From: an uncultured Desulfurococcaceae archaeon | Lineage (GTDB): Archaea > Thermoproteota > Thermoprotei_A > Sulfolobales > NBVN01 | Assembly: GCA_964482405.1 (NCBI GenBank) | Contig: CAYZXH010000003.1 | Coordinates: forward strand, 1 to 59,799 | Direction of reading: 5' to 3' | Length of the DNA: 59,799 nucleotides | In this document: positions 1-59,799 of the stretch, in pieces | Numbering within the stretch: position 1 is the first letter of the stretch | How the letters are laid out: each line of letters opens with the position of its first letter | Program-made: the position numbers and the translations under genes | Notes under the pieces: model-generated | Told to the model about the DNA's origin: nothing | Database searches by the model: none | What the model saw: only the letters and a program-made list of their open reading frames with translations

Positions 1-99
1 CCACACAAAACACAAGTTTCACACATTATAAATCTAACCACTAATAATACAAAAACAATGATCTATATACTTCCGAGAACTGAATGAATATAATTAACT

Positions 100-125
100 A
101 TATAAAAGCGTCATATAAAAGCGTC
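100..125. repeat. Perfect 13-bp tandem duplication (ATATAAAAGCGTC x2) in AT-rich intergenic DNA
   Basis: 100-112 and 113-125 are identical. Confidence 0.85.
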
Positions 126-212
126 TGAGCATATTCATGATTAGCTTCATTACCCTACTTCTTTTTACATCACGTACCTCGTAGTAATTTGAGGATGTAG
201 GCCTCTTAAGGT

Positions 213-764
213 CTAGGTTTTCGGTCTTAGTCTTAGGTTATTTATTAGTGTTAGGATATCTTTAGGTAGTCTCTTCTCCGAGGTTTTTTCGAGTTCGTAG
301 AATTCCTTTATGTTCTCCACGTCTGGTTTCAGAACATTTTCTAATTCTTTAGAGTCGCACTTTATTTCTTTAGGTATTTTCTTGAGGTTTTCTTCAGCTG
401 TTTCCTCACAGAGCCTGATTACTAGGTATGGTTTCCTCATGTGTTTTCTTAGCTTCTCCAGTGTTTGTTTTATTTGTCTGCTACCCGCGAAGTATAGGAG
501 ATACTCTATCTCAGGCTTATTGCTTATGTTTTCCCCCTTCGTGAAAGCTTCGATAGTTAGTGAGGCCGGGATTTTTACTTGAGGTATCGAGGTGATAAGC
601 CTTAACGGGATTACCTGAGTTACGCAGAGCGGGTTAAGGGTGCTACCAACGTACTTCACTACTTCGTCGTCTTCTGAGACGCAGTAATCAAAACTTATTG
701 ACTCGCTCTTTCGGGCAACCTTCTTCACGATTTCTAGGACTTCTCCTAGTTGATTATCCGCCAT
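213..764 (-). CDS. cgi121: KEOPS complex subunit Cgi121
   Basis: AFxxGxNIS...EYLLYFAGSRQI motif; lies downstream of rps17e-urm1. Confidence 0.7.
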   Translation of the reverse strand: MADNQLGEVLEIVKKVARKSESISFDYCVSEDDEVVKYVGSTLNPLCVTQVIPLRLITSIPQVKIPASLTIEAFTKGENISNKPEIEYLLYFAGSRQIKQTLEKLRKHMRKPYLVIRLCEETAEENLKKIPKEIKCDSKELENVLKPDVENIKEFYELEKTSEKRLPKDILTLINNLRLRPKT

Positions 765-1032
765 GACTTACGGGCACCAGGAAAATCTCGTCATCGTCTT
801 TGAGTACGTAGTCTAGACCTCCTAGTAGCCTGTAGTCTACGTCGTTTAAGAAGACTATGTATGAGGTAGTTAATGATCCGTCTTCTTCCACCGCTTCCCT
901 TAAGTCAGGTATCTTAGTTCTGAGCTCCTTCAAGAATTCCTTAAGCTTAACTGACTCACTGACCTCAACACTTACCTCGTCCCTACCCAGCCTACCCCTC
1001 AAAACCCCCGCTAACTTGACTCGCACTATCAT
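754..1032 (-). CDS. urm1: Urm1/SAMP-like ubiquitin-fold protein (MoaD/ThiS family)
   Basis: 92 aa, C-terminal HGG; FLNDVDYRLLG...DEI resembles Urm1. Confidence 0.85.
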   Translation of the reverse strand: MIVRVKLAGVLRGRLGRDEVSVEVSESVKLKEFLKELRTKIPDLREAVEEDGSLTTSYIVFLNDVDYRLLGGLDYVLKDDDEIFLVPVSHGG

Positions 1033-1274
1033 GTTTCCTCGAATGCCCCGCTCTCACTAACCTCTCCTTGAGGGGTCTGTAATCTCTTCTCCCTAACCCT
1101 CACTAAGTGTGTTAAGTAACCGGCGATCTGATTCCTTAACTTCTTAGACCTGAGGTAAACGTACCTGGAAACTAACTTCTTGTTCTCCTCGAAATTTGAG
1201 GTTACCTCACTAGGAAATAACTCCATTAATCTCCTAGCAGTTCTCTTAACTATCGAGGTTCTCACCCTACCCAT
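1029..1274 (-). CDS. rps17e: 30S ribosomal protein S17e
   Basis: MGRVRT..VKR, NFEENK, SKKLRNQIAGY; start placed at ATG 1274. Confidence 0.95.
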   Translation of the reverse strand: MGRVRTSIVKRTARRLMELFPSEVTSNFEENKKLVSRYVYLRSKKLRNQIAGYLTHLVRVREKRLQTPQGEVSESGAFEET

Positions 1275-1340
1275 ACACTTCATCCCTCCCTAAACATATT
1301 GGGTATTCCTTTTAAATAATTAAGCGCGTGGTGAGGTAGC

Positions 1341-1354
1341 GAAAAGCTTAAATA
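1341..1354 (+). promoter_or_regulatory. BRE/TATA promoter of the thermosome gene
   Basis: GAAAAGCTTAAATA about 35 nt upstream of ATG 1390; GGTGA SD-like motif follows. Confidence 0.6.
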
Positions 1355-1389
1355 GAAGTGGTTGATATTGAGTTATTGGTGAGTAGTGT

Positions 1390-3042
1390 ATGGCTCAAAG
1401 AGGTGTTGCTCCCACCGCAGGCATACCTGTCTTAATATTAAAAGAGGGTACTCAGAGGACTACAGGGGCTGAAGCACTTAGATCGAACATGGTAGCCGCG
1501 ATGACCATAGCAGAGATTTTGAGGACTACCTACGGGCCTAGAGGAATGGATAAGATGCTCGTCGATACTTTAGGGGACGTCACTATAACTAACGACGGCG
1601 CCACAATACTTGACAAAATGGATGTTCAGCACCCTACAGCTAAGATGCTCGTCCAGATAGCTAAGGGTCAAGACGACGAGGTTGGTGACGGAACTAAGAC
1701 AGCCGTGATATTCGCTGGCGAGTTACTGAAAGCTGCTGAGGAACTCCTTAATAAGGAAGTACACCCAACAATAATAATTAACGGCTATAAGAAAGCACTT
1801 GAGGAAGCTGTTAAGTACGCGGGGAGCGTCGCTAAAGACGTGGACATAAACGACTTCGAGACTCTGAAGAAGATAGCTTCAACAGCCCTAACTAGTAAAG
1901 CAGTCCACGGCGTTAGAGAGTACTTCGCGGAGATAGCTGTGAAGGCGGTTAAGCAGGTAGCCGAGGATAGGGATGGCAGAATATACGTGGATCTCGACAA
2001 CATACAGATAATTAAGAAGCACGGAGGCTCTCTCGCAGACACTAAGCTAGTTTACGGTGTCATATTAGACAAGGAAGTCGTTCATCCAGGCATGCCTAAG
2101 AGAGTTGAGAAAGCTAGGATCGCCTTAATTGACGCGCCGCTAGAGATCGAGAAGACAGAGATAGACGCCGAGATAAGAATAAGTGATCCGGAAATGATGA
2201 GGAAGTTCATAGAGCAAAAAGAAAATATTCTTAAGGATATGGTTGAGAAGATTGCTGCTACTGGTGCTAACGTCGTTATTTGTCAGAAGGGTATTGACGA
2301 CGTCGCTCAACACTTCCTAGCAAAGAAAGGAATACTAGCAGTAAGAAGAGTTAAGAGATCAGACATGGAGAAACTAGAGAGAGCTACTGGAGGCAAGATC
2401 GTGAGCAACATCGATGACTTAACGCCTAACGACCTAGGCTACGCAGAACTAGTTGAGGAGAGGAAGGTAGGGGAGGACAAGATGGTGTTTGTTGAGGGTA
2501 CTAAGGACCCGAAGGCGGTCAGCATAATAATCAGGGGTGGCCTAGAGAGAGTTGTTGACGAGGCTGAGAGATCCTTCAGAGACGCGTTAAGTGTTGTAGC
2601 AGACGTTCTCAGAGTCCCTAAGATCGTGTACGGTGGTGGTAGCTTCGAGATAGAGATAGCGAGGTACTTAAGAGAGTACGCTACTAAGGTGGGCGGGAAG
2701 GAACAGCTAGCCGTACTCTCCTTCGCCAAAGCTTTAGAAGGTGTTGTCTCAGCACTTGTAGAGAACGCGGGTCTAGACCCAATAGACATGATCTCAGAGT
2801 TGAGGAGCGCGCACAACAAACCTGACGGGATTAAATACGGAGTTAACGTATTCAGCGGTAAGGTCGATGATATGGAGGCTTTAGGAGTTATAGAACCTCT
2901 GACAGTGAAGACTAACGCCCTTAAGGCAGGTACTGAGGCAGCAACCCTGGTATTAAGGATTGATGACGTGGTAGCGGCTAGCAAAGTCAAGGAAGAGAAG
3001 AAGGAAGAGAAGAAAGAGAAGAAGGAAGAAGAGGAGAAGTAA
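1390..3042 (+). CDS. ths: Thermosome (group II chaperonin) subunit
   Basis: [23 protein letters not shown] motifs. Confidence 0.97.
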
Positions 3043-3131
3043 CGCGTTAACTCACAGCTTTTTTCTAAAGCTCCAATTAAACAATACCTTTTTAGGTTTT
3101 CAAGATATTAGTTTTCTAGTGGTGGCGTTTA

Positions 3132-4322
3132 TTGTCCGGTATTGAGTATAGCTCGCGTAGGAGGGGTTCAACAGACGACTACATAAGATATCTTGAGATG
3201 AGAATTCAGGAGCTGGAGACCGAGGTAGAGTTCCTTAGAAATGAGATAAACTACTATAAGAAAGAGATTGAGAAGCTCCTCTCAACCCCCCTCATAGAGG
3301 GTGTCTTACTTGAGGTATTACCTGATGGTAGGGCGGTGGTCAAGAGTTCCACAGGCCCTAACCTTGTGGTTGAGGTTTTGGGGAACGTTGACGTGAAGAA
3401 CGCGCGGCCGGGATCTAGGGTAATGCTTAATCAAAGAGGTTCCGCCGTAGTCGGCATCCTCCCATCACTTGAAGACCCTTACGTCAGGGCTATGGAGGTC
3501 ATTGAGAGACCTAAGGTAAGGTACGAGGACGTGGGGGGTCTTAAAGAACAGATAAGGGAGTTGAGGGAGGTCGTTGAATTACCTCTGAAGAATCCTGAAT
3601 TATTTAGGGAGATAGGTATAGAGCCCCCTAAAGGTATCCTCCTCTACGGCCCCCCAGGTTGCGGCAAGACTTTACTAGCTAAGGCCGTTGCCGGCGAGTC
3701 TAACGCTACGTTCATAAGCTTGGTTGCCTCAGAGCTAGCTCAGAAATTCGTTGGTGAGGGTGCTAGAATCGTTAGGGAAGTCTTCAGTTTCGCGAAGAAG
3801 AAGGCTCCAGCGATAATACTCATAGACGAGCTTGACGCTATTGGGGCGAAGAGACTTGACATAGGAACTAGTGGCGAGAGGGAGATTCACAGAACACTCA
3901 CTCAGTTACTTGCTGAGTTAGACGGTTTCGAACCACTAGATAATGTTAAGGTCTTAGCTACTACGAACAGGATAGATATCTTAGACCCCGCACTACTAAG
4001 ACCTGGAAGATTTGACAGAATAATCGAGGTTCCGCTACCTGATCTCCAAGGCCGTCTAGAGATATTCAAGATACACACCAAGAAAATGAAGGTCAAGGAC
4101 GTAGACCTAGGATTGCTAGCTAAGTTATCTGAAGGCGCTTCAGGAGCTGACATAAGAGCTATATGTACTGAAGCGGGATTCATCGCATTAAGGAATAACA
4201 GAAATTATGTGGTCATGGATGACTTCATCGAAGCTACTAAGAAGATTCTTAAGGATCGTTTCAGACCCTACGCAGAGGAGAGCGGCAAGATGCAGGAACG
4301 CAAGACGCCCTCGGTGGTTTAA
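3132..4322 (+). CDS. pan: Proteasome-activating nucleotidase
   Basis: N-terminal coiled coil, OB domain (VKSSTGP), [20 protein letters not shown]. Confidence 0.95.
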
Positions 4323-4325
4323 GGG

Positions 4326-4823
4326 TTGAGTTACGTTATCAGGAAGATAACCCCTGAGGAACTACTCAGTTTCAGAGCTATCCTAAATTATCAGCTGAGA
4401 GTAAGCGTTGCTGACTCTGTGCTACCGGATAACTTGTTAGTAGGTGTATCAAAAAATACTGGGAGGGTGAGAGCTTTGATAGATCCTGAAAACACCGAGG
4501 TACTGGCTACCGTTGTCGCGTCAACAAACACCCTCAACATAAGATTAAGCCTAGCTAGGAGAATACATAAATTAGTTCCTCCCCCACGATTAAGACTAGT
4601 CGTAGTGAACGAGATTGTTCCGGACATATTAGAAGCTAAGAGTTCTGTCTTCACGAAGCATGTCTTATCAGTAGATGAAGAGCTTAGGGCTGGTGACGAA
4701 GCTCTCGTAGTTAGTGAGGACGATGAGCTCTTATGTGTTGGCAAGCTCTTCCTATCACCCGAGGAAATACTTCAGTTATTAACTGGTCCCGCGTTAAAGA
4801 TTAGGGAGTGTGTGGCTGGATGA
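4326..4823 (+). CDS. Stand-alone C2+PUA domain protein (detached C-terminal part of archaeosine TGT)
   Basis: LNYQ..., SKNTGRVR, SVFTKHVLSVDEELRAGDEALVV (PUA). Confidence 0.8.
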   Translation: MSYVIRKITPEELLSFRAILNYQLRVSVADSVLPDNLLVGVSKNTGRVRALIDPENTEVLATVVASTNTLNIRLSLARRIHKLVPPPRLRLVVVNEIVPDILEAKSSVFTKHVLSVDEELRAGDEALVVSEDDELLCVGKLFLSPEEILQLLTGPALKIRECVAG

Positions 4824-5554
4824 AGCAGGTTGAGATATTCATCTATGAAGAATACGAGAAAATACTTAAAGAACCCGGTAGGGAGTGGGTCCTGATCACC
4901 GGATTCCCCGGCTTTGGCTATGTAGGGACTATAGCAACCAGGTATATAGCTAATAAGATGAAGTCCGTCAAGATAGGGGATATCGTAACCAAGTATATGC
5001 CTGATTTCGTGGCCATGGAGGAATACGGTGTCATGACCCCCTACGAAATATTCTTAGCCGAGAACAGGAACCTAATAATAGTGGTTAATAACGCGTTACC
5101 CACAACCCCGGAGAGAGTACCCTATTCCTTAGCGCTGGCCGATTGGTTTAAGAAAATCAACGGTAAGAGAGCGGTGTTTGCCGGCGGACTTAACGTCAAG
5201 CTTAAGGAGGGTGACGAGGAGTTCAGGTGGGTCTGCAACATGGACTGCGGGTGGAGCTTTAAAGAACCAAAGCTAGGGAAAGGTAACTATATTGTGGGCC
5301 CCCTAGCAACTCTTTACGCGATCTTCACACTTAAGAAAATACCAACACTTCTAATACTGCCTTACACAGAGCCAGGCAGGTACGACCCCTCCGCAGCGGC
5401 AGTCTTCATAAGAAAGCTCAACGAAATAATGGAGATCGGCGTGTCGGTCGATGACTTAATAGAGTATTCTAAGTTAGTCGCTTACGCGGAGACCTTAATG
5501 GAGGAAGCAAGTAAGAAAACTAAGGAAGAGAAAGGACCTAAGCTATACATGTGA
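4820..5554 (+). CDS. PAC2-family proteasome assembly chaperone
   Basis: ITGFPGFGYVGTIA motif; ATGA overlap with upstream stop. Confidence 0.85.
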   Translation: MKQVEIFIYEEYEKILKEPGREWVLITGFPGFGYVGTIATRYIANKMKSVKIGDIVTKYMPDFVAMEEYGVMTPYEIFLAENRNLIIVVNNALPTTPERVPYSLALADWFKKINGKRAVFAGGLNVKLKEGDEEFRWVCNMDCGWSFKEPKLGKGNYIVGPLATLYAIFTLKKIPTLLILPYTEPGRYDPSAAAVFIRKLNEIMEIGVSVDDLIEYSKLVAYAETLMEEASKKTKEEKGPKLYM

Positions 5555-5601
5555 GTCCTTGACCGAAGAGACTCGTTTTTAGGGAAAGCCCGTTAAGGTT
5601 C

Positions 5602-7194
5602 TTAACATAACTCAATTATCTTAACTCCGTATGCAGCCAAGTCTCTGAAGAGTTCTCGCTTACTCCAAGCATATTTTGAGCATGTGAGGATAACTAGATC
5701 GGCTTTTCCCGTCTTCTCGAGAATTAAGTTCCTTATCTCCTCAATCATATAATTAATGACTTGCTCCTCCACAGTTAAGGGCATCTCGAATTGTGAGTAA
5801 GGATATACCTGATCTAGTTCCGCAGGCACTAAATTAAAGTAGGGTAAGTACACGAAGACGTGGGACTCCGCGTCGATCATCCCCTTACTTAAAGCATTCT
5901 TAAATATTTCTGAGTTCTTAAAGGGCTTCTCCTCCGGATTACCCGGCAGTAAGATTATCTTCTTTTTCTTCTCATTGAAAGCTTTCTTAACGAACCTTCT
6001 ATGACGTATTAGTTCCGGTCTATAATATGATGTAACGTCGTAAAGGAATATCGCGTGTGAGTCCCCCTTAAACCTAGGGTCAAGCCTTTCTATCCAATCA
6101 ACGTATTTTATCAGAGTGTTTAAAGCCTCCCTAAGTGATGGGTGGGTCCTCGCTCTTTCCTCAATCAATTCCCACAACCTACCCTCCTTTAAAGCAGTCT
6201 TAACTCGCTTTACCTCCCTGTTTATCACGTGTAGGTTATGGATCGCGAGCATCTTAGTTTTCTCTTTTTCCTCCAACTCCATCAATTCCTTAGGTGTGTA
6301 CCTGCTACAGACCTCGCACTCGCACGGCAGGTACTCTAAGTCTGTGATTCTGTAAGTGCCTTCCTCAGTCATGTACCTGCCGTCTCTAGCATATAGTATG
6401 TAGGAAGCTGAGTCGAAAGTGTCTACCCCTAACGCCACCATTAACGGGATTATGAGTGGGTGCCCGCCGCCAAATAAGTGAACAGGTTTATCTAGAGGTA
6501 GTACGCTCTTAGCTACGGCGACCATACTAACTATTTTACTGAAACCATATTTTTCGAGTACGGTGACTGGAGATCCTATGGCGTACATACTGTAACCCTC
6601 AATCCTGCTTGCTTCCGTTGCGGATTTGAGAACGAGATCTAGGTAGACCCCTCCCTGTACTGGTAAAACCCATAGAACGTCGCTCTCCCTAACCTTCTCT
6701 ATGGTGAGGCGAGCCCTCCTTAAAGTTTCTTCAACACTCTCCACAGCCTCCTCATAGCTAGAGTCGTCTCTAGTAGGGATATCCGCTATCACAGCTATGT
6801 CAGAACCTATCTCTACTTGATAAGTAGCTATCTCCTCCGGCTCTATCCTTATTCTGTCCCTGCCATACCTTAATATCTGGTAGGCCCCTGAATCCGTCAT
6901 AACTACTCCTTCAAAATTTATGATCTTCTTAACGCCGATTTCCTTAGCCTTATCCCCGAATACCTGCTTCATTATGAACGCGTTAGTTATGACTTGATCA
7001 AAGCCTATACTCCTTACCTTATCCGCTGGTACCTCCCTATCTTGTTTTACCGGGTTAATTACTGGGAAAAAAGCCGGGGTTTCTATGTAGCCGGATTTAG
7101 TCTTGAGCTTCCCTATCCTCCCGGCAAGATCCTTGTCCTTAATCTCGAAGCTCATGCCATGCTCAACCAATGTCTTGACGTCTTGACTCCTCAA
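5602..7194 (-). CDS. tgtA: Archaeosine tRNA-guanine(15) transglycosylase, lacking PUA domain
   Basis: TDSGAYQ, VHLFGGG, DTFDSA, CxCxxC...HNL. Confidence 0.95.
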   Translation of the reverse strand: MRSQDVKTLVEHGMSFEIKDKDLAGRIGKLKTKSGYIETPAFFPVINPVKQDREVPADKVRSIGFDQVITNAFIMKQVFGDKAKEIGVKKIINFEGVVMTDSGAYQILRYGRDRIRIEPEEIATYQVEIGSDIAVIADIPTRDDSSYEEAVESVEETLRRARLTIEKVRESDVLWVLPVQGGVYLDLVLKSATEASRIEGYSMYAIGSPVTVLEKYGFSKIVSMVAVAKSVLPLDKPVHLFGGGHPLIIPLMVALGVDTFDSASYILYARDGRYMTEEGTYRITDLEYLPCECEVCSRYTPKELMELEEKEKTKMLAIHNLHVINREVKRVKTALKEGRLWELIEERARTHPSLREALNTLIKYVDWIERLDPRFKGDSHAIFLYDVTSYYRPELIRHRRFVKKAFNEKKKKIILLPGNPEEKPFKNSEIFKNALSKGMIDAESHVFVYLPYFNLVPAELDQVYPYSQFEMPLTVEEQVINYMIEEIRNLILEKTGKADLVILTCSKYAWSKRELFRDLAAYGVKIIELC

Positions 7195-7196
7195 GT

Positions 7197-7661
7197 CTAG
7201 ATTTGAGCACCGCGTTTCTTTAACTCCAAGTATTCTTGTAAGACGCTATACAGCTTATTAGCTAGGGCGCCGGAACCTTCAACCCCGTTCTCCGTTATCT
7301 TGAATTTATCGTATACGTAGACCGCGTGAGCCTCTTTGATAACCCTGACAGATGAGGGGGGTATGTTGAGTTTCGTCATAAGATACCTACCGAATTCTTC
7401 CGGGTCGAAGATAGGCCTACTCTCGAATATTATCTCGGATATTCTAGAACCGTTAACGAAGACTTTATAAAAAGACCTGCCTTCCTGATTCCTGGCGTTC
7501 TCAAGAACTAAGTGTAGAGTGAGCCTCTCACTAAGGTCTAAACCGACTAGCTTGCCTGTATACGTTGTTCCATCAACCAACTTCACCACTATCTCATTAC
7601 CTATCAAATTATTGAGCTCGCTTATTAGACTCCTTACCGCAGGCTGAATCACACCACTCAT
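7197..7661 (-). CDS. Sm-like protein SmAP3 (Lsm plus C-terminal domain)
   Basis: Sm1/Sm2 motifs (VKLVDGTTYTGKL; VNGSRI) plus C-terminal extension. Confidence 0.85.
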   Translation of the reverse strand: MSGVIQPAVRSLISELNNLIGNEIVVKLVDGTTYTGKLVGLDLSERLTLHLVLENARNQEGRSFYKVFVNGSRISEIIFESRPIFDPEEFGRYLMTKLNIPPSSVRVIKEAHAVYVYDKFKITENGVEGSGALANKLYSVLQEYLELKKRGAQI

Positions 7662-7803
7662 TTCTACTACCTAAGCTTCATATACTGAAATAAACTTTAA
7701 AAATTCACGTTTTGAGCACTCCGTAGTGAGCATTGAAAACGAAAAACTTTTAAGGGTGTGCTCATACATTATTACGACTAAAACAAGTGTAGAGGTGGAG
7801 TGA

Positions 7804-8097
7804 ATGTCTCAAGGACCTGCGTCAAGCAACGTGGTCTTAGTAGGTAAGAAACCCGTAATGAACTACGTGCTAGCAACACTAACCCTGCTAAACCAGGGAG
7901 TTCCTGAAATCGTGGTGAAGGCTAGGGGTAGAGCTATAGGGAAAGCAGTCGACACAGTCGAGATAGTGAGGAATAGATTCCTGCCCGACAAGGTAGTAGT
8001 AAGAGACATAAGAATAGGGAGTCAAGTAGTTACCAGCGCTGAAGGCAGGCAATCCAGGGTCTCAACAATCGAGATAGTAATATCTAAGAAAGACTAA
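7804..8097 (+). CDS. albA: DNA/RNA-binding protein Alba
   Basis: [23 protein letters not shown]. Confidence 0.97.
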
Positions 8098-8235
8098 CGA
8101 GTTGTGTTTTTTCCCCAACTAACTCAAGAGAAGCTAGTGAGTCATTCTACGTTTTTTAATTAAGCTACCTAGGTTTACGAATTAATAACTCTTCCCGTGA
8201 CTCATACGGAAAACTCGGAGAACTACGTAGCTAAA

Positions 8236-8290
8236 AATCAGCGTCTGGTGTTTCAATCATCTATTCATAGGTAATTCCACTCATCATCTG
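8236..8290 (-). ncRNA. Box C/D 2'-O-methylation guide sRNA, predicted targets in 16S rRNA 530 loop
   Basis: Minus strand: AUGAUGA (C) - GUGGAAUUACCU - AUGA (D') - AUGAUU (C') - GAAACACCAGACG - CUGA (D), then a U-tract. Confidence 0.8.
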
Positions 8291-8328
8291 TTCTTCTCTA
8301 CGTTTACTAAAATAATAAATTCAAATAC

Positions 8329-8547
8329 CTACAGCAACTCCCTATACTTACTTACTAGCACATAAACCCTTGAGATTCTAGGGTATTCGTAACATGGGGT
8401 CTCGTACTCCTCGCCGTTAACGAGCTTAACTAATAATTTGCTCATCCTTATCTTGCCTCTCTTCTCGCAGTCCAGTATCGTGGATTCCTTAACTAACCCG
8501 TTGATCGCCAGCCCCTCAAGCTTTAATACGTCGATCGTTTCAGGCAA
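8329..8547 (-). CDS. Small hypothetical protein
   Basis: 72-aa ORF with GGTG SD-like motif, divergent from the DHPS-like gene. Confidence 0.6.
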   Translation of the reverse strand: MPETIDVLKLEGLAINGLVKESTILDCEKRGKIRMSKLLVKLVNGEEYETPCYEYPRISRVYVLVSKYRELL

Positions 8548-8597
8548 GGGTCGACACCCAGAATATAATTACAGTGAGCTTATATGTTAGTTAGGGG

Positions 8598-10136
8598 GTG
8601 GGGTTGAGGGTACTGTTAGTGACCTCAAGAATAGCTAGGCCGATACTTGAGGAGGTGGTTAAGGACCTACGTGATCTTATTGATCTAGATGTTTTTGAGT
8701 TGAGAAGCGTTCCTATCGCTTCCTTAGCGACTACCAAGCTTATAGCTAGTGAACTAGCTACCTACGAGAAGTCGGGAAAAGCTGACTTAATAGTCATTCC
8801 CGGCTTGAGCATAGGGTCCGCGAAAGAAATCCAGAACTTGATTGGGATAAGAGCGGTCAAGGGTCCTAAGTACCTCGGCGACCTACCTGAGATGCTGAAG
8901 CAACTTCTTCAGGGGCTCGAGTTCAGCCCGGACGTTCCGGCAGACGAGGTCATGCGTGAAAAACTAACGAAGTATTATCAAACGAGGTTGAGTGAGGTCC
9001 TGCAATCTAGGAAACCCCTCTTTAAGTTGAGGAACGCCGTGTTCACGGAGACACCACCACCTCTCAACTTAATCTATGAATACCTAGTTAGCGAGTATTC
9101 CAGCGTTGAGCACCTAGAAACAAAACTTAACGAACTCAGAACCTTGAGTTATGAGGGTGTGGTAGTAGGGTGTGGTGTTGAGTGCAGGGCTCTAGACCTT
9201 GTCGGCAAGTTGTTGACTGTCAGCTCAGCACACAACATGTTGACCGGGATTGACTTAATCTACGAGAGTGTCCCTAAGGAGAAGCTTAAAGACTTGCTCG
9301 ATTTGAGCGACTTAATACTCAACATATCAACGAGTAATGTCGACTTAGTCGCTAGCTACTTAAGGACTGATCAAGCAGTCGTGGCGGTGCCTTCGAGTAA
9401 TGGGAGTGAGGACGTTATCAAAGTAGTTGAGACACTTCAAGATATGGGCTTCAATAAAATCTTAGTTGACACCATAGTTAGACCACCCACGCTAGGTTTC
9501 GTGAACAGCATAATAGAGTTGAGCAAAATAAGAAACAGGGTTAGATACCCTATCTTATTCAGTCCTGCTAACGTATACGAATTAATAGACGTTGATACCC
9601 CGGGGGTCATAGCTCTCTTAATAGATATAGGGTTCGAATTAGGTGCTTCATCCATATTAATCACTGAGTCAAGCGTTAAAGCTCGCGGCGCTCCCTTAGA
9701 AGCCTCAATCAGCAGAGAATTAATTTACAGAGCCTTCCTTAAGAAGTCACCCCCAGTTAATCAAGGGATAGACCTCCTGATAATCAAGGATAAGAAAGAC
9801 TTAAACATTCCTATACCAGTTCATGAAGGAGTCGTCGAGAGAGTTAGTGGTGAAGGCCAGCCACGCCTAGATATGAGGTATTATGTGAAAATCTATGTGG
9901 ATAAGGAAGGAAAGCAGATAGTAGTAGACGTTCATGACAGAAGCAGTAACAAAATTCTCAAAAGATACGTGGGAAGCAAAGCACTCGATTTAGGCAGAAC
10001 ACTATTGAGAGACTACGAGATAAACGTCGATCACGCCCTCTACATAGGTTACGAGTTAAGTAAAGCTGAGACAGCGTTAAGACTTGGTAAATCCTACGTT
10101 CAAGACGAAGACTTATTTAAACGCACCTATCATTAA
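8598..10136 (+). CDS. Dihydropteroate synthase-like protein with DUF4346-like C-terminus
   Basis: LIVIPG...KGP..DLP, NVYELIDVD, TESSVK, HALYIGYELSKAE..L...YVQD. Confidence 0.8.
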   Translation: MGLRVLLVTSRIARPILEEVVKDLRDLIDLDVFELRSVPIASLATTKLIASELATYEKSGKADLIVIPGLSIGSAKEIQNLIGIRAVKGPKYLGDLPEMLKQLLQGLEFSPDVPADEVMREKLTKYYQTRLSEVLQSRKPLFKLRNAVFTETPPPLNLIYEYLVSEYSSVEHLETKLNELRTLSYEGVVVGCGVECRALDLVGKLLTVSSAHNMLTGIDLIYESVPKEKLKDLLDLSDLILNISTSNVDLVASYLRTDQAVVAVPSSNGSEDVIKVVETLQDMGFNKILVDTIVRPPTLGFVNSIIELSKIRNRVRYPILFSPANVYELIDVDTPGVIALLIDIGFELGASSILITESSVKARGAPLEASISRELIYRAFLKKSPPVNQGIDLLIIKDKKDLNIPIPVHEGVVERVSGEGQPRLDMRYYVKIYVDKEGKQIVVDVHDRSSNKILKRYVGSKALDLGRTLLRDYEINVDHALYIGYELSKAETALRLGKSYVQDEDLFKRTYH

Positions 10137-10259
10137 CCACGCGTAATTATCCCTCACGTCTTCAGGAGGGCCCTAACCGTACACTTCTTGACCACGAGAA
10201 CGAGGTTTAGGGGGTTCTTCTTTTTAAAGCGATATTCTAAGTTATTCTTGGTGTGTAAA

Positions 10260-10475
10260 ATGGTTGTACGAAGAAGAACCGTTACGGCGAAGAAAATAAC
10301 CGGTAAGAAGACTGTGAAGGATAAGGTCTACCAGTACGAGTATTACACACTCCCGCTGAATCTGTACCTCCCTAAGAGCATGGTAGAGAAGTGGGGTACA
10401 GAATTCATTATTGAGAGAGATGAGGAGAAGGGCAGAATAACGATCTACTCCGTTAGAAGCGTTGAGGGTAAGTAA
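10260..10475 (+). CDS. Small basic hypothetical protein, possibly DNA-binding
   Basis: ATG 10260 after TTTTAAA box; YYTLPLNLYLPK motif. Confidence 0.65.
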   Translation: MVVRRRTVTAKKITGKKTVKDKVYQYEYYTLPLNLYLPKSMVEKWGTEFIIERDEEKGRITIYSVRSVEGK

Positions 10476-10851
10476 AGGGATTATCTTGAGGTTTTTATGT
10501 GTAGAAGAAAACGCGGACAATACTTTGAAGATTTCTTTTACGGAAGAATGCTTTAGAGAAGCTGTTAAGTCTCTACTCATGATCATACCCCTAGGTAAGG
10601 TCACTAGCTATTCAATGATAGCTAAGATCTTAGGAGCTTATCCCAGGAGTGTTGCTAGGGTCCTGAAAAGCAATAAGGAACCCATAATAATCCCTTGCCA
10701 TAGGGTAGTTCACGAGAGCGGGAAACTCGGTAGCTACACATTCAAGGGTAAACCACAACCGGACCTGAAGAAAAAACTCTTGATTTTAGAAGGCGTTGGG
10801 ATAGCTGACGATAAAGTGCTTAGGGAGTCTTTCATGAAGGACTTGCCGTGA
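10462..10851 (+). CDS. ogt: O6-methylguanine-DNA methyltransferase (start uncertain, possibly TTG 10525)
   Basis: IPLGKVTSY, IIIPCHRVV active site, LLILEG. Confidence 0.9.
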   Translation: MRVSKGIILRFLCVEENADNTLKISFTEECFREAVKSLLMIIPLGKVTSYSMIAKILGAYPRSVARVLKSNKEPIIIPCHRVVHESGKLGSYTFKGKPQPDLKKKLLILEGVGIADDKVLRESFMKDLP

Positions 10852-10897
10852 CGGAACCAGTTAGTTTGACAGTCTCAGGAAACGATCTCTAACGTGT

Positions 10898-11230
10898 TTA
10901 GAACGGGGTCTCAACCCCCCTACTATTTAAAACCGATGATATGGTCCACTTTAAAGCCTCATAATCTTTCTTCTCATTACCGAAGATGCCGTCTTGCCTA
11001 ACGACCTCCACACCCTTGAAAAAGAGGGATATAGTTACCGTATCGTTTTTCAGCTCCTCAGATAAGAACATGACCGTCGTCACTAAGCCTCTAGATTTCT
11101 CCTCTATCCTTCTCAGAGTCTTTTGTAAGACTCGAGCTTCGGGAACTCCTGTTCTAGAAATCACTACTAAGACCACGTCACGCCCGTAAACTACCTCCAT
11201 CAACTCCCTCAGATCGCTTACTACCCTCAT
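10898..11230 (-). CDS. Hypothetical protein, possibly thioredoxin-like fold without CXXC
   Basis: Coupled to upstream ORF; pattern resemblance only. Confidence 0.55.
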   Translation of the reverse strand: MRVVSDLRELMEVVYGRDVVLVVISRTGVPEARVLQKTLRRIEEKSRGLVTTVMFLSEELKNDTVTISLFFKGVEVVRQDGIFGNEKKDYEALKWTISSVLNSRGVETPF

Positions 11231-12077
11231 TACCTACAGTCCTGCACCTACTGTTGTAAGCTTCCCTAATTATTTTCTTCTCTTCGGGAGTTAAATACAC
11301 TTCTATATCTACTGGGGTCTTAAGCTCCGTTGGCTTTCTAATCCCCATACTATTTAGCAAGACTAAATCGTAGTTGAGTAATTCTCTTAACTCGCTACAG
11401 GGTAGCTCGCTAGCAAGTCTCTTAAGACCTTCCCCAAAGTTTACGTGTTTTCTGAGCTGTGACTCACTCACGGAAGCCCCACACACCAAGCACGTGAGGT
11501 CCGGCATTAACGAGTTGAAGCCGCATCTAGGGCACGTGATCGGGGGGATCTTATACCTCCTGTTAACCCATGCGTTAAACCACTTTATCCTGAGTACTTC
11601 TATGAGGTCTGTTCGCTTCTCCCGCACTACCTGCTCGTAGATCCTAGGAGCTACTAAGAGGACAGAGTCCTTAACGCTCGCTACTATGAAGTCGAGGAGG
11701 TTTGGCGTTAAAGACTCGAACGTCTGGACTATCCTATTAGCTATCAACTCGTTTATGGTTTCTTTATGCCTGTTATATCTCTTAACTACCGTCTCAACAT
11801 CCGTGCGAGTGGTTGGGGAGCCGTAGAGCTGAGTTAGTATGTCGTGAAGTAGCTCCACGTACTGAGCATCACTTAACCCAAGTATTGAGAGACCTGATAA
11901 GTTAACGAAGTCCCCTATGTTCTCGTTAATCCATTCATCAATATCTACTTCCTTACGACTTGCTTTCCTCTCTTTAACTGTTTTCTGTTCAACTTCTTTC
12001 TTAGGAGGCTTTCCCCTCCCAGCCTTAGTCTTCTTCCCAACACTTTTTCTCTTAGATTCTTTATCTTTCTTAACCAA
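11178..12077 (-). CDS. Hypothetical protein with Lys-rich N-terminus and Zn ribbon
   Basis: CPRCG-x7-TCLVCG. Confidence 0.7.
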   Translation of the reverse strand: MVKKDKESKRKSVGKKTKAGRGKPPKKEVEQKTVKERKASRKEVDIDEWINENIGDFVNLSGLSILGLSDAQYVELLHDILTQLYGSPTTRTDVETVVKRYNRHKETINELIANRIVQTFESLTPNLLDFIVASVKDSVLLVAPRIYEQVVREKRTDLIEVLRIKWFNAWVNRRYKIPPITCPRCGFNSLMPDLTCLVCGASVSESQLRKHVNFGEGLKRLASELPCSELRELLNYDLVLLNSMGIRKPTELKTPVDIEVYLTPEEKKIIREAYNSRCRTVGNEGSKRSEGVDGGSLRA

Positions 12078-12092
12078 TCACCTCAACCCCGC

Positions 12093-13289
12093 TTAAATAC
12101 CCTTGATAGTCGTTCTTATCTCGATTATGTCTTTATCCATTAATTTATGTGAGAGACCCACCTTCTCGCCCGGATACTTCGCTGAGGGCCCCCAAATCCT
12201 GGCGTACTTAAAGAACTTCAGAAACTCCTCACGTATTTCTTTAATAGCGTCCTCAACCGTGGAGCCCTCCTTAAGAATCAGAGGCTTAGGTGAGTGTGTG
12301 TCTGTGTTAGGTTCCTTCGTGTAAACCCTTATTAAGTTAAGCATTTTGAAGACTAGTCGAGGAACGCTCTCAAAACCTCTCATGTGTGTTGCGGAGACGG
12401 GCAAGACCTCAACACCTGGTATTAAGTTCTTTAAAGCTTCTGTCAAGGAACTCAGCTGGTTTTCCGCGATCAGGTCTACCTTATTCAACAGTATTAGTGA
12501 GGGCTTGTAAGTAACCCTCTCGAAGATAGCTCTCTCGACCTCGTCTAGAGATACCTCGCCGATGATCCTCACCTCAGAGTTGTAGAGACGGTAACTCTCA
12601 AGGAGTTTTCTTACGTCCTCAGCCGTACACCCGATTAACTTACCGTTTACCACTACCCTAACTCCCTGTTGGCTCCTCCCCCTGATTATCTGTACCTGAC
12701 CCCTAGGTCTTACCAAGTAGATGCCGGAGTCTGTTAATTCCTTCACCATGATCTCTAACTGCCTCACGGGATTGTTTGAAGCGTCTAGGACTATCAAGAG
12801 TCCATCAGCGTTCCTAGCTAGACCTAGCAACCTAGTCCCCCACCATACAGCGCCTTTCGAAACTCCCTCAACGAACGCGGGGGTATCTATCAACTGTATC
12901 TGGATATCCTCGAACATCATCATTCCAGGCACGGGCATTTTAGTGGTGAACGGTACTTGACCTACCACAGGTTTTGCGTTGGTCAACGCTCTGAGCACGG
13001 AGCTCTTCCCAGAGGACGGGAAACCTAGGATGACTACTTGCGCGGCGCCCTCCTTCTCTATGAAGAACGTGGGACCTCCACTACCCCCTCTCCTAGACCT
13101 CCTCTCTTCAAGCTCTTTCCTAAGCTCCGAGAGCTTCCTCCTAACCCAAGCAACGAGGTTCTCAGTACCTTTATGTTTGGGGATGGCTGACAAAAACTCT
13201 TCTAAAGCCTGTATTTTCTCTTCAGTAGTCTTAGCCTCTAAATACTTCACCCACTTAGCCTTAGCTTCAGCAGGTAGGTTGGTCGGCAC
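12093..13289 (-). CDS. DRG/OBG-family GTPase with TGS domain
   Basis: GFPSSGKS, PFTT, DTP, NKVD, RVYTK, TGS tail. Confidence 0.93.
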   Translation of the reverse strand: MPTNLPAEAKAKWVKYLEAKTTEEKIQALEEFLSAIPKHKGTENLVAWVRRKLSELRKELEERRSRRGGSGGPTFFIEKEGAAQVVILGFPSSGKSSVLRALTNAKPVVGQVPFTTKMPVPGMMMFEDIQIQLIDTPAFVEGVSKGAVWWGTRLLGLARNADGLLIVLDASNNPVRQLEIMVKELTDSGIYLVRPRGQVQIIRGRSQQGVRVVVNGKLIGCTAEDVRKLLESYRLYNSEVRIIGEVSLDEVERAIFERVTYKPSLILLNKVDLIAENQLSSLTEALKNLIPGVEVLPVSATHMRGFESVPRLVFKMLNLIRVYTKEPNTDTHSPKPLILKEGSTVEDAIKEIREEFLKFFKYARIWGPSAKYPGEKVGLSHKLMDKDIIEIRTTIKGI

Positions 13290-13328
13290 TCTCTCTCCTA
13301 TTAAAAATTAGGTTAGCCCTCTTTAAGT

Positions 13329-14018
13329 CTACGAATCATTGTCGAGCCCTCTCCCCAACCACCTAAGCAATCCCTGATCATTCTTGACACTCCCTAAACC
13401 TAGTTTCTTAAGCGTTGACCAGGTCTTACGTATTATGGGGGTTTCTTCAGGGACGTGCTCAGCTAGCCACTTAATAGTCCTCGGGTCTGAAGGGTACCCG
13501 CTACCGAAATCACCGTAGATAGAGTGCAGGAACCCCACATGCGTATCCCTGAGAAACTTAGCGATTATGGAAGCCGCCGCTACTACAGGGTACCTGACGT
13601 CAGCTTTGTGCTCGTAAATGAGTTTAATATTGGTTGGGATGTTCGCCACCAGGACCCTCTCGTGTTTAAGGGATGAGAGAGCGTCTACGTAAACTTCAGA
13701 TACCTTGATTCCCAGACTCAAGACAGTCTTAACCAACGAAACGACTGCCTCAACAAACAAATTATTCAAGTTATTCGCGTCTATCGTTGCCGGTCTGTAC
13801 CTCCTAACAATCACTACCTCAGCTACCTCAATGATTTTAGGGAATAAAGCAGCTCTGGCACGTGGTGTAAGACTCTTACTATCCCTAACCCCTAAGTCTT
13901 TAAGGCGCTGTGTAAGTTCCTCTCTAACCCCGACGCAAGCAACGAACATATCCCCTATTACAGGCCCTCTCCCAGCCTCATCTATCCCTAAGGACACGGA
14001 ACCCTTAGACATAAACAA
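13329..14018 (-). CDS. rnhB: Ribonuclease HII
   Basis: GIDEAGRGPVIG, DSK, AASIIAK, GSGYPSDP. Confidence 0.95.
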   Translation of the reverse strand: MFMSKGSVSLGIDEAGRGPVIGDMFVACVGVREELTQRLKDLGVRDSKSLTPRARAALFPKIIEVAEVVIVRRYRPATIDANNLNNLFVEAVVSLVKTVLSLGIKVSEVYVDALSSLKHERVLVANIPTNIKLIYEHKADVRYPVVAAASIIAKFLRDTHVGFLHSIYGDFGSGYPSDPRTIKWLAEHVPEETPIIRKTWSTLKKLGLGSVKNDQGLLRWLGRGLDNDS

Positions 14019-14021
14019 ACT

Positions 14022-15083
14022 TCAAACCCCTCCCTCCAAGACCTTAACAACAACCCCTATAAGATCCTCGAAGTCTTTCTTAATCCTTTCCAGAACGCCT
14101 CTTACGTCCTTCCCTCTAGGCTCTACCTCACTAATTAAGGCCAGCACCTCCTCAGTTGTTGAGACCTTAAATAGTGGGTATCCCCTAGCTTTAACACATT
14201 CGTTGACGTGTATTAAGCCTGGATAGTAAGTGATACCGACCGTGTTGAGGAGCGCGGCTTCCCTAGCCAGAGTTGAGCCGCCGCTAACTACCGCCCTAGC
14301 GTAAAAAGCTAAGCTGACCCCGTCGTAGGAACCCTCAATAACGATCACTTTACTCCTCAACGTCTGAGGTAATTCATCAATTAATTTTTTATGTTCGGGG
14401 TATCTGGGAAGGAAAACAATCTTTAGATCGTTGCTTAAGACGTGATATATTAATTCCCTGAGATCGAAGCTTAACTCAACACCCTTATAGTAGGTTGCGT
14501 GACGCTCGTGCGGCCTGAGAACTAAGTACTTGTAGGGTTCAAGACCTAAACCCTCCACATAGCTTAAGTCTGGCTCACTCCTAAGTAGCCAGGAAACCTC
14601 GTCAACCCCGCCGTACCTCACTAGTCTAGAACCCCAAAACATGTACTTCCTAATGTCTTCCTCAGGTATGCAGTCAGAGACTATCACTACGTCCGCTAGG
14701 GGTAGGGAAAGCCTACTGGGTACTTGAGCGTGAGGCGAGTCTGTTATAGCCACGTACTTAATCCCGACACCGAAAGCCAGCCTGGCGGCGGGTGGGTTGG
14801 GGTAAGCCACGAGTACGTCTGGCCTAAACCTCTCAACATGTACTGCTAGACCAAACATCCTGTCAGCGTCTCCCAACACCTTATCGTACGGGTTGCCTAT
14901 GACGTACCTCCCGATAACCACAGGTTCCACTCCAAACCTCCTCAGAGCCCCTACAGTGTACTCGTAGTCTCTGCAAGTGACTAAGACCTCATAACCTCTC
15001 CCACGCAACTCCCTAGATAATAAACCAAAAAGAGTTGCTTGCTTAGAAGTCAACACGTCAACCCATACCCTGAAATCCACCAC
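14022..15083 (-). CDS. DUF354 GT-B-fold protein (lipid-A-disaccharide synthase-related)
   Basis: VWVD....Q, VTCR, DSPHA, GGSTLAREAALL. Confidence 0.8.
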   Translation of the reverse strand: MVDFRVWVDVLTSKQATLFGLLSRELRGRGYEVLVTCRDYEYTVGALRRFGVEPVVIGRYVIGNPYDKVLGDADRMFGLAVHVERFRPDVLVAYPNPPAARLAFGVGIKYVAITDSPHAQVPSRLSLPLADVVIVSDCIPEEDIRKYMFWGSRLVRYGGVDEVSWLLRSEPDLSYVEGLGLEPYKYLVLRPHERHATYYKGVELSFDLRELIYHVLSNDLKIVFLPRYPEHKKLIDELPQTLRSKVIVIEGSYDGVSLAFYARAVVSGGSTLAREAALLNTVGITYYPGLIHVNECVKARGYPLFKVSTTEEVLALISEVEPRGKDVRGVLERIKKDFEDLIGVVVKVLEGGV

Positions 15084-15108
15084 CCCAACAAATATCGGGG
15101 ACTGAAAA

Positions 15109-15137
15109 TTAATTAATTGAGGTAGTCAATTAATTAA
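15109..15137. promoter_or_regulatory. Perfect 12-5-12 inverted repeat in divergent promoter region
   Basis: TTAATTAATTGA-GGTAG-TCAATTAATTAA. Confidence 0.6.
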
Positions 15138-15153
15138 CGTGGTGTAATCAAGA

Positions 15154-16515
15154 GTGAGACTCTTCGGTACTGATGGTGTTAGAGGGGTTGTTAATGAAGA
15201 CCTAAAACCGGAATTCGTTGTCAGACTCGCACTAGCCATAGCGTCATACTTCGGTAGCGGATCCTCCATATTGGTTGGGAGGGACGCGAGAGCTGGTAGT
15301 GAGTTAATTCAGGATATCGTAATGGGTGTTTTAGCGTCCTCAGGACTAAGGGTTTACGACGCCGGCCTCACACCGACTCCTGCGCTACAGTACAACGTCA
15401 AGGAGAGAGGTTTTGACGGGGGTGTGATGGTGACTGCGTCGCATAACCCGCCGCAGTACAGTGGTGTAAAGGTAGTGTTGTCTGACGGCATCGAAGCCCC
15501 TAGAGAGGTTGAGGAGGAGATTGAAAAGATATTCCTTGAGGAGAGCTTTAGGAGGGTTTCTTGGAGGGAGTTAAGGCACAGGAAGACCTTAATTGATGAC
15601 GTTAATGAGTTCTACGTTGACGGGATAATTAAGCTCGTTGATACTAGTAAGCTGAAGAAAGTCTTCAGAGTAGTTGTTGATCCCGCGAATAACGTGGGCG
15701 CGCTCACAACCCCAAAACTGCTTAGAGCGCTCGGCGTGCGCGTGTTGACCGTTAACGGCGACCTAACCCACCAGCCTTACAGAGAGCCTGAACCTACTCA
15801 GGAAAACCTAGAATACTTAAGTAGCATAGTACGCGACGTGAAAGCGGATTTCGCCGTAGCACATGACGGGGACGCTGACAGAGCTATCTTCATAGACGAT
15901 CTAGGTCGTTATATGCCGGGCGATAGATCCGCCACTCTCTTATGTAAGCACATAATAACCAACAGGAGAGATAATTTGCCGCGCCGTGTAGTTACGGCCG
16001 TCTCGTCATCAACCATAGTAGAGGACCTGCTTCGTGAATACGGTGTGGAGGTCGTGTGGGTTAGGGTGGGCAGCATAGTGATTGCTAGGACTATGAAGAG
16101 TTTAGGGGCTATGGCGGGTTTTGAGGAAAACGGGGGTTTCATGTACGCACCGCACCAGATGGTACGGGACGGCGCAATGACTACCGCGTTGATGCTGGAG
16201 TTGCTAGGTAGTGAAGGCGTTTCCCTTAGCGAGTTATATGATAAGCTACCTAAGAGGTATTTAATCAAGACTAAGGTGCCTTTGAAGGACAAGAGCTTGG
16301 TTAGCGACGTAATAGACAAGATCTTACTTAGTTATGGTGGATATAGGAACATAACCATAGATGGCGTGAAGGTAATAGGACCTGATTTCTGGTTCTTGGT
16401 AAGGCCTTCCGGAACAGAACCTTTAATAAGGATTTTCGTGGAAGCAGTTAGTGAGGACAGAGCTAACGAAATTCTTAAAGACTTGCTGAGAATTACTAGT
16501 GAGGTATTGAAATGA
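15154..16515 (+). CDS. glmM: Phosphoglucosamine/phosphomannomutase
   Basis: FGTDGVRG, TASHNP, DGDADR, RPSGTEP. Confidence 0.92.
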   Translation: MRLFGTDGVRGVVNEDLKPEFVVRLALAIASYFGSGSSILVGRDARAGSELIQDIVMGVLASSGLRVYDAGLTPTPALQYNVKERGFDGGVMVTASHNPPQYSGVKVVLSDGIEAPREVEEEIEKIFLEESFRRVSWRELRHRKTLIDDVNEFYVDGIIKLVDTSKLKKVFRVVVDPANNVGALTTPKLLRALGVRVLTVNGDLTHQPYREPEPTQENLEYLSSIVRDVKADFAVAHDGDADRAIFIDDLGRYMPGDRSATLLCKHIITNRRDNLPRRVVTAVSSSTIVEDLLREYGVEVVWVRVGSIVIARTMKSLGAMAGFEENGGFMYAPHQMVRDGAMTTALMLELLGSEGVSLSELYDKLPKRYLIKTKVPLKDKSLVSDVIDKILLSYGGYRNITIDGVKVIGPDFWFLVRPSGTEPLIRIFVEAVSEDRANEILKDLLRITSEVLK

Positions 16516-16895
16516 GGTACCCGTTACTAAACCTGCTCGCATGCCCGATGTGCAAGAATTTCCCCTTAAGATTATACGTGATAGAGAAGAAGGTGTCGGA
16601 GAGGGATTACGCGGTTACCAAACCATTCTGTGACTACTATTGCGGTAGGTACGAGAAATCAGTTAGCTCCCTAGATGTTAATAAACTAGAGTGTGAGTTA
16701 TGCGTTAAGGAAGACGTCTTGAGCGGGGTTCTATTATGCGAGAGATGCGGTCGGTGGTACCCAATAATAAACGGGATCCCCTTCATGTACCCAGATAGTA
16801 GGAGACTACACCCAAAGGTCAAGTCTAGGGAGGAAGAATTCCTTAAAAAATACAGGGATCTACTCCCTAGCGACGTTCGCGAGAAAATCAAGTAG
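16512..16895 (+). CDS. trm112: Trm112-family methyltransferase activator
   Basis: LLACPMCK...GVLLCERCGRWYPIINGIP. Confidence 0.88.
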   Translation: MRYPLLNLLACPMCKNFPLRLYVIEKKVSERDYAVTKPFCDYYCGRYEKSVSSLDVNKLECELCVKEDVLSGVLLCERCGRWYPIINGIPFMYPDSRRLHPKVKSREEEFLKKYRDLLPSDVREKIK

Positions 16896-16906
16896 TCTTA
16901 AGTATC

Positions 16907-17395
16907 TTAACGCCTAAACCTTCTCCTACCTCTCACAGGCCTTGCAGAGAATTCAGCTACCCTTTCCTCACTAAGTATCCTCTCTTTCAACTCGTCAACG
17001 GCTTTCAATAATTCGTTTAATGTGTTTTCGTCTAACTTGTTCTGCCCTAAGAATTCCTTGCCGGAACTCGTTAGCCTAAGCTTTCTCAGCGTGGGTTCTG
17101 TCTCCACTAAACCTAGATAAAGAAGTACTCGAACATCCTCACTTAATTCCTTACTACTAGGTATTTGATCGACTAACACGAAAGAATACCTGAACTTAAT
17201 GTTCTTCTCTTTAGACAACGCATACACTAGGCTATTCAAGCTTCTCTCAGATATTATTTTGAGGTGATCTATTATGGTAAGTAGCTTTAGTTTATCAGGG
17301 TCTTTCTTAACGGCTTCTATGGTTGTGGCTGGCCTAGCAATTATTCTTAACTCCTTAGACGTGGTTCCCGAGGTTTGCTGAGGTTTTTGCGGCAT
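16907..17395 (-). CDS. Hypothetical winged-helix protein with Arg-rich tail
   Basis: LLYLGLVE...LRLTSSGKEFL wHTH-like pattern. Confidence 0.6.
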   Translation of the reverse strand: MPQKPQQTSGTTSKELRIIARPATTIEAVKKDPDKLKLLTIIDHLKIISERSLNSLVYALSKEKNIKFRYSFVLVDQIPSSKELSEDVRVLLYLGLVETEPTLRKLRLTSSGKEFLGQNKLDENTLNELLKAVDELKERILSEERVAEFSARPVRGRRRFRR

Positions 17396-17475
17396 CTAGT
17401 ACATCCCTAAATGAAGTTGATCTAACGCTAATAAATCAGAAAAACTATAATTTAATAATTATTGGGGGACTGAAA

Positions 17476-18840
17476 GTGAGTGAGATTAGGGAGATTAAGA
17501 GTGTTAGGCCTGAGGTAGTCTTAAGCCTGCATAGCCATATAAGGGGTCTCGGACTCGACGCTAATATGGAGCCTAAGCCTGTTGCGGGAGGCTTAGTGGG
17601 TCAGATAGAAGCGAGGAAAGCTGCGGGAGTTGTGGTAGATCTCATAAGGCAAGGTAAGATGACTGGTAAGGGGATCTTACTCGTCGGCCCCCCAGGTACT
17701 GGGAAGACCGCTCTGGCAGTAGCTATAGCGAGGGAGTTAGGCGAGGACACACCTTTCGTAGCCATAGATGGTGCAGAGATATACTCCACAGAAGTAAAGA
17801 AAACAGAGGTTCTCATGCGCGCCGTGCGTAAAGCTATAGGCGTTAAGGTCAGAGAAGTCAGGAAAGTTTACGAGGGTGTAGTCAAGAACATAAAAATAGG
17901 TTTCGTGAAACATCCGTTTAATCCGTACGCGAGAATACCTGGGGAGGCTAGAATAACTCTCGAAACTAAGGACGACTCAATAACTATATCGGTGGGCGAG
18001 GAAATAACTAGTCAATTAGTTCAGCTCAGGATTAAGAGGGGTGACCACATATGGATAGACGCGGAGACAGGTATAGTACACAAGGTAGGGCGGGTTAAGG
18101 GGGTTGAGGAAGCTAAATATTACGACATAGACTCAACACGTATCGAGGAGGAGATGCCTTCCGGACCGGTAAAGAGGGATAAGGAAATAGTGCGTGTATT
18201 CACCTTCAACGACCTAGACCTCTATGTAGCTAGTCAGAGACTCTCTATAACCTCCCTGTTCGGTGTTGAGTTAGAGAAAGAAATAGATGAAGACACGAGG
18301 AAATCCGTTAACTCCATGGTAAGGAAGTGGCTCGAGGAAGGTAAGGGAGAGATAGTTCCCGGCGTTTTATTTATCGATGATGCACACCTCTTAGATCTCG
18401 AAGCATTCTCCTTCTTGACTAAAGTCCTCGAATCCGAGTTCTCGCCTATACTGATACTAGCTACCAATAGGGGGGTTACCAAGATTAGAGGAACCGATAT
18501 TGAGTCACCTCATGGAATACCCTTAGACCTCCTAGATAGGTTATTGATAATCCCAATGAAGCCTTACAGCAGAGAGGAAATAAAGCAGATAATATCAATT
18601 AGAGCGGAGGAAGAGGAAGTCCAGTTAAGTAAGGAGGGTCTTGAACGGTTAGCGGACATAGGAGTCAGCCATAGCCTTAGGTACGCTGTCCAGTTACTCA
18701 GGCCCGCACACATAATAGCTGAACGCAAGAAACACCAAGAGATAACGCCTGAGGACGTTGAGGAGGCAACGAGGCTCTTCATAGACACTAAACAGAGCGT
18801 GGAGTTAATAAAGCAGTATGAAGGACAATTCATTAAGTAG
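17476..18840 (+). CDS. tip49: TIP49/RuvB-like AAA+ ATPase
   Basis: HSHIRGLG, GPPGTGKT, GVLFIDDAH, ATNRG. Confidence 0.95.
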   Translation: MSEIREIKSVRPEVVLSLHSHIRGLGLDANMEPKPVAGGLVGQIEARKAAGVVVDLIRQGKMTGKGILLVGPPGTGKTALAVAIARELGEDTPFVAIDGAEIYSTEVKKTEVLMRAVRKAIGVKVREVRKVYEGVVKNIKIGFVKHPFNPYARIPGEARITLETKDDSITISVGEEITSQLVQLRIKRGDHIWIDAETGIVHKVGRVKGVEEAKYYDIDSTRIEEEMPSGPVKRDKEIVRVFTFNDLDLYVASQRLSITSLFGVELEKEIDEDTRKSVNSMVRKWLEEGKGEIVPGVLFIDDAHLLDLEAFSFLTKVLESEFSPILILATNRGVTKIRGTDIESPHGIPLDLLDRLLIIPMKPYSREEIKQIISIRAEEEEVQLSKEGLERLADIGVSHSLRYAVQLLRPAHIIAERKKHQEITPEDVEEATRLFIDTKQSVELIKQYEGQFIK

Positions 18841-19174
18841 TTACGTCCTCCTCATCTTCTAAGTAGGTTAGCAGAACAGGATTATCTATCTCGACCACCT
18901 CACCCCTACCGGATTCCTCACCCTCACTAACGAGTAGCGTGATAATCAAGTAACTACCTATCTTAGACGCCTTAACCTTCTTAACCTTCATCTTAGTGAA
19001 GGTATCTACCTCGTACCCCCCTAAATTGCTTCGTACCTCGTTAATCCCCTGCTCCCGCCTTAAGCGACCGCGGATTTTCGCGGCTACGTACTTATCGTAG
19101 CCCGTGATCGAGATCAACACTAAGAGTAAGGTAGCGGTCATTAGGAGTAGCTCCAGCATCACTCTCCCTAACAA
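18833..19174 (-). CDS. Hypothetical protein with N-terminal transmembrane helix
   Basis: Hydrophobic N-terminus; fills the gap between tip49 and trm1. Confidence 0.5.
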   Translation of the reverse strand: MLGRVMLELLLMTATLLLVLISITGYDKYVAAKIRGRLRREQGINEVRSNLGGYEVDTFTKMKVKKVKASKIGSYLIITLLVSEGEESGRGEVVEIDNPVLLTYLEDEEDVTT

Positions 19175-19273
19175 TACCTTTACTGGCTTGGTTGATTTTT
19201 AAGATATCAACCTAATTCTTTTTTAAGGAAGTGTGAGTAACTCGAATACGTGGTGGAGGCCGGTGTTTCTGGT

Positions 19274-20461
19274 ATGTCAGAAGATTATGTAGTTATCGAG
19301 GAAGGTAGGGCGAGGATCAAGGTCCCGAACCCCGCGAAGTACTTAAGACCTGATAATGTGTACGAACCTGCGTGGGCACCCGTTTTCTACAACCCAGCTC
19401 AGACCATGAATAGGGATGCTTCAGTCCTAGTACTGACTGCTCTACTCAAAACTCAGAATTTCGAGAAGCCTGTGAGAGTAGCCGACCCGTTCTCAGGGAC
19501 TGGTGTCAGAGCAGTGAGGTACGCAATCGAGGTTCCCGGCGTCAATGAGGTATACGCTAACGACTTAGACCCCAACGCCTTCAAGTTAATTCAGGAAAAC
19601 GTGCGCATGAATAATGTCCAGGATAAGGTAAGGGTCTTCAGGGGGGACGCTAACGCAATCCTTTACATGCTGAAGTCTCTGGGATACACCTTCGTTTTCG
19701 TGGATATAGATCCTTACGGGACCCCAGCACCGTACGTTGACGCCGGCATATGGTCCACCAGGAATCACGGCGTTTTAGCTGCTACTGCGACGGACACAGC
19801 ACCCTTGAGCGGGTCTAAATACTTAGCCGGGTCTAGGAGATACGACGTTAGGTTACTCCCTAATGACGTAGGTGCTGAGGTAGGACTTCGTGTTTTGCTA
19901 GGTTTCATGGCTAGGAGGGGGGCGACTCGAGACAGGGTTGTGGAACCCCTGCTCTCCTTTTACTCAGGACATTACTACAGGGTTTTCGTGAGGGTTTCTA
20001 AGGGAGCTACTAAGGCTAGCGAAGTCCTCTCTAATCAGGTAAGCTATCTTCTAATATGCGATAGATGCGGTTTCAGAACATACACGAATAAGATAGTGGG
20101 GGACGAGGTATGTTCTTTTTGTGGAGGTCCTGTGAAACTCTTAGGTCCTCTATGGAGAGGGGAGCTCGTCAACGCTTCATTCCTTAAGATCCTCCAGGAT
20201 TTACTAAGTAATGAGTTTAGTTACCTACAGTCACGTGGCAAGCTAGCTAAGCTACTAGAATTTCTAGTTAATGAAGAGACTAGCTTACCTGCCTATAACC
20301 TAATTACTCTAGCTAAGTTCTTGAAAACTAACGTGCCCTCAGTCAAGAAAGTCTTAGAATGCTTAAGGAAAGCCGGCTACAAAGCTAGTAGGACACACGT
20401 AGCACCTCAATACATTAGAACAGACTCAGACCTAGAAACCTTGCTTAGGTGCGTCACATAG
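19274..20461 (+). CDS. trm1: tRNA (guanine26-N2)-dimethyltransferase
   Basis: VFYNP...NRD, SGTGVRA, DIDPYGTP, TATD. Confidence 0.93.
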   Translation: MSEDYVVIEEGRARIKVPNPAKYLRPDNVYEPAWAPVFYNPAQTMNRDASVLVLTALLKTQNFEKPVRVADPFSGTGVRAVRYAIEVPGVNEVYANDLDPNAFKLIQENVRMNNVQDKVRVFRGDANAILYMLKSLGYTFVFVDIDPYGTPAPYVDAGIWSTRNHGVLAATATDTAPLSGSKYLAGSRRYDVRLLPNDVGAEVGLRVLLGFMARRGATRDRVVEPLLSFYSGHYYRVFVRVSKGATKASEVLSNQVSYLLICDRCGFRTYTNKIVGDEVCSFCGGPVKLLGPLWRGELVNASFLKILQDLLSNEFSYLQSRGKLAKLLEFLVNEETSLPAYNLITLAKFLKTNVPSVKKVLECLRKAGYKASRTHVAPQYIRTDSDLETLLRCVT

Positions 20462-20465
20462 CTAG

Positions 20466-20840
20466 TTAATCTGAGTTACTTTGCAGAAAGTAGGTCAGTA
20501 GGTTGCATTTGTATGGATTGAAGAAGCCTCCAGTACCACACCTGTATAACTCTCTGCACACAAAACACGGCAACTTAATGACCGGATTTAAACTAACTTT
20601 AAGAGATACCTCCTCTAGTTTCTCAGGCACGTATTTGAGCACGTACGTCTTCCTACCCTTATATAGCATTTGCTCTCTCTTTATCAAACCCTTACGAACT
20701 AAGCTGAGGACCGCTCGCGAGCCCTCCCTATTATCAACCCCTAGAATAGACCATAACTCACTCTGAATAACACCGTTCTTGCCTCGCTGCTTAACAATCT
20801 CCAATATACGTCGCTCCAGCTCCGCCCTCATCAGAGACAC
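20466..20840 (-). CDS. TFE beta subunit (Rpc34-like wHTH plus Fe-S domain)
   Basis: GVIQSELW wHTH; PCFVC-x5-C-x10-C C-terminus. Confidence 0.8.
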   Translation of the reverse strand: MSLMRAELERRILEIVKQRGKNGVIQSELWSILGVDNREGSRAVLSLVRKGLIKREQMLYKGRKTYVLKYVPEKLEEVSLKVSLNPVIKLPCFVCRELYRCGTGGFFNPYKCNLLTYFLQSNSD

Positions 20841-20877
20841 CGTTTCCTCATACCCGATAATAACATCGGTTTGGGAG

Positions 20878-21405
20878 CTAATATAGTGAATCCCGTATCC
20901 TAAAGTACAGGTCTTTATGAATCCAGTCCCTGTTAGAGAGAGACACGGAAAACAATTCCCACCGACTGCTCAAGGACTTAAGTATGGTGTCCTTCAGCTT
21001 CCAGTGGATAACGGCTAGTAAAACCCTATCACTTCTTAAAACGTCGTAAATAGCTGACCTAAGCTGAGGAACCGACAACTCCATAGGACCTATCTCATCA
21101 ATAGCTATCAAGTCGGAATTCTCCACTGCTTTCTTGATGGAGTTGACCCCCACGGCTGTGGCAGCCTCCACGTTAACACAGTACCTCCCGATGCGTGGCT
21201 CCCCACCCTCACATAGCTCGGCTAACCAACCCTCCTCACCGCTTATTAAATCAACTATCTTGAAACCTATCCTCCGCCCACCTACCCGGACCTCAGGACA
21301 AATAAAACCACCTATTCTTAAGCCGTCCTCCCTCAGTAACTCAATGACTTTAAGGAACACCGTAGTCTTACCAACGCCTGGAGGACCACTAATGAAGAAC
21401 TTCAT
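20878..21405 (-). CDS. THEP1-family NTPase
   Basis: GPPGVGKT, GGF...RIGF, IDEIGPME. Confidence 0.92.
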   Translation of the reverse strand: MKFFISGPPGVGKTTVFLKVIELLREDGLRIGGFICPEVRVGGRRIGFKIVDLISGEEGWLAELCEGGEPRIGRYCVNVEAATAVGVNSIKKAVENSDLIAIDEIGPMELSVPQLRSAIYDVLRSDRVLLAVIHWKLKDTILKSLSSRWELFSVSLSNRDWIHKDLYFRIRDSLY

Positions 21406-21443
21406 TTCATGCTCAGGCTCGCGAGTATTCTTAAATCCTTGAG

Positions 21444-22415
21444 CTAAACCTTAATTATCTTAACTTTTCCTCCCTCAACAGTCGATAAGCTATCTCTTAT
21501 CATCTTCGCTTTCTCAGGATCGTCTGTAACGACACTGACATCCGCGTCAGTAACTCTAGAGAACTTCAGGCACTCACCGATCTTCACGATCATCTCCCTC
21601 ATGCCATATCTGTGGGACTTAGTCGTATCCACCGTTATGAAGGTCTCCCTATCTTTTATTATATAGTCCGGTGCCGACCTTCTTATCTCGTATATCTTGC
21701 TCTCATCCACGTCGAATAACTCTTTAAGGTTTGTTTTCACGCGTATTAAATTCTCGTTAGCGAATCCCTGAGCTTCTTTAATCGACTTACTGGCAAACTC
21801 TTCCCTTAAGTCTTTAGCTGATATAGGTCTTATGACTTCATCACCTAACACCGAAGCTAGTTTCTCAGCTGTCTCTATGGTTATGTTCCCTCCCTTCTTC
21901 TCATAGGTTTCCAAGGTTTTCCTAGAGATATTCAGGAGGGATGACAAAGACGTCAGCGTGTGTCTTAGTTCTGTTCTCTTTCTAGAGAAGACCTCACTAT
22001 CTACTTTAACGAATAGCTCCCCCCTCTTATATAGAGCTATTAACTCATCTCTCCCGGAATACATGTTCTGGAAAGTCTTTAAGCTAAGTAAATAAACACC
22101 TTCTTTCTCAATCACTATGTTCTCGTATACGTCAGGAGTCTCTGAAATTATTAAAGGTACGGCGTTTAAAGCCATCGAAGACTTAATTAGGTCCTGTGCT
22201 TCGTTCTTATTCACGTGCATTAAGTCCTTAACTCTTATTATGAGTGTCCCGTGCTCGTCACTGCTAGCAACTATATCTATAGATCTCTCCCTGTACTTAA
22301 CGGGAAAGTTAATGACCTCATATCTAAAGCTAACTCTCTCTAACACGTTGTTAACTCCTTCGTAAAGCTTCTTAAGCACTTCCTTACTTCCCGTTCTACT
22401 CTCCATCATTATCAA
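21444..22415 (-). CDS. Archaeal HTH transcriptional regulator (COG1395-like)
   Basis: SIDIVA N-domain; Cro-like HTH (LNISRKTLETYE). Confidence 0.75.
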   Translation of the reverse strand: MIMMESRTGSKEVLKKLYEGVNNVLERVSFRYEVINFPVKYRERSIDIVASSDEHGTLIIRVKDLMHVNKNEAQDLIKSSMALNAVPLIISETPDVYENIVIEKEGVYLLSLKTFQNMYSGRDELIALYKRGELFVKVDSEVFSRKRTELRHTLTSLSSLLNISRKTLETYEKKGGNITIETAEKLASVLGDEVIRPISAKDLREEFASKSIKEAQGFANENLIRVKTNLKELFDVDESKIYEIRRSAPDYIIKDRETFITVDTTKSHRYGMREMIVKIGECLKFSRVTDADVSVVTDDPEKAKMIRDSLSTVEGGKVKIIKV

Positions 22416-22473
22416 TAATAACTAAGTAATGCAGTAATATAAGTGTTTAATTTTTTCTTTTCGAAGATAAATA

Positions 22474-23178
22474 TCAACTTCTCGTATACCTAGCTAACAC
22501 CATAGCGTGGTCTTTATCGAAGGGATCTAGATGGACCACATCAACTATTTCGAATCCTCCCTTAGTCAGCGTGTCTATCTCCCGCTTATAAACCTCGTCA
22601 GGTTCTTTAGTCACGTCAATACTTCTAGACTTTATAGCTAGGTAGAGATAACCATTCTCCCTCAAGAAGTACTTAGCGTTGATGTTCACGATGGCCGCCT
22701 GCTCCGGCTGCGCTACATCAGCGTATAAGACGTCAACCAAAGAGACTGTGTGTGAGTATTTCTGCGGGAAGCGCGCGTCGTTCAATAGCGGGATTAAGTT
22801 TTTGCGGTCTTCACATACTCTCAGTAAATCTCTTATTACTCTAGGCGCGAACTCAACTGCGTACACAACTCCCTTCTCGCCAACCAAATCCGATACGTGG
22901 CTCGGCGTGGTTCCCGAGCCAGCGCCTAGGTAGAGGACCTTAGTACCACTACCTATGAATAATTCTTTTATGCCTTTCAATAACGCTCCAGCCAGCTTAC
23001 TCCTGTAGGGGTTCCACTCCCTATACTCCACCCCCTCATACAAGTACAGTCTCTCGCCGTAGACTCTCTTGCCAGGAGCTAGGTTCTTAGTAGCTAGTTT
23101 TATGCTACCATCTTCTAACTCAACCAAGTATACGCCGCCATACTTTTCATGAGGCTTAATACTAACTACTTCTATCAT
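22474..23178 (-). CDS. flpA: Fibrillarin
   Basis: YREWNPYRSKL, VLYLGAGSGTT, DVAQP. Confidence 0.96.
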   Translation of the reverse strand: MIEVVSIKPHEKYGGVYLVELEDGSIKLATKNLAPGKRVYGERLYLYEGVEYREWNPYRSKLAGALLKGIKELFIGSGTKVLYLGAGSGTTPSHVSDLVGEKGVVYAVEFAPRVIRDLLRVCEDRKNLIPLLNDARFPQKYSHTVSLVDVLYADVAQPEQAAIVNINAKYFLRENGYLYLAIKSRSIDVTKEPDEVYKREIDTLTKGGFEIVDVVHLDPFDKDHAMVLARYTRS

Positions 23179-23184
23179 CTTTTA

Positions 23185-24429
23185 TCACCTACCACCCCTC
23201 CCCCTCCTACCCCTCTTAAATGGAGGTCTTTCAGGCCCTTTAACTTTCTCTGGCATGGGCTTGGCAGGCGGCTTAGCGTACAACTCCTTAATCTCCGCAA
23301 TCCTCTCCTGAAGATCTTTCTTAAGCTTATCCGCAATGAATCTGCCGGTGAAGTAATCGGCTTTAGCAGCTATAGCTAGCTTAGTTGCGACAGCTCTCGC
23401 GATCTTACCTCTCTGCCACTTAGGGGCTGTATGTATTTCCGGGTACTGGAATAACACGCCGTGTTTCGGCGGTCTCCCGCCAGTTCTTAGAGCTCTGAAC
23501 AAAGCTTTCTCAGCGCCTAAGACTTGAATAGTGCTTGCAGGCATCTTAGCCAAGTCTTCGAGACTTCCGGCAAGCGATAATAATCTCGCGCCCAGAGTAG
23601 GTCCCACGAGTTCCGTTATGTTAGGGGCTACCTCCCTCATGACTTGACTTAAGTATTCTGAAAGCCTATCCCTCAACTCGTAAAGATTTAGAATAACGTT
23701 AACAAAGTCTCTTATTCTCTCAACATCCACTTCCGATAAGTCAGCACCCATACTCTTCCTAGAAGCATCGTAGATCTTGAGAGCTCTACTCTCACTAAAG
23801 CCTAGCTTCCTGAGTTTTTCGGGAGTCATCTCCTCCCTACTACCAAACTCGTAAACTACCGTAGCGTACATCTTATGATCCTCTATCAAGTCGTCTAACT
23901 CCGGAAAGTGAACACTATACCACTCACGCATTCTCGACGCGAATAAGTTTATAGTCTTATCTATGTCATCTATAGACCTGATGGCTTGAATAGCTAGTAA
24001 GTCCCTCTTAGCAGCAAAGCTCCTTAACTTAATCCTAGTTGCTTGAAGCATTACTTGATTCAAGAACATAACCCACTCAACCTCAGATTTCGCAATACCT
24101 TCATTAATCGCTATCTGAATCAAGGAATCACGAAGTCTTCGAAGAACACTATTCTCAGGCTCTACAAGCGCTTTAAGCTTCATCGAAGAAAGCGCTCTCG
24201 CATGATCCTCATCCGGAACCACCACCTCGACCTCGTCACCGTAGGCCTTAACCAAATCCTCAATACAGGCAACAAACTCATCCGTTACCTCCCCATTCTC
24301 CAATTTCAGAACGCGCTCAACCAACTCATTCACGTTAATCTTACTACTAAAACGCTTTACGAGTACATTACCATCAACGTCAGCTATTAGAGACCCTATA
24401 AACGTATCAAGAGCTACTACCCTCACCAT
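23185..24429 (-). CDS. nop5: Nop5 (box C/D RNP subunit)
   Basis: REWYSVHFPEL, STIQVLGAEKALF, PKHG; start placed at ATG 24429. Confidence 0.95.
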   Translation of the reverse strand: MVRVVALDTFIGSLIADVDGNVLVKRFSSKINVNELVERVLKLENGEVTDEFVACIEDLVKAYGDEVEVVVPDEDHARALSSMKLKALVEPENSVLRRLRDSLIQIAINEGIAKSEVEWVMFLNQVMLQATRIKLRSFAAKRDLLAIQAIRSIDDIDKTINLFASRMREWYSVHFPELDDLIEDHKMYATVVYEFGSREEMTPEKLRKLGFSESRALKIYDASRKSMGADLSEVDVERIRDFVNVILNLYELRDRLSEYLSQVMREVAPNITELVGPTLGARLLSLAGSLEDLAKMPASTIQVLGAEKALFRALRTGGRPPKHGVLFQYPEIHTAPKWQRGKIARAVATKLAIAAKADYFTGRFIADKLKKDLQERIAEIKELYAKPPAKPMPEKVKGPERPPFKRGRRGRGGR

Positions 24430-24527
24430 TAGCACCAAATAGAAATAACTCACACAAATTTATATATGCTAAGGATCACGTAGACAGACTTCATAACGCC
24501 TGGCAACACCGCATCATTAAGGACAGG

Positions 24528-24583
24528 CTCTCACGTCCGCTAAGATCATCGTTTGCCGCTTCGGCTTTTCCATTATCACTGAG
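24528..24583 (-). ncRNA. Possible degenerate box C/D sRNA
   Basis: CUC-AGUGAUAA...CCGA...GAUGAUC...GUGA-GAG with a 3-bp terminal stem; boxes non-canonical. Confidence 0.35.
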
Positions 24584-24662
24584 GGTCTCACGCTAAAGAC
24601 ACGTGGGTCCTTAATCAAAAGCTTATAATCTTTAGAAGTATTTTTTATGCGGGTCTAGGGCA

Positions 24663-24866
24663 ATGCCTACGCACGGTTCGATGACTAAGGCTGGTAAAGT
24701 GAGGAGTCAGACTCCAAAGATAGAGAGGAAGCCTAAGAGGAATTTCCCGCCTAGGCAGAGGAATAGGCGTGAGTATTGGATTAGGAAGAGGAAGGAAGCG
24801 GGTCTTCCAGTTCCTACGGTGATACCTCCTTCGTCTGTGCCCAGTGCGAGGAAGGCTACCGCATAG
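24663..24866 (+). CDS. rps30e: 30S ribosomal protein S30e
   Basis: [17 protein letters not shown]. Confidence 0.95.
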
Positions 24867-24916
24867 CTTTTCAAAAAATAATTTTGTTAATAGAGTTTCT
24901 TAAGTGAGGTGCTGGC

Positions 24917-26233
24917 TTGATTTCAGGAGTGAGGGTAGGGGATAGAGTAAGGATTAGGAAGGGCCCTCTAATTTATGAGGGCGTGGTTCTACCTAAGAGT
25001 GAGTTTAGTTCTGAGAATGTCTTAGTGATTAAGCTAGATAACGGGTACAACGTGGGGGTCGACGTTAGCGGTGCTGAGGTAGAAGTCATAGAAGAAAACG
25101 TTGTGGGTTTCCATGAGTCAGGACTTTCCCGTAGTGTGGTGAAGGGTGGCGGCAATCTCAGGATCACTTTCTTGAGTACTGGCGGTACCATCGTTAGTAA
25201 GGTTGATTACGAGACGGGCGCCGTGAGGCCTGCGATAACTGCGACTGAGTTGCTCGAGGCGGTCCCGGAATTCGCTGATTACGCGTCGGAACTCGCTGTG
25301 ATAGAGTATAGCAGATTGTTTAGTGAAGACTTAACGCCGGCGTATTGGGCGGAGCTAGGTAGTGAGGTAGGTAGGTTAATTGAGTCAGGCGTTGACGGAG
25401 TCCTCATAGCTCACGGAACTGACACTATGACTTACACAGCTTCAGCACTAGCTTTTGCTTTAAGGAATCTCCCAGTACCAGTCATCTTGGTCGGTTCTCA
25501 GAGGAGTAGTGACAGGCCTAGCTCGGACTCGGTCCTCAACATGAAGGCTTCCTTAGCAATCTTTAAGGAAGCGCCGTTTGGTGAGGTGGTGGTGTGCATG
25601 CATGGAACTATCTCAGACGATTACGTCTTAGCTCATAGGGGGGTTAAGGTCAGGAAAATGCATTCTAGTAGGAGGGACGCATTTCAATCAATAAATGACG
25701 CACCGTTAGCTAGGGTTGACTTCCCGGGCATGAGGTTTAAGATGCTTAACCCGAGGTTTATTGCTAGGGGTAGGAGAGAGGATTTCCAGGTTGTGAGCAA
25801 GTTTAGTGATAGGGTCGTGTTACTGAAGTTTTATCCGGGCATGGAGTGCGGTATCATCGATTTCTTAGTTGATAGGGGGTATAGAGCCATAGTCTTTGAA
25901 GGAACTGGGTTAGGTCACATAAGAAACGCTTGTGTTGATAGTGTTGCCAGAGCTACTGAGGAGGGGGTGTTAACAATCGTGACTACTCAGACAATATTTG
26001 GCAGGGTTAACATGAATGTCTACAGTACTGGTAGGAGGCTCCTTAAAGCCGGTGCTATACCAGGACATGATATCTTAAGTGAGGTTGCTTACGTTAAGCT
26101 GTCTTGGATGCTCGGTAGCTATCCAGGTCTTGACAGGAAAGACTACGTAGAGCTTTTTCACGGGAACATAGCTTACGAGTATAACCCGATACATAAGGAC
26201 TCGTTATTCCCGGTGTGGTCTCATGAGTATTGA
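24917..26233 (+). CDS. gatD: Glu-tRNA(Gln) amidotransferase subunit D
   Basis: KLDNGYN, TGGTI, HGTDT, GSQRSSDRPSSD. Confidence 0.95.
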   Translation: MISGVRVGDRVRIRKGPLIYEGVVLPKSEFSSENVLVIKLDNGYNVGVDVSGAEVEVIEENVVGFHESGLSRSVVKGGGNLRITFLSTGGTIVSKVDYETGAVRPAITATELLEAVPEFADYASELAVIEYSRLFSEDLTPAYWAELGSEVGRLIESGVDGVLIAHGTDTMTYTASALAFALRNLPVPVILVGSQRSSDRPSSDSVLNMKASLAIFKEAPFGEVVVCMHGTISDDYVLAHRGVKVRKMHSSRRDAFQSINDAPLARVDFPGMRFKMLNPRFIARGRREDFQVVSKFSDRVVLLKFYPGMECGIIDFLVDRGYRAIVFEGTGLGHIRNACVDSVARATEEGVLTIVTTQTIFGRVNMNVYSTGRRLLKAGAIPGHDILSEVAYVKLSWMLGSYPGLDRKDYVELFHGNIAYEYNPIHKDSLFPVWSHEY

Positions 26234-28136
26234 CTACTCCTCGATAGGTTTGAGAGTCGGTATTGAGATACATCAGCAACTAGCTACTAAAGAAAAGCTT
26301 TTCTGTTCATGCCCTGCTGAGTTAGCTAGTGATGAGGTTCCTAAAAGAGAGGTGAGGAGATTCCTGAAGGTTGCTAAGAGTGAGGTTGGTGAAGTTGATC
26401 CCGCGGCTCAGTACGAGATCATGAAGGGGAGGAACATAATATACGAGGTACCGGAGAATCACGCTTGCTTGGTGGAGCTGGATGAGGAGCCTCCTCACGA
26501 GCTGAATAGGGAGGCAGTTTTAATAACGTTAGCCATAGCTAGGGCCCTGAACTCCACGCCCGTTGACGAGATAGAGGTTATGAGGAAGATAGTTGTTGAC
26601 GGCTCAAACACTACAGGTTTTCAGAGAACAGCTATAGTCGCTGTAGGCGGTTATCTGGCAGATGATGACGGCTTGATAAGAATACAGACTATATGTCTTG
26701 AAGAAGACGCTGCGAGGAAGGTTGATGAGGGGAGGGGTTATGTTAAGTATAACTTAGACAGGCTGGGCATACCGCTCATCGAGATAGCTACAGGACCCGA
26801 CATAAGAAGCCCTGAGCAAGCCATGAGGGTTGCTTTCAAGTTAGGGTTGCTGCTTAGACTTAGTGGTAAGGTCAAGAGAGGGATCGGCACCATAAGACAA
26901 GACCTAAACATATCGATAATGGGGGGCGTTAAAACCGAGGTAAAGGGTGTTGGAAAGCTCGAGTTAATACCTAAGGTAGTGGAATACGAGGTTTTGAGGC
27001 AGCTGAGGCTACTTGAAATAAGAGATGAGTTGATTAGAAGGGGGGTTAGGGAGAGTGACTTACCTTACTTGATTGTTGACGTGACCGACGTTTTCTTAAG
27101 CAGTAAGAGCAGGTTAGTGACTTCCTCGCTAAGTAAGGGTCTCAGAATATACGCGACACCGCTGAAAGGCTTTGGCGGATTACTGAAGACTGAGTTAATG
27201 CCTGGGAGAAGGTTTGGCACGGAACTCTCTGATTACGCGAAGGCTTGGGGTGGGGTGGGGGGCATAATACATAGTGATGAGCTGCCTTCCTACGGGATCT
27301 CAGAGGAGGAAAAAGACGCTGTTTTCAGGCTCCTCTCATTGGATAGGGAGAGGGACGCGTACGTCCTGGTAATCAGTGACGCGGAATCGGCTGAGAGAGC
27401 TCTTAAAGCTGTTGTGGATAGGGCTCGGCACGCGCTGATCGGGATACCTAAGGAGACGCGCGCGGCTAACCCTGACGGCACTACCAGGTATATGAGACCT
27501 CAGCCAGGCGCTATGAGGATGTATCCAGAAACGGATATTAGGCCCATCCCGGTCACTCAAGAACTCCTCGAGGAAGCTGAGCGCCTTAAACCGCCAACGC
27601 CTGAAGATCTTCTAACCCGTTTGATAGGGGAACATAAACTCACGAAAACTCTTGCCGAGCAATTGATTAGAGACCCATTAATTCATACGTACCTAAACTT
27701 AGTTGAGGAATTAGGTAATAAGGTACAACCCCACATAATAGCCACGACACTAATGATACATTTGAAGGGGCTTAAATCGGAGGGGCTTGACGTTAGCGTG
27801 ATAGACGAGCAAACACTAAAGACAATTCTGGAGAAAGTCGGCGAGAATATCTTAAGTAAAGACGCAATACCTGAGATACTGAGGGAATATTCAGTCAAGA
27901 GAGGCGAGGTTAGCCTAGAAGAATTAATCAGGAAATACACCGGAGTGGGGATCGGCGAGTTAGAGAAGCTAATAGATGAGGTTATAGAGGCCTTAAGAGA
28001 AACCTTACTAGCCAAGAAAGAAAAAGCGTTCAACATAGTGATGGGCGAGGTCATGAAGAAGGTGAGAGGTAAGATCGACGGGAAGGTGGTTGCGGATACC
28101 GTGAGGAAAAAACTTAGAGAAACGCTCGGTACTTAA
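26223..28136 (+). CDS. gatE: Glu-tRNA(Gln) amidotransferase subunit E
   Basis: GIEIHQQL, DGSNTTGFQRT, GTIRQD, RMYPETD. Confidence 0.96.
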   Translation: MSIDYSSIGLRVGIEIHQQLATKEKLFCSCPAELASDEVPKREVRRFLKVAKSEVGEVDPAAQYEIMKGRNIIYEVPENHACLVELDEEPPHELNREAVLITLAIARALNSTPVDEIEVMRKIVVDGSNTTGFQRTAIVAVGGYLADDDGLIRIQTICLEEDAARKVDEGRGYVKYNLDRLGIPLIEIATGPDIRSPEQAMRVAFKLGLLLRLSGKVKRGIGTIRQDLNISIMGGVKTEVKGVGKLELIPKVVEYEVLRQLRLLEIRDELIRRGVRESDLPYLIVDVTDVFLSSKSRLVTSSLSKGLRIYATPLKGFGGLLKTELMPGRRFGTELSDYAKAWGGVGGIIHSDELPSYGISEEEKDAVFRLLSLDRERDAYVLVISDAESAERALKAVVDRARHALIGIPKETRAANPDGTTRYMRPQPGAMRMYPETDIRPIPVTQELLEEAERLKPPTPEDLLTRLIGEHKLTKTLAEQLIRDPLIHTYLNLVEELGNKVQPHIIATTLMIHLKGLKSEGLDVSVIDEQTLKTILEKVGENILSKDAIPEILREYSVKRGEVSLEELIRKYTGVGIGELEKLIDEVIEALRETLLAKKEKAFNIVMGEVMKKVRGKIDGKVVADTVRKKLRETLGT

Positions 28137-28229
28137 CACGGCGTGATATTCGGTTAAGAACGTTTATTAAGTGTCAATAACTAACAATGCGTGAATTCTT
28201 ATTAACGGGTCAACTACTTATAATTATTG

Positions 28230-28334
28230 GCGGGGGTGCCCGAGCCAGGTCAAAGGGGTCGGGCTCAGGTCCGAAAATGGTGGGAGCCCCGATGGCGTAG
28301 GCCTGCGTGGGTTCAAATCCCACCCCCCGCACCA
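28230..28334 (+). tRNA. tRNA-Leu(CAG) with 17-nt intron at 37/38 (28270-28286); CCA encoded
   Basis: Cloverleaf with long variable arm, GTTCAAATC; BHB: CUCA pairs with UGGG, bulges GGU and AGC. Confidence 0.95.
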
Positions 28335-28459
28335 AACTAAGTGATTCACGTACTCACGTACCACGTATTCAATCGCATAATAGTAAAATAATTATTCTCA
28401 ACCTGAAAACATTTCATTCAATTTAATAAAATTTTTATATCCGTAGTAAGTATTTACTG

Positions 28460-29854
28460 TTGGTGAGTAAAATAGTGTTTTACTATTATGATAGGTATGA
28501 TCCTAAGAGCATACCGAAGATAGTTGTAGAGCCGCCTGGCCCTAAGTCGAGGGAGATTATCGAGAGAGATCACGAGTTATTGATGCAGTCATTCGTCAGG
28601 TGGTACCCTCTAGCCGCTAAGAGTGGTTACGGGGTTGTTATCGAGGACTTTGATGGTAACTTATTCGTAGACCTCAACTCGGGGATAGCTGTCATGAATG
28701 TTGGTCATAGTCATCCCAGGATAGTTAAGGTTGTTGAGGAGCAAGTCAAGAAGTTAATACATTACTCTCTCACAGACTTCTACTATGAGGAAGTAGTCGA
28801 GTATTCTGAGAGCCTGTCTAAGATACTACCCATCCCTGGTAAGAAGAAGTTCTTCTTTGGTAACAGCGGTGCTGAGGCTATTGAGGCGGCGATGAAGATA
28901 AGTAAGGGTGTTGCGGGAGGTAAGAGGCCTTACATCATGGCTTTCATAGGTTCTTTCCACGGCAGAACACATGGAGCTATGTCGTTAACGGCTAGTAAGC
29001 CGGCACAGAGGAAAGGTTTCCAACCACTACTTCCCGGGATTATCCACGTTCCTTATCCATACCCCTATAGGTGTCCGTTTCATGCAGATCCGGAGGAATG
29101 CGGTGATGCTGTGATAGGGTTTATAGAGGAGTGGATATTTAGGAGGATGGTGGATCCTTCCGAAATCTCCGCAGTATTCATAGAGCCTATACAAGGTGAG
29201 GGTGGTTATGTAGTACCACCAGAGGACTTCCTCCCCAAGCTCAGGAAGCTGACGAGAGAGAACGGGATCTTACTGGTTGCTGACGAGGTTCAGAGCGGGT
29301 TTGGGAGAACCGGTAAGTGGTTCGCTGTAGAGAATTGGGGTGTTGATCCAGACTTAATAACAATGGCTAAGGCAGTAGCTTCAGGCATACCGTTGGGTGT
29401 GGTGGGTGGTAGGGAGGAAGTGATGAACCTGCCTCCGGGATCGCACGCGAGCACGTTCGGAGGCAACCCCGTAGCGTTGAAGGCCGGAACTGAAGTGATA
29501 AGAATAATTGAGAGTGAGAAGCTCTTGGAGAATGCTGAGAAGGTAGGTAATTACGTGATGAAGAGGGCTAAAGAGTGGATGGATAACTACGAGATAGTTG
29601 GTGACGTGAGAGGGAAGGGCTTGATGATAGGGATAGAGCTAGTCAAGAATAGGGAGACTAAGGAATACGCTAAGAAAGAGTTGGAGTCATTCTTAATCAA
29701 GTGCTTTAAGAGAGGCGTTGCTGTAATAGGTGCTGGATTTTCAGCTATAAGGATGGCACCTCCCCTAGTCATATCACAGGAGATAATGGAAAGATCCATG
29801 GATATCATGGAAGAAGTCCTTAAGGAAGTAATGAGGGAACATAGTAGTGCTTGA
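28460..29854 (+). CDS. Class III PLP aminotransferase (GABA/acetylornithine type)
   Basis: NSGAEA, FHGRT, EPIQGEGG, DEVQSG, MAK, STFGGNP. Confidence 0.9.
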   Translation: MVSKIVFYYYDRYDPKSIPKIVVEPPGPKSREIIERDHELLMQSFVRWYPLAAKSGYGVVIEDFDGNLFVDLNSGIAVMNVGHSHPRIVKVVEEQVKKLIHYSLTDFYYEEVVEYSESLSKILPIPGKKKFFFGNSGAEAIEAAMKISKGVAGGKRPYIMAFIGSFHGRTHGAMSLTASKPAQRKGFQPLLPGIIHVPYPYPYRCPFHADPEECGDAVIGFIEEWIFRRMVDPSEISAVFIEPIQGEGGYVVPPEDFLPKLRKLTRENGILLVADEVQSGFGRTGKWFAVENWGVDPDLITMAKAVASGIPLGVVGGREEVMNLPPGSHASTFGGNPVALKAGTEVIRIIESEKLLENAEKVGNYVMKRAKEWMDNYEIVGDVRGKGLMIGIELVKNRETKEYAKKELESFLIKCFKRGVAVIGAGFSAIRMAPPLVISQEIMERSMDIMEEVLKEVMREHSSA

Positions 29855-30077
29855 GGAAGCCGTGATCGACGCGTTAAGAAACCTCAAGCTAGCTACTTTT
29901 GAGGAGCTACGTAAGTATTTGCGTGAGGTAAAGAAAGAAGAGTTTCTAGACATGGAATTAAGGAGAGTCTTGGCGAGGCTGGTTAGGGAAGGTAAGGCAG
30001 AGAAAGTACCCGATCCTAAAAAGAGTAAGTTTCTTTTTCGTCTGACTTCCTCCACTCTAAAAAATGAGGGTTCTTAA
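29847..30077 (+). CDS. Small winged-helix protein
   Basis: ATFEEL...LRRVLARLVREGKAEK pattern; overlaps upstream stop. Confidence 0.6.
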   Translation: MLEEAVIDALRNLKLATFEELRKYLREVKKEEFLDMELRRVLARLVREGKAEKVPDPKKSKFLFRLTSSTLKNEGS

Positions 30078-30106
30078 GTCTCGTGAGTTTTGGTGTGAGA
30101 GTTGGG

Positions 30107-30212
30107 TGGTGGGGCCGCGGGGATTTGAACCCCGGACCACCAGCGATCCGGAGCGCGTTCTTCGGGGAGACTTCCCCAGGCTGGCATCCTATCCAAGCTA
30201 GACGACGGCCCC
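30107..30212 (-). tRNA. tRNA-Pro(GGG) with 28-nt intron at 37/38 (30146-30173); CCA encoded
   Basis: GGGGCCG acceptor stem, GTTCAAATC; BHB: CUGG pairs with CCGG, bulges GGA and AUC. Confidence 0.95.
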
Positions 30213-30279
30213 ACACCAAAGATTCTTAACTTAATCTATCTTTTAAATGTTTAAGCTTGATTAAATTTGGTTGATATAG

Positions 30280-30849
30280 TTGGTTAGACTATTTGTGGCT
30301 GTTGAGATAGAGAACAACGATGTTTTGAGGAACGTGATTAGGTTTAGGGATGCTGTAGTGTCTTGCTCTAAAGAGAGAGGTATTAAAGGGGTTGAAGACG
30401 AGAATATACATCTAACCTTAAGATTCATCGGTGAGGTCCCCGATAGCTACGTTCCTCAAATAAGTGAGTGCGTGATGCGTGCTAAGGAATTCACTAAATT
30501 CCAGATGAGGATTGAGGGGGTGGGTGCGTTTCCTTCCGTTAGCAAGCCGAGAGTGTTGTGGGTTGGGATTACTGAAGGCTTCGATAAGCTGAGATCTATT
30601 AGGAATAGACTTGAAGAATGCTTGAAGCGTTACGCGCAACCGGATAGAGAGGAATTCGTTCCCCACATAACGGTGGGTAGGGTGAAAGGATATTACGACC
30701 CGGCATGCCTCAAAAACATCATATTAACGTATGAAAACTCCTTATTCGGGCTGACACAAGTAACTCAGGTAAAGCTAAAAAGAAGCATTTTAAGACCTGA
30801 AGGACCCGTATACATGGACGTCACCGTAGTCGACTTAAAGGATGGTTAA
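30280..30849 (+). CDS. thpR: RNA 2',3'-cyclic phosphodiesterase / 2'-5' RNA ligase
   Basis: Two HxT motifs (HLTL, HITV); RLFVA. Confidence 0.93.
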   Translation: MVRLFVAVEIENNDVLRNVIRFRDAVVSCSKERGIKGVEDENIHLTLRFIGEVPDSYVPQISECVMRAKEFTKFQMRIEGVGAFPSVSKPRVLWVGITEGFDKLRSIRNRLEECLKRYAQPDREEFVPHITVGRVKGYYDPACLKNIILTYENSLFGLTQVTQVKLKRSILRPEGPVYMDVTVVDLKDG

Positions 30850-32260
30850 GTTGAGCGAAGACCTAAGTAACTTGCTTGAAGAGGTTAGAAGAGAGTTAAG
30901 ACCTACGGAAGAAGAGATTAAGAAAGGTTTTGACTTATTTGAGGAAATAAAAACGTTGATAGAGTCTTCTCTGAGCATAGGTTACGACTACATGATCTCT
31001 TTGGAGGGGTCGTTCGCTAAAGGAACGTCGATAAGGGGTGATATAGATCTCGACGTATTCATACTGATAAGAAAGGAAGACTTAAGTAATGAGTGGGTTG
31101 AGGAACATGTCATAAAACACCTGTTGATGAGTCGGCTGAGTAAGTACCCGCTTCAGCTCAAGTACGCATCGCACCCGTACATAACCCTACGAGCTGAAGG
31201 ATTTGAGATCGATATTGTACCAGCTTACTGGGCTAGAGACCCTAAAGAAATAACCACCGCTGTTGACAGGACCCCATTCCACACTAGATACGTGAACTCG
31301 AGACTAAACGATTATATGAGGGATGAGGTAAGGCTGTTAAAGAAATTTCTTAAAAGCTTAGGTATTTACGGAGCTGAAGTAAAGGTCGAGGGCTTCTCAG
31401 GCTACCTCACTGAGTTAATCATACTGAAGTATGGTTCGTTCATTGACGCTCTTAAAGCCATGAGTGGGTGGCGTGAGGGTGAGGTAGTGATAGTTGACGA
31501 GAGGTTGTGGAGTGAGTACCTGAGCCTAAGAGAGCTCAGGAAGATATTCAGAGATGACGTTCTCATAGTACCGGATCCAGTTGATCCTAGGAGGAACGTA
31601 GCTTCAGCGGTTTCTGACAGGGCTTTAAAAATAGCTGTAGTAGCTTCCAACACATTCATTAAGAAACCTTCAAGAACCCTATTCTTCTACAAACCCTTAA
31701 TGAAGCCGCTTAGTGAATTAATTAAGTTTCTTGAGGAGACTGAGAGAAGGATTCTCTTACTCAGATACTTGATTCCTAAGACCCTACCACCAGACGTTCT
31801 ATGGGGGGAACTTAAGAGAGTTGGTAGAAGAGTAGTTAGTTTACTGGAGAATTACGGGTTTAACGTAATAGACTATGATTTCTGGAGTAATGAATTAAAT
31901 CAAGCAATCATAGCTTTAGACTTAACGGGTGGAGGTAGATTATCACGCTACGATGTTAGACCGGGGCCCTCCAAGATAAGTAGAGGGCTCCTAAACTTCA
32001 TAGGAAAACATGGATCCTCAGATAGAACCTTAACTGTTTGGATAGCTAGGGATGGAATCCCTAAAGCCATAATAAAGAGGAAATACGAGAACGCCCAGGA
32101 ATTGCTAAGCTCCCTCAACACTAGAGAACTCTCAGCAAAAGACATAGTATTCTCTAACATCATCAACGAACTCACGGAAATCCCTGAAGACCTAGTGAAA
32201 GACGAGGATTTCATGACCTGGCTAACTAGCTTTATTACGAAGAAGTATCCTTATATTTAA
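30842..32260 (+). CDS. cca: Class I CCA-adding enzyme
   Basis: GSFAKGT..DIDLD, YASHPY, AVDRTPFH, GFSGY. Confidence 0.95.
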   Translation: MVKLSEDLSNLLEEVRRELRPTEEEIKKGFDLFEEIKTLIESSLSIGYDYMISLEGSFAKGTSIRGDIDLDVFILIRKEDLSNEWVEEHVIKHLLMSRLSKYPLQLKYASHPYITLRAEGFEIDIVPAYWARDPKEITTAVDRTPFHTRYVNSRLNDYMRDEVRLLKKFLKSLGIYGAEVKVEGFSGYLTELIILKYGSFIDALKAMSGWREGEVVIVDERLWSEYLSLRELRKIFRDDVLIVPDPVDPRRNVASAVSDRALKIAVVASNTFIKKPSRTLFFYKPLMKPLSELIKFLEETERRILLLRYLIPKTLPPDVLWGELKRVGRRVVSLLENYGFNVIDYDFWSNELNQAIIALDLTGGGRLSRYDVRPGPSKISRGLLNFIGKHGSSDRTLTVWIARDGIPKAIIKRKYENAQELLSSLNTRELSAKDIVFSNIINELTEIPEDLVKDEDFMTWLTSFITKKYPYI

Positions 32261-32294
32261 AAACCCTGCTGAGAATAAAAGCTAAGGTGTTTAG

Positions 32295-32711
32295 ATGCCG
32301 TTAAGAGAGAACATAATTGACGCGAGGTTTAATGGCAGGGAAGTGGAGTTCAAGGTTCTTGGAGCGCCGGAGCCTATCAGGGGAGTTGTTGACGAGGTTT
32401 CTAGGTATGAGATAGGGGTTGTGTCGAAGGACAAGGTTTACATCTTATTCAGGCACGCTATATTAGTAGCTACCGTGGAACCTTCTGATCTGCACGGCTT
32501 CAGCACCGAACAATTAAATGATACAGTGATTGACGCGGAATTAATAGGTATTGAGTTGGAGTTCCACTTAATTGATGGATCTATCGTTTCAGGAACCTTA
32601 TCTAAGATATCTAAGTACGAATTAGGCGTGAGAGTAGGTGATAAAGGATTAGTAATACCTAAATCTTCGATAACGTACGCTGTTCTGAAATCACAGCAAA
32701 CGAGAACGTGA
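32295..32711 (+). CDS. Tandem Sm/Hfq-like domain protein
   Basis: Two internal repeats (IDA...G...SRYEIGV...ILFRHAI / IDA...G...SKYELGV...VIPKSSI). Confidence 0.6.
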   Translation: MPLRENIIDARFNGREVEFKVLGAPEPIRGVVDEVSRYEIGVVSKDKVYILFRHAILVATVEPSDLHGFSTEQLNDTVIDAELIGIELEFHLIDGSIVSGTLSKISKYELGVRVGDKGLVIPKSSITYAVLKSQQTRT

Positions 32712-32745
32712 GGCCTGACAGAATAGTCATGATTACCTTAGCTAA

Positions 32746-33183
32746 TTAAATCTCTTCGTAATCCTCTATTTCCTTCAGGGCCTCGGGGCTAACAACGTAC
32801 TGGATTAAGGTTCCTATTTTTCTTCTCAGCTCCGCTAACTGAATCGGGTAAACGTAGAGGGGGGTAGCGTGATTAATTCCTAGGAGAGTGGAAACGAGTT
32901 TCGTAGCTATTTCCTCTCTTATGACGCCTGTAGTGGTTGTCTGTGCCGGAATTAGCTCTACGTATATTGGCAACATAAGCTTCTCGGCATCCTCTCCTAC
33001 TACTTCCTTCGCTAGTATCAGCTCCGATTTACGAAACATGTGTACGTCCCCGCTCAAGGTAAGGACGTACGGATGTTCTTCTCTTAAAAGCTCGGCGAGA
33101 GATTTTCTTTTGGTTGCTATGTAGCTGTTCACAACTCTCAACTCCCTCTCCAACAGATACTCAAGAGTCTTGTCCTCACTCAT
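32746..33183 (-). CDS. DUF61/UPF0216 protein
   Basis: VNSY...RKSLAELL...G..H...EL....LPI. Confidence 0.75.
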   Translation of the reverse strand: MSEDKTLEYLLERELRVVNSYIATKRKSLAELLREEHPYVLTLSGDVHMFRKSELILAKEVVGEDAEKLMLPIYVELIPAQTTTTGVIREEIATKLVSTLLGINHATPLYVYPIQLAELRRKIGTLIQYVVSPEALKEIEDYEEI

Positions 33184-33244
33184 ACGCAGGAACCTCGCAA
33201 AACTCTCTCAAGACCTTAACCATGGGTTTACGTGGCAACAAACC

Positions 33245-33880
33245 TTATATACGTTCCCTACGTGATAAGATCTGCTTAATACGCTTCCTCCTAACCTTGT
33301 CCTCCCTCTCCCTCTCCTCAAACTTCATTCTCAAATACTTTATGGTGGCTCTGAGCCTAGGTATTATGAGGTTCTCTAACGCATTGACTTTCCTTTTTAC
33401 TTTCTGAACTTCCCTACCCACCTCAAGTAAAGAGATCTCAGTTTCAGCCAGCCTAATTATATTCCTTAATACGTCTTCATAGCACTCACCCACCTCCTTG
33501 AGGGTGATTGGATAGACCGACGGGTCGTAATGTCCTTCAACAACCTCGTGTTCAAGCAACGGTAACCTAACCCCAGCAACTATTCTTGAACCTAGAATGA
33601 CACTGAAAGACTTTATCTTAACGTTTGAAAACTCCTCGAAAATCCAGGGTGCTACGTAAGACGAGGTCCTAACTAACTCCTTCTCACACCTAATTATTTC
33701 CTCATGAATTCTCAACCTACTCTCCACTACTTCCCTATATAGAGCTACTAACTCTTGGGTCAGGATCAGCAACCTGTCTCTGAGGACCCTGTGAAGCCTC
33801 CTAGCGGTCGCTAACCTGCGTCTAAGTCTTATCAGCTCTATCTTGGTAGGTCTAGCCAGCCTGAGTATCTGCTGAGACAC
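33245..33880 (-). CDS. atpD: A-type ATP synthase subunit D
   Basis: PTKIEL..., [11 protein letters not shown]. Confidence 0.93.
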
Positions 33881-35285
33881 TAACTCTCACCGGAGACCTG
33901 TATTTAGGGTGATACTTCCGTATGTTCTCAACACTTATCAACTTCAATTCTTCTTCAGGCAGTATTGAAAGAACTTCCCAGCCTAAGTCAAGCGTTGTCT
34001 CGATATCTCTTCTTTCGTTCTCTCCTTGATTAATGAATCTCCTCTCGAATAAATCAGCGAAGTTTAGGTACTTCCTATCCCTCTCACTAAGGGATTCAGC
34101 CCCTATTATGGCTGAGAGCTCCCTCAAGTACTGACCTTCCGTGTAAGCAGCTATCATCTGCATGAATACTTGGTAGTGATCCTCCCTTGTTTTCCCAAGT
34201 CCTATACCGTCTTTCATGAGTCTAGAGAGGGACAGTAATACGTCTACTGGGGGGTACAGGCCCTTCCTGAACATATCTCTTGAGAGAACTATTTGACCCT
34301 CAGTTATGTAACCCGTTAAGTCAGGTATTGGGTGTGTTATGTCGTCGTCTGGCATCGTGAGTATAGGCATTTGAGTAACGGACCCCTTCTTACCGGTTAC
34401 CTTACCGGCTCTCTCATATATTGTTGCTAGATCTGTATACATGTAGCCCGGGTACCCTCTCCTACCGGGAACCTCCTCCCTAGCTGCGGAGAGCTCACGT
34501 AACGCCTCAGCGTAGTTCGTCATATCGCTCATTATCACCAAAACGTGTATGTCGTGCTTCCAAGCAAGAAACTCCGCTGTCGTGAGAGCTACTCGGGGGA
34601 CCGCTATCCTCTCAATCACAGGCGATGAAGCCGTATTAATGAATGAGACCACGTTCTCCACGTTCTTGGCTTTCTTAAGAGACTCTATAAAGAAGTATGC
34701 TTCCTCGTAAGTCACCCCTATTGCGGCGAAAACTACTGCGAACCTCTCCTCCTTACCCCTCACCGTGGCTTGCCTAACTATCTGAGCAGCTATCCTGTTA
34801 TGGGGTAAGCCAGCACCACTAAATATAGGCAGTTTCTGACCCCTCACTATAGAGAAGAGAGCGTCTATGGCTGAGATCCCTGTCTCTATGAACTCAGACG
34901 GTGGCTCCCTCATGGCAGGATTTAATGGTGCGCCGTTAACGTCTAGCCAGTCTTCAGGGATTATTCTAGGACCGCCGTCGATCGGGTTCCCGAGACCGTC
35001 GAAGATCCTCCCAAACATATCCAGAGAAACCGGGATCTTAAGCGTCTCACCCTTAAATCTCACCTTAATTGAGTCTACGTTTACCTCGCTGACACCTCCA
35101 AAGACTTGAATGACACTCACGTCCTTACCCACATCTATAACCTGACCTACTCTCGACTCACCGCTGGGTAGGGTTACCTCAACTACCTCACCATACCTAA
35201 TCCCCTCAATAGACTTAACGAGTAGTAAAGATCCTCTAGCACTTAACGCTCTCCTAACTTCCTTAACACTTAAGTTAAGAACCAC
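33852..35285 (-). CDS. atpB: A-type ATP synthase subunit B
   Basis: [32 protein letters not shown]. Confidence 0.96.
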
Positions 35286-37056
35286 TTAACTCACCTGCTC
35301 GGAGCTTCTTGAAATAATCTTTTATTTCCCTAACTATGTCTTCATAAACCTTCCTGAATTCCTCGTTACGTACCTCCTTCATCCTAGCTATGCGCGAGAT
35401 TACTGGAGCCTCCCTGATCTTACTTAGGGGTACTCCGTCATTCAGGGTTTTCGCGGCTTCCTCGTAAAACCTGATTATAATGTCTAGCATGAGGACCGTC
35501 TTCTCGGGCGAGCTGTAGGCGTCTATCGGATGGTAAGCACTTTGTTGCAGGAAGTCTTCCCTAATCATCTTAGCCACATCTAGGAGGAGTTTATCCGGAT
35601 CTGGGAGAGCTTCAGGACCTACAAGCCTGACTAACTCCATTAACTCGGACTCTCTCTGAAGAATTCTTAAAGCTTCATTACGCAACTTCAACCAGTCCCT
35701 GAAATCACGTTCCCACCACTTAGCAACTGTTTCCACGTACTGGGAGTAGCTGAGTAACCAGTTAATTGCGGGGAAGTGCCTCCTGTTAGCTAGTGATACG
35801 TCGAGTGCTAGTAGAGCGCCAATATATCTGAGTGTGTTAGTGGTGACTGGTTCGCTGAAGTCTGCTCCCGGAGGGGATACTGCGCCCAAGATAGTTAAGG
35901 ACCCTACCCTCTCGGGACTGCCTAGGGTGACCACCCTACCTGATCTTTCGTAAAACTCCGCTAGCCGCGAGCCTAGGTAGGCTGGGAATCCCTCGTCGCC
36001 TGGCATCTCCTCAAGCCTCGCACTTATTTCCCTCATCGCCTCAGCCCATCTAGAGGTTGAGTCAGCCACCATGAGCACGTCATACCCCATATCCCTGAAG
36101 TACTCGCCTATAGTCACCCCTAGGAAAACACTGGTTTCTCTGGCGGCTACAGGCATGTTAGATGTATTGGCTATGAATATGGCTTTCTCTGAGAGAGGCC
36201 TGCCTGATTCAGGGTCGCTGAGTTTCCTGAAGCTGTGTAATGCGTCAGCCATCTCATTACCTCTCTCACCGCAGCCAACAAATATGTTGACTTGAGTCCT
36301 GCTCCACTTGGTTAAGGTATGCAATAAAACCGTCTTACCACTACCGAAGCCTCCTGGAACCGCGGCCTTACCTCCCTTCGCTATCGGGAACATCATGTCT
36401 AATACTCTGGTTCCTGTTATGAGGGGTTCCACAGGCTCTAACCGTGTTTTGTAAGGTCTTGGCTTACGTATAGGCCACTTACTCATCAACCTCACTTCTT
36501 TTTTCTCCCCTCCGCCGACGTCTATGAGCGCTATAGTTTCCTCGACCGTGTAATCGCCGTCAGGGACTAGCTCCTTCAACACACCCGATAATCCCGGGGG
36601 CACCATGATCTTATGGAGTAGTATGGGTGTTTCCTGAACGTACCCTAGTATGGAGCCACCCTCTACTTTATCACCTACTTTAACGTCTGACGACTTCTTG
36701 AACGTCCACTTAACGTTTCTGGGTAGGGCAGGCAGCTTAACTCCCTTACTCACGAAAGCTCCGTGGATTTCGCCGATGACTGATAGAGGTCTTTGAAGTC
36801 CGTCATACACTTTCCCGACGATTCCGGGACCTAGCTCTGCTGAGAGTAAGCTCCCGGTACCCTCCACGGGTTCGCCGACCCGCAACCCTGAAGTATCTTC
36901 GTAGACTTGGATGAAAGCCCTATCACCCTGCAAACCTATCACCTCACCTATTAGGCTCTCATCACCTACTAAGACTACCTCGTAAACCATCGAGCCTTCC
37001 ATTCCTTCTGCTACTATTAAGGGACCTGAAACCCTCAGGATCTTACCCCTAGCCAA
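35275..37056 (-). CDS. atpA: A-type ATP synthase subunit A (no intein)
   Basis: [26 protein letters not shown]. Confidence 0.97.
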
Positions 37057-37059
37057 CGG

Positions 37060-37413
37060 TCACACCTCAATACTGACACCTAAATAAGACTTAATCATAC
37101 GCAGGTAATAATCCCTCACGTCTATCTTAGAAGCTTCCTTAGAGCTGGGAACGAACACCACCAAAGGCTCCCTACCCATCTTCTGCAACTTATCAGCTAT
37201 TAAGTCTCTGAACCTATACTGTATCACTATAATACCGACTGACGGATCCTCATAAAGCTTCGTCAATAACTCGCCTAATTCCTTCTTGAGTTCAGAGATG
37301 TTCTCGCCCTCAGAGATCTCAAAGAATCTCCTGACACCGGCTAATTTAAAGCCGTTGATAAAGCTTAAATCACCTATTACCACTACATCTTTCTTACTCG
37401 GCAATCGACTCAT
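37060..37413 (-). CDS. atpF: A-type ATP synthase subunit F
   Basis: VIGD....GFKLAGV; operon position. Confidence 0.88.
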   Translation of the reverse strand: MSRLPSKKDVVVIGDLSFINGFKLAGVRRFFEISEGENISELKKELGELLTKLYEDPSVGIIVIQYRFRDLIADKLQKMGREPLVVFVPSSKEASKIDVRDYYLRMIKSYLGVSIEV

Positions 37414-38392
37414 AGAGTCTTAACCACCCACCAACCTCTTCCCTAATTAATTCTGGTGAGTACCCAGTATTAATTAAGTAAATCACGTAAGAGAGAATGG
37501 AGAACTCGAATTCTTTCAGGAGTAAATAATCGAGTAACGTATCAACAGATACTGGGAGGGACTTAAGCATGTTGTGGCAGAAGTGTAGTGGTAGTACAGC
37601 GAGCACGTACTCGAAGTCATGGGTGTTCTTAGAAGCTTTAAGCACTACCTCTCTTTGCTTCTGAGTTAACTTCGTTGTGATAAGCCTTAAGTCTCCCCCT
37701 CCTATTAGAGCCTTTCTTAAGGCCTGCTTGAGTTCCTCAAACTCCTTAAGAAACTCAACACACCTAAGCCCGTAAGAAGAGACGTTCAGACCTGTTAAAA
37801 CATCCTCAAGCCTTCTAAAGTAAGACGTCCTTAATTTTCTGGAGAGCTCGTTCACGTCTAGCTCACTAATCTTTAACTTCCTGTGCTCCTCGAGGACTGA
37901 AGACATAGACTTGTTCAGGAGCTTCTTCTTACTTAATAACGAGATAATCTCCCCTACCTCTTTAGTGGTCATAAATTTCTTGATGGATTCAACCACCGGT
38001 GCTTCTAGGTATGTAGTCTCCGTTAATCCGGAACTTATAACGCCTATTAAGTCGTTAGCCACGTACTTACTTATGTAGAGATCAATTATCTCTATCACTT
38101 TCTCGGAAGGCTTGATTAAGCGTATCTTACTCCTCAAATCGTTTTCCCAACACTTCAACAGCTTAGAATATATGGTTGTTTGCGGCAGGGGTAGGGCACT
38201 CCTTAATTCTCTACCAAGACATGAACTAACTTCAAAGCCTTGGAGAGCGGAGAGGAGGCTAGGGAATGTGTAAGTAATCAGCTCGTTAATTCTCTTTACG
38301 TTATCTGGGCGTAAAGTCTTGTGGGAACGTATCTTAACGTAGTTGAAGAAGATCTCATCACTTATCTTAACAACCACTAAGCTAACCTCCAA
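37394..38392 (-). CDS. atpC: A-type ATP synthase subunit C (divergent)
   Basis: Size and position between E and F; DYLLLKEFE near C-terminus. Confidence 0.65.
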   Translation of the reverse strand: MEVSLVVVKISDEIFFNYVKIRSHKTLRPDNVKRINELITYTFPSLLSALQGFEVSSCLGRELRSALPLPQTTIYSKLLKCWENDLRSKIRLIKPSEKVIEIIDLYISKYVANDLIGVISSGLTETTYLEAPVVESIKKFMTTKEVGEIISLLSKKKLLNKSMSSVLEEHRKLKISELDVNELSRKLRTSYFRRLEDVLTGLNVSSYGLRCVEFLKEFEELKQALRKALIGGGDLRLITTKLTQKQREVVLKASKNTHDFEYVLAVLPLHFCHNMLKSLPVSVDTLLDYLLLKEFEFSILSYVIYLINTGYSPELIREEVGGWLRLYESIAE

Positions 38393-38978
38393 ATACTTCC
38401 TCGTTTAGTTTCCTGTAAATAAACGACATTAACCTCTCTAACCTGGTAGCGTAGGTGTTGTCCAAGCCTAGTGAACCGTCCTCAGTTTCTATTAAGACTC
38501 CTCCAACACTTTCTGGTGGTAGGGTCTTTATCTCTATGATTCTATCCTCAATACCCAATTCTCTTAACAATTCTTTAATTAACGGAACATCCCTCTCAAC
38601 AACGCATACCCTTACTTTTCGTGACGTGTGTATCTCGTTAAGACACTCATTAACCAATTTCTTTAGTGATCTTCTCCTCTCCTCGTCACTCATCTCGTTA
38701 ATCTTGCTTATGATTTCCTTCTTCAGCTCCTCGATGAGCTCGTTTTTTAGGTTTAGTAGCTTCGTGTTTACTTCTAAGCTCTTCTCACTCAGTTTCTTAG
38801 AGAGCTCGTCTCTTAACTCCCTCAACTCCGCTTCTCTAACCAACTCATATCTTCTCGTGTATTCTCTCATAGCCTCATCGAGTATTTTCCTGGCTTCTTC
38901 TTCAGCGCTCCTAATCATGGCTTCTGCTTTAGCTCTAGCTTTCTTCAGAATTTCTTCACGTAAAGCGTCTAAACTCAT
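38382..38978 (-). CDS. atpE: A-type ATP synthase subunit E
   Basis: N-terminal coiled coil; GGVLIE..DG...DNT...RL. Confidence 0.88.
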   Translation of the reverse strand: MSLDALREEILKKARAKAEAMIRSAEEEARKILDEAMREYTRRYELVREAELRELRDELSKKLSEKSLEVNTKLLNLKNELIEELKKEIISKINEMSDEERRRSLKKLVNECLNEIHTSRKVRVCVVERDVPLIKELLRELGIEDRIIEIKTLPPESVGGVLIETEDGSLGLDNTYATRLERLMSFIYRKLNEEVFGG

Positions 38979-39001
38979 GCCTTAATCCTCTACTACCAAG
39001 C

Positions 39002-39490
39002 TTATATCGGTAACCCAGCAACTAACGTGGTTAGTAAGTAGCCGAGAACCATCCCCAATATACCGAGCATCTCGACGTAGGCAGCGAGTATTAGTGAGGG
39101 AACCAGCATTCTGCCCCCGGCTTTAGGTAGCTCGACTATGCCAGCCATGCATATCACGCCCTGATACCACGCGGAGAATAACTCAGCGACCAAGACGAAA
39201 GCCCCTATACCTAGGAAAGCACCTGCTTTAATCCATGTTAGTTCAGCTATTCCTGGTATGACTGATGTAAGACCTAGTAATGAGAAGATGAATCCGTAGA
39301 ACGTCTGCGTCATGGGTAGGGAAGAAAGTATGAGGACTTGCTTAAAACTACCTGGATCCTCTGATATGACTGACAAACCAGCTGAAGCAGCCTTACCTAT
39401 ACCTAAAGAAGACCCTACAACTCCTCCCACAACGCCTAACGCGATCCCTAAAGACGCTACAGCTTGAGGACTTAAGGACACCTCGTGCAC
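39002..39490 (-). CDS. atpK: A-type ATP synthase proteolipid K (duplicated, four TM)
   Basis: LPMTQTFYG, WYQG, YVEMLG. Confidence 0.92.
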   Translation of the reverse strand: MHEVSLSPQAVASLGIALGVVGGVVGSSLGIGKAASAGLSVISEDPGSFKQVLILSSLPMTQTFYGFIFSLLGLTSVIPGIAELTWIKAGAFLGIGAFVLVAELFSAWYQGVICMAGIVELPKAGGRMLVPSLILAAYVEMLGILGMVLGYLLTTLVAGLPI

Positions 39491-39571
39491 ACCTTGTTAA
39501 ATTTAGTGAAAAGTTTTTAAGCTTTGTTCGTGGGAGTCAAACCAAGGTTCAACAAAAGCTGGTGAGGTGAG

Positions 39572-41602
39572 CTACCTCATCTTCCCCAAAGCGATGTGCT
39601 TCTCTATCTTCAGAGTGAACGGCGTAAATTCCCTCCCGTTACCATCATACCATTTAGGTAGGAACTCAACGAAGCATAACCTCATAGAGTGAACGAAACC
39701 GCCTATAGTACCGAAAACTATGTTAAACATGTTCATGAAGATTGCTACAACCAACATAAGCACTAAACCTAAAACACTGCCGACGAGGGGTGCTAGGCTT
39801 GAGAAGTACTCGTAGACACCGAAAGATAGCTTGTTGAAGTTAACAGCCATTACGTAGGTAGCTATTCCCAGCCCAGCTATCCTAGAGTATGAGAGGACAT
39901 CACCAAGCAACCCAGTGATGTTGAATATCCACATGAAGAGGCCTACACCACCTAAAGACTTGACGGTCCCCGCAATCATCACTAACACCCCGACAAGAGA
40001 CGCGTAGAGCATGAAAGCATATACCTCACTACTCAGTGGTAGCAAGTTGTAGTGGAGGAATTCATGTAGAACGTAAGGTATGCCGAAAATCTCTGAGATT
40101 ATTAAACCAACCCCACTTAAGACCCTGCCTAAGTCCCTCACCTTAATACCTACGATCACTGAGAGAACGTGCCCTACGTTTATATGTACGAGTCCGATAA
40201 CCAAAGCTAAGACGAGGAAGAACATAGGGTCTGATAAGTTGATTAGAGCCGGCACACTAATCAACCCACCCCCCTCGCTAGCAATGGTTAATACTACGCG
40301 ACCCTCCTCGAAACCCACCGAGTACCCTGCGAAAGTATTCGATAAAACCCCGAAGACCGTGGCTGAAAGACTCAACACTAATAACATCTTCTTCAATGTC
40401 AGGTATCCGGACGAGTAAGGATTATCTATGAATCCGCTCCTATCCAAGACGTACTTAACTAACAGGAAGATTATTAGGCCGTAAACAGCGTCAGCCATCA
40501 TCAACCCGAAGAATACTAAGAATGAGTACGTGAGGATCGGTGTGGGGTCCCACTCACCCGGTGAGGGTAGGCCGTAAAATCTCGTTAAGAGCTCGAAGGG
40601 CTTAAGGATTTTAGGGTTCTTGAGTTTTGAGGGCGGTTTCTTATCTGTCGAGACGCTAACTATTAAGTAGGCACCTATCTCACTACTTAACCTGCTCTCC
40701 ACGGTCTTGATGGATTCTTCTGGAACCCACCCCTCCACAGCCAGCAAGTACTCACCGCTAGCGGCACTGAGGAGGAGATCAAGCCTAGATTTAACTAAAT
40801 CGTTAATCACCTTAGCTAGAGCAAGCACTTCCACGTTATCTTCTAAGACTCTCTCTAATTCTTGGTCTGTTCTGGCTAGAGTGCTTCTAAGCTCTTCCAC
40901 ATGTTTAATCAGGTAGTTCAGGTAATCAGGTATTAAGACTTCTTGTTGAGGAAACTTGATGATGTCTGCCTTAGCTTTACTTAATAACTCCTGAACTTCC
41001 TTCAAAGCGCTTGAGACACCGACTACGAAAACCACCATCTCGTCTTCTATTAAGCCCCACTTAATCACTACGTCCCTAGGTATTGAAGTAATGAGTTGCT
41101 CCATATCTTGCGATTTACCCAACGCTACCATAGAGAAGAGTGCCTCACCAGTGAAAGATAGCTCGGAAATCCTCAGATTATCGCCGACCACACGCCTAAC
41201 CACCTCAAGTACCCTGATTTGCTTCTGGCACTCACTAATCTCATCCGCTAATTTCTTCTTGTTATTAATCAAGTTCTCAACTTCTTGACGCACCTTACTT
41301 AACTTAACATGGAGTTCCTCTAAGATCTTGTCAAGATCTTCAAGACTCACCTCCCTCTTAAGGTCTACCACCGTAAACCTATAATAATTCTCGACTGCGT
41401 CCACCAAGTTTGAGAAGACACGCACTTTCTCAGCGTAGCTTCTTAATTTCTCCCTGTCTTCCTCGCTTAGCTCACCCGAGGTCTCTACGTGCATGACCCC
41501 CAAGTCTTGGAGTACGTTTAAAGTCTTGCTACTTAAGTCCTTGGGAACCAGCAACCTGATGTAGCGGAGTTTTTCAGGGGTTGACACTATGAGTGCCATC
41601 AT
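39572..41602 (-). CDS. atpI: A-type ATP synthase subunit I
   Basis: EGWVP, EWDPT, FFGLM.AD, SYSR, HSMRL.FVEF. Confidence 0.95.
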   Translation of the reverse strand: MMALIVSTPEKLRYIRLLVPKDLSSKTLNVLQDLGVMHVETSGELSEEDREKLRSYAEKVRVFSNLVDAVENYYRFTVVDLKREVSLEDLDKILEELHVKLSKVRQEVENLINNKKKLADEISECQKQIRVLEVVRRVVGDNLRISELSFTGEALFSMVALGKSQDMEQLITSIPRDVVIKWGLIEDEMVVFVVGVSSALKEVQELLSKAKADIIKFPQQEVLIPDYLNYLIKHVEELRSTLARTDQELERVLEDNVEVLALAKVINDLVKSRLDLLLSAASGEYLLAVEGWVPEESIKTVESRLSSEIGAYLIVSVSTDKKPPSKLKNPKILKPFELLTRFYGLPSPGEWDPTPILTYSFLVFFGLMMADAVYGLIIFLLVKYVLDRSGFIDNPYSSGYLTLKKMLLVLSLSATVFGVLSNTFAGYSVGFEEGRVVLTIASEGGGLISVPALINLSDPMFFLVLALVIGLVHINVGHVLSVIVGIKVRDLGRVLSGVGLIISEIFGIPYVLHEFLHYNLLPLSSEVYAFMLYASLVGVLVMIAGTVKSLGGVGLFMWIFNITGLLGDVLSYSRIAGLGIATYVMAVNFNKLSFGVYEYFSSLAPLVGSVLGLVLMLVVAIFMNMFNIVFGTIGGFVHSMRLCFVEFLPKWYDGNGREFTPFTLKIEKHIALGKMR

Positions 41603-41898
41603 AACTCCCTTAAGCCCATAACTATCTCCACTACCTCCCTAACCAAACCTTCTTTTCTCTCTGCGAAAGACTTGAGGATTGCTCGCTCCCGCTCCTCACC
41701 CCTAGACTCCACGTCCTTAATCCTCTGCTCAAATTCCCTCACTATTCTCTCCTTCTCCTCAGGACTTAGGAGATTTGCTAAAGGCTTTGACTTAAGCTCC
41801 GCGGCTTCCTTCCTAGCCTTACTTAAAATCTCTTCCGCTCTACTCCTAGCTTCCTCAACGATCTTCCTAGCTTCCTCCTCAATCTCACTAATCGACAT
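41599..41898 (-). CDS. atpH: A-type ATP synthase subunit H/G
   Basis: Charged coiled coil, first gene of operon; start placed at ATG 41898. Confidence 0.75.
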   Translation of the reverse strand: MSISEIEEEARKIVEEARSRAEEILSKARKEAAELKSKPLANLLSPEEKERIVREFEQRIKDVESRGEERERAILKSFAERKEGLVREVVEIVMGLREL

Positions 41899-42068
41899 TC
41901 TAATCCCTAAAAACACTACATAAACCCTTATAATTATTACGTTACTGAATTCAGACATAACGCAAAAACGTGCCGCAACCAAACCCACCCAAGTTAAATA
42001 CGTCTGCTCGTGAGGACGGGGCACAGAATTATAATTCTTTTAGTCCCTAGTTATTTAGGATTAGGTAG

Positions 42069-43607
42069 GTGTATGATGTGAGAGAGATTGGCGTAGAGAC
42101 TTACGTGCCTGACGCTAGCGTGATAACTAACGGAGTACTTAAGATGATTATTTTGGAGGGGAGGATCAAGGGCAATCTAGTTATTCTCAGAGAGCTCATA
42201 GACTACTTCGAGTCTCTAGCTAAGAATAATAGATCCCTCGGGATATTAGGTCTTGACGAGATGAGGTTTGTTAAGACTGCATGTAATTCTAGGGGAATAC
42301 CTGTTGAAGTAGTTTCTAGCGGCAGGAAAGCAGACGACATGGACGCTTTAGTTAGGTGGTATGCTTTGGACACGGGCGCTACCCTAATAACTTCCTCTAA
42401 GACGCAGCAATTAGCTAGCGAGGCTCTCGGGGTTAAGGTTCTCTACGTAGAGCCGCCTAGAACCCGTTTAACAACGCTCGAAAAATTCTTTGATGATAAG
42501 ACAATGTCAGTGCATCTGAAGGAGGGGGCGCCACCATACGCTAAGCAGGGTAGACCCGGTAAGTGGAGACTCGTTCAACTCTCCGAGAATCCGTTGAGTA
42601 GGGAGGAGATAGAAGCGATAGCTGATGAAATCCTTGAGGTAGCGCGTACAGACCCTGACGCGATCGTAGAAATTGAGAGACCTAACTCTATGATAATACA
42701 GCTAAATCTCTACAGGATAATAATAGCGAGACCGCCGATGAGTGACGGGTGGGAAATAACCGCGGTGAAGCCTCTCGTAAGACCTAAGTTGGAGGACTAC
42801 GTCCTCCCAGAGAAGCTCATGAGGAGGCTTGAGGAGAAGGCTGAGGGCATACTAATAGCTGGTGCTCCGGGAATGGGTAAGACTACGTTCGCTCAAGCTC
42901 TAGCAGATTATTACAGGAGGAAGAATAAAGTCGTTAAGACTATTGAGTCCCCTAGAGACATGCATTTACCGCCTGAAGTTACCCAATACTCCAAGACGTA
43001 CGCCACGTCCGACGAACTACACGATATACTCCTCCTCTCAAGACCTGACTATACGGTCTTTGATGAATTACGTACGGACAGCGACTTCAAACTATACGTT
43101 GACTTAAGACTCGCCGGGATAGGCATGATCGGCGTAATCCACGCGACATCGCCTATTGACGCGTTACAGAGGTTTATAGGTAGGATAGATCTGGGCATGA
43201 TACCCTCAGTAATCGACACAATTCTATTCTTAGAGGATGGTGAGGTACGTAAGGTGTATGACGTGAGCATGAGCGTTAAGTTGCCGACAGGCCTGAAAGA
43301 AGCGGATTTAGCTAGACCCGTAGTTGAGGTCAGAGACTTTCTGAGCGGGCAACTTGAGTACGAGATGTACACTTTCGGCGAGCAAACCGTGGTAGTCCCG
43401 GTGAAGCAGGCAGTAGGAAGCGATTTCGAGGCCATGGTTAGGAAGGCCATATTAGCACTCCTCCCGTCCGCGGAGGTAACGTTTGACGGCAATATAGTCA
43501 CGATAACAGTACCTAGAGAAGAAGCCAAATCAACGAGAAAGCTTAAGAGAAGACTAGCGAACATTGAGAGAAAATATGGAATAATAATTTCCCTTAGATT
43601 AGTTTAG
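42069..43607 (+). CDS. PIN-domain ATPase with KH domain (PINA family)
   Basis: YVPDAS PIN, MSVHLKEG, GAPGMGKT, IESPRD, C-terminal KH-like domain. Confidence 0.9.
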   Translation: MYDVREIGVETYVPDASVITNGVLKMIILEGRIKGNLVILRELIDYFESLAKNNRSLGILGLDEMRFVKTACNSRGIPVEVVSSGRKADDMDALVRWYALDTGATLITSSKTQQLASEALGVKVLYVEPPRTRLTTLEKFFDDKTMSVHLKEGAPPYAKQGRPGKWRLVQLSENPLSREEIEAIADEILEVARTDPDAIVEIERPNSMIIQLNLYRIIIARPPMSDGWEITAVKPLVRPKLEDYVLPEKLMRRLEEKAEGILIAGAPGMGKTTFAQALADYYRRKNKVVKTIESPRDMHLPPEVTQYSKTYATSDELHDILLLSRPDYTVFDELRTDSDFKLYVDLRLAGIGMIGVIHATSPIDALQRFIGRIDLGMIPSVIDTILFLEDGEVRKVYDVSMSVKLPTGLKEADLARPVVEVRDFLSGQLEYEMYTFGEQTVVVPVKQAVGSDFEAMVRKAILALLPSAEVTFDGNIVTITVPREEAKSTRKLKRRLANIERKYGIIISLRLV

Positions 43608-43734
43608 CATACATAGCGAGTTTTGCGAGGATATTTGGTTTTGAGGGTTAAGGGCACATAACAATCACTTTAATACACGGCTTCATTCCCCGTTAATGCT
43701 GGACCCTGTTCAACCTATGTTACTCCTGGTGAGT

Positions 43735-44973
43735 TCACGATTGTCTAGTTAACTTAGCGTATTCGTTAAGAGCTTCAATCATCACATCTACCTCCTCCTG
43801 CGTGTTATATAGGTAGAAGCTTGCCCTAACAGAACCTAAGCTAGCTCCTATGTAATCATGGAGTGGTTGAGCGCAGTGGTACCCGCTTCTTACGGCAATG
43901 TTGTACGCGTCTAGGAACGAAGCTACTAGGTTAGGGTTGAAGTTGTTGAAATTAAAAGAAACGATACCTCCCCTCTTCTTAAGATCTGAAGGTCCATATA
44001 TAACGAGTTTTTCGCTAAGGTATGGATCATTTTTTATCTTACTCATGAAGTAGCTCACTAAGTGCTTTTCATGATCTTCCACGTTACTCATCCCCACACT
44101 CACCAAGTATTTGATGGCTTCCGCCAGACCTACAGCTCCAGCTATATGAGGTGTTCCAGCTTCAAAACTCCACGGAGGTTCTAGAAATTTCACTAAGAAC
44201 TCGCTGTTTCGGTATCTGACTTCTTCAACGATCCCGCCTCCAGTGAACGGGGTTTTAAATTCTTCTTGTAGTTCCTTCCTGAAGTATAGAACCCCTATCC
44301 CGGTAGGGCCAAGCATCTTATGCCCGCTGAAAGCCAGGAAATCCGCGTCGAGTTCTCTAACATCAATAGGCATGTGCGGAACGCTCTGAGCCCCGTCCAC
44401 GACAACTAACGCATCGTTTTCATGAGCAAGCTTGGACACCCTCCTTACATCAACTACCGTTCCTAGAACGTTGCTTACGTGTGTGATCGCAACAACCTTA
44501 GTTCTATTATCTACTAAATCAGCTAATCTATCGTAATTCAAGTCGTAGTCAGACCCTAAATCAACAACCCTAACTTCAAAACCTCTTAACTTGGAAAGAT
44601 ACACCCAAGGAAGTAGGTTGCTGTGATGTTCCATTATAGAAATAACCACATTATCCCCTCTATTAAGTCTTAGCCCCAACATGTAAGCGACCAGATTTAA
44701 TGAGTGTGTAGTACCGCTTGTGAAGATTATCTCCTCAACTCCGCGAGCTCTAATAAATTTACTGACGACCTCATGAGCTTCTTCATACAATTTACTAGCT
44801 TCTAAGGATAACTTATGGACACCCCTGTGTACATTGCTATTACTATACTCATAAAAGTTCTTCACTGCATTTATGACTTGAATAGGTTTCTGTGATGTGG
44901 CTGCGTTATCGAAGTATATGATACCTCTGGAATCAAGTATGGGGAAGTCCTTTCTAATCCTTCTAACGTCCAT
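43735..44973 (-). CDS. sufS: Group II cysteine desulfurase (SufS-like)
   Basis: YFDNAATSQKP, SGHKMLGPTGIG, RSGYHCAQP. Confidence 0.93.
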   Translation of the reverse strand: MDVRRIRKDFPILDSRGIIYFDNAATSQKPIQVINAVKNFYEYSNSNVHRGVHKLSLEASKLYEEAHEVVSKFIRARGVEEIIFTSGTTHSLNLVAYMLGLRLNRGDNVVISIMEHHSNLLPWVYLSKLRGFEVRVVDLGSDYDLNYDRLADLVDNRTKVVAITHVSNVLGTVVDVRRVSKLAHENDALVVVDGAQSVPHMPIDVRELDADFLAFSGHKMLGPTGIGVLYFRKELQEEFKTPFTGGGIVEEVRYRNSEFLVKFLEPPWSFEAGTPHIAGAVGLAEAIKYLVSVGMSNVEDHEKHLVSYFMSKIKNDPYLSEKLVIYGPSDLKKRGGIVSFNFNNFNPNLVASFLDAYNIAVRSGYHCAQPLHDYIGASLGSVRASFYLYNTQEEVDVMIEALNEYAKLTRQS

Positions 44974-45330
44974 TTCTAGTGAAACCCTTATTAATAACTA
45001 TTTTGAAGCAAATAAACTTGTTATTTTTATTTAAACACAGATACTCACGTTCCTGACTAGCATTTATTCCATAACATTCAGGTTTTAATTCTGTCGACTA
45101 GGGAAACTACTCAATTACGATAAAGCCCGCTAGAAGAGAAGCACAGATTGATGAGTAACTAAGTGTTAGAAGAGCTACGAGTACTATAGCTAAAAGTAAC
45201 TTACGGGAACATTAAAACCATTACCCATCTGTCAAAGGGATGGTTCCAGCTCTTTTAATTTTTCCGCGATGAAGCTCTAAGACTTGTAAGCTATTTTAGG
45301 ATTTTCGCGTAATTTTCTCGGGGCTAGTAA

Positions 45331-46737
45331 TTGAGTGAGTTTTTGATCTCGTTAGCCTTGCTTCTGGTGTCTCTAGCGATTGTTTTATCATTTCATTCTT
45401 TCAGGAGGTTAAGGCCTCATACCGGTACCTTCATAACTCTCTACACAATCTTCATGATTTCCTTCCTGCTTCACGCTCCTTTCACTCAGACCCCGCTAGG
45501 TTTGTGGGGCTTTAAATACAATGACTTAGTTTATGGTGTGTTCTTCCCAAGGTTTTCTACTGATCTGATAAACAATAAAGAAAAGCTAGTTAGGTATTGG
45601 TTAAGGCCTGAGTCTTTCGAGGAGTTAGTGGGTGGTACTAACTTATGTCCCGTTCCTTACGTAGACTACAAGTTTGAGTACCCGCCTTTAGTAGGTTTCT
45701 TCTGGTTCTTAACTACCTGCGTTTCCTTCAGCATCTCAGGAAGGCTTACCACGACAGGAGATCAATTTTTCAGCGTGTCTTCGTCAGTAAATTACGTGCT
45801 TCAATCACTAATACTCTTCTCTTTCTTAGCTCTATGTTTTCACTACGTCAAGAAGATTAGCTCTCTTCATGAACTCGGTGTTTGGAAGACCGCACTATTC
45901 TTGATTCTCCCCTCAACTATATTGTACGTCACCTATAACTGGGACATAATAGCTTCGGGTCTGGCCGTGAGCTCCCTCTATTATTTTATGAGAAAGAATT
46001 ACAGGATTTCCGGCTTCTTACTAGGGCTCTCAGTAGCTAGTAAGATATTGACTGGGGGGCTCCTGATACCTCTAGCTACGTACCTATTGAGAGGCGTGGT
46101 GAGGGGTGAGCAAGCCGTTAAGAACCTAACACACTTCATCATCTCTTTCCTCGTCGGGGGGTTAACACCTTTTATTTTAGTATATATTGCGTCTGCCGAG
46201 GGATTCTACGCGTTCATAAACCACCACGCGAGTTGGTACTGCGAGAACTGTGTTTACGCGTTACTGGTTCCGGATATCTTCAGCCCCCTACACAAGTACT
46301 TCTACGTGGTCACGGGTCTAGCACTACTCTCACTAATAGCTATCCAGACGCTGAGGAACTCAAGATCTTTAGTCTCGTTAGCTTATGCCTCAGTTGGGGC
46401 GGTGGTCGCGCTAAACTATGTTTTCACGCCTCAGATGATATTAATGATATCACCGCTCGCTGTCCTAGCACTCAATAAGAGAGAACTCGGGACGTACGTG
46501 ATAGCAGACATAGTTAATTTCTCCTTGATAATAACGTTCTTCGAGGACTCAACCCTTAGGTCATTATTCTCGAAAATCATACCGATAGAAACAGGATTCA
46601 ACCCCTGGACAATAGACTCACCAACACAGTGGTTAGCGACTATTAGAAACATGCTCATACTAATAACCATCGTAGCCTCAATAACGAAACGAAGTGAGTT
46701 ACCTAACCCTTCAGAACGAGCGTTCAGTCTCAACTAG
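45331..46737 (+). CDS. Polytopic membrane protein, GT-C/GT87 (DUF2029)-like glycosyltransferase
   Basis: Many TM segments; EYPPL, YNWD, VFTPQ motifs. Confidence 0.6.
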   Translation: MSEFLISLALLLVSLAIVLSFHSFRRLRPHTGTFITLYTIFMISFLLHAPFTQTPLGLWGFKYNDLVYGVFFPRFSTDLINNKEKLVRYWLRPESFEELVGGTNLCPVPYVDYKFEYPPLVGFFWFLTTCVSFSISGRLTTTGDQFFSVSSSVNYVLQSLILFSFLALCFHYVKKISSLHELGVWKTALFLILPSTILYVTYNWDIIASGLAVSSLYYFMRKNYRISGFLLGLSVASKILTGGLLIPLATYLLRGVVRGEQAVKNLTHFIISFLVGGLTPFILVYIASAEGFYAFINHHASWYCENCVYALLVPDIFSPLHKYFYVVTGLALLSLIAIQTLRNSRSLVSLAYASVGAVVALNYVFTPQMILMISPLAVLALNKRELGTYVIADIVNFSLIITFFEDSTLRSLFSKIIPIETGFNPWTIDSPTQWLATIRNMLILITIVASITKRSELPNPSERAFSLN

Positions 46738-46777
46738 TACCTGCGTCGCGGGGTCTGGGCTTCTAGTTCTTTAGAGT

Positions 46778-47884
46778 CTAGAACGCTAGCCTTTTGGACG
46801 CTTCCCTGTATATTGGGTCTGTAAAGTCGTATCTTTCATTCTCTTTCATCAGTATGCCTAAGGCTACTAACCTGTTTAAGCCATAGTATAGTGTCTTGTT
46901 GTATATGTAGGTTCCTACCCAAGCCTCAACCACTCTTTTTATCGCATTCCAGTTTCCATGACCCATGGCTACTGCCCTCAATATATGTCCGTAGAGCTTA
47001 CCGGATCTCACAATCTTCTCTAATTCGCCGAAAGCTATCTGTATGGCTTCCTCCAATACTTTATCGAGTATATCAAACCTTCTAGACTGAACAACGTTAT
47101 ACCCGTAAAACGCGAGCCACCCCGGTATTCCATCAAGTGCCTCAACAACTTCTTCTATAGTTACTCTCGGTGGCCGAATTCCAGCTTCATTAAAACCTAC
47201 CTCTAAAAACCTTATTGATTCCTCTTTTGAGAATCTATTCAGCACTAGCTCGTCTCTCACCCTGCCGTAGAGTGGGCTAGCGTAGTTATCGAATTCGAGG
47301 AATTCGTATAGCAACCCGATTTCTGAACCGCTTAGGATAAACTTAATATTGCGTAAGTTATCATAACTGTAAGCCATGATCTGTCTGAAATCCATTCTAT
47401 TATGCCCTCTAAGAAACCTTAATTCTTGCGCCTCATCAATAACTACGAGGAAGTAGGTGTTCTGATCTCTAGCGTAATCGTCGAATTTCTCCAGAATAGA
47501 GGTTATCGAGGGCTCCCTCTTCCTCCAATCAAACCCCATCTCAATACTAGTACCCAACACTTCTATCTTCACACCTCTAAGGCTTCTTAAGTACTCAGCA
47601 AGTCTATTGGAAAACTTCGTATGAGCGATGGATTCTGAAAACAACTTATACAATCCCGCAACATTATATTGATATTCGGAGAGCTTTCTCGCGTTAATGT
47701 AAATGTGAGGATAATTATTTTCATTTAGAAACACTTTTAGCAAGGACGTCTTACCTATTCTTCTCACACCGAGACAAAGAATTAAGGGAGAACCATCCCT
47801 CACGTATAATTCTAGCATGCTAAGCTCTTTTTCTCTATTAAATAATTCGCTACGAGATTCCTTCGGTCTCGGGTCGAACAACAT
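46778..47884 (-). CDS. Archaeal AAA+ ATPase (ATPase_2 family) with C-terminal wHTH
   Basis: MLFDPRPK, GVRRIGKT, IDEAQ, SGSE, GIPGWL, FTDP. Confidence 0.9.
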   Translation of the reverse strand: MLFDPRPKESRSELFNREKELSMLELYVRDGSPLILCLGVRRIGKTSLLKVFLNENNYPHIYINARKLSEYQYNVAGLYKLFSESIAHTKFSNRLAEYLRSLRGVKIEVLGTSIEMGFDWRKREPSITSILEKFDDYARDQNTYFLVVIDEAQELRFLRGHNRMDFRQIMAYSYDNLRNIKFILSGSEIGLLYEFLEFDNYASPLYGRVRDELVLNRFSKEESIRFLEVGFNEAGIRPPRVTIEEVVEALDGIPGWLAFYGYNVVQSRRFDILDKVLEEAIQIAFGELEKIVRSGKLYGHILRAVAMGHGNWNAIKRVVEAWVGTYIYNKTLYYGLNRLVALGILMKENERYDFTDPIYREASKRLAF

Positions 47885-47886
47885 TG

Positions 47887-47924
47887 GTTACACCCGTGTA
47901 ACTAAGTTACACCCGTGTAACTAA
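47887..47924. promoter_or_regulatory. Tandem 19-bp repeat, each unit a 7-2-7 palindrome; probable operator of the ATPase gene
   Basis: GTTACACCCGTGTAACTAA at 47887-47905 and 47906-47924. Confidence 0.8.
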
Positions 47925-48020
47925 TTAATAATGCAAGCTTATAAATTAACCCGTCTAAGTGGATCCCGAGCTCTTTTCATAACTTATTAGGATTTGAGAG
48001 TCTAGTGTATTGGTGGTTGT

Positions 48021-48329
48021 GTGGGGAGGAGGAGTAGGAAGAAGTATAAGGTGTTTAGATCTGTACAGAGGACTTTGCCGAAGGTTTTTCAGTGTCCTGC
48101 ATGTGGTTCTATGACCGTGATAATAGATGTTGAAACCTACGTTAACGAGTTAGGTGAGGAGAAGAAGAGAGCTCTTGTTAAGTGTATGAACCCTAAATGT
48201 GGGCTGAGAGCTGAGTTGGTTGAATTGCCGTCGATTTTTGAGGCTGTGGACGCGTACTCAAGGTTCCTCGAGCTGTACGGTACTGATAAGATGAAGACAT
48301 GGTTTGAGAAGGGGGAGTTTATTGAGTGA
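48021..48329 (+). CDS. elf1: Transcription elongation factor Elf1
   Basis: MGRR..K, LPKVFQCPAC...C...C, VDAYSRF. Confidence 0.85.
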   Translation: MGRRSRKKYKVFRSVQRTLPKVFQCPACGSMTVIIDVETYVNELGEEKKRALVKCMNPKCGLRAELVELPSIFEAVDAYSRFLELYGTDKMKTWFEKGEFIE

Positions 48330-49074
48330 GCGCAGGTTCTGGGTTGATTCACACCTGAGGAGCAAGCTTAACTCAGGAGAGAAAATACACTTCACTCTAT
48401 TAGATCCTGACAAAATAAGCGACTTAAGCAAGGTCGATAAGATAGCTGAGATAACGGTCTCAGAAGGTACTGACGCGTTCTTAGTCGGCGGCTCTATAGG
48501 GGTCTCAGAAAGAGACGTGGATGAATTAGTGATTGCTTTGAAGAAGTGGGGATTGCCGGTAATACTATTCCCGGGCAACGTCTCGGGGATCTCGAAACAT
48601 GCTGACGCCATATTATTCATGTCACTCCTGAACTCGGACGACCCCTACTTCATAATAGGAGCTCAAGTACTTGGAGCACCACTAGTAGCTAGGTATGGGC
48701 TGGAGACCCTGCCCACAGGATACGTAATCGTCGGGTATGGCGGAGCCGCGGGCTACGTGGGGAGAGCAAGACCAATCCCCTACGACAAACCAGAGCTAGG
48801 CGTTGCTTACGTCTTAGCAGCCAGATTCTTAGGAATGAAATATGTGTATCTCGAGGCAGGTTCAGGCGCTCCAGAACCCATACCCCCCAAATTCGTGAGG
48901 AAGGTTTCAGCATTCAAGGGGGATTCCGTGCTAATAGTCGGCGGCGGAATAAGAACGCAAGAACAAGCGAGGGAAGCGATCAACTCAGGCGCGGACATAA
49001 TAGTGACTGGCACAGCAATAGAGGAAAACGCGGAGAAAGCCAAGGAAATAATAAGGGCTGTCAAGAAGAAATAA
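48322..49074 (+). CDS. Geranylgeranylglyceryl phosphate synthase
   Basis: TLLDPDK, VGGS, LFPG, YLEAGSGA, GGGIR. Confidence 0.93.
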   Translation: MSERRFWVDSHLRSKLNSGEKIHFTLLDPDKISDLSKVDKIAEITVSEGTDAFLVGGSIGVSERDVDELVIALKKWGLPVILFPGNVSGISKHADAILFMSLLNSDDPYFIIGAQVLGAPLVARYGLETLPTGYVIVGYGGAAGYVGRARPIPYDKPELGVAYVLAARFLGMKYVYLEAGSGAPEPIPPKFVRKVSAFKGDSVLIVGGGIRTQEQAREAINSGADIIVTGTAIEENAEKAKEIIRAVKKK

Positions 49075-49136
49075 TTTTTATGATAGAGAATCTCACTCTC
49101 TACTCTGGAAGACCGCAGGTTATTGATTATGAGTGG

Positions 49137-50342
49137 TCAGAGGTCTTGATATTCCACACATTTCTCTATTATCTCGATATATTTCAAGCCGTGATCCGGT
49201 AGTACAGCTATCACATCGCCTTCGCTTATTATGCCTTCCTCGATAGCGTTTGACACGGCTTTTAAGACGGCCCCGCTACTTAAACCTACTAGTATCCCGT
49301 CTTTTCTGGCTGTGTTGATTACTTCCTCAAGAGCTTCCTTGAGGGTCACCTCATATATCTTATCGATCTTAACTAAGTGAACCCATTTCATGCCTGATTC
49401 TACCCTTCTAATACCAGGTATCACCTCCCCCCTAGCCGGCTGAACACCTATTATCTTAACGTGATCACCGTACCTGTTTTTGAAGTAGTGAGATAAGGCT
49501 GACAGATGCCCTGACGTGCCGAGCCCTCCAACAATAGCCGCGAGCCTTAGCCCGGCACTCCTCACCTGTAGATCCAGTTCCTTCGCTGTATACCTTAAGT
49601 GTACTTCGAAGTTTTTATCATTTTCAAATTGATTGAGGTTGAGGGCTCCGTCCCTTAAAGCATCTTTCCTGACATCATCAATCATCTCAACAGTTATTGA
49701 GGCTCTCCCCCTCACGACCTCAGCTCCCATCAACCTGAAGATATAATCAACACATTGCTGGGCTGTTGAGGGTAAGTATAGACGTGCTTTAACCCCGGCG
49801 ACGTTCGAGAGCGCGGCCAAAGCCAGTCCCGTGTTAGTGGAAGTCGCCTCATAAATCGCTTTCAACCCATTAATACCCCCCAACCTGTCAACAGCTTCTT
49901 TCAACATATACCAGGCTATCCTATCCTTGATACTACAGCTGTATGGGTTATACCACTCTAACTTCCCCCAAACATTGAGTAGTCTGGTGGAAAGATAATT
50001 AAGTCTAGTTAGTGGGGTTGGCCAGTTACGGTAAAGTAGTTCTACAGTATCCTTGAAGACTCTCATAGGTTCCGGGTTAATGTCCTCATAAAAACCGAGT
50101 TCTTCAAGCGTTATGTTGGGGGGTCGCGTTATCTCGCCTTGAGGGACTACTGGAGCTTTAACACATCCTAGTCTCCTCAGGACATCGCAGAGCTCGCTGT
50201 TGTTAATTACCTTACCAGACTCGTCAACCACTATAGCGCTAGACACGTAATCACTTCTCAATAACTCGGCAGACATACTTAAGAAGTCTTCAAAACTCAC
50301 CTCACTACATCTAAGGTTGTCCAGCCTAACTAACTTGACCAA
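49137..50342 (-). CDS. O-phosphoserine sulfhydrylase (Aeropyrum-type cysteine synthase with extra N-domain)
   Basis: KLEWYNP..SIKDR, TSTN, NQF.ND.NF..H, LGTSGH, IPGIRRVE; closely resembles A. pernix OPSS as I recall it. Confidence 0.85.
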   Translation of the reverse strand: MVKLVRLDNLRCSEVSFEDFLSMSAELLRSDYVSSAIVVDESGKVINNSELCDVLRRLGCVKAPVVPQGEITRPPNITLEELGFYEDINPEPMRVFKDTVELLYRNWPTPLTRLNYLSTRLLNVWGKLEWYNPYSCSIKDRIAWYMLKEAVDRLGGINGLKAIYEATSTNTGLALAALSNVAGVKARLYLPSTAQQCVDYIFRLMGAEVVRGRASITVEMIDDVRKDALRDGALNLNQFENDKNFEVHLRYTAKELDLQVRSAGLRLAAIVGGLGTSGHLSALSHYFKNRYGDHVKIIGVQPARGEVIPGIRRVESGMKWVHLVKIDKIYEVTLKEALEEVINTARKDGILVGLSSGAVLKAVSNAIEEGIISEGDVIAVLPDHGLKYIEIIEKCVEYQDL

Positions 50343-50355
50343 GCTTGGGTCCCCG

Positions 50356-50370
50356 TAATAACATTGTTAT
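50356..50370. promoter_or_regulatory. Palindromic operator copy 1 (TAATAAC-ATT-GTTAT)
   Basis: 13 nt upstream of OPSS start, adjacent to TATA-like TTTTTAAAAA. Confidence 0.7.
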
Positions 50371-50413
50371 CGGTTTTTAAAAATCGTAGTCTTAGTTTCA
50401 TAGGGGGTATTGA

Positions 50414-51475
50414 GTGAGGTATAAAATCTCGAAACTACTTGAGGAATATTCAAGGCAGATCATAATTAAGGAAATCGGGGTTAAAGGGCAATTAAAGCTA
50501 CTGAATAGTAAAGTGGTTGTGATAGGCTGCGGCGCCACCGGAAGCACAGTAGCTGAATTACTAGTTAGGGCTGGCGTCGGGTTCATTAAGATAGTGGATA
50601 GAGACTTCGTTGAACTCAGTAACATACCCCGCTCTCACTTACACGTTGAGGGAGACGCTGACTCAGCGAAACCTAAGGCGTTGAGCTGTGCTGAAAAGTT
50701 AAGTAAGATTAACTCTTTCAGTAAGGTAGTTCCTCTAATCACGGAGGTCACCCAAAGCAATATAGAGGGTTTAATTTCTGACGCGGACGTGGTGATCGAC
50801 GCCACCGACAATTACGAAATCAGGTACTTGATAAACGACGCCGCCCTCAAGCTACGTAAGCCATGGATTCACATAGGTGTTGGGGGTTGGTACGGTCAGG
50901 TGATGTTCATTAAGCCCTACGAGACAGCCTGCTTCAGATGCCTCCTCCCCAAACCCCCGCCTGACGTCGGGGACGCTTGTAATGTGCTAGGGGTTATGAA
51001 CACCCTAGTATCTATGGTTGCGTCTATAGCCGTTAATGAAGTCATAAAATACCTGGTTGGCTTGGAAGTAGGGAATTACCTAATATTTGTTGACGCGCTG
51101 AGGACTCAGGTAAGTAAGTTTAAAGTGGCTAGAAACCCTGAATGCCCATCTTGTTCTTTAGGTAGGTTTGACTTCCTCAGTCAGAGAGAGTATCGGAGGG
51201 CTAAGGTGATATGTGGTTCTAATTCGATCCAAGTATATCCTTCAAGTCAGGTCTCACTAAAGTTTGAGGATCTTCAAGACCTAGATATTGAGGGAATCGA
51301 TGTTATCTCGATAACCTCCCACACATTGAGGGTGAGGATTGATGGGTATGAAGTCACCCTCTTCAACGACGGCCGAGCAATCGTAAGTAGTTTGACCGAC
51401 GAGAAAATCGCTCTTAAAGTTTACGAAAGCTTACTTTCGAAGCTTGGAAGCCGTGGTGAGCTTAATGAATACTGA
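50414..51475 (+). CDS. ThiF/MoeB-family E1 adenylyltransferase with C-terminal extension
   Basis: GCGATG, DRDFVELSN, DATDN, CFRC, CPSC. Confidence 0.9.
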   Translation: MRYKISKLLEEYSRQIIIKEIGVKGQLKLLNSKVVVIGCGATGSTVAELLVRAGVGFIKIVDRDFVELSNIPRSHLHVEGDADSAKPKALSCAEKLSKINSFSKVVPLITEVTQSNIEGLISDADVVIDATDNYEIRYLINDAALKLRKPWIHIGVGGWYGQVMFIKPYETACFRCLLPKPPPDVGDACNVLGVMNTLVSMVASIAVNEVIKYLVGLEVGNYLIFVDALRTQVSKFKVARNPECPSCSLGRFDFLSQREYRRAKVICGSNSIQVYPSSQVSLKFEDLQDLDIEGIDVISITSHTLRVRIDGYEVTLFNDGRAIVSSLTDEKIALKVYESLLSKLGSRGELNEY

Positions 51476-51689
51476 GGTGCTAGATATGAGGGGTCTTCAA
51501 TGCCCTGAACCACTAATAAGAATAGTTAAGGTTATTGAGGGGCTGAGTACCGGAGAAGTTGTAGACGTAGTAACGGATGTTCCGGAATGCGTTAACTTAA
51601 TAAAGGAAACTGTTGAAGGTTTTGAGTTAGGTCTTGTCGAAGTATTGAATAGGGGCGAGTACTTCGTTTTGAGGGTATTAGTTAGGTAA
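51465..51689 (+). CDS. tusA: TusA/SirA sulfur carrier
   Basis: LDMRGLQCPEP; GGTGA SD before ATG 51465. Confidence 0.88.
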   Translation: MNTEVLDMRGLQCPEPLIRIVKVIEGLSTGEVVDVVTDVPECVNLIKETVEGFELGLVEVLNRGEYFVLRVLVR

Positions 51690-51703
51690 GCTTTATTCAC
51701 TCC

Positions 51704-51718
51704 TAATAACATAGTTAT
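51704..51718. promoter_or_regulatory. Palindromic operator copy 2 (TAATAAC-ATA-GTTAT)
   Basis: 12 nt upstream of iscS start, downstream of CTTTATT. Confidence 0.7.
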
Positions 51719-51730
51719 GTGGTGTGAAAC

Positions 51731-52960
51731 GTGGACGTACAGGACTTACTGAGAGCTCACGGAGTACCCCCTAAAGAAGTTTATTTCGACTTGGAAAATT
51801 CCGGCTACGTACCGGACGAAGTAGTTAACGCCATGCTACCATATTTTAATAAACGTGGTTACGGGCATCCAGCCATAACACACAGGCTGGGGTGGGAAGC
51901 CTTAGACTTAATCATCAGCACTAAGGAGCTAGTAGCTAAGACTCTCAATCTTGCAAACCCCGAGAACTTGGTGTTCACTCACAGCGGGACCGAAGCAAAC
52001 AACCTAGCCATCCAAGGTTACCTAATAGCTAACAGGAATAAATTGAGAGGTAGGAAGGTGCTTGTGTCCTCTATAGAACACTTGAGTGTGATATTCCCTG
52101 CTCAATTCGTCAGTGAGTTGCTGGGTTTAGAAGTTATTAAGGTGCCTGTAGACGAGGAAGGTTTCGTAGATCCTGAAGTGCTCAAGTACTACGTGGATAA
52201 AGATGTGGGCTTAGTAAGCATACAGCTAGTGAATCATGAGATAGGCACGATACAAAAGTTAAGAGAATTAATTGAGGTGGTTAGGGATAAGAACCCTGAC
52301 GTAGTTTTCCACACAGACGCTAGTGACGCCTACGGGAAAGTCAGGATAGATTTAAGAGATCTTGACGTAGATATGATGACTTTAAGTAGTCACAAGATTC
52401 ACGGTCCTAGGGGTGTTGGGGTTCTTTACGTGAGGGATGGCGTGAAGATAGAGCCTATTCTTAGGGGACAATTAAGTGTTGAGAAGCTGTGGCCTGGGGT
52501 GGAGTTGACGCCCTTAATAGCTGGGTTCAAAAAAGCTGTAGAGTTAGCTTTCAATAACTTCGAAAGGAACGTTAAGTACCTTACCTCATTAAGAGATAAA
52601 CTACTCAACGGTATCTTAAATTCCGTTAGTGACGTCGTGCTCAACGGCCCCTCAGACGGCAAGAGAGCTCCCGATAATGTTAACATAGCCTTTAAGTATG
52701 TGGAGGGTGAGGCTCTGACAATAGAGTTAAGCAGTTACGGGGTTTACGTATCGAGCGGTAGTGCCTGCAGTTCAAGATTCTTAGAACCTAGTCACGTACT
52801 CCTAGCTATAGGTAGGGAGTATGAGTTAGCTCACGGGAGCATATTATTTAAGGTGTCAAGATATCATAAAGAAGAAGACATCGACTACGCTCTCGAAGTC
52901 TTGCCTAAAGCTGTTGATAGGTTGAGAACGCTCAGCCCGTTAACTCCTAGAAGAGCTTAA
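51731..52960 (+). CDS. iscS: Group I cysteine desulfurase (IscS/NifS)
   Basis: SGTEANN, IEH, SSHKIHGPRGVG, SSGSACSS. Confidence 0.93.
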   Translation: MDVQDLLRAHGVPPKEVYFDLENSGYVPDEVVNAMLPYFNKRGYGHPAITHRLGWEALDLIISTKELVAKTLNLANPENLVFTHSGTEANNLAIQGYLIANRNKLRGRKVLVSSIEHLSVIFPAQFVSELLGLEVIKVPVDEEGFVDPEVLKYYVDKDVGLVSIQLVNHEIGTIQKLRELIEVVRDKNPDVVFHTDASDAYGKVRIDLRDLDVDMMTLSSHKIHGPRGVGVLYVRDGVKIEPILRGQLSVEKLWPGVELTPLIAGFKKAVELAFNNFERNVKYLTSLRDKLLNGILNSVSDVVLNGPSDGKRAPDNVNIAFKYVEGEALTIELSSYGVYVSSGSACSSRFLEPSHVLLAIGREYELAHGSILFKVSRYHKEEDIDYALEVLPKAVDRLRTLSPLTPRRA

Positions 52961-52966
52961 AAGCTA

Positions 52967-52981
52967 TAATAACAAAGTTAT
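52967..52981. promoter_or_regulatory. Palindromic operator copy 3 (TAATAAC-AAA-GTTAT)
   Basis: 14 nt upstream of iscU start, downstream of CTTAAAAG. Confidence 0.7.
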
Positions 52982-52995
52982 ATAGGGTAAGGGAA

Positions 52996-53511
52996 ATGAG
53001 TTCGAGAATACCTCTCCCATACTCTCCCGTAGTACTTGAGTACTTCAGAAATCCTAAGAACGTAGGACGCATGGAGAACGCCACCGTTCAATCCACTGCC
53101 GGAAGCCCAGCATGCGGCGACATGATTAGACTGTACCTTAGGATCGAAGATGATCTAATAGTGGAGGCTACCTTCGAGAGTTATGGTTGCGCAGCTAACA
53201 TAGCTGCTGCCAGCATACTCACGGAGATGATTAAGGGTAAGACCTTGAAAGAAGCTTGGGAGATTAAGTGGAACGATATTTCAGATAAGTTAGGAGGTTT
53301 ACCTCCTATAAAGTATCATTGTAGTATACTTGCGGTTGGAGCTCTAAAGAGAGCTATAAGAGCATACTATGACGAGGTAAGGAAAGCAGTGCCGAACTGG
53401 CTACCTAAGAATTTAAGCACCGAGGAAAAACAAACTATGGAAGAGGAGGAACTGATAGAGAGGATGTATAACAGAATTCCAAAATCGTCAGGTGCTGAGA
53501 GTGGTAAGTGA
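52996..53511 (+). CDS. iscU: IscU/NifU Fe-S scaffold
   Basis: YS....YFRNPKN, ACGD, YGCA, PPIKYHC. Confidence 0.94.
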   Translation: MSSRIPLPYSPVVLEYFRNPKNVGRMENATVQSTAGSPACGDMIRLYLRIEDDLIVEATFESYGCAANIAAASILTEMIKGKTLKEAWEIKWNDISDKLGGLPPIKYHCSILAVGALKRAIRAYYDEVRKAVPNWLPKNLSTEEKQTMEEEELIERMYNRIPKSSGAESGK

Positions 53512-53737
53512 GCAAGTTTTCGACCTCAGATTAAACAGGATTGGTGGGTGTACGGGGGACCCCGTGTTAAGATTACTTACTTTAATAAATGAAGGTCTCG
53601 GCGACTTCAAGATAATAGCTCAGAAGAAAGTCCTACCGCCAGAAGTTCTTCAGGCAATACTTAAGAAAAAAGGTTATAGGATGGAAATCTTAGGTGAGGA
53701 GGAAGGAGACGCTTTCTTGATAAGAATCCACAAATAA
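53492..53737 (+). CDS. Divergent TusA-like protein
   Basis: FDLR...GCTGDP; C-terminal GY..E....FLIRI pattern typical of the TusA fold; start may be GTG 53501. Confidence 0.6.
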   Translation: MLRVVSEQVFDLRLNRIGGCTGDPVLRLLTLINEGLGDFKIIAQKKVLPPEVLQAILKKKGYRMEILGEEEGDAFLIRIHK

Positions 53738-53839
53738 CAACACACTGTCCTTACATCTGAGAGTTTTGAGAAAAGGTCCTAAGTGACTGGGAGGTGGATG
53801 AGCTTCCGTAGCCAAGGGGCTGTGGATTGGATAGCGTTT

Positions 53840-53892
53840 GCTACCCGCCATGCAAGCACACAAGCAATCACAAAGCATGGCGGGTGGTTCAT
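53840..53892 (+). mobile_element. 14-bp hairpin ending GGCGGGTGGTTCAT; possible IS200/IS605 right-end remnant
   Basis: GCTACCCGCCATGC / GCATGGCGGGTGGT with two G-U pairs on the + strand. Confidence 0.35.
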
Positions 53893-54149
53893 TACGCTTC
53901 CTCCGTGCCTCCTCACCTACTGAGAAGCGGTTAGGTTTTAAGTTCTGATTTTGTTTGCTGTCATGAAATAGCTCGCCTAGGCGATGAGGGCAGTGTTCCA
54001 GGCCCGGGCTAGTCTAGCAGGCAATAAGCTTCACTCAACACGGGAGATTGGAGGTCTGCAAGCTTTAAACATTTTCTGAAGCACAAGCTGGTTAGGTTAG
54101 AATTCGCTTCTGGTCTAAACTTTATTACCTAGTATTAATTGAGATTTCG

Positions 54150-54674
54150 GTGATTGAGTTGGATGATGTAAGCGTCCTGGGGGAGGTCTTAGTATGTTCG
54201 GAGAGATTTGAGAGGTTGGTAAGTGGCTTCTATAATGCGTTGAGCAAGATGGTCGGGGATCAACTCTTAAGAGTTATTTTTAAGTGGATTTCAGCGGAGA
54301 GTCTTAATCACGCGGAATTAATGAAGAACTTACTTAGTTTCTTGAAGTTGCCGTACGCAGAAGTTGACTGTTCTTTCGTGATAGGTGAGCCGTGGGTGGC
54401 TATTAACTCACTCATGAAAACTCTTGAGGCGGGTTCAATCAACACCGAGACCCTCAAGAAAATTCTTTCTGATTTGCGAAGACTGGAGAGCTTAGCTAGT
54501 GAGGAGACTTACGGGAAATTACTCTACCCTGCAGTGAGTGGTTTGCTCAGAGAGGTTGGTGGAGAGTTGAGGACTCAGAAGGAGTTGGGAGTTATATCTG
54601 CTGTGTTGAGGGAGGTCTCAGTGGAGGAGGAATATCATGAAAAACTCGTTAACCTGATTAATGAGCTGATTTAA
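54150..54674 (+). CDS. Ferritin-like (rubrerythrin-related) protein
   Basis: E...FY...AESLNH / EE..Y...EEEYH repeated helix pairs. Confidence 0.7.
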   Translation: MIELDDVSVLGEVLVCSERFERLVSGFYNALSKMVGDQLLRVIFKWISAESLNHAELMKNLLSFLKLPYAEVDCSFVIGEPWVAINSLMKTLEAGSINTETLKKILSDLRRLESLASEETYGKLLYPAVSGLLREVGGELRTQKELGVISAVLREVSVEEEYHEKLVNLINELI

Positions 54675-54689
54675 AGGAGTGTGGAGTAC

Positions 54690-55091
54690 TTAACAGAGCT
54701 CCTCCGCGACATCTAACTTCTTACTCGTGATGTTGACGTATTGGTTATCACAGTACTTCGTTATTTTGTTCCTGTATTTATTTAACACAGCCGTCAAGTC
54801 CGCATTACCTCGTAAAGCGTTGAGGAATTCGTAAACCCAGCTTTCCTTAGGGAAGGAAACGACGAGAATTAATGTTAGGTCGCTCAGCTGATCTAGTAAC
54901 TCCATGTAGAATAGAGGGTTTTCGGCGGCGACGTTTTTAGAGTCCTCTCCAGTTAGTCGTGCAGCGACCCTGACTATTTGAGCAGTGCCTGGAAACTTAT
55001 CTACGAGAACGTAAGAAATTCTTCTCGAGATGCATGAGAGCAACTCGCTCACGTTAATACCCTTAATATTTCTATACTCTAGCGCATTCAC
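54690..55091 (-). CDS. Hypothetical protein
   Basis: 133-aa ORF filling the gap; no recognised motif. Confidence 0.45.
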   Translation of the reverse strand: MNALEYRNIKGINVSELLSCISRRISYVLVDKFPGTAQIVRVAARLTGEDSKNVAAENPLFYMELLDQLSDLTLILVVSFPKESWVYEFLNALRGNADLTAVLNKYRNKITKYCDNQYVNITSKKLDVAEELC

Positions 55092-55177
55092 TTAAAAGAC
55101 TTACCCCCATGCAACCTCCTCGCAGTGTCGTCGAGCCCTTTATTTAAACTATGCCTTAAAAGAATTTTAGGTGTGGT

Positions 55178-56380
55178 TTGTTGTTAAGTGGTGTTAGGGA
55201 CTACTTCCCGTCAATTAAGAGATTTCGCGCGTACTTAAACACCGCGTCCACGGGCCTCACCCCGATTAACGTCTACGAAACCCTACGCGGAGTCTTAAAC
55301 ATGATTTACGAGGGTTCCGTTACCGAGGACTTGCTGGAGGACTATGTTGCGAGGGGAAGGAAGGAGGTAGCTAGGTTGGTAGGTGCGGAGACTTCGGAAA
55401 TCGCGTTCACTGTGCAAACTACTGAGGGATTGAAGAACGTCTTAAGATCACTTAATTTAAGAACCGGTGACGTGGTTCTCGGGCTAGACCTAGACTTCCC
55501 CACAATCACATCACTTATTAAGTCCTTGTGCGTGGTTAGGGGGTGTGATATTAGGGTAGCTGAGGGTAAGGGAATTTACGAAGTAGAGGATCTGGAAAAA
55601 ATAGTTGATGATTCCGTCAAGGTTGCTGTGGTATCTTCCGTTCAGTGGATTAGTGGGTGGAGGATTAACTTGAGAGAGTTTTCCAACATACTCCATGAAC
55701 ACGGCGCTCTCCTAATAGTTGACGGGGTTCAACACGTGGGTGCCCTAAAGCTTGACGTGGCTACCGAAGACGTCGATGTTCTGTGTGTTGGTGGTGAGAA
55801 GTGGATGCTAAGCCCGTACGTCGGCTCCGGCTTCATGTACGTGAGGAGGGAGTTGCTTGAGGAATTGGATCCTTTTCCGTACGGTATATTGAATAGGGAA
55901 GAGCCAAGAGGTGGTTGGGGCAATTATTGGCCAGACCCGGACAAAGACGTGTGGTCACTCCCTCAAGTCTCGAGAACTGCTCTAAAGTTTGAATGGGGTG
56001 GCGGGAGGCCGTATATATCGATAATTGCTTTGTATGAAGCGGCTCGTCTCATAAATAACGTGGGTATAGAGAATATCGAGAGCCATGTCTTAAGTATTAA
56101 GAGGTATCTGTACGAAAGACTGTTTAGCGAGGGTTACGCTGTTTACGGCTATAGTGATGAGGTGATGCATTGGTCCGGCATAACCTTAGTTAAGACTAGG
56201 CTGAACAGGATGAGGGAACTCAATATAGTTGAGGGGCTACGTAAGAGAGGCGTGATGGTTTCCTACAGGGGTGCCTCAGGAGTGTCTGGAATCAGGGTAT
56301 CCACGCACCTCTACAACACGAGGGATGACGTAGATGTGTTAATAGACGAATTAAATAAGCTTAGGGCTTTGAACGCATGA
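55178..56380 (+). CDS. Class V PLP enzyme (desulfurase/lyase-like, lacking the catalytic Cys loop)
   Basis: YLNTASTG, DGVQ, GEKWM, IRVSTHLYN; no RxGxHC or SGSAC motif. Confidence 0.85.
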   Translation: MLLSGVRDYFPSIKRFRAYLNTASTGLTPINVYETLRGVLNMIYEGSVTEDLLEDYVARGRKEVARLVGAETSEIAFTVQTTEGLKNVLRSLNLRTGDVVLGLDLDFPTITSLIKSLCVVRGCDIRVAEGKGIYEVEDLEKIVDDSVKVAVVSSVQWISGWRINLREFSNILHEHGALLIVDGVQHVGALKLDVATEDVDVLCVGGEKWMLSPYVGSGFMYVRRELLEELDPFPYGILNREEPRGGWGNYWPDPDKDVWSLPQVSRTALKFEWGGGRPYISIIALYEAARLINNVGIENIESHVLSIKRYLYERLFSEGYAVYGYSDEVMHWSGITLVKTRLNRMRELNIVEGLRKRGVMVSYRGASGVSGIRVSTHLYNTRDDVDVLIDELNKLRALNA

Positions 56381-56432
56381 GTATTAACTCCTGGTTCGGC
56401 GTGGCAAAGTTTCTTTTATGGATGTCGCTTAA

Positions 56433-56756
56433 TCAAGCTCGGCCAGAACTCTCTATCTTGAATGCTGGAGGGCTTATTCTCTCAGACTTACACCTAGGAC
56501 ATTTACTCGGTTTCCTAGGTTTTTCGAGGTCTTTGAACACGTAGCCGCAGGACCTGCAAATAGGTGGTATCATGATTAGTACGCGCTCGTTTTTGTAGGT
56601 TCTCCTAACGCTCTTCGCTATGTGTTCTAGGTGTTCGTATACTTCCTTAGGAGTTGCTTTAAGGTTTAGTAAGGTGATTATTTCCTCGACGGTTAGCGGG
56701 TTTTCGGTCTTGGTTAAGAGCTCCATTATTTTCTCTCTGGTTGTTTGTTGAGACAA
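56433..56756 (-). CDS. wHTH + Zn-ribbon transcriptional regulator (COG3357-like)
   Basis: TREKI, VYEHLEHIAKS, PPICRSCG...PSKCPRCKSERI. Confidence 0.88.
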   Translation of the reverse strand: MSQQTTREKIMELLTKTENPLTVEEIITLLNLKATPKEVYEHLEHIAKSVRRTYKNERVLIMIPPICRSCGYVFKDLEKPRKPSKCPRCKSERISPPAFKIESSGRA

Positions 56757-56771
56757 GAGCCGACCCCCACC

Positions 56772-56828
56772 GCCTTCCCTTACCCCTAAGGAGCGAGGGT
56801 CCCTCGCCCTTCAGGACGGGGAGGAGGC
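56772..56828. mobile_element. Collapsed IS200/IS605-type palindromic remnant (MITE-like)
   Basis: CCTTACCCCTAAGGAGCGAGGG-T-CCCTCGCCCTTCAGGACGGGGAGGAGG; forms an extended hairpin. Confidence 0.55.
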
Positions 56829-56838
56829 TAATATAGTC

Positions 56839-57690
56839 TTAATTCTTTGATTCCGGCCCCTCTCCCGGTCTCGGCTGAGGTGTTCTCAACTGCAGGTCAT
56901 TAGCGAACCACACTACTCTCTGCGGGAACGGTATCTGTATCCCGTTCTCCTCAAGCCTTGTCTTTATCTTCCATAATAGATCCATCTTCACGGAGTACCA
57001 CTCTTGAGATGGTGCCCACACTCGAACCACTATGTTGACTGAGTTGTCGCCTAGGCTATCAACGAAGACTTGTGGTTCAGGCTTCTTGAGCGCGAAGGGG
57101 TGTTCCTCAATCACCTTCTTGATTATCTCTATGGCTTTCTGAGCGTCGTCACTATACCTTATCCCGACAACGTACTCAAACCTTCTAGCGACATGCGCTG
57201 TGTAGTTAGTGATGTTTGATGTGAAGACCGTGGAGTTAGGCACCCTGACGAAGAGCCCGTCGTAAGTCCTTATTATCGTGGAGAATATGTTCACGTCCTC
57301 AACGATTCCCGTCACGGAACCTAACGAGATGCCGTCACCTATCTTCACAGGCCTCTCTATAGCTAGGAATATCCCAGAGACTAGGTTAGCTACTATGTTT
57401 TGGAGAGCAAACCCTATTATTATCCCGGTGATGCCTCCCGCTAAGAGAAGTCCTGACAGGTTGATGCCTAGCAGAGGGGTTAAGCCTACGAAGACAGCGA
57501 TTATTATCGTGTAATAAACCACCTTCAATATGACGTCGAGCACGTTTTTCTTCAACTTATCTATGAGTGCTCTCTTGAGAACCAAAGTAATTAATTTAGC
57601 GAAGATAACCGTTGCAGTCATTAAAGCAAGGAATACCAGGATGCTACGTATGGTCACGTCCCCGTAAATCACCGTGTCTAAGAAACTCAT
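56839..57690 (-). CDS. mscS: Small-conductance mechanosensitive channel
   Basis: GFALQNIVANLVSG, RPVKIGD, VPNS, IPFPQR; ATGA-coupled start at 57690. Confidence 0.93.
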   Translation of the reverse strand: MSFLDTVIYGDVTIRSILVFLALMTATVIFAKLITLVLKRALIDKLKKNVLDVILKVVYYTIIIAVFVGLTPLLGINLSGLLLAGGITGIIIGFALQNIVANLVSGIFLAIERPVKIGDGISLGSVTGIVEDVNIFSTIIRTYDGLFVRVPNSTVFTSNITNYTAHVARRFEYVVGIRYSDDAQKAIEIIKKVIEEHPFALKKPEPQVFVDSLGDNSVNIVVRVWAPSQEWYSVKMDLLWKIKTRLEENGIQIPFPQRVVWFANDLQLRTPQPRPGEGPESKN

Positions 57691-58445
57691 TGAAGACCCC
57701 ACTCCATAACAAACCTCTCTCTAATCACCGGTAAACGCTTCTGAGATCTCACAATTAAGGACTTACTCATTCCTTCTTTTAACGGCTCGTCCGTGAAGGA
57801 AGTCTCAGCGTACGTTTGCGAGAAGATAGTTGCTTGCGCCGAGGACGAGACGTGGTTGTCGTCATAATATATCGTCATCCCGTTCACGCTTAGAACGAGG
57901 TTACTTAAGGTTATCCAGTAATCAGAGACATTAGATATCTTGAGTTTCAAAACTCCTTCCCTTAATAAATCAACTTTAGGTACCTCAGTGAAGATTCCGG
58001 TTCTCCAGTACCTGCATATGATCCCGTTCCTAGGGGTCCCGTAGAGCGTGTACTTCTGATTAACTAAGCTGAAAACATCTAATAACTCAGAGTCCTTCGC
58101 GTTAATTACGAAAACCCCCACCTCAATAGGGAAGGTCGCGTACGCTTCTATTGTTGAGGAGGGAGCTATAACGACTGGCTCAGCGAATTCTAGTAAGATG
58201 AAGTTCGTTAAGGGTTTCGGGAGGCTGACTGGCTCGATAGGATTTATCAGGAAGTATGTGTCAGGGGAGTATGTAATTATTTTCTCTACTCGAGTCCCTC
58301 CCTCACGCAGGTACTTAAGCACGTTGCCGAGATTAATGAACGAGATCTTGAAACTCCCGAACTCTAGGTAATTATCTCTTACATCAAGTCTACCATAAGG
58401 AGGTTTTCCGGCAAGACTCGTGCCCTCCCTGAAGGTATTACCCAC
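57687..58445 (-). CDS. DUF432 protein
   Basis: NPIEPV..P, FPIEVGV, KYTLYG..NG.ICRY. Confidence 0.8.
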   Translation of the reverse strand: MGNTFREGTSLAGKPPYGRLDVRDNYLEFGSFKISFINLGNVLKYLREGGTRVEKIITYSPDTYFLINPIEPVSLPKPLTNFILLEFAEPVVIAPSSTIEAYATFPIEVGVFVINAKDSELLDVFSLVNQKYTLYGTPRNGIICRYWRTGIFTEVPKVDLLREGVLKLKISNVSDYWITLSNLVLSVNGMTIYYDDNHVSSSAQATIFSQTYAETSFTDEPLKEGMSKSLIVRSQKRLPVIRERFVMEWGLQ

Positions 58446-58587
58446 TTAACATCACTCACCCCATGCTGATATTGGTGAGAGGTTTTATATGATTCATGCG
58501 AGAGAGTGTTTCCCGTAACCCCATCACTTCCTCTCCATCCCACTTTTTCCCACTCAAAGCATCCTCAGACCCGGGGCTTTCCGAAGC

Positions 58588-58764
58588 TCAAGGTACTAAA
58601 ACCGGCGCTAAGTAACCGAGCACTAAAATCGCTACAGCAAACATAATAGCGATAAAGACTACCTGGTAAGGGGAAATACTTACTTTAGCCTCAACCTCTT
58701 CAAAAAACCTAACTAAACCAGCACCAGACATCATAGACGTTCTCTTCTTTTTCTTGCTTGACAT
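58588..58764 (-). CDS. secG: Sec translocon subunit Sec61-beta/SecG
   Basis: MSGAGLVRFFEE...ISP plus one TM helix. Confidence 0.9.
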   Translation of the reverse strand: MSSKKKKRTSMMSGAGLVRFFEEVEAKVSISPYQVVFIAIMFAVAILVLGYLAPVLVP

Positions 58765-58836
58765 CCCACACACCAACACAAATAACGCTAAACTAAATAT
58801 AAACCTTAATCAAACCAAACATGAAAGTGAGAGAAA

Positions 58837-59106
58837 ATGCAACAGAAAATTACTTTAAAAGACGTGCAAGAATTAATGAATAAGTACTACTTACAGAGGG
58901 ATCGTGAAAGAGGGTTATACGCAACGTTCACATGGCTCATAGAAGAAATAGGAGAACTAGCCGAATCAATACTAACCCAAGACAAGAAAGCACAAGAAGA
59001 AGAGATAGCAGACGTCCTAGCATGGCTAGCATCACTAGCCAACCTACTCTCAATAGACCTAGAAAAAGCATTCAAACAAAAATACATGAACCCGCAACCA
59101 CCATAA
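58837..59106 (+). CDS. MazG-like nucleotide pyrophosphohydrolase
   Basis: WLIEEIGELAE...EEIADVLAWL.SLAN. Confidence 0.88.
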   Translation: MQQKITLKDVQELMNKYYLQRDRERGLYATFTWLIEEIGELAESILTQDKKAQEEEIADVLAWLASLANLLSIDLEKAFKQKYMNPQPP

Positions 59107-59111
59107 CACAT

Positions 59112-59384
59112 CAAATCAGACACCCCCACCCCTCTGTTTCCACTGGAGAAAAACTAATATTTATTAAAGAATCAATTTCTAATTAAATTCTATATAAAAA
59201 GATCATTATACAAAATTTACAAAAATAAAGTAATTAAGCCATTTATGATCATGATTAATATTACAAATTTATAGAAAGTTTTGTATAATGATCTATATAA
59301 AGAGATTTAAAATTAAATAAAAGAAGACATTCTAAATTAATTTTTGTTTCCAGTGGAAACAGAGGGGTGGGGGTGTCTGATTTG
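59112..59384. other. Replication origin candidate: two inverted ORB elements flanking a 201-bp AT-rich DUE
   Basis: Perfect 36-bp inverted repeat (59112-59147 / 59349-59384) containing TCCAGTGGAAACAGAGGGGT, matching the archaeal ORB consensus. Confidence 0.85.
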
Positions 59385-59473
59385 TTATTTAGTTTTCTAT
59401 GAGGGACTTTATCTATCGGGAAACCAGTGCTTTTATTAGTTTTTGTTTAGTATATGTGGGTGTGGTCGTTAGC

Positions 59474-59749
59474 ATGGGTTTGTTGGTTCAGATTTTTAGG
59501 GATAGGAGGGAGATAATGATTTCCGGGATTCCTACTCAGTGGGTTGCTGAGAGGATAATTAGAGATATTAACGATATTCTTCAGAAGAGAGGTAGTGATT
59601 TAGTGTATTTCTTTGAGGGTAGTCCTGGAGTTTATGGTGGTGGGTTGGTGATTAGGGTAGTGCTTAACACTTCCTTAGGTGAAAATGAAGTCAATGCTCT
59701 CGTGAAGTATTTTGAATTAAGAAATTCTCATGTGAGTGTTTACTACTGA
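59474..59749 (+). CDS. Hypothetical protein
   Basis: ORF from ATG 59474 with plausible composition; no recognised motif. Confidence 0.6.
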   Translation: MGLLVQIFRDRREIMISGIPTQWVAERIIRDINDILQKRGSDLVYFFEGSPGVYGGGLVIRVVLNTSLGENEVNALVKYFELRNSHVSVYY

Positions 59750-59772
59750 AAGCCTCGTCCTTTAGGGCGGGG
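59749..59772. mobile_element. IS200/IS605-type terminal hairpin (solo end), possibly acting as a terminator
   Basis: AAGCCTCGTCC-TTTA-GGGCGGGG right after a stop codon. Confidence 0.55.
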
Positions 59773-59799
59773 AATGGTTGAAAAAGCTTGTGAGCTTCG

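Follow-up and report, generated by a model that had tools for sequence, protein, structure and literature searches.

The same palindromic motif recurs three times within 2.6 kb of archaeal DNA that carries genes for cysteine supply and iron-sulfur (Fe-S) cluster synthesis, raising the questions of whether it is an operator and, if so, which protein binds it. The whole stretch of DNA analysed, referred to here as the window, is 59,799 nt long and comes from an uncultured, presumably hot-spring, Desulfurococcaceae archaeon. Such archaea depend heavily on Fe-S enzymes, and a literature search found nothing on how archaea regulate Fe-S cluster biogenesis. The initial annotation had placed a 15-mer at 50356, 51704 and 52967, 12–14 nt ahead of start codons and just downstream of a TATA-like box. 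These positions were confirmed, the genes being OPSS-like, iscS and iscU and the gaps to their start codons 13, 12 and 14 nt, respectively, and a TATA-like box (TTTTTAAAAA, CTTTATTC and CTTAAAAG) lies just upstream of each copy in gene orientation. The sites and genes, in window coordinates, are as follows.

43735-44973, minus strand: sufS-like gene
45012..45024, minus strand: weaker site ATAACAAGTTTAT, one mismatch, 38 nt ahead of the sufS-like gene
49137..50342, minus strand: OPSS-like gene, PLP-dependent cysteine-synthase-like protein, 401 aa (Pfam PALP, E 6e-48)
50356..50372 (13-mer 50358-50370), unstranded: putative operator O1, 13-mer ATAACATTGTTAT, exact ATAAC-N3-GTTAT
50374..50383, unstranded: palindromic TATA-like box TTTTTAAAAA, between O1 and thiF
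50414..51475, plus strand: ThiF/MoeB-family adenylyltransferase, 353 aa (Pfam ThiF, E 9.4e-67)
51444..51689, plus strand: TusA-like sulfur carrier, ORF of 81 aa, start uncertain (Pfam TusA, E 2.5e-13)
51691..51698, plus strand: TATA-like box CTTTATTC, upstream of iscS
51704..51720 (13-mer 51706-51718), unstranded: putative operator O2, 13-mer ATAACATAGTTAT, 12 nt ahead of the iscS start
51731..52960, plus strand: iscS, cysteine desulfurase, 409 aa, start GTG at 51731 (Pfam Aminotran_5, E 3.1e-61)
52956..52963, plus strand: TATA-like box CTTAAAAG, overlapping the iscS stop codon
52967..52983 (13-mer 52969-52981), unstranded: putative operator O3, 13-mer ATAACAAAGTTAT, 14 nt ahead of the iscU start
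52996..53511, plus strand: iscU scaffold, 171 aa, start ATG at 52996 (Pfam NifU_N, E 1.2e-39)

The OPSS-like gene starts with TTG at 50342, a start confirmed by a relative in which an ATG occupies the equivalent position. O1 is common to the divergent OPSS-like (minus strand) and ThiF-family (plus strand) genes; it is 13 nt ahead of the OPSS-like start and, seen from thiF, directly upstream of an AT-rich box, and both divergent promoters could use box TTTTTAAAAA. Internal promoters inside the operon, which the initial annotation had also envisaged, are plausible because the TATA-like boxes lie in gaps of 41 nt and 35 nt. The one-mismatch copy and the half-site reported ahead of sufS are both present, the latter (TAATAAC) at 44992-44998. 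The one-mismatch site overlaps the TATA-like TTTAAATAAA, and its variant sequence is the same in three close relatives, with a similar ATAAC-TAA-TTTAT in two more; judged from its sequence, it is a weaker copy that is kept only among the close relatives examined. An Rfam scan of the window returned nothing but one tRNA, and a scan for sigma-70 promoters and terminators, with bacterial models that are not meaningful for an archaeon, gave nothing above chance.

The motif is more frequent than expected by chance. The exact 13-mer ATAAC-N3-GTTAT occurs three times in the whole assembly (1,459,111 nt in 66 contigs), and all three copies are in this 2.6-kb cluster. When one mismatch was allowed, the window held ten matches against 1.95 expected, a number reached in none of 100 shuffles. 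In intergenic DNA (126,916 nt, as delimited by a crude ORF-heuristic gene map), the exact 13-mer was found three times against 0.27 in first-order Markov simulations, with 1 of 200 simulations reaching three, and the core TAAC-N3-GTTA 16 times against 4.26 expected, with none of 200 simulations as high. Changing the spacer brought the intergenic count back to expectation (N2, 5 vs 4.25; N4, 3 vs 3.83), and the inverted order GTTA-N3-TAAC was not enriched there (2 vs 4.04 expected). The latter is the SurR order, which is thus at chance level; the motif has the opposite arrangement to the SurR site, as remarked earlier. On PWM scores, O3 (21.0 bits) ranks first in the genome and O1 (20.2 bits) second, while O2 scores 18.5 bits, the PWMs having been built after 11 or 12 weak sites, from genomes without the regulator or with a broken core, were dropped. 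The one-mismatch sufS site is absent from the top PWM matches listed in the genome scan. The scan of this genome gave further candidate PWM matches at genes for a peroxiredoxin, an MFS transporter, TRASH-CopA, a NuoCD-like subunit and others.

Orthologues of iscS (E below 1e-140) are present in 22 of 41 relatives, and at least one exact 13-mer was found in 14 of 20 relatives' iscS loci. In relatives, 12/17 loci have the exact core ahead of iscU, 7/20 ahead of iscS and 8/21 ahead of OPSS orthologues, with one-mismatch sites in three further OPSS loci; the baseline over all upstream regions of this genome is 29/1461 (2.0%). In an alignment anchored on the sites, a TATA-like box lies 8–12 nt upstream, a Shine-Dalgarno-like GGTG or GGAGG and the start codon follow downstream, and the distance from operator to start codon is 8–26 nt. 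Hence, the site is a non-random palindrome with fixed spacing that is kept at orthologous promoters. Since it is conserved at the same promoters in other genera, other families and one other order, the palindrome is, on these sequence comparisons, a true operator, here called class A, with the consensus aATAAC-N3-GTTATt.

The regulator that had been left unassigned can be narrowed to a 122-aa helix-turn-helix (HTH) protein, HTH2, encoded outside the window (G000:C2:196-564, minus strand). Its archaeal family, which has no Pfam model and is annotated in the sources just as 'transcriptional regulator' or 'hypothetical', also includes the N-terminal DNA-binding domain of ThiR-like proteins, to which HTH2 is paralogous. 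No Pfam or NCBIfam family was above cut-off for HTH2; HTH_3 (20.3 bits vs a gathering cut-off of 23) and HTH_24 (17.5 vs 21.9) fell below theirs, and the Pfam scan, in which these two alone were listed, gave neither an Rrf2 nor a ThiN domain. Three cysteines of HTH2 never vary, Cys5 and the two of a C-x2-C at 91/94; across 42 sequences, C5, R54, C91 and C94 are invariant, and Glu6, next to Cys5, is almost so overall and fully so in the HTH2 clade. AF2 gave a confident seven-helix model (pLDDT 88.7). Foldseek found no PDB match to it at E 0.001 or better, the best matches being XRE-like HTH proteins at E 0.39 or worse. A wide VIA-align search gave a best Z of 6.1 with unrelated helical proteins, from which neither a new fold nor a relation follows, and the sequence profile gave generic HTH matches only against the PDB. 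A homodimer prediction scored 0.02, which is evidence neither way.

We regard HTH2, acting as a small dimeric HTH protein that would control cysteine supply and the ISC genes, as the probable regulator of the class A operator, on evidence from promoters, gene neighbourhoods and co-occurrence. The core with at most one mismatch lies within 126 nt upstream of 18 of 23 HTH2-clade genes; in this genome the HTH2 site ATAATTAAGTTAT is 13 nt ahead of the ATG and behind TATTTAAG, a layout like that of O1–O3. In other genera HTH2 adjoins iscS, iscU, tusA, thiF, OPSS or sufS, and 9 of the 14 HTH2 genes outside the window's genus are within 1.5 kb of iscS, tusA, thiF, OPSS or sufS. Twenty further loci, from seven other families including one in another order, were chosen by hand from the strong matches beyond the window's family (E about 1e-28 or better), the choice being spread over families and made before the gene context was seen. 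Ten of these 20 HTH2 genes lie within 2.5 kb of such genes, and the loci (101,199 nt in all) contain 20 exact copies of ATAAC-N3-GTTAT, spread over 15 loci, as against two, none and none for the three controls and one site of the second class described below. Among the 41 genomes, 18 have both iscS and HTH2, four have iscS only, three HTH2 only and 16 neither. Three of the four with iscS only (G014, G028 and G035) are the ones whose iscS loci are without a site, and a profile search of these three found no HTH2. Some observations run counter to this. HTH2 adjoins the cluster in none of nine loci of the window's genus, where its own site moreover has TAAT for TAAC in one half, and G008, of the same genus, has all three sites, yet a profile search did not find HTH2 there. 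Because the HTH2 gene is less than 700 nt from a contig end in G000 (this genome), G003 and G009, the absence from G008 is likely to be an assembly gap.

HTH2 is one of five paralogues in this genome. HTH2, HTH38, HTH16, HTH43 and a ThiN-fused protein match one another and fall in one tree, with similar HTH segments and very similar recognition helices, and may share or compete for sites. Coordinates of three of the others are listed here.

G000:C38:9318-9632: HTH38, the sister paralogue of HTH2
G000:C22:17448-18383: ThiR-like, ThiN-fused protein, 311 aa (ThiN PF10120, E 3.6e-46)
G000:C16:23179-23580: HTH16, divergent from a DUF59 gene

HTH16 was considered as the class A regulator and rejected, as its orthologues are confined to the window's genus and one neighbouring genus, and class A sites reach much further. 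A second operator, class B, reads TTAAC-N3-GTTAA and is found at genes for the delivery and use of Fe-S clusters, namely Mrp/ApbC, a DUF59/SufT-like gene, LipS2 and another radical-SAM enzyme, and at the HTH38 gene itself. The two classes differ at the end of the palindrome: sites at iscS, iscU, OPSS or HTH2 have a GTTAT end in 44/54 cases, and those at Mrp, DUF59 or HTH38 have GTTAA in 47/54. Class B sites abut the TATA box on its upstream side and are still present in genomes without HTH2 and iscS. HTH38 appears to use this operator. A class A-like sequence, ATAAT-ATA-GTTAT (20.1 bits), precedes a YkoEDC-like ECF transporter that neighbours the ThiR-like gene; like HTH2's own site in the genus, it has TAAT in one half. 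It is kept within the genus, and two genomes that lack HTH2 have similar sites.

The last observation bears on the fairly unlikely alternative that the class A operator is bound by a paralogue, ThiR-like or HTH38, rather than by HTH2, or is common to several of them. The similar HTH segments of all five paralogues and the core TAAC-N3-GTTA shared by both classes would also fit, and ThiF, TusA and IscS are linked to thiamine and thio-cofactor chemistry. However, ThiR-like and HTH38 are present in most of the 41 genomes, including G028 and G035, which have iscS without a site, and also in genomes without iscS. Owing to this distribution they do not predict the site, whereas HTH2 does. The promoters of HTH38, Mrp and DUF59 mostly carry the other flank, as counted above, and there is no site upstream of the ThiR-like gene in this genome. 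That a regulator from an unrelated family binds the operator and HTH2 is a mere co-regulated member of the regulon we consider quite unlikely. A site in its own promoter would also fit control by another factor, and co-occurrence was compared for HTH2's family and the PF0610-like protein only. On the other hand, HTH2 is by sequence a DNA-binding protein, site and HTH2 gene have been lost together in three lineages, and HTH2 is the sole regulator-like gene that recurs in the clusters (9/14 and 10/20 loci, in neighbour searches with one chosen set of query proteins).

The least probable of the readings is that the regulator is the candidate named in the initial annotation, the winged-HTH (wHTH) and zinc-ribbon protein encoded at 56433-56756, which is PF0610-like. 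Its architecture (a wHTH and a Cys4 ribbon) and its place, 3.5 kb from iscU and beside a third cysteine-desulfurase-like gene, speak for it, but it was found in 26 of the 41 relatives and not in G005, G009, G013, G015, G016, G019 or G024, all of which have the operator; conversely, it was found in nine genomes without iscS and HTH2, and its own 82-nt upstream gap contains no palindrome. What holds of the original proposal is that the sites behave as would those of a dimeric regulator tying OPSS to the ISC genes, given their conservation and specificity of spacing and orientation; the protein suggested is not supported. It is also highly improbable that the palindrome is no protein operator at all, its TAATAA half being the TATA element of leaderless genes or the whole forming a 5′-UTR RNA hairpin. 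Although that half resembles a TATA box and is about 26 nt ahead of the start codons of iscS and iscU, there are distinct TATA-like boxes upstream, the OPSS site is in the opposite orientation and the genome has just three exact copies. Foldable as the palindrome is (−3.5 to −8.8 kcal/mol at 37 °C), the hairpins consist of five A/U-rich pairs, weak for a thermophile (thermophily being inferred from the names of relatives), and the half-sites are kept as sequence, with no compensatory change or covariation. The dyad and its N3 spacing are strictly kept, with no enrichment of N2, N4 or the inverted order.

With HTH2 as the probable regulator, the position of the class A sites suggests repression by promoter occlusion. 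The interval between TATA box and start is the usual place for the operators of archaeal repressors, and a bound HTH2 dimer would sit there, between TATA box and transcription start (TSS), and block recruitment of polymerase. The OPSS-like gene, iscS, iscU and the HTH2 gene would thus each be repressed at a promoter of their own. By analogy with IscR and SufR, its cysteines could be ligands of an Fe-S cluster or sensors of persulfide or thiol state; cluster-loaded HTH2 would then bind DNA, and cluster shortage would derepress the pathway. Alternatively, the cysteines may bind structural zinc instead of sensing; in sister clades of the family a Cys3His set occurs elsewhere in the protein.

IscR, a bacterial Rrf2 protein that is small, dimeric and autoregulated and has a set of three cysteine ligands, controls iscS and iscU via a palindromic operator that overlaps the promoter, and the proposed role of HTH2 resembles it in that cluster occupancy would feed back on cluster synthesis. 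The IscR cluster is held by three Cys and one further ligand, for which HTH2 offers its three invariant Cys and the near-invariant Glu6 as candidates. Unlike IscR, HTH2 has no Rrf2 domain and differs in fold class, its seven-helix model having no convincing counterpart in the PDB, its cysteines are split between the N terminus and the C-terminal C-x2-C, the operator sequence differs and the promoter context is archaeal (TATA/TFB). SufR has a DeoR-type HTH with a Cys-ligated cluster. It is of an unrelated family and an unrelated size, and targets suf operons, whereas the proposed targets of HTH2 are ISC genes and OPSS. This bacterial repressor of Fe-S assembly genes is proposed to sense cluster status via cysteines (PMC6034842). 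The family of SurR likewise differs from that of HTH2. SurR, an ArsR-type wHTH protein with a CxxC, is an archaeal redox- or sulfur-linked regulator whose short dyad shares its letters and its N3 spacer with class A, but its half-sites are ordered GTT-N3-AAC and those of class A AAC-N3-GTT. ThiR is reportedly the archaeal thiamine regulator, with an HTH and a ThiN domain. Its N-terminal DNA-binding domain is homologous to HTH2, the ThiN-fused protein of this genome falls in the same family tree, and the likely site of that protein has the dyad geometry of class A, but HTH2 is without the ThiN effector domain, lies in another clade whose cysteine pattern differs and goes with isc and cysteine genes, not thiamine genes.

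A broader reading, which we put forward tentatively as possible but rather doubtful, is that HTH2 and HTH38 represent a new archaeal family of Fe-S-cluster- or persulfide-sensing transcription factors, counterparts of IscR and SufR built on a ThiR-type domain, in a circuit with two tiers. In the first, HTH2 would gate cysteine supply and ISC cluster synthesis via ATAAC-N3-GTTAT between TATA box and TSS; in the second, HTH38 would gate cluster delivery and the cluster-consuming radical-SAM enzymes via TTAAC-N3-GTTAA at the BRE/TATA edge, one outer base pair telling the two operators apart. Should the cysteine triad bind a cluster, the IscR logic would have been invented independently on another protein scaffold.

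The literature search, which covered the motif, archaeal Fe-S regulators and ThiR, found no paper on this operator or on the HTH2 protein. If the assignment is true, HTH2 would be a first handle on archaeal control of Fe-S cluster supply. The analysis defines both an operator and a regulon, names a candidate gene that is open to direct expression and testing, and indicates a second, related operator-regulator pair. Unannotated look-alikes of the HTH2 family occur in several archaeal phyla, and the result could thus carry over to many genomes.

Between 49.1 and 53.5 kb the window carries five genes, and a SufS-like gene and a third class-V aminotransferase gene lie near this cluster:

43735-44973, minus strand, SufS-like gene, near the five-gene cluster
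49137-50342, minus strand, cysteine-synthase-like PLP enzyme (OPSS-like)
50414-51475, ThiF-family enzyme, divergent from the OPSS-like gene
ending at 51689, TusA-like carrier
51731-52960, iscS
52996-53511, iscU
55178-56380, third class-V aminotransferase, near the five-gene cluster

Exact copies of ATAAC-N3-GTTAT are found at 50358, 51706 and 52969 (O1, O2 and O3), at distances of 13, 12 and 14 nt from the start codons of the OPSS-like gene, iscS and iscU, respectively, and a TATA-like box lies ahead of each (TTTTTAAAAA, CTTTATTC and CTTAAAAG, in the same order). The initial annotation had read them as operators of a dimeric repressor, and a genome-wide scan bears out that the motif is not random, as the exact 13-mer occurs three times in the whole assembly (1,459,111 nt, 46 % G+C, 66 contigs), every time in this cluster. 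Matches with no more than one mismatch number 10 in the window against 1.95 expected, a figure reached in none of 100 shuffles. In intergenic DNA, as defined by our own crude ORF map (1506 ORFs, 91.6 % coding), the 11-nt core TAAC-N3-GTTA is found 16 times, compared with 4.26 in Markov simulations, none of 200 of which gave as many. Unlike this core, versions with N2 or N4 spacing or with the half-sites in the inverted, SurR-like order show no intergenic enrichment in this genome, their counts lying at expectation, and the geometry of the operator is therefore specific.

Conservation was examined in 41 related genomes of the same genus, family and order, 22 of which have an IscS orthologue. 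At least one exact 13-mer is present in 14 of the 20 iscS loci retrieved, and positions are kept, directly before iscS, iscU or the first gene of the operon. The palindrome is conserved at orthologous promoters: 12 of 17 iscU loci, 7 of 20 iscS loci and 8 of 21 OPSS loci have the exact core upstream (3 more OPSS loci have a one-mismatch site), the background being 29 of 1461 upstream regions in the window's own assembly, G000. The half-sites are kept as sequence, compensatory changes are absent and the possible RNA hairpin is weak, all of which fits a protein-binding DNA site. Before sufS, where the initial annotation noted a further site, a one-mismatch variant is conserved; it overlaps the TATA-like box and is probably weaker. 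Three class-V aminotransferase (cysteine-desulfurase-like) paralogues are encoded within 13 kb (43735-44973, 51731-52960 and 55178-56380), and only the first two have upstream sites of the ATAAC-N3-GTTAT type.

In searching for the regulator, the flanks were relaxed to WTAAC-N3-GTTAW, giving 25 matches in G000, 13 of them intergenic, that precede a DUF59/SufT-like gene, the genes for an Mrp/ApbC carrier and a LipS2 lipoyl synthase, and others. A 133-aa HTH protein (HTH16) is encoded divergently from the DUF59 gene and led to an archaeal HTH family of approximately 130 aa, for which no Pfam or NCBIfam model and no solved structure were found, and whose members have only generic database names. 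A full HMMER search returned 182 representative clusters at E ≤0.001, some of approximately 300 aa. G000 encodes five paralogues (C numbers are its contigs):

HTH16, adjoining the DUF59 gene
HTH43, in an operon with a DUF438-hemerythrin-PAS protein
a ThiN-fused, ThiR-like protein, adjoining an ECF transporter
HTH2, C2:196-564
HTH38, C38:9318-9632, sister paralogue of HTH2

A tree of 82 members separates these paralogues, the HTH2 clade (23 rows) with support of 94/85 and the HTH16 clade with 100/99. HTH43 and the DUF438-hemerythrin-PAS protein (C43:491-2185) form a two-gene unit that is kept in many relatives, possibly as a sensor pair for O2, NO or iron.

The sites fall into two classes. Of 54 sites that precede iscS, iscU, OPSS or HTH2, 44 end in GTTAT (class A, ATAAC-N3-GTTAT), and of 54 that precede Mrp, DUF59 or HTH38, 47 end in GTTAA (class B, TTAAC-N3-GTTAA). 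In class A, the site lies 8–12 nt downstream of the TATA-like box, with a Shine-Dalgarno-like motif and the start codon after it; class B sites abut the upstream edge of the box. Genomes with neither HTH2 nor iscS still carry class B, the exact core preceding Mrp in 11 of 30 loci and DUF59 in 10 of 30, and the promoter of HTH38 itself has a class B site in about 20 of 27 cases. In G000, class B sites (C16:23656-23668, C30:2418-2430, C10:29011-29023, C2:17751-17767 and C38:9662-9678) precede genes for DUF59/SufT-like, Mrp/ApbC, LipS2, radical-SAM/HMPTM-like and HTH38 proteins. When G000 was ranked by PWM, the class A order was iscU, OPSS/thiF, ECF ATPase, HTH2, peroxiredoxin, MFS transporter, TRASH-CopA operon and iscS, and the intergenic class B order was DUF59, Mrp, an unknown 161-aa gene, HTH38, radical-SAM/HMPTM-like and LipS2. 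Hence, the motif of the initial annotation is the class A operator in what seem to be two related regulons. Among the high-scoring class A-like sites, those at C55:3255-3271, C50:7487-7503, C10:1525-1541 and C11:30406-30422 stand before genes for a peroxiredoxin, a TRASH-domain protein with a Cu-ATPase, an MFS transporter and a NuoC/D-like subunit; judged by their sequence, these may widen the regulon or arise by chance.

The conserved, specific dyad at the isc and OPSS promoters is tied to HTH2 by position, phyletic pattern and autoregulatory sites. The HTH2 promoter of G000 has the layout of O1–O3 (TATTTAAG, 10 nt, ATAATTAAGTTAT, 13 nt, ATG), and 18 of the 23 HTH2-clade genes have the core upstream with no or one mismatch. 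Of 14 HTH2 genes from genera other than that of the window, 9 are within 1.5 kb of iscS, tusA, thiF, OPSS or sufS, being found in iscS-tusA-HTH2 operons, directly before iscS or sufS, and divergent from or after OPSS. Both iscS and HTH2 are present in 18 of the 41 genomes, iscS only in four, HTH2 only in three and neither in 16. The iscS loci without a site are exactly those of G014, G028 and G035, three of the four iscS-only genomes, in which a profile search did not find HTH2. The fourth, G008, is of the same genus and has the sites; as the HTH2 gene lies at a contig edge in three sister assemblies, its absence from G008 is likely an assembly gap. In a wider test, an HTH2-clade profile was run against 301 genomes of the class, and 20 strong matches (seven other families, one in another order) were chosen before their context was seen, with 5.4 kb taken around each. 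Ten of the 20 are beside isc, suf, OPSS, tusA or thiF genes. These loci (101,199 nt) contain 26 exact cores, 20 of which are exact ATAAC-N3-GTTAT, in 15 loci, compared to one class B site and two, zero and zero matches to three control patterns, and the sites precede HTH2 itself, iscS, iscU, OPSS and sufS.

Other proteins were considered for this role. The PF0610-like protein suggested in the initial annotation was rejected, as its presence (26 of the 41 genomes) does not track the operator, with mismatches both ways, and its gene has no site. Nearly all genomes have the ThiR-like and HTH38 genes, those lacking the sites included, and the phyletic pattern therefore favours HTH2 as the putative regulator at the isc and OPSS sites. 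At C22:17448-21190, the ThiR-like gene lies beside an ECF transporter that is YkoEDC-like by Pfam. The transporter promoter contains ATAAT-ATA-GTTAT, which is very close to class A, is kept in the genus, has similar counterparts in two genomes without HTH2, and may be the operator of the ThiR-like protein. Because its TAAT half is common to the site of HTH2 itself in this genus, and the HTH segments of the paralogues are alike, it is possible that they bind shared or competing sites.

C5, R54, C91 and C94 are invariant, and E6 nearly so, in 42 HTH2 and HTH38 sequences, and E6, Q32, Q43 and N47 are also invariant inside the HTH2 clade. The HTH16, HTH43 and ThiR-like N-domain clades do not have the N-terminal Cys, and in them an additional helix, carrying C-x2-H, comes before the common C-x2-C. 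The AF2 model of HTH2 is confident (pLDDT 88.7) and all-helical, with no convincing match to solved structures. By analogy, the site of three Cys and what may be an acidic fourth ligand resembles those of cluster-binding regulators, though judged by sequence it could just as well be a structural zinc site.

If HTH2 is the regulator, a dimer bound between TATA and the transcription start would repress the genes individually, also at the internal iscS and iscU promoters, and a single site, O1, would act from downstream on the OPSS promoter and from upstream on thiF. The cysteine triad could then sense an Fe-S cluster or sulfur status, giving a negative feedback loop. Our literature search found no description of the motif or of an archaeal Fe-S biogenesis regulator of the HTH2 kind. 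The working principle is already known from IscR and SufR; as far as literature searches reach, the operator, its protein family and the two-class arrangement are undescribed.

Downstream of the cluster, an 81-aa ORF (53492-53737), which matches no family, overlaps the iscU end; distant genome L230 has a weak homologue of it (32 %, E 5.9e-07), positioned between HTH2 and sufS. Between this ORF and a rubrerythrin-like gene, about 410 nt of G+C-rich DNA (53738-54149) have no long ORF and match no Rfam family at gathering score. Elsewhere in the window, a tRNA match of 102 nt (28230-28331) is probably intron-bearing.

Follow-up and report, generated by a model that had tools for sequence, protein, structure and literature searches.

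Is the long inverted repeat at 59112-59384 of this archaeal DNA an origin of chromosome replication, and if so, what are the repeats nested inside it and where is the initiator that would bind it encoded? The stretch analysed here (the window) is the whole of contig C3 (59,799 bp), which belongs to a draft genome (G000) of 1.459 Mb in 66 contigs, and a first-pass annotation of its letters had proposed an origin at that place, with three nested levels of dyad symmetry and no orc1/cdc6 gene beside it. We find that an origin is the best reading of the element, when its origin recognition boxes (ORBs), its ucm sites, its conservation, its single copy, its synteny and the presence of an Orc1-1 ortholog in the genome are taken together. 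Judged on this comparative evidence, we consider it likely that the element is an oriC1-type chromosomal origin of the hot-spring archaeon Zestosphaera (Desulfurococcaceae), of the Orc1-1/ORB kind; it is very probably the site where replication of the main chromosome starts, and it would be built of known parts.

Anatomy of the element

The outermost symmetry of the element is a perfect 36-bp inverted repeat (59112-59147 / 59349-59384), exactly as it had first been described, and the outer arms as a whole remain 95% complementary over 42 nt (59112-59153 / 59343-59384). Between the arms, the GC content drops to 23%. The 16-bp perfect repeat that had been claimed inside is exact as well (AGATCATTATACAAAA at 59200-59215, pairing with TTTTGTATAATGATCT at 59279-59294) and sits within a 52-nt pair that is 73% complementary, while the expected short palindrome is present in the middle (Table 1). 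The midpoints of these three levels (59248, 59247 and 59248.5) agree with the common centre at about 59248 that had been proposed. When treated as single-stranded DNA, 287 nt of this region fold with a free energy of -69.5 kcal/mol, compared to -21.4 +/- 3.2 kcal/mol for 200 shuffled versions (z = -15.1).

Table 1. Features of the candidate origin and of its immediate surroundings (positions in the window)
Feature	Position	Strand	Description
MazG-like pyrophosphohydrolase gene	58837-59106	plus	89 aa; PF03819, E = 3e-11
Left arm tip	59112-59122		CAAATCAGACA; lengthens the perfect repeat to 36 bp; strain-specific
Left ORB	59123-59147	minus	dyad TCCAGTGGAAAC and double G-string AGAGGGGTGGGGG; G-string points left, off the AT-rich core
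AT-rich core	59148-59348		presumed duplex unwinding element; 201 bp between the ORB dyads, 85% A+T
Left box	59189-59202		TCTATATAAAAAGA; TATA-like and in part a palindrome; on the outer side of the left ucm, 2 bp from it; direct repeat
Left ucm	59205-59215	minus	plus-strand letters ATTATACAAAA, minus-strand letters TTTTGTATAAT; 57 bp to the left ORB dyad
Central palindrome	59245-59252		ATGATCAT; not conserved
Right ucm	59279-59289	plus	TTTTGTATAAT; 59 bp to the right ORB dyad, 63 bp to the left ucm
Right box	59292-59305		TCTATATAAAGAGA; 2 bp outside the right ucm; direct repeat of the left box
Right ORB	59349-59373	plus	mirror of the left ORB; G-string points right, off the core
Right arm tip	59374-59384		TGTCTGATTTG; mirrors the left arm tip
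Right-neighbour ORF	59399-59749	plus	no Pfam, NCBIfam or PDB match
Dispersed hairpin repeat copy	59739-59799	plus	enters multi-copy DNA and ends the contig; outside the origin

The ORB 12-mer TCCAGTGGAAAC, the arm-tip 16-mer and the inner-repeat 16-mer have two occurrences each across the 1.459 Mb of the genome, all of them at the element. Matches to the ORB 12-mer with 2 mismatches amounted to 5, for 4.67 expected; ORB-like 12-mers at 20997-21011 were attributed to chance, since they are found within a coding ORF and are not followed by a G-string.

The same structure was rebuilt in independent hot-spring metagenome assemblies. In these assemblies the graph is interrupted by the 36-nt arms, which leaves a 36-nt piece at twice the depth of the flanks and a 261-nt centre piece, and a 16,954-nt metagenome contig from a related strain spans the entire element in the same orientation.

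Two levels of symmetry are conserved in the genus

The element matches a single place per genome in the other genomes of the genus: it was recovered in full in 5 of 9 of them and as fragments in 3 more. Conservation was assessed on an alignment of seven genomes of the genus, in which the rows of G001 and G004 were flipped relative to the flanking genes. In all seven, the 25-bp ORB is invariant on both sides, including its double G-string, and the inner repeat is kept over about 27 bp on each side, while the length of the core ranges from 164 to 202 bp. The other parts of the proposed nesting fared differently. The central ATGATCAT is found in one of the seven genomes, the nearest relative G003 reading ATGATCGT there, and this palindrome is probably a product of chance. 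Likewise, only G003 shares the outermost 11 bp of each arm, which the other five genomes lack. In G003, the tips read CAAACCAGACA / TGTCTGGTTTG instead of CAAATCAGACA / TGTCTGATTTG, so that a T-to-C change on one arm is mirrored by an A-to-G change on the other; this suggests that the arms evolve in concert, not that the protein site is longer. Thus, of the three symmetry levels that had been proposed, the ORB arms and the inner repeat stand as conserved, and the pattern suggests that two levels are under selection, not three.

A side observation concerns the core of G001 (L032, G001:C23 ~9966-10216), which aligns better with four of five relatives when it is flipped relative to mazG and to the right-neighbour ORF. 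Its comparison with G002 gave 0.81 flipped and 0.72 unflipped, while the reverse was found with G008 (0.68 flipped, 0.71 unflipped). One inversion of the core between the ORB arms in the G001 lineage would account for this pattern, which is suggestive only.

The ORBs point outward, as in Sulfolobaceae-like origins

Of the 199 genomes of the order, 64 contain the pattern TCCAGTGGAAA-N2-8-GGGG, among them 37 of the 41 genomes of one family (f13), where the ORB letters are the same as in the window; a reversed-pattern control was detected in 2 genomes. This family would correspond to a Sulfolobaceae-like one. In all 12 f13 loci that were fetched, the ORBs are arranged minus-then-plus around a core with their G-strings outward, and an Orc1-1 ortholog (53-58% identical) adjoins them in 11 of the 12. 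A second minus ORB, exact or near-exact, lies beside the first in 8 of these 12 loci, as in the three-ORB layout already published. Of the 199 genomes, one contains the published 30-nt ucm oligo exactly: G185, which belongs to f13 and whose orc1-1-adjacent ORB cluster also has outward G-strings.

These loci bear on the polarity of the ORBs. The first-pass annotation had correctly noted that both G-strings of the window are directed off the AT-rich core, but it had also supposed that G-strings face the unwinding element in characterised oriC1s, which is not borne out by the 12 f13 loci and by G185. Since the G-strings are outward in all of these loci, the outward polarity seen here appears to be normal. 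The available portions of PMC3089459 and PMC4010727 contain no statement on ORB polarity. A contig scan for two ORB dyads 65-95 bp apart returned mostly bacterial repeats among the matches listed, with no named model crenarchaeon among these.

The best-known counterpart is the Sulfolobus / Saccharolobus oriC1 (ORB1, ORB2-DUE-ORB3 and ucm, with Orc1-1 and UBP), whose ORB dyad and first G-string letters are identical to those of the window. The two also share inverted ORBs, outward G-strings, an AT-rich core with ucm inside and an Orc1-1 ortholog in the genome. They differ in that the window has two ORBs instead of three, a doubled G-string (GGGGTGGGGG), a conserved box beside each ucm and no adjacent orc1-1 gene. 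The 201-bp core compares with cores of 88-213 bp in the 12 f13 loci (126 bp or less in 9 of them), and it contains two inverted ucm, in contrast to the single copy in mid-core at each of the 12 f13 loci, which has no more than one mismatch in 10 loci and two mismatches in the remaining two; a second, more degenerate match is found in 2 of the 12. Among Desulfurococcales, the oriC1 of Aeropyrum pernix is reportedly another origin whose ORBs are bound by ORC1.

In other families of the order (G088, G089, G102 and G010), ORBs flank a core that holds ucm, as here. One ucm copy is present in G088, in G102 and in G010, while G089 has two direct tandem copies 17 bp apart (GTTTGTATAATGAT and ATTTGTATAATGAT, between the ORBs near G089:C1 1295230, L218). 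No ucm was seen in the GC-rich loci of family f8, three of which (L213, L214 and L220, from G075, G076 and G066) contain one more ORB, oriented head-to-head with the adjacent one so that their facing G-strings are separated by about 43 bp. Among the loci compared, the inverted ucm pair at a fixed distance from the ORBs was seen in this genus only.

The inner repeat corresponds to two inverted ucm copies

In the Methods of Dhanaraju et al. 2025 (PMC12141716), as far as the article is available to us, a ucm oligo and its mutated control differ in 11 letters, ATTATACAAAC. Both copies in the window (ATTATACAAAA / TTTTGTATAAT) match this published ucm in 10 of its 11 letters, and they are identical to the TTTTGTATAAT found in the core of the orc1-1-adjacent oriC1 of G185. 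To judge by its letters, then, the inner repeat is a pair of inverted ucm copies and no new element. Consistent with this, 10 of the 12 f13 loci and 6 of the 7 genomes of the genus have ATTATACAAAC in their core at no more than one mismatch, where dinucleotide-shuffled cores give 0.10 and 0.11 loci with a ucm, respectively, and exactly two copies are present in all seven genomes of the genus when two mismatches are tolerated. In these seven genomes, the distance from ucm to ORB is 49-59 bp on both sides, while the middle stretch varies with the length of the core. Every f13 core carries (G/T)TTTGTATAAT midway. In the genome studied here, TTTGTATAAT has 5 exact copies where about one is expected, two of them at the origin, two upstream of the 16S rRNA gene and one on C24.

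The two copies upstream of the 16S rRNA gene are on C60 (3688-3722, L080), about 300 bp from the gene; they are direct repeats of ATTATACAAAA that stand 24 bp apart, with a TATA-like ATATAAATA after them. This pair may be a site for a nucleoid protein at the rRNA promoter.

What had been proposed for the inner repeats, namely that they bind a further origin factor, is very probably true on the strength of this match, and both the factor and its site have already been described as UBP and ucm (PMC12141716, in the parts available). According to these parts of that study, UBP is a basic and abundant nucleoid protein of 111 aa that binds ucm as a monomer and touches the N-terminal tier of MCM in Sulfolobus; ucm is required for the firing of oriC1 in S. 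islandicus and is present in both A. pernix origins. The protein corresponds to SiRe_1573 and Saci_0847 and to a chain of PDB entry 9EFD. Our search for an ortholog was confined to small basic proteins guessed from ORF lists: six of these proteins had no match among PDB sequences and ten had none in NCBIfam, while pattern searches with the spacing of the published residues K63/K67/K69/K77/Y100 gave no credible match.

A conserved box adjoins each ucm

On its ORB side, each ucm is adjoined by a box, TCTATATAWAnAGA, that is conserved in the seven genomes of the genus and whose core is a perfect palindrome, TCTATATATAGA, in G005, G002 and G001. The conserved inner unit therefore covers 27 bp, more than the 11 bp of ucm, which makes a second binder likely. 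The ucm of the f13 origins showed no such box beside it. Sub-words of the inner repeat, those of the box included, are not enriched in the genome beyond the copies at the origin.

A third copy of ucm and box is found on C4 (46598-46618, or L079:5598-5618; TTTTTTATAATGATCTATAAA, 19 of 21 letters), in the intergenic region between a gene for a 66-aa DUF5679-like protein and a DUF2299 gene. This locus has no ORB and no origin-like repeats. In G010, a genome of another genus, box and ucm occur together once.

If the inner repeats served a lineage-specific factor besides or instead of UBP, the 27 bp of ucm and box could be the site of a dimeric protein, or else a TBP/TFB promoter from which transcription through the ORBs would modulate firing. 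We regard this as a possibility with the odds clearly against it. It would agree with a box that is as conserved as ucm and palindromic in three genomes, with the lack of that box beside the f13 ucm, with the copies on C4 (away from any ORB) and in G010, and with the fact that no UBP gene was among the candidates searched; but the 11 bp held in common with Sulfolobaceae are exactly the published UBP site, and the lack of enrichment of the box sub-words speaks against it too. Even if such a factor exists, it would add to a reading as an Orc1-1/ORB origin with ucm sites, without replacing it.

The initiator genes lie on other contigs

Two genes of the genome score above the cut-off (181) of TIGR02928: one at C47:151-1350 (446.6 bits) and one at C27:16041-17321 (240 bits). 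Among solved structures, the C47 protein best matches Cdc6-1 of S. solfataricus (2QBY_A, E = 8.7e-136) and ORC1 of A. pernix (2V1U_A, E = 2e-125), and its segments KVPFTGLS, VTQRRVSDI and KVVNRGRYGKTKEI are identical to those of 2QBY_A. The contact residues G120/L121, R341 and R365, as given in the available parts of the published work, would fall within such identical segments. These matches identify the C47 protein as an initiator of the Orc1-1 type.

No Orc1 match above the cut-off was found on C3 or on C44. A weak match to the Orc1/Cdc6 lid domain at about 18.5 kb belongs to a gene for a TIP49/RuvB-like AAA+ ATPase (17476-18840, 454 aa), which is no initiator. Since contig C3 ends 415 bp past the repeat, the adjacency of orc1/cdc6 cannot be read from the window alone, and the claim that no such gene adjoins the origin, which we uphold, rests on synteny and on the location of the orc1 genes on other contigs. 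In six relatives, the DNA around the element encodes no Orc1 out to about 7 to 10 kb, except that the locus of G004 (10.8 kb) extends just about 0.7 kb on one side; orc1-1 and origin are on separate contigs in the 4 genus genomes checked (4/4), and no ORB was found within 3 kb of orc1 genes at 22 loci (two in this genome and 20 in Desulfurococcaceae relatives). There is a precedent in A. pernix, where neither cdc6 gene adjoins the predicted origins, according to the portion available of a review (PMC5333045). Across the order, none of the 8 ORB loci outside f13 has an orc1 within about 3 kb, which adds to the evidence that an oriC1 apart from orc1-1 is common outside Sulfolobaceae.

How the origin may work

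In the model that we favour, each of the two inverted ORBs would bind one monomer of the Orc1-1-type initiator encoded on C47, and ATP-bound Orc1-1 would recruit MCM hexamers onto the AT-rich core between the ORBs. The ucm pair in this core would provide two of the 11-bp sites that are essential for firing in Sulfolobus, and a UBP-like protein would bind each of them, as the UBP monomer does in Sulfolobus. Considering that each ucm lies 57-59 bp from its ORB, an MCM hexamer could be placed between Orc1-1 and its own UBP, with a spacer of variable length in the middle. We infer the binding of Orc1-1 and of the UBP-like protein, the loading of MCM and the firing from these correspondences. Against such a model stand the 5 exact copies of TTTGTATAAT, just a handful compared to the more than 300 UBP sites of the S. 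islandicus genome (PMC12141716, in the parts available), the lack of a UBP ortholog among the candidates, an initiator gene that is not adjacent, unlike in Sulfolobus, a GC skew without a switch at the site over the 72 kb covered, and a conserved inner element that is longer than ucm.

The E. coli oriC, with IHF and Fis, likewise has a nucleoid-protein site within an origin, an analogy drawn by the authors of PMC12141716 in the text available. The proteins there are unrelated and the initiator is different, and helicase loading on double-stranded DNA sets the present case apart.

More speculatively, the locus could be a symmetrised version of the Sulfolobus oriC1, made of two mirror half-origins that would each provide an ORB, a loading space of about 55 bp and its own ucm/UBP for one MCM hexamer, with the box binding a second factor and the core flipping occasionally. 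We put this forward tentatively, as an idea that has a reasonable chance of being right while being more probably wrong. The paired inverted ucm, their conserved distance to the ORBs and the free middle suggest that ORB, spacer and ucm form one functional unit. Whether one UBP contacts both MCM hexamers was left open by the authors of the UBP study, as far as the available text goes (PMC12141716); if each hexamer had its own UBP here, this would answer the question for this lineage.

What the locus presents is very probably a standard oriC1-type origin of known parts, with a tidy symmetric ucm layout and one extra conserved box. Three of its aspects may be new: the paired inverted ucm at 49-59 bp from each ORB, the second conserved box beside each ucm and a possible flip of the core in one species. 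Paired inverted ucm are not described in the portions available of the origin literature cited here. With this locus, Zestosphaera and its relatives gain a confidently placed origin, and they offer a natural experiment for the UBP model, which was developed from origins whose ucm is single and asymmetric.

Conserved neighbours and other readings of the palindrome

The flanks are as the first-pass annotation had described them, with a MazG-like gene on the left and an ORF without a family on the right (Table 1). The MazG-like gene adjoins the origin in all six relatives examined, and tblastn places the ORF there in 5 of 6. The conserved part of the right-neighbour ORF begins near residue 25, and the ATG at 59474 is its more likely start. 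Further to the left, the MazG-like gene is preceded by genes for Sec61-beta, a DUF432 protein, an MscS channel and a PF0610-like regulator.

A palindrome between two conserved genes could be regulatory only, as an operator or promoter shared by mazG and the right-neighbour ORF, or it could be a relic of an origin, with replication starting elsewhere. Such a function would be compatible with the TATA-like boxes inside the element, with the initiator gene being on another contig and with the skew profiles, since neither GC skew nor AT skew, taken along C3 and C44 (72 kb) in bins of 5 kb, switched at the origin, both being noisy. We nevertheless judge it improbable, because both 25-bp ORBs are invariant in seven species while the surrounding intergenic DNA diverges, because the combination of ORB and ucm is that of mapped origins, because mazG is transcribed toward the element and because the genome has no other ORB for Orc1-1. 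An Orc1-1/ORB origin remains our preferred reading.

The three GATC motifs of the element raise the question of a control of re-initiation by methylation, as at the E. coli oriC. As had been noted, the symmetric inner elements of this strain, three in all, contain GATC (59201, 59247 and 59289); the motif is kept in 4 of the 7 genomes of the genus on one arm, in 6 of 7 on the other and in 2 of 7 at the centre, a pattern indicating that GATC is not a selected feature and leaving methylation control very improbable. A mobile element, such as a MITE or a foldback element with terminal inverted repeats, can practically be dismissed: despite its long terminal inverted repeats and a different dispersed repeat 355 bp to the right, the element is single-copy and not the family of many dispersed copies by which a MITE would be recognised, it occupies one place with the same neighbours in each relative genome, and no target-site duplication was noticed by eye in its flanks.

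The end of the contig

The sequence beyond the contig end can be deduced from relatives. G003, which is 94-96% identical, is collinear across the gap and places C44 after the end of C3, and contigs of related strains from two runs go directly from the right-neighbour ORF into C44-like DNA. When their translations are read by eye, genes of C44 look like those for triosephosphate isomerase, fructose-bisphosphate aldolase/phosphatase, reverse gyrase, an NAD(P)HX repair enzyme and CTP synthase.

The contig break itself is explained by the dispersed repeat, which there runs into multi-copy DNA. The related strains are without this insertion at the origin-side site. An Rfam search gave sub-threshold matches only, the HgcC one (21.5 bits for a cut-off of 50) overlapping this repeat. 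The repeat unit is about 43 nt long (TTACAACTGAAAGCCTCGCCCTTYAGGGCGGGGAGGAGGTCAG) and forms a GC hairpin. The genome has 13 copies of it, each in plus orientation on its contig, and its depth in metagenome contigs is 40-fold that of the flank. The other copies are found at C2:38528, C4:40012, C5:31534, C14:22218, C16:29703, C22:14589, C26:22901, C28:16837, C29:19887, C31:18602, C42:158 and C54:4881. Five copies, including the one that ends C3, extend into longer shared sequence and resemble the ends of insertion elements.
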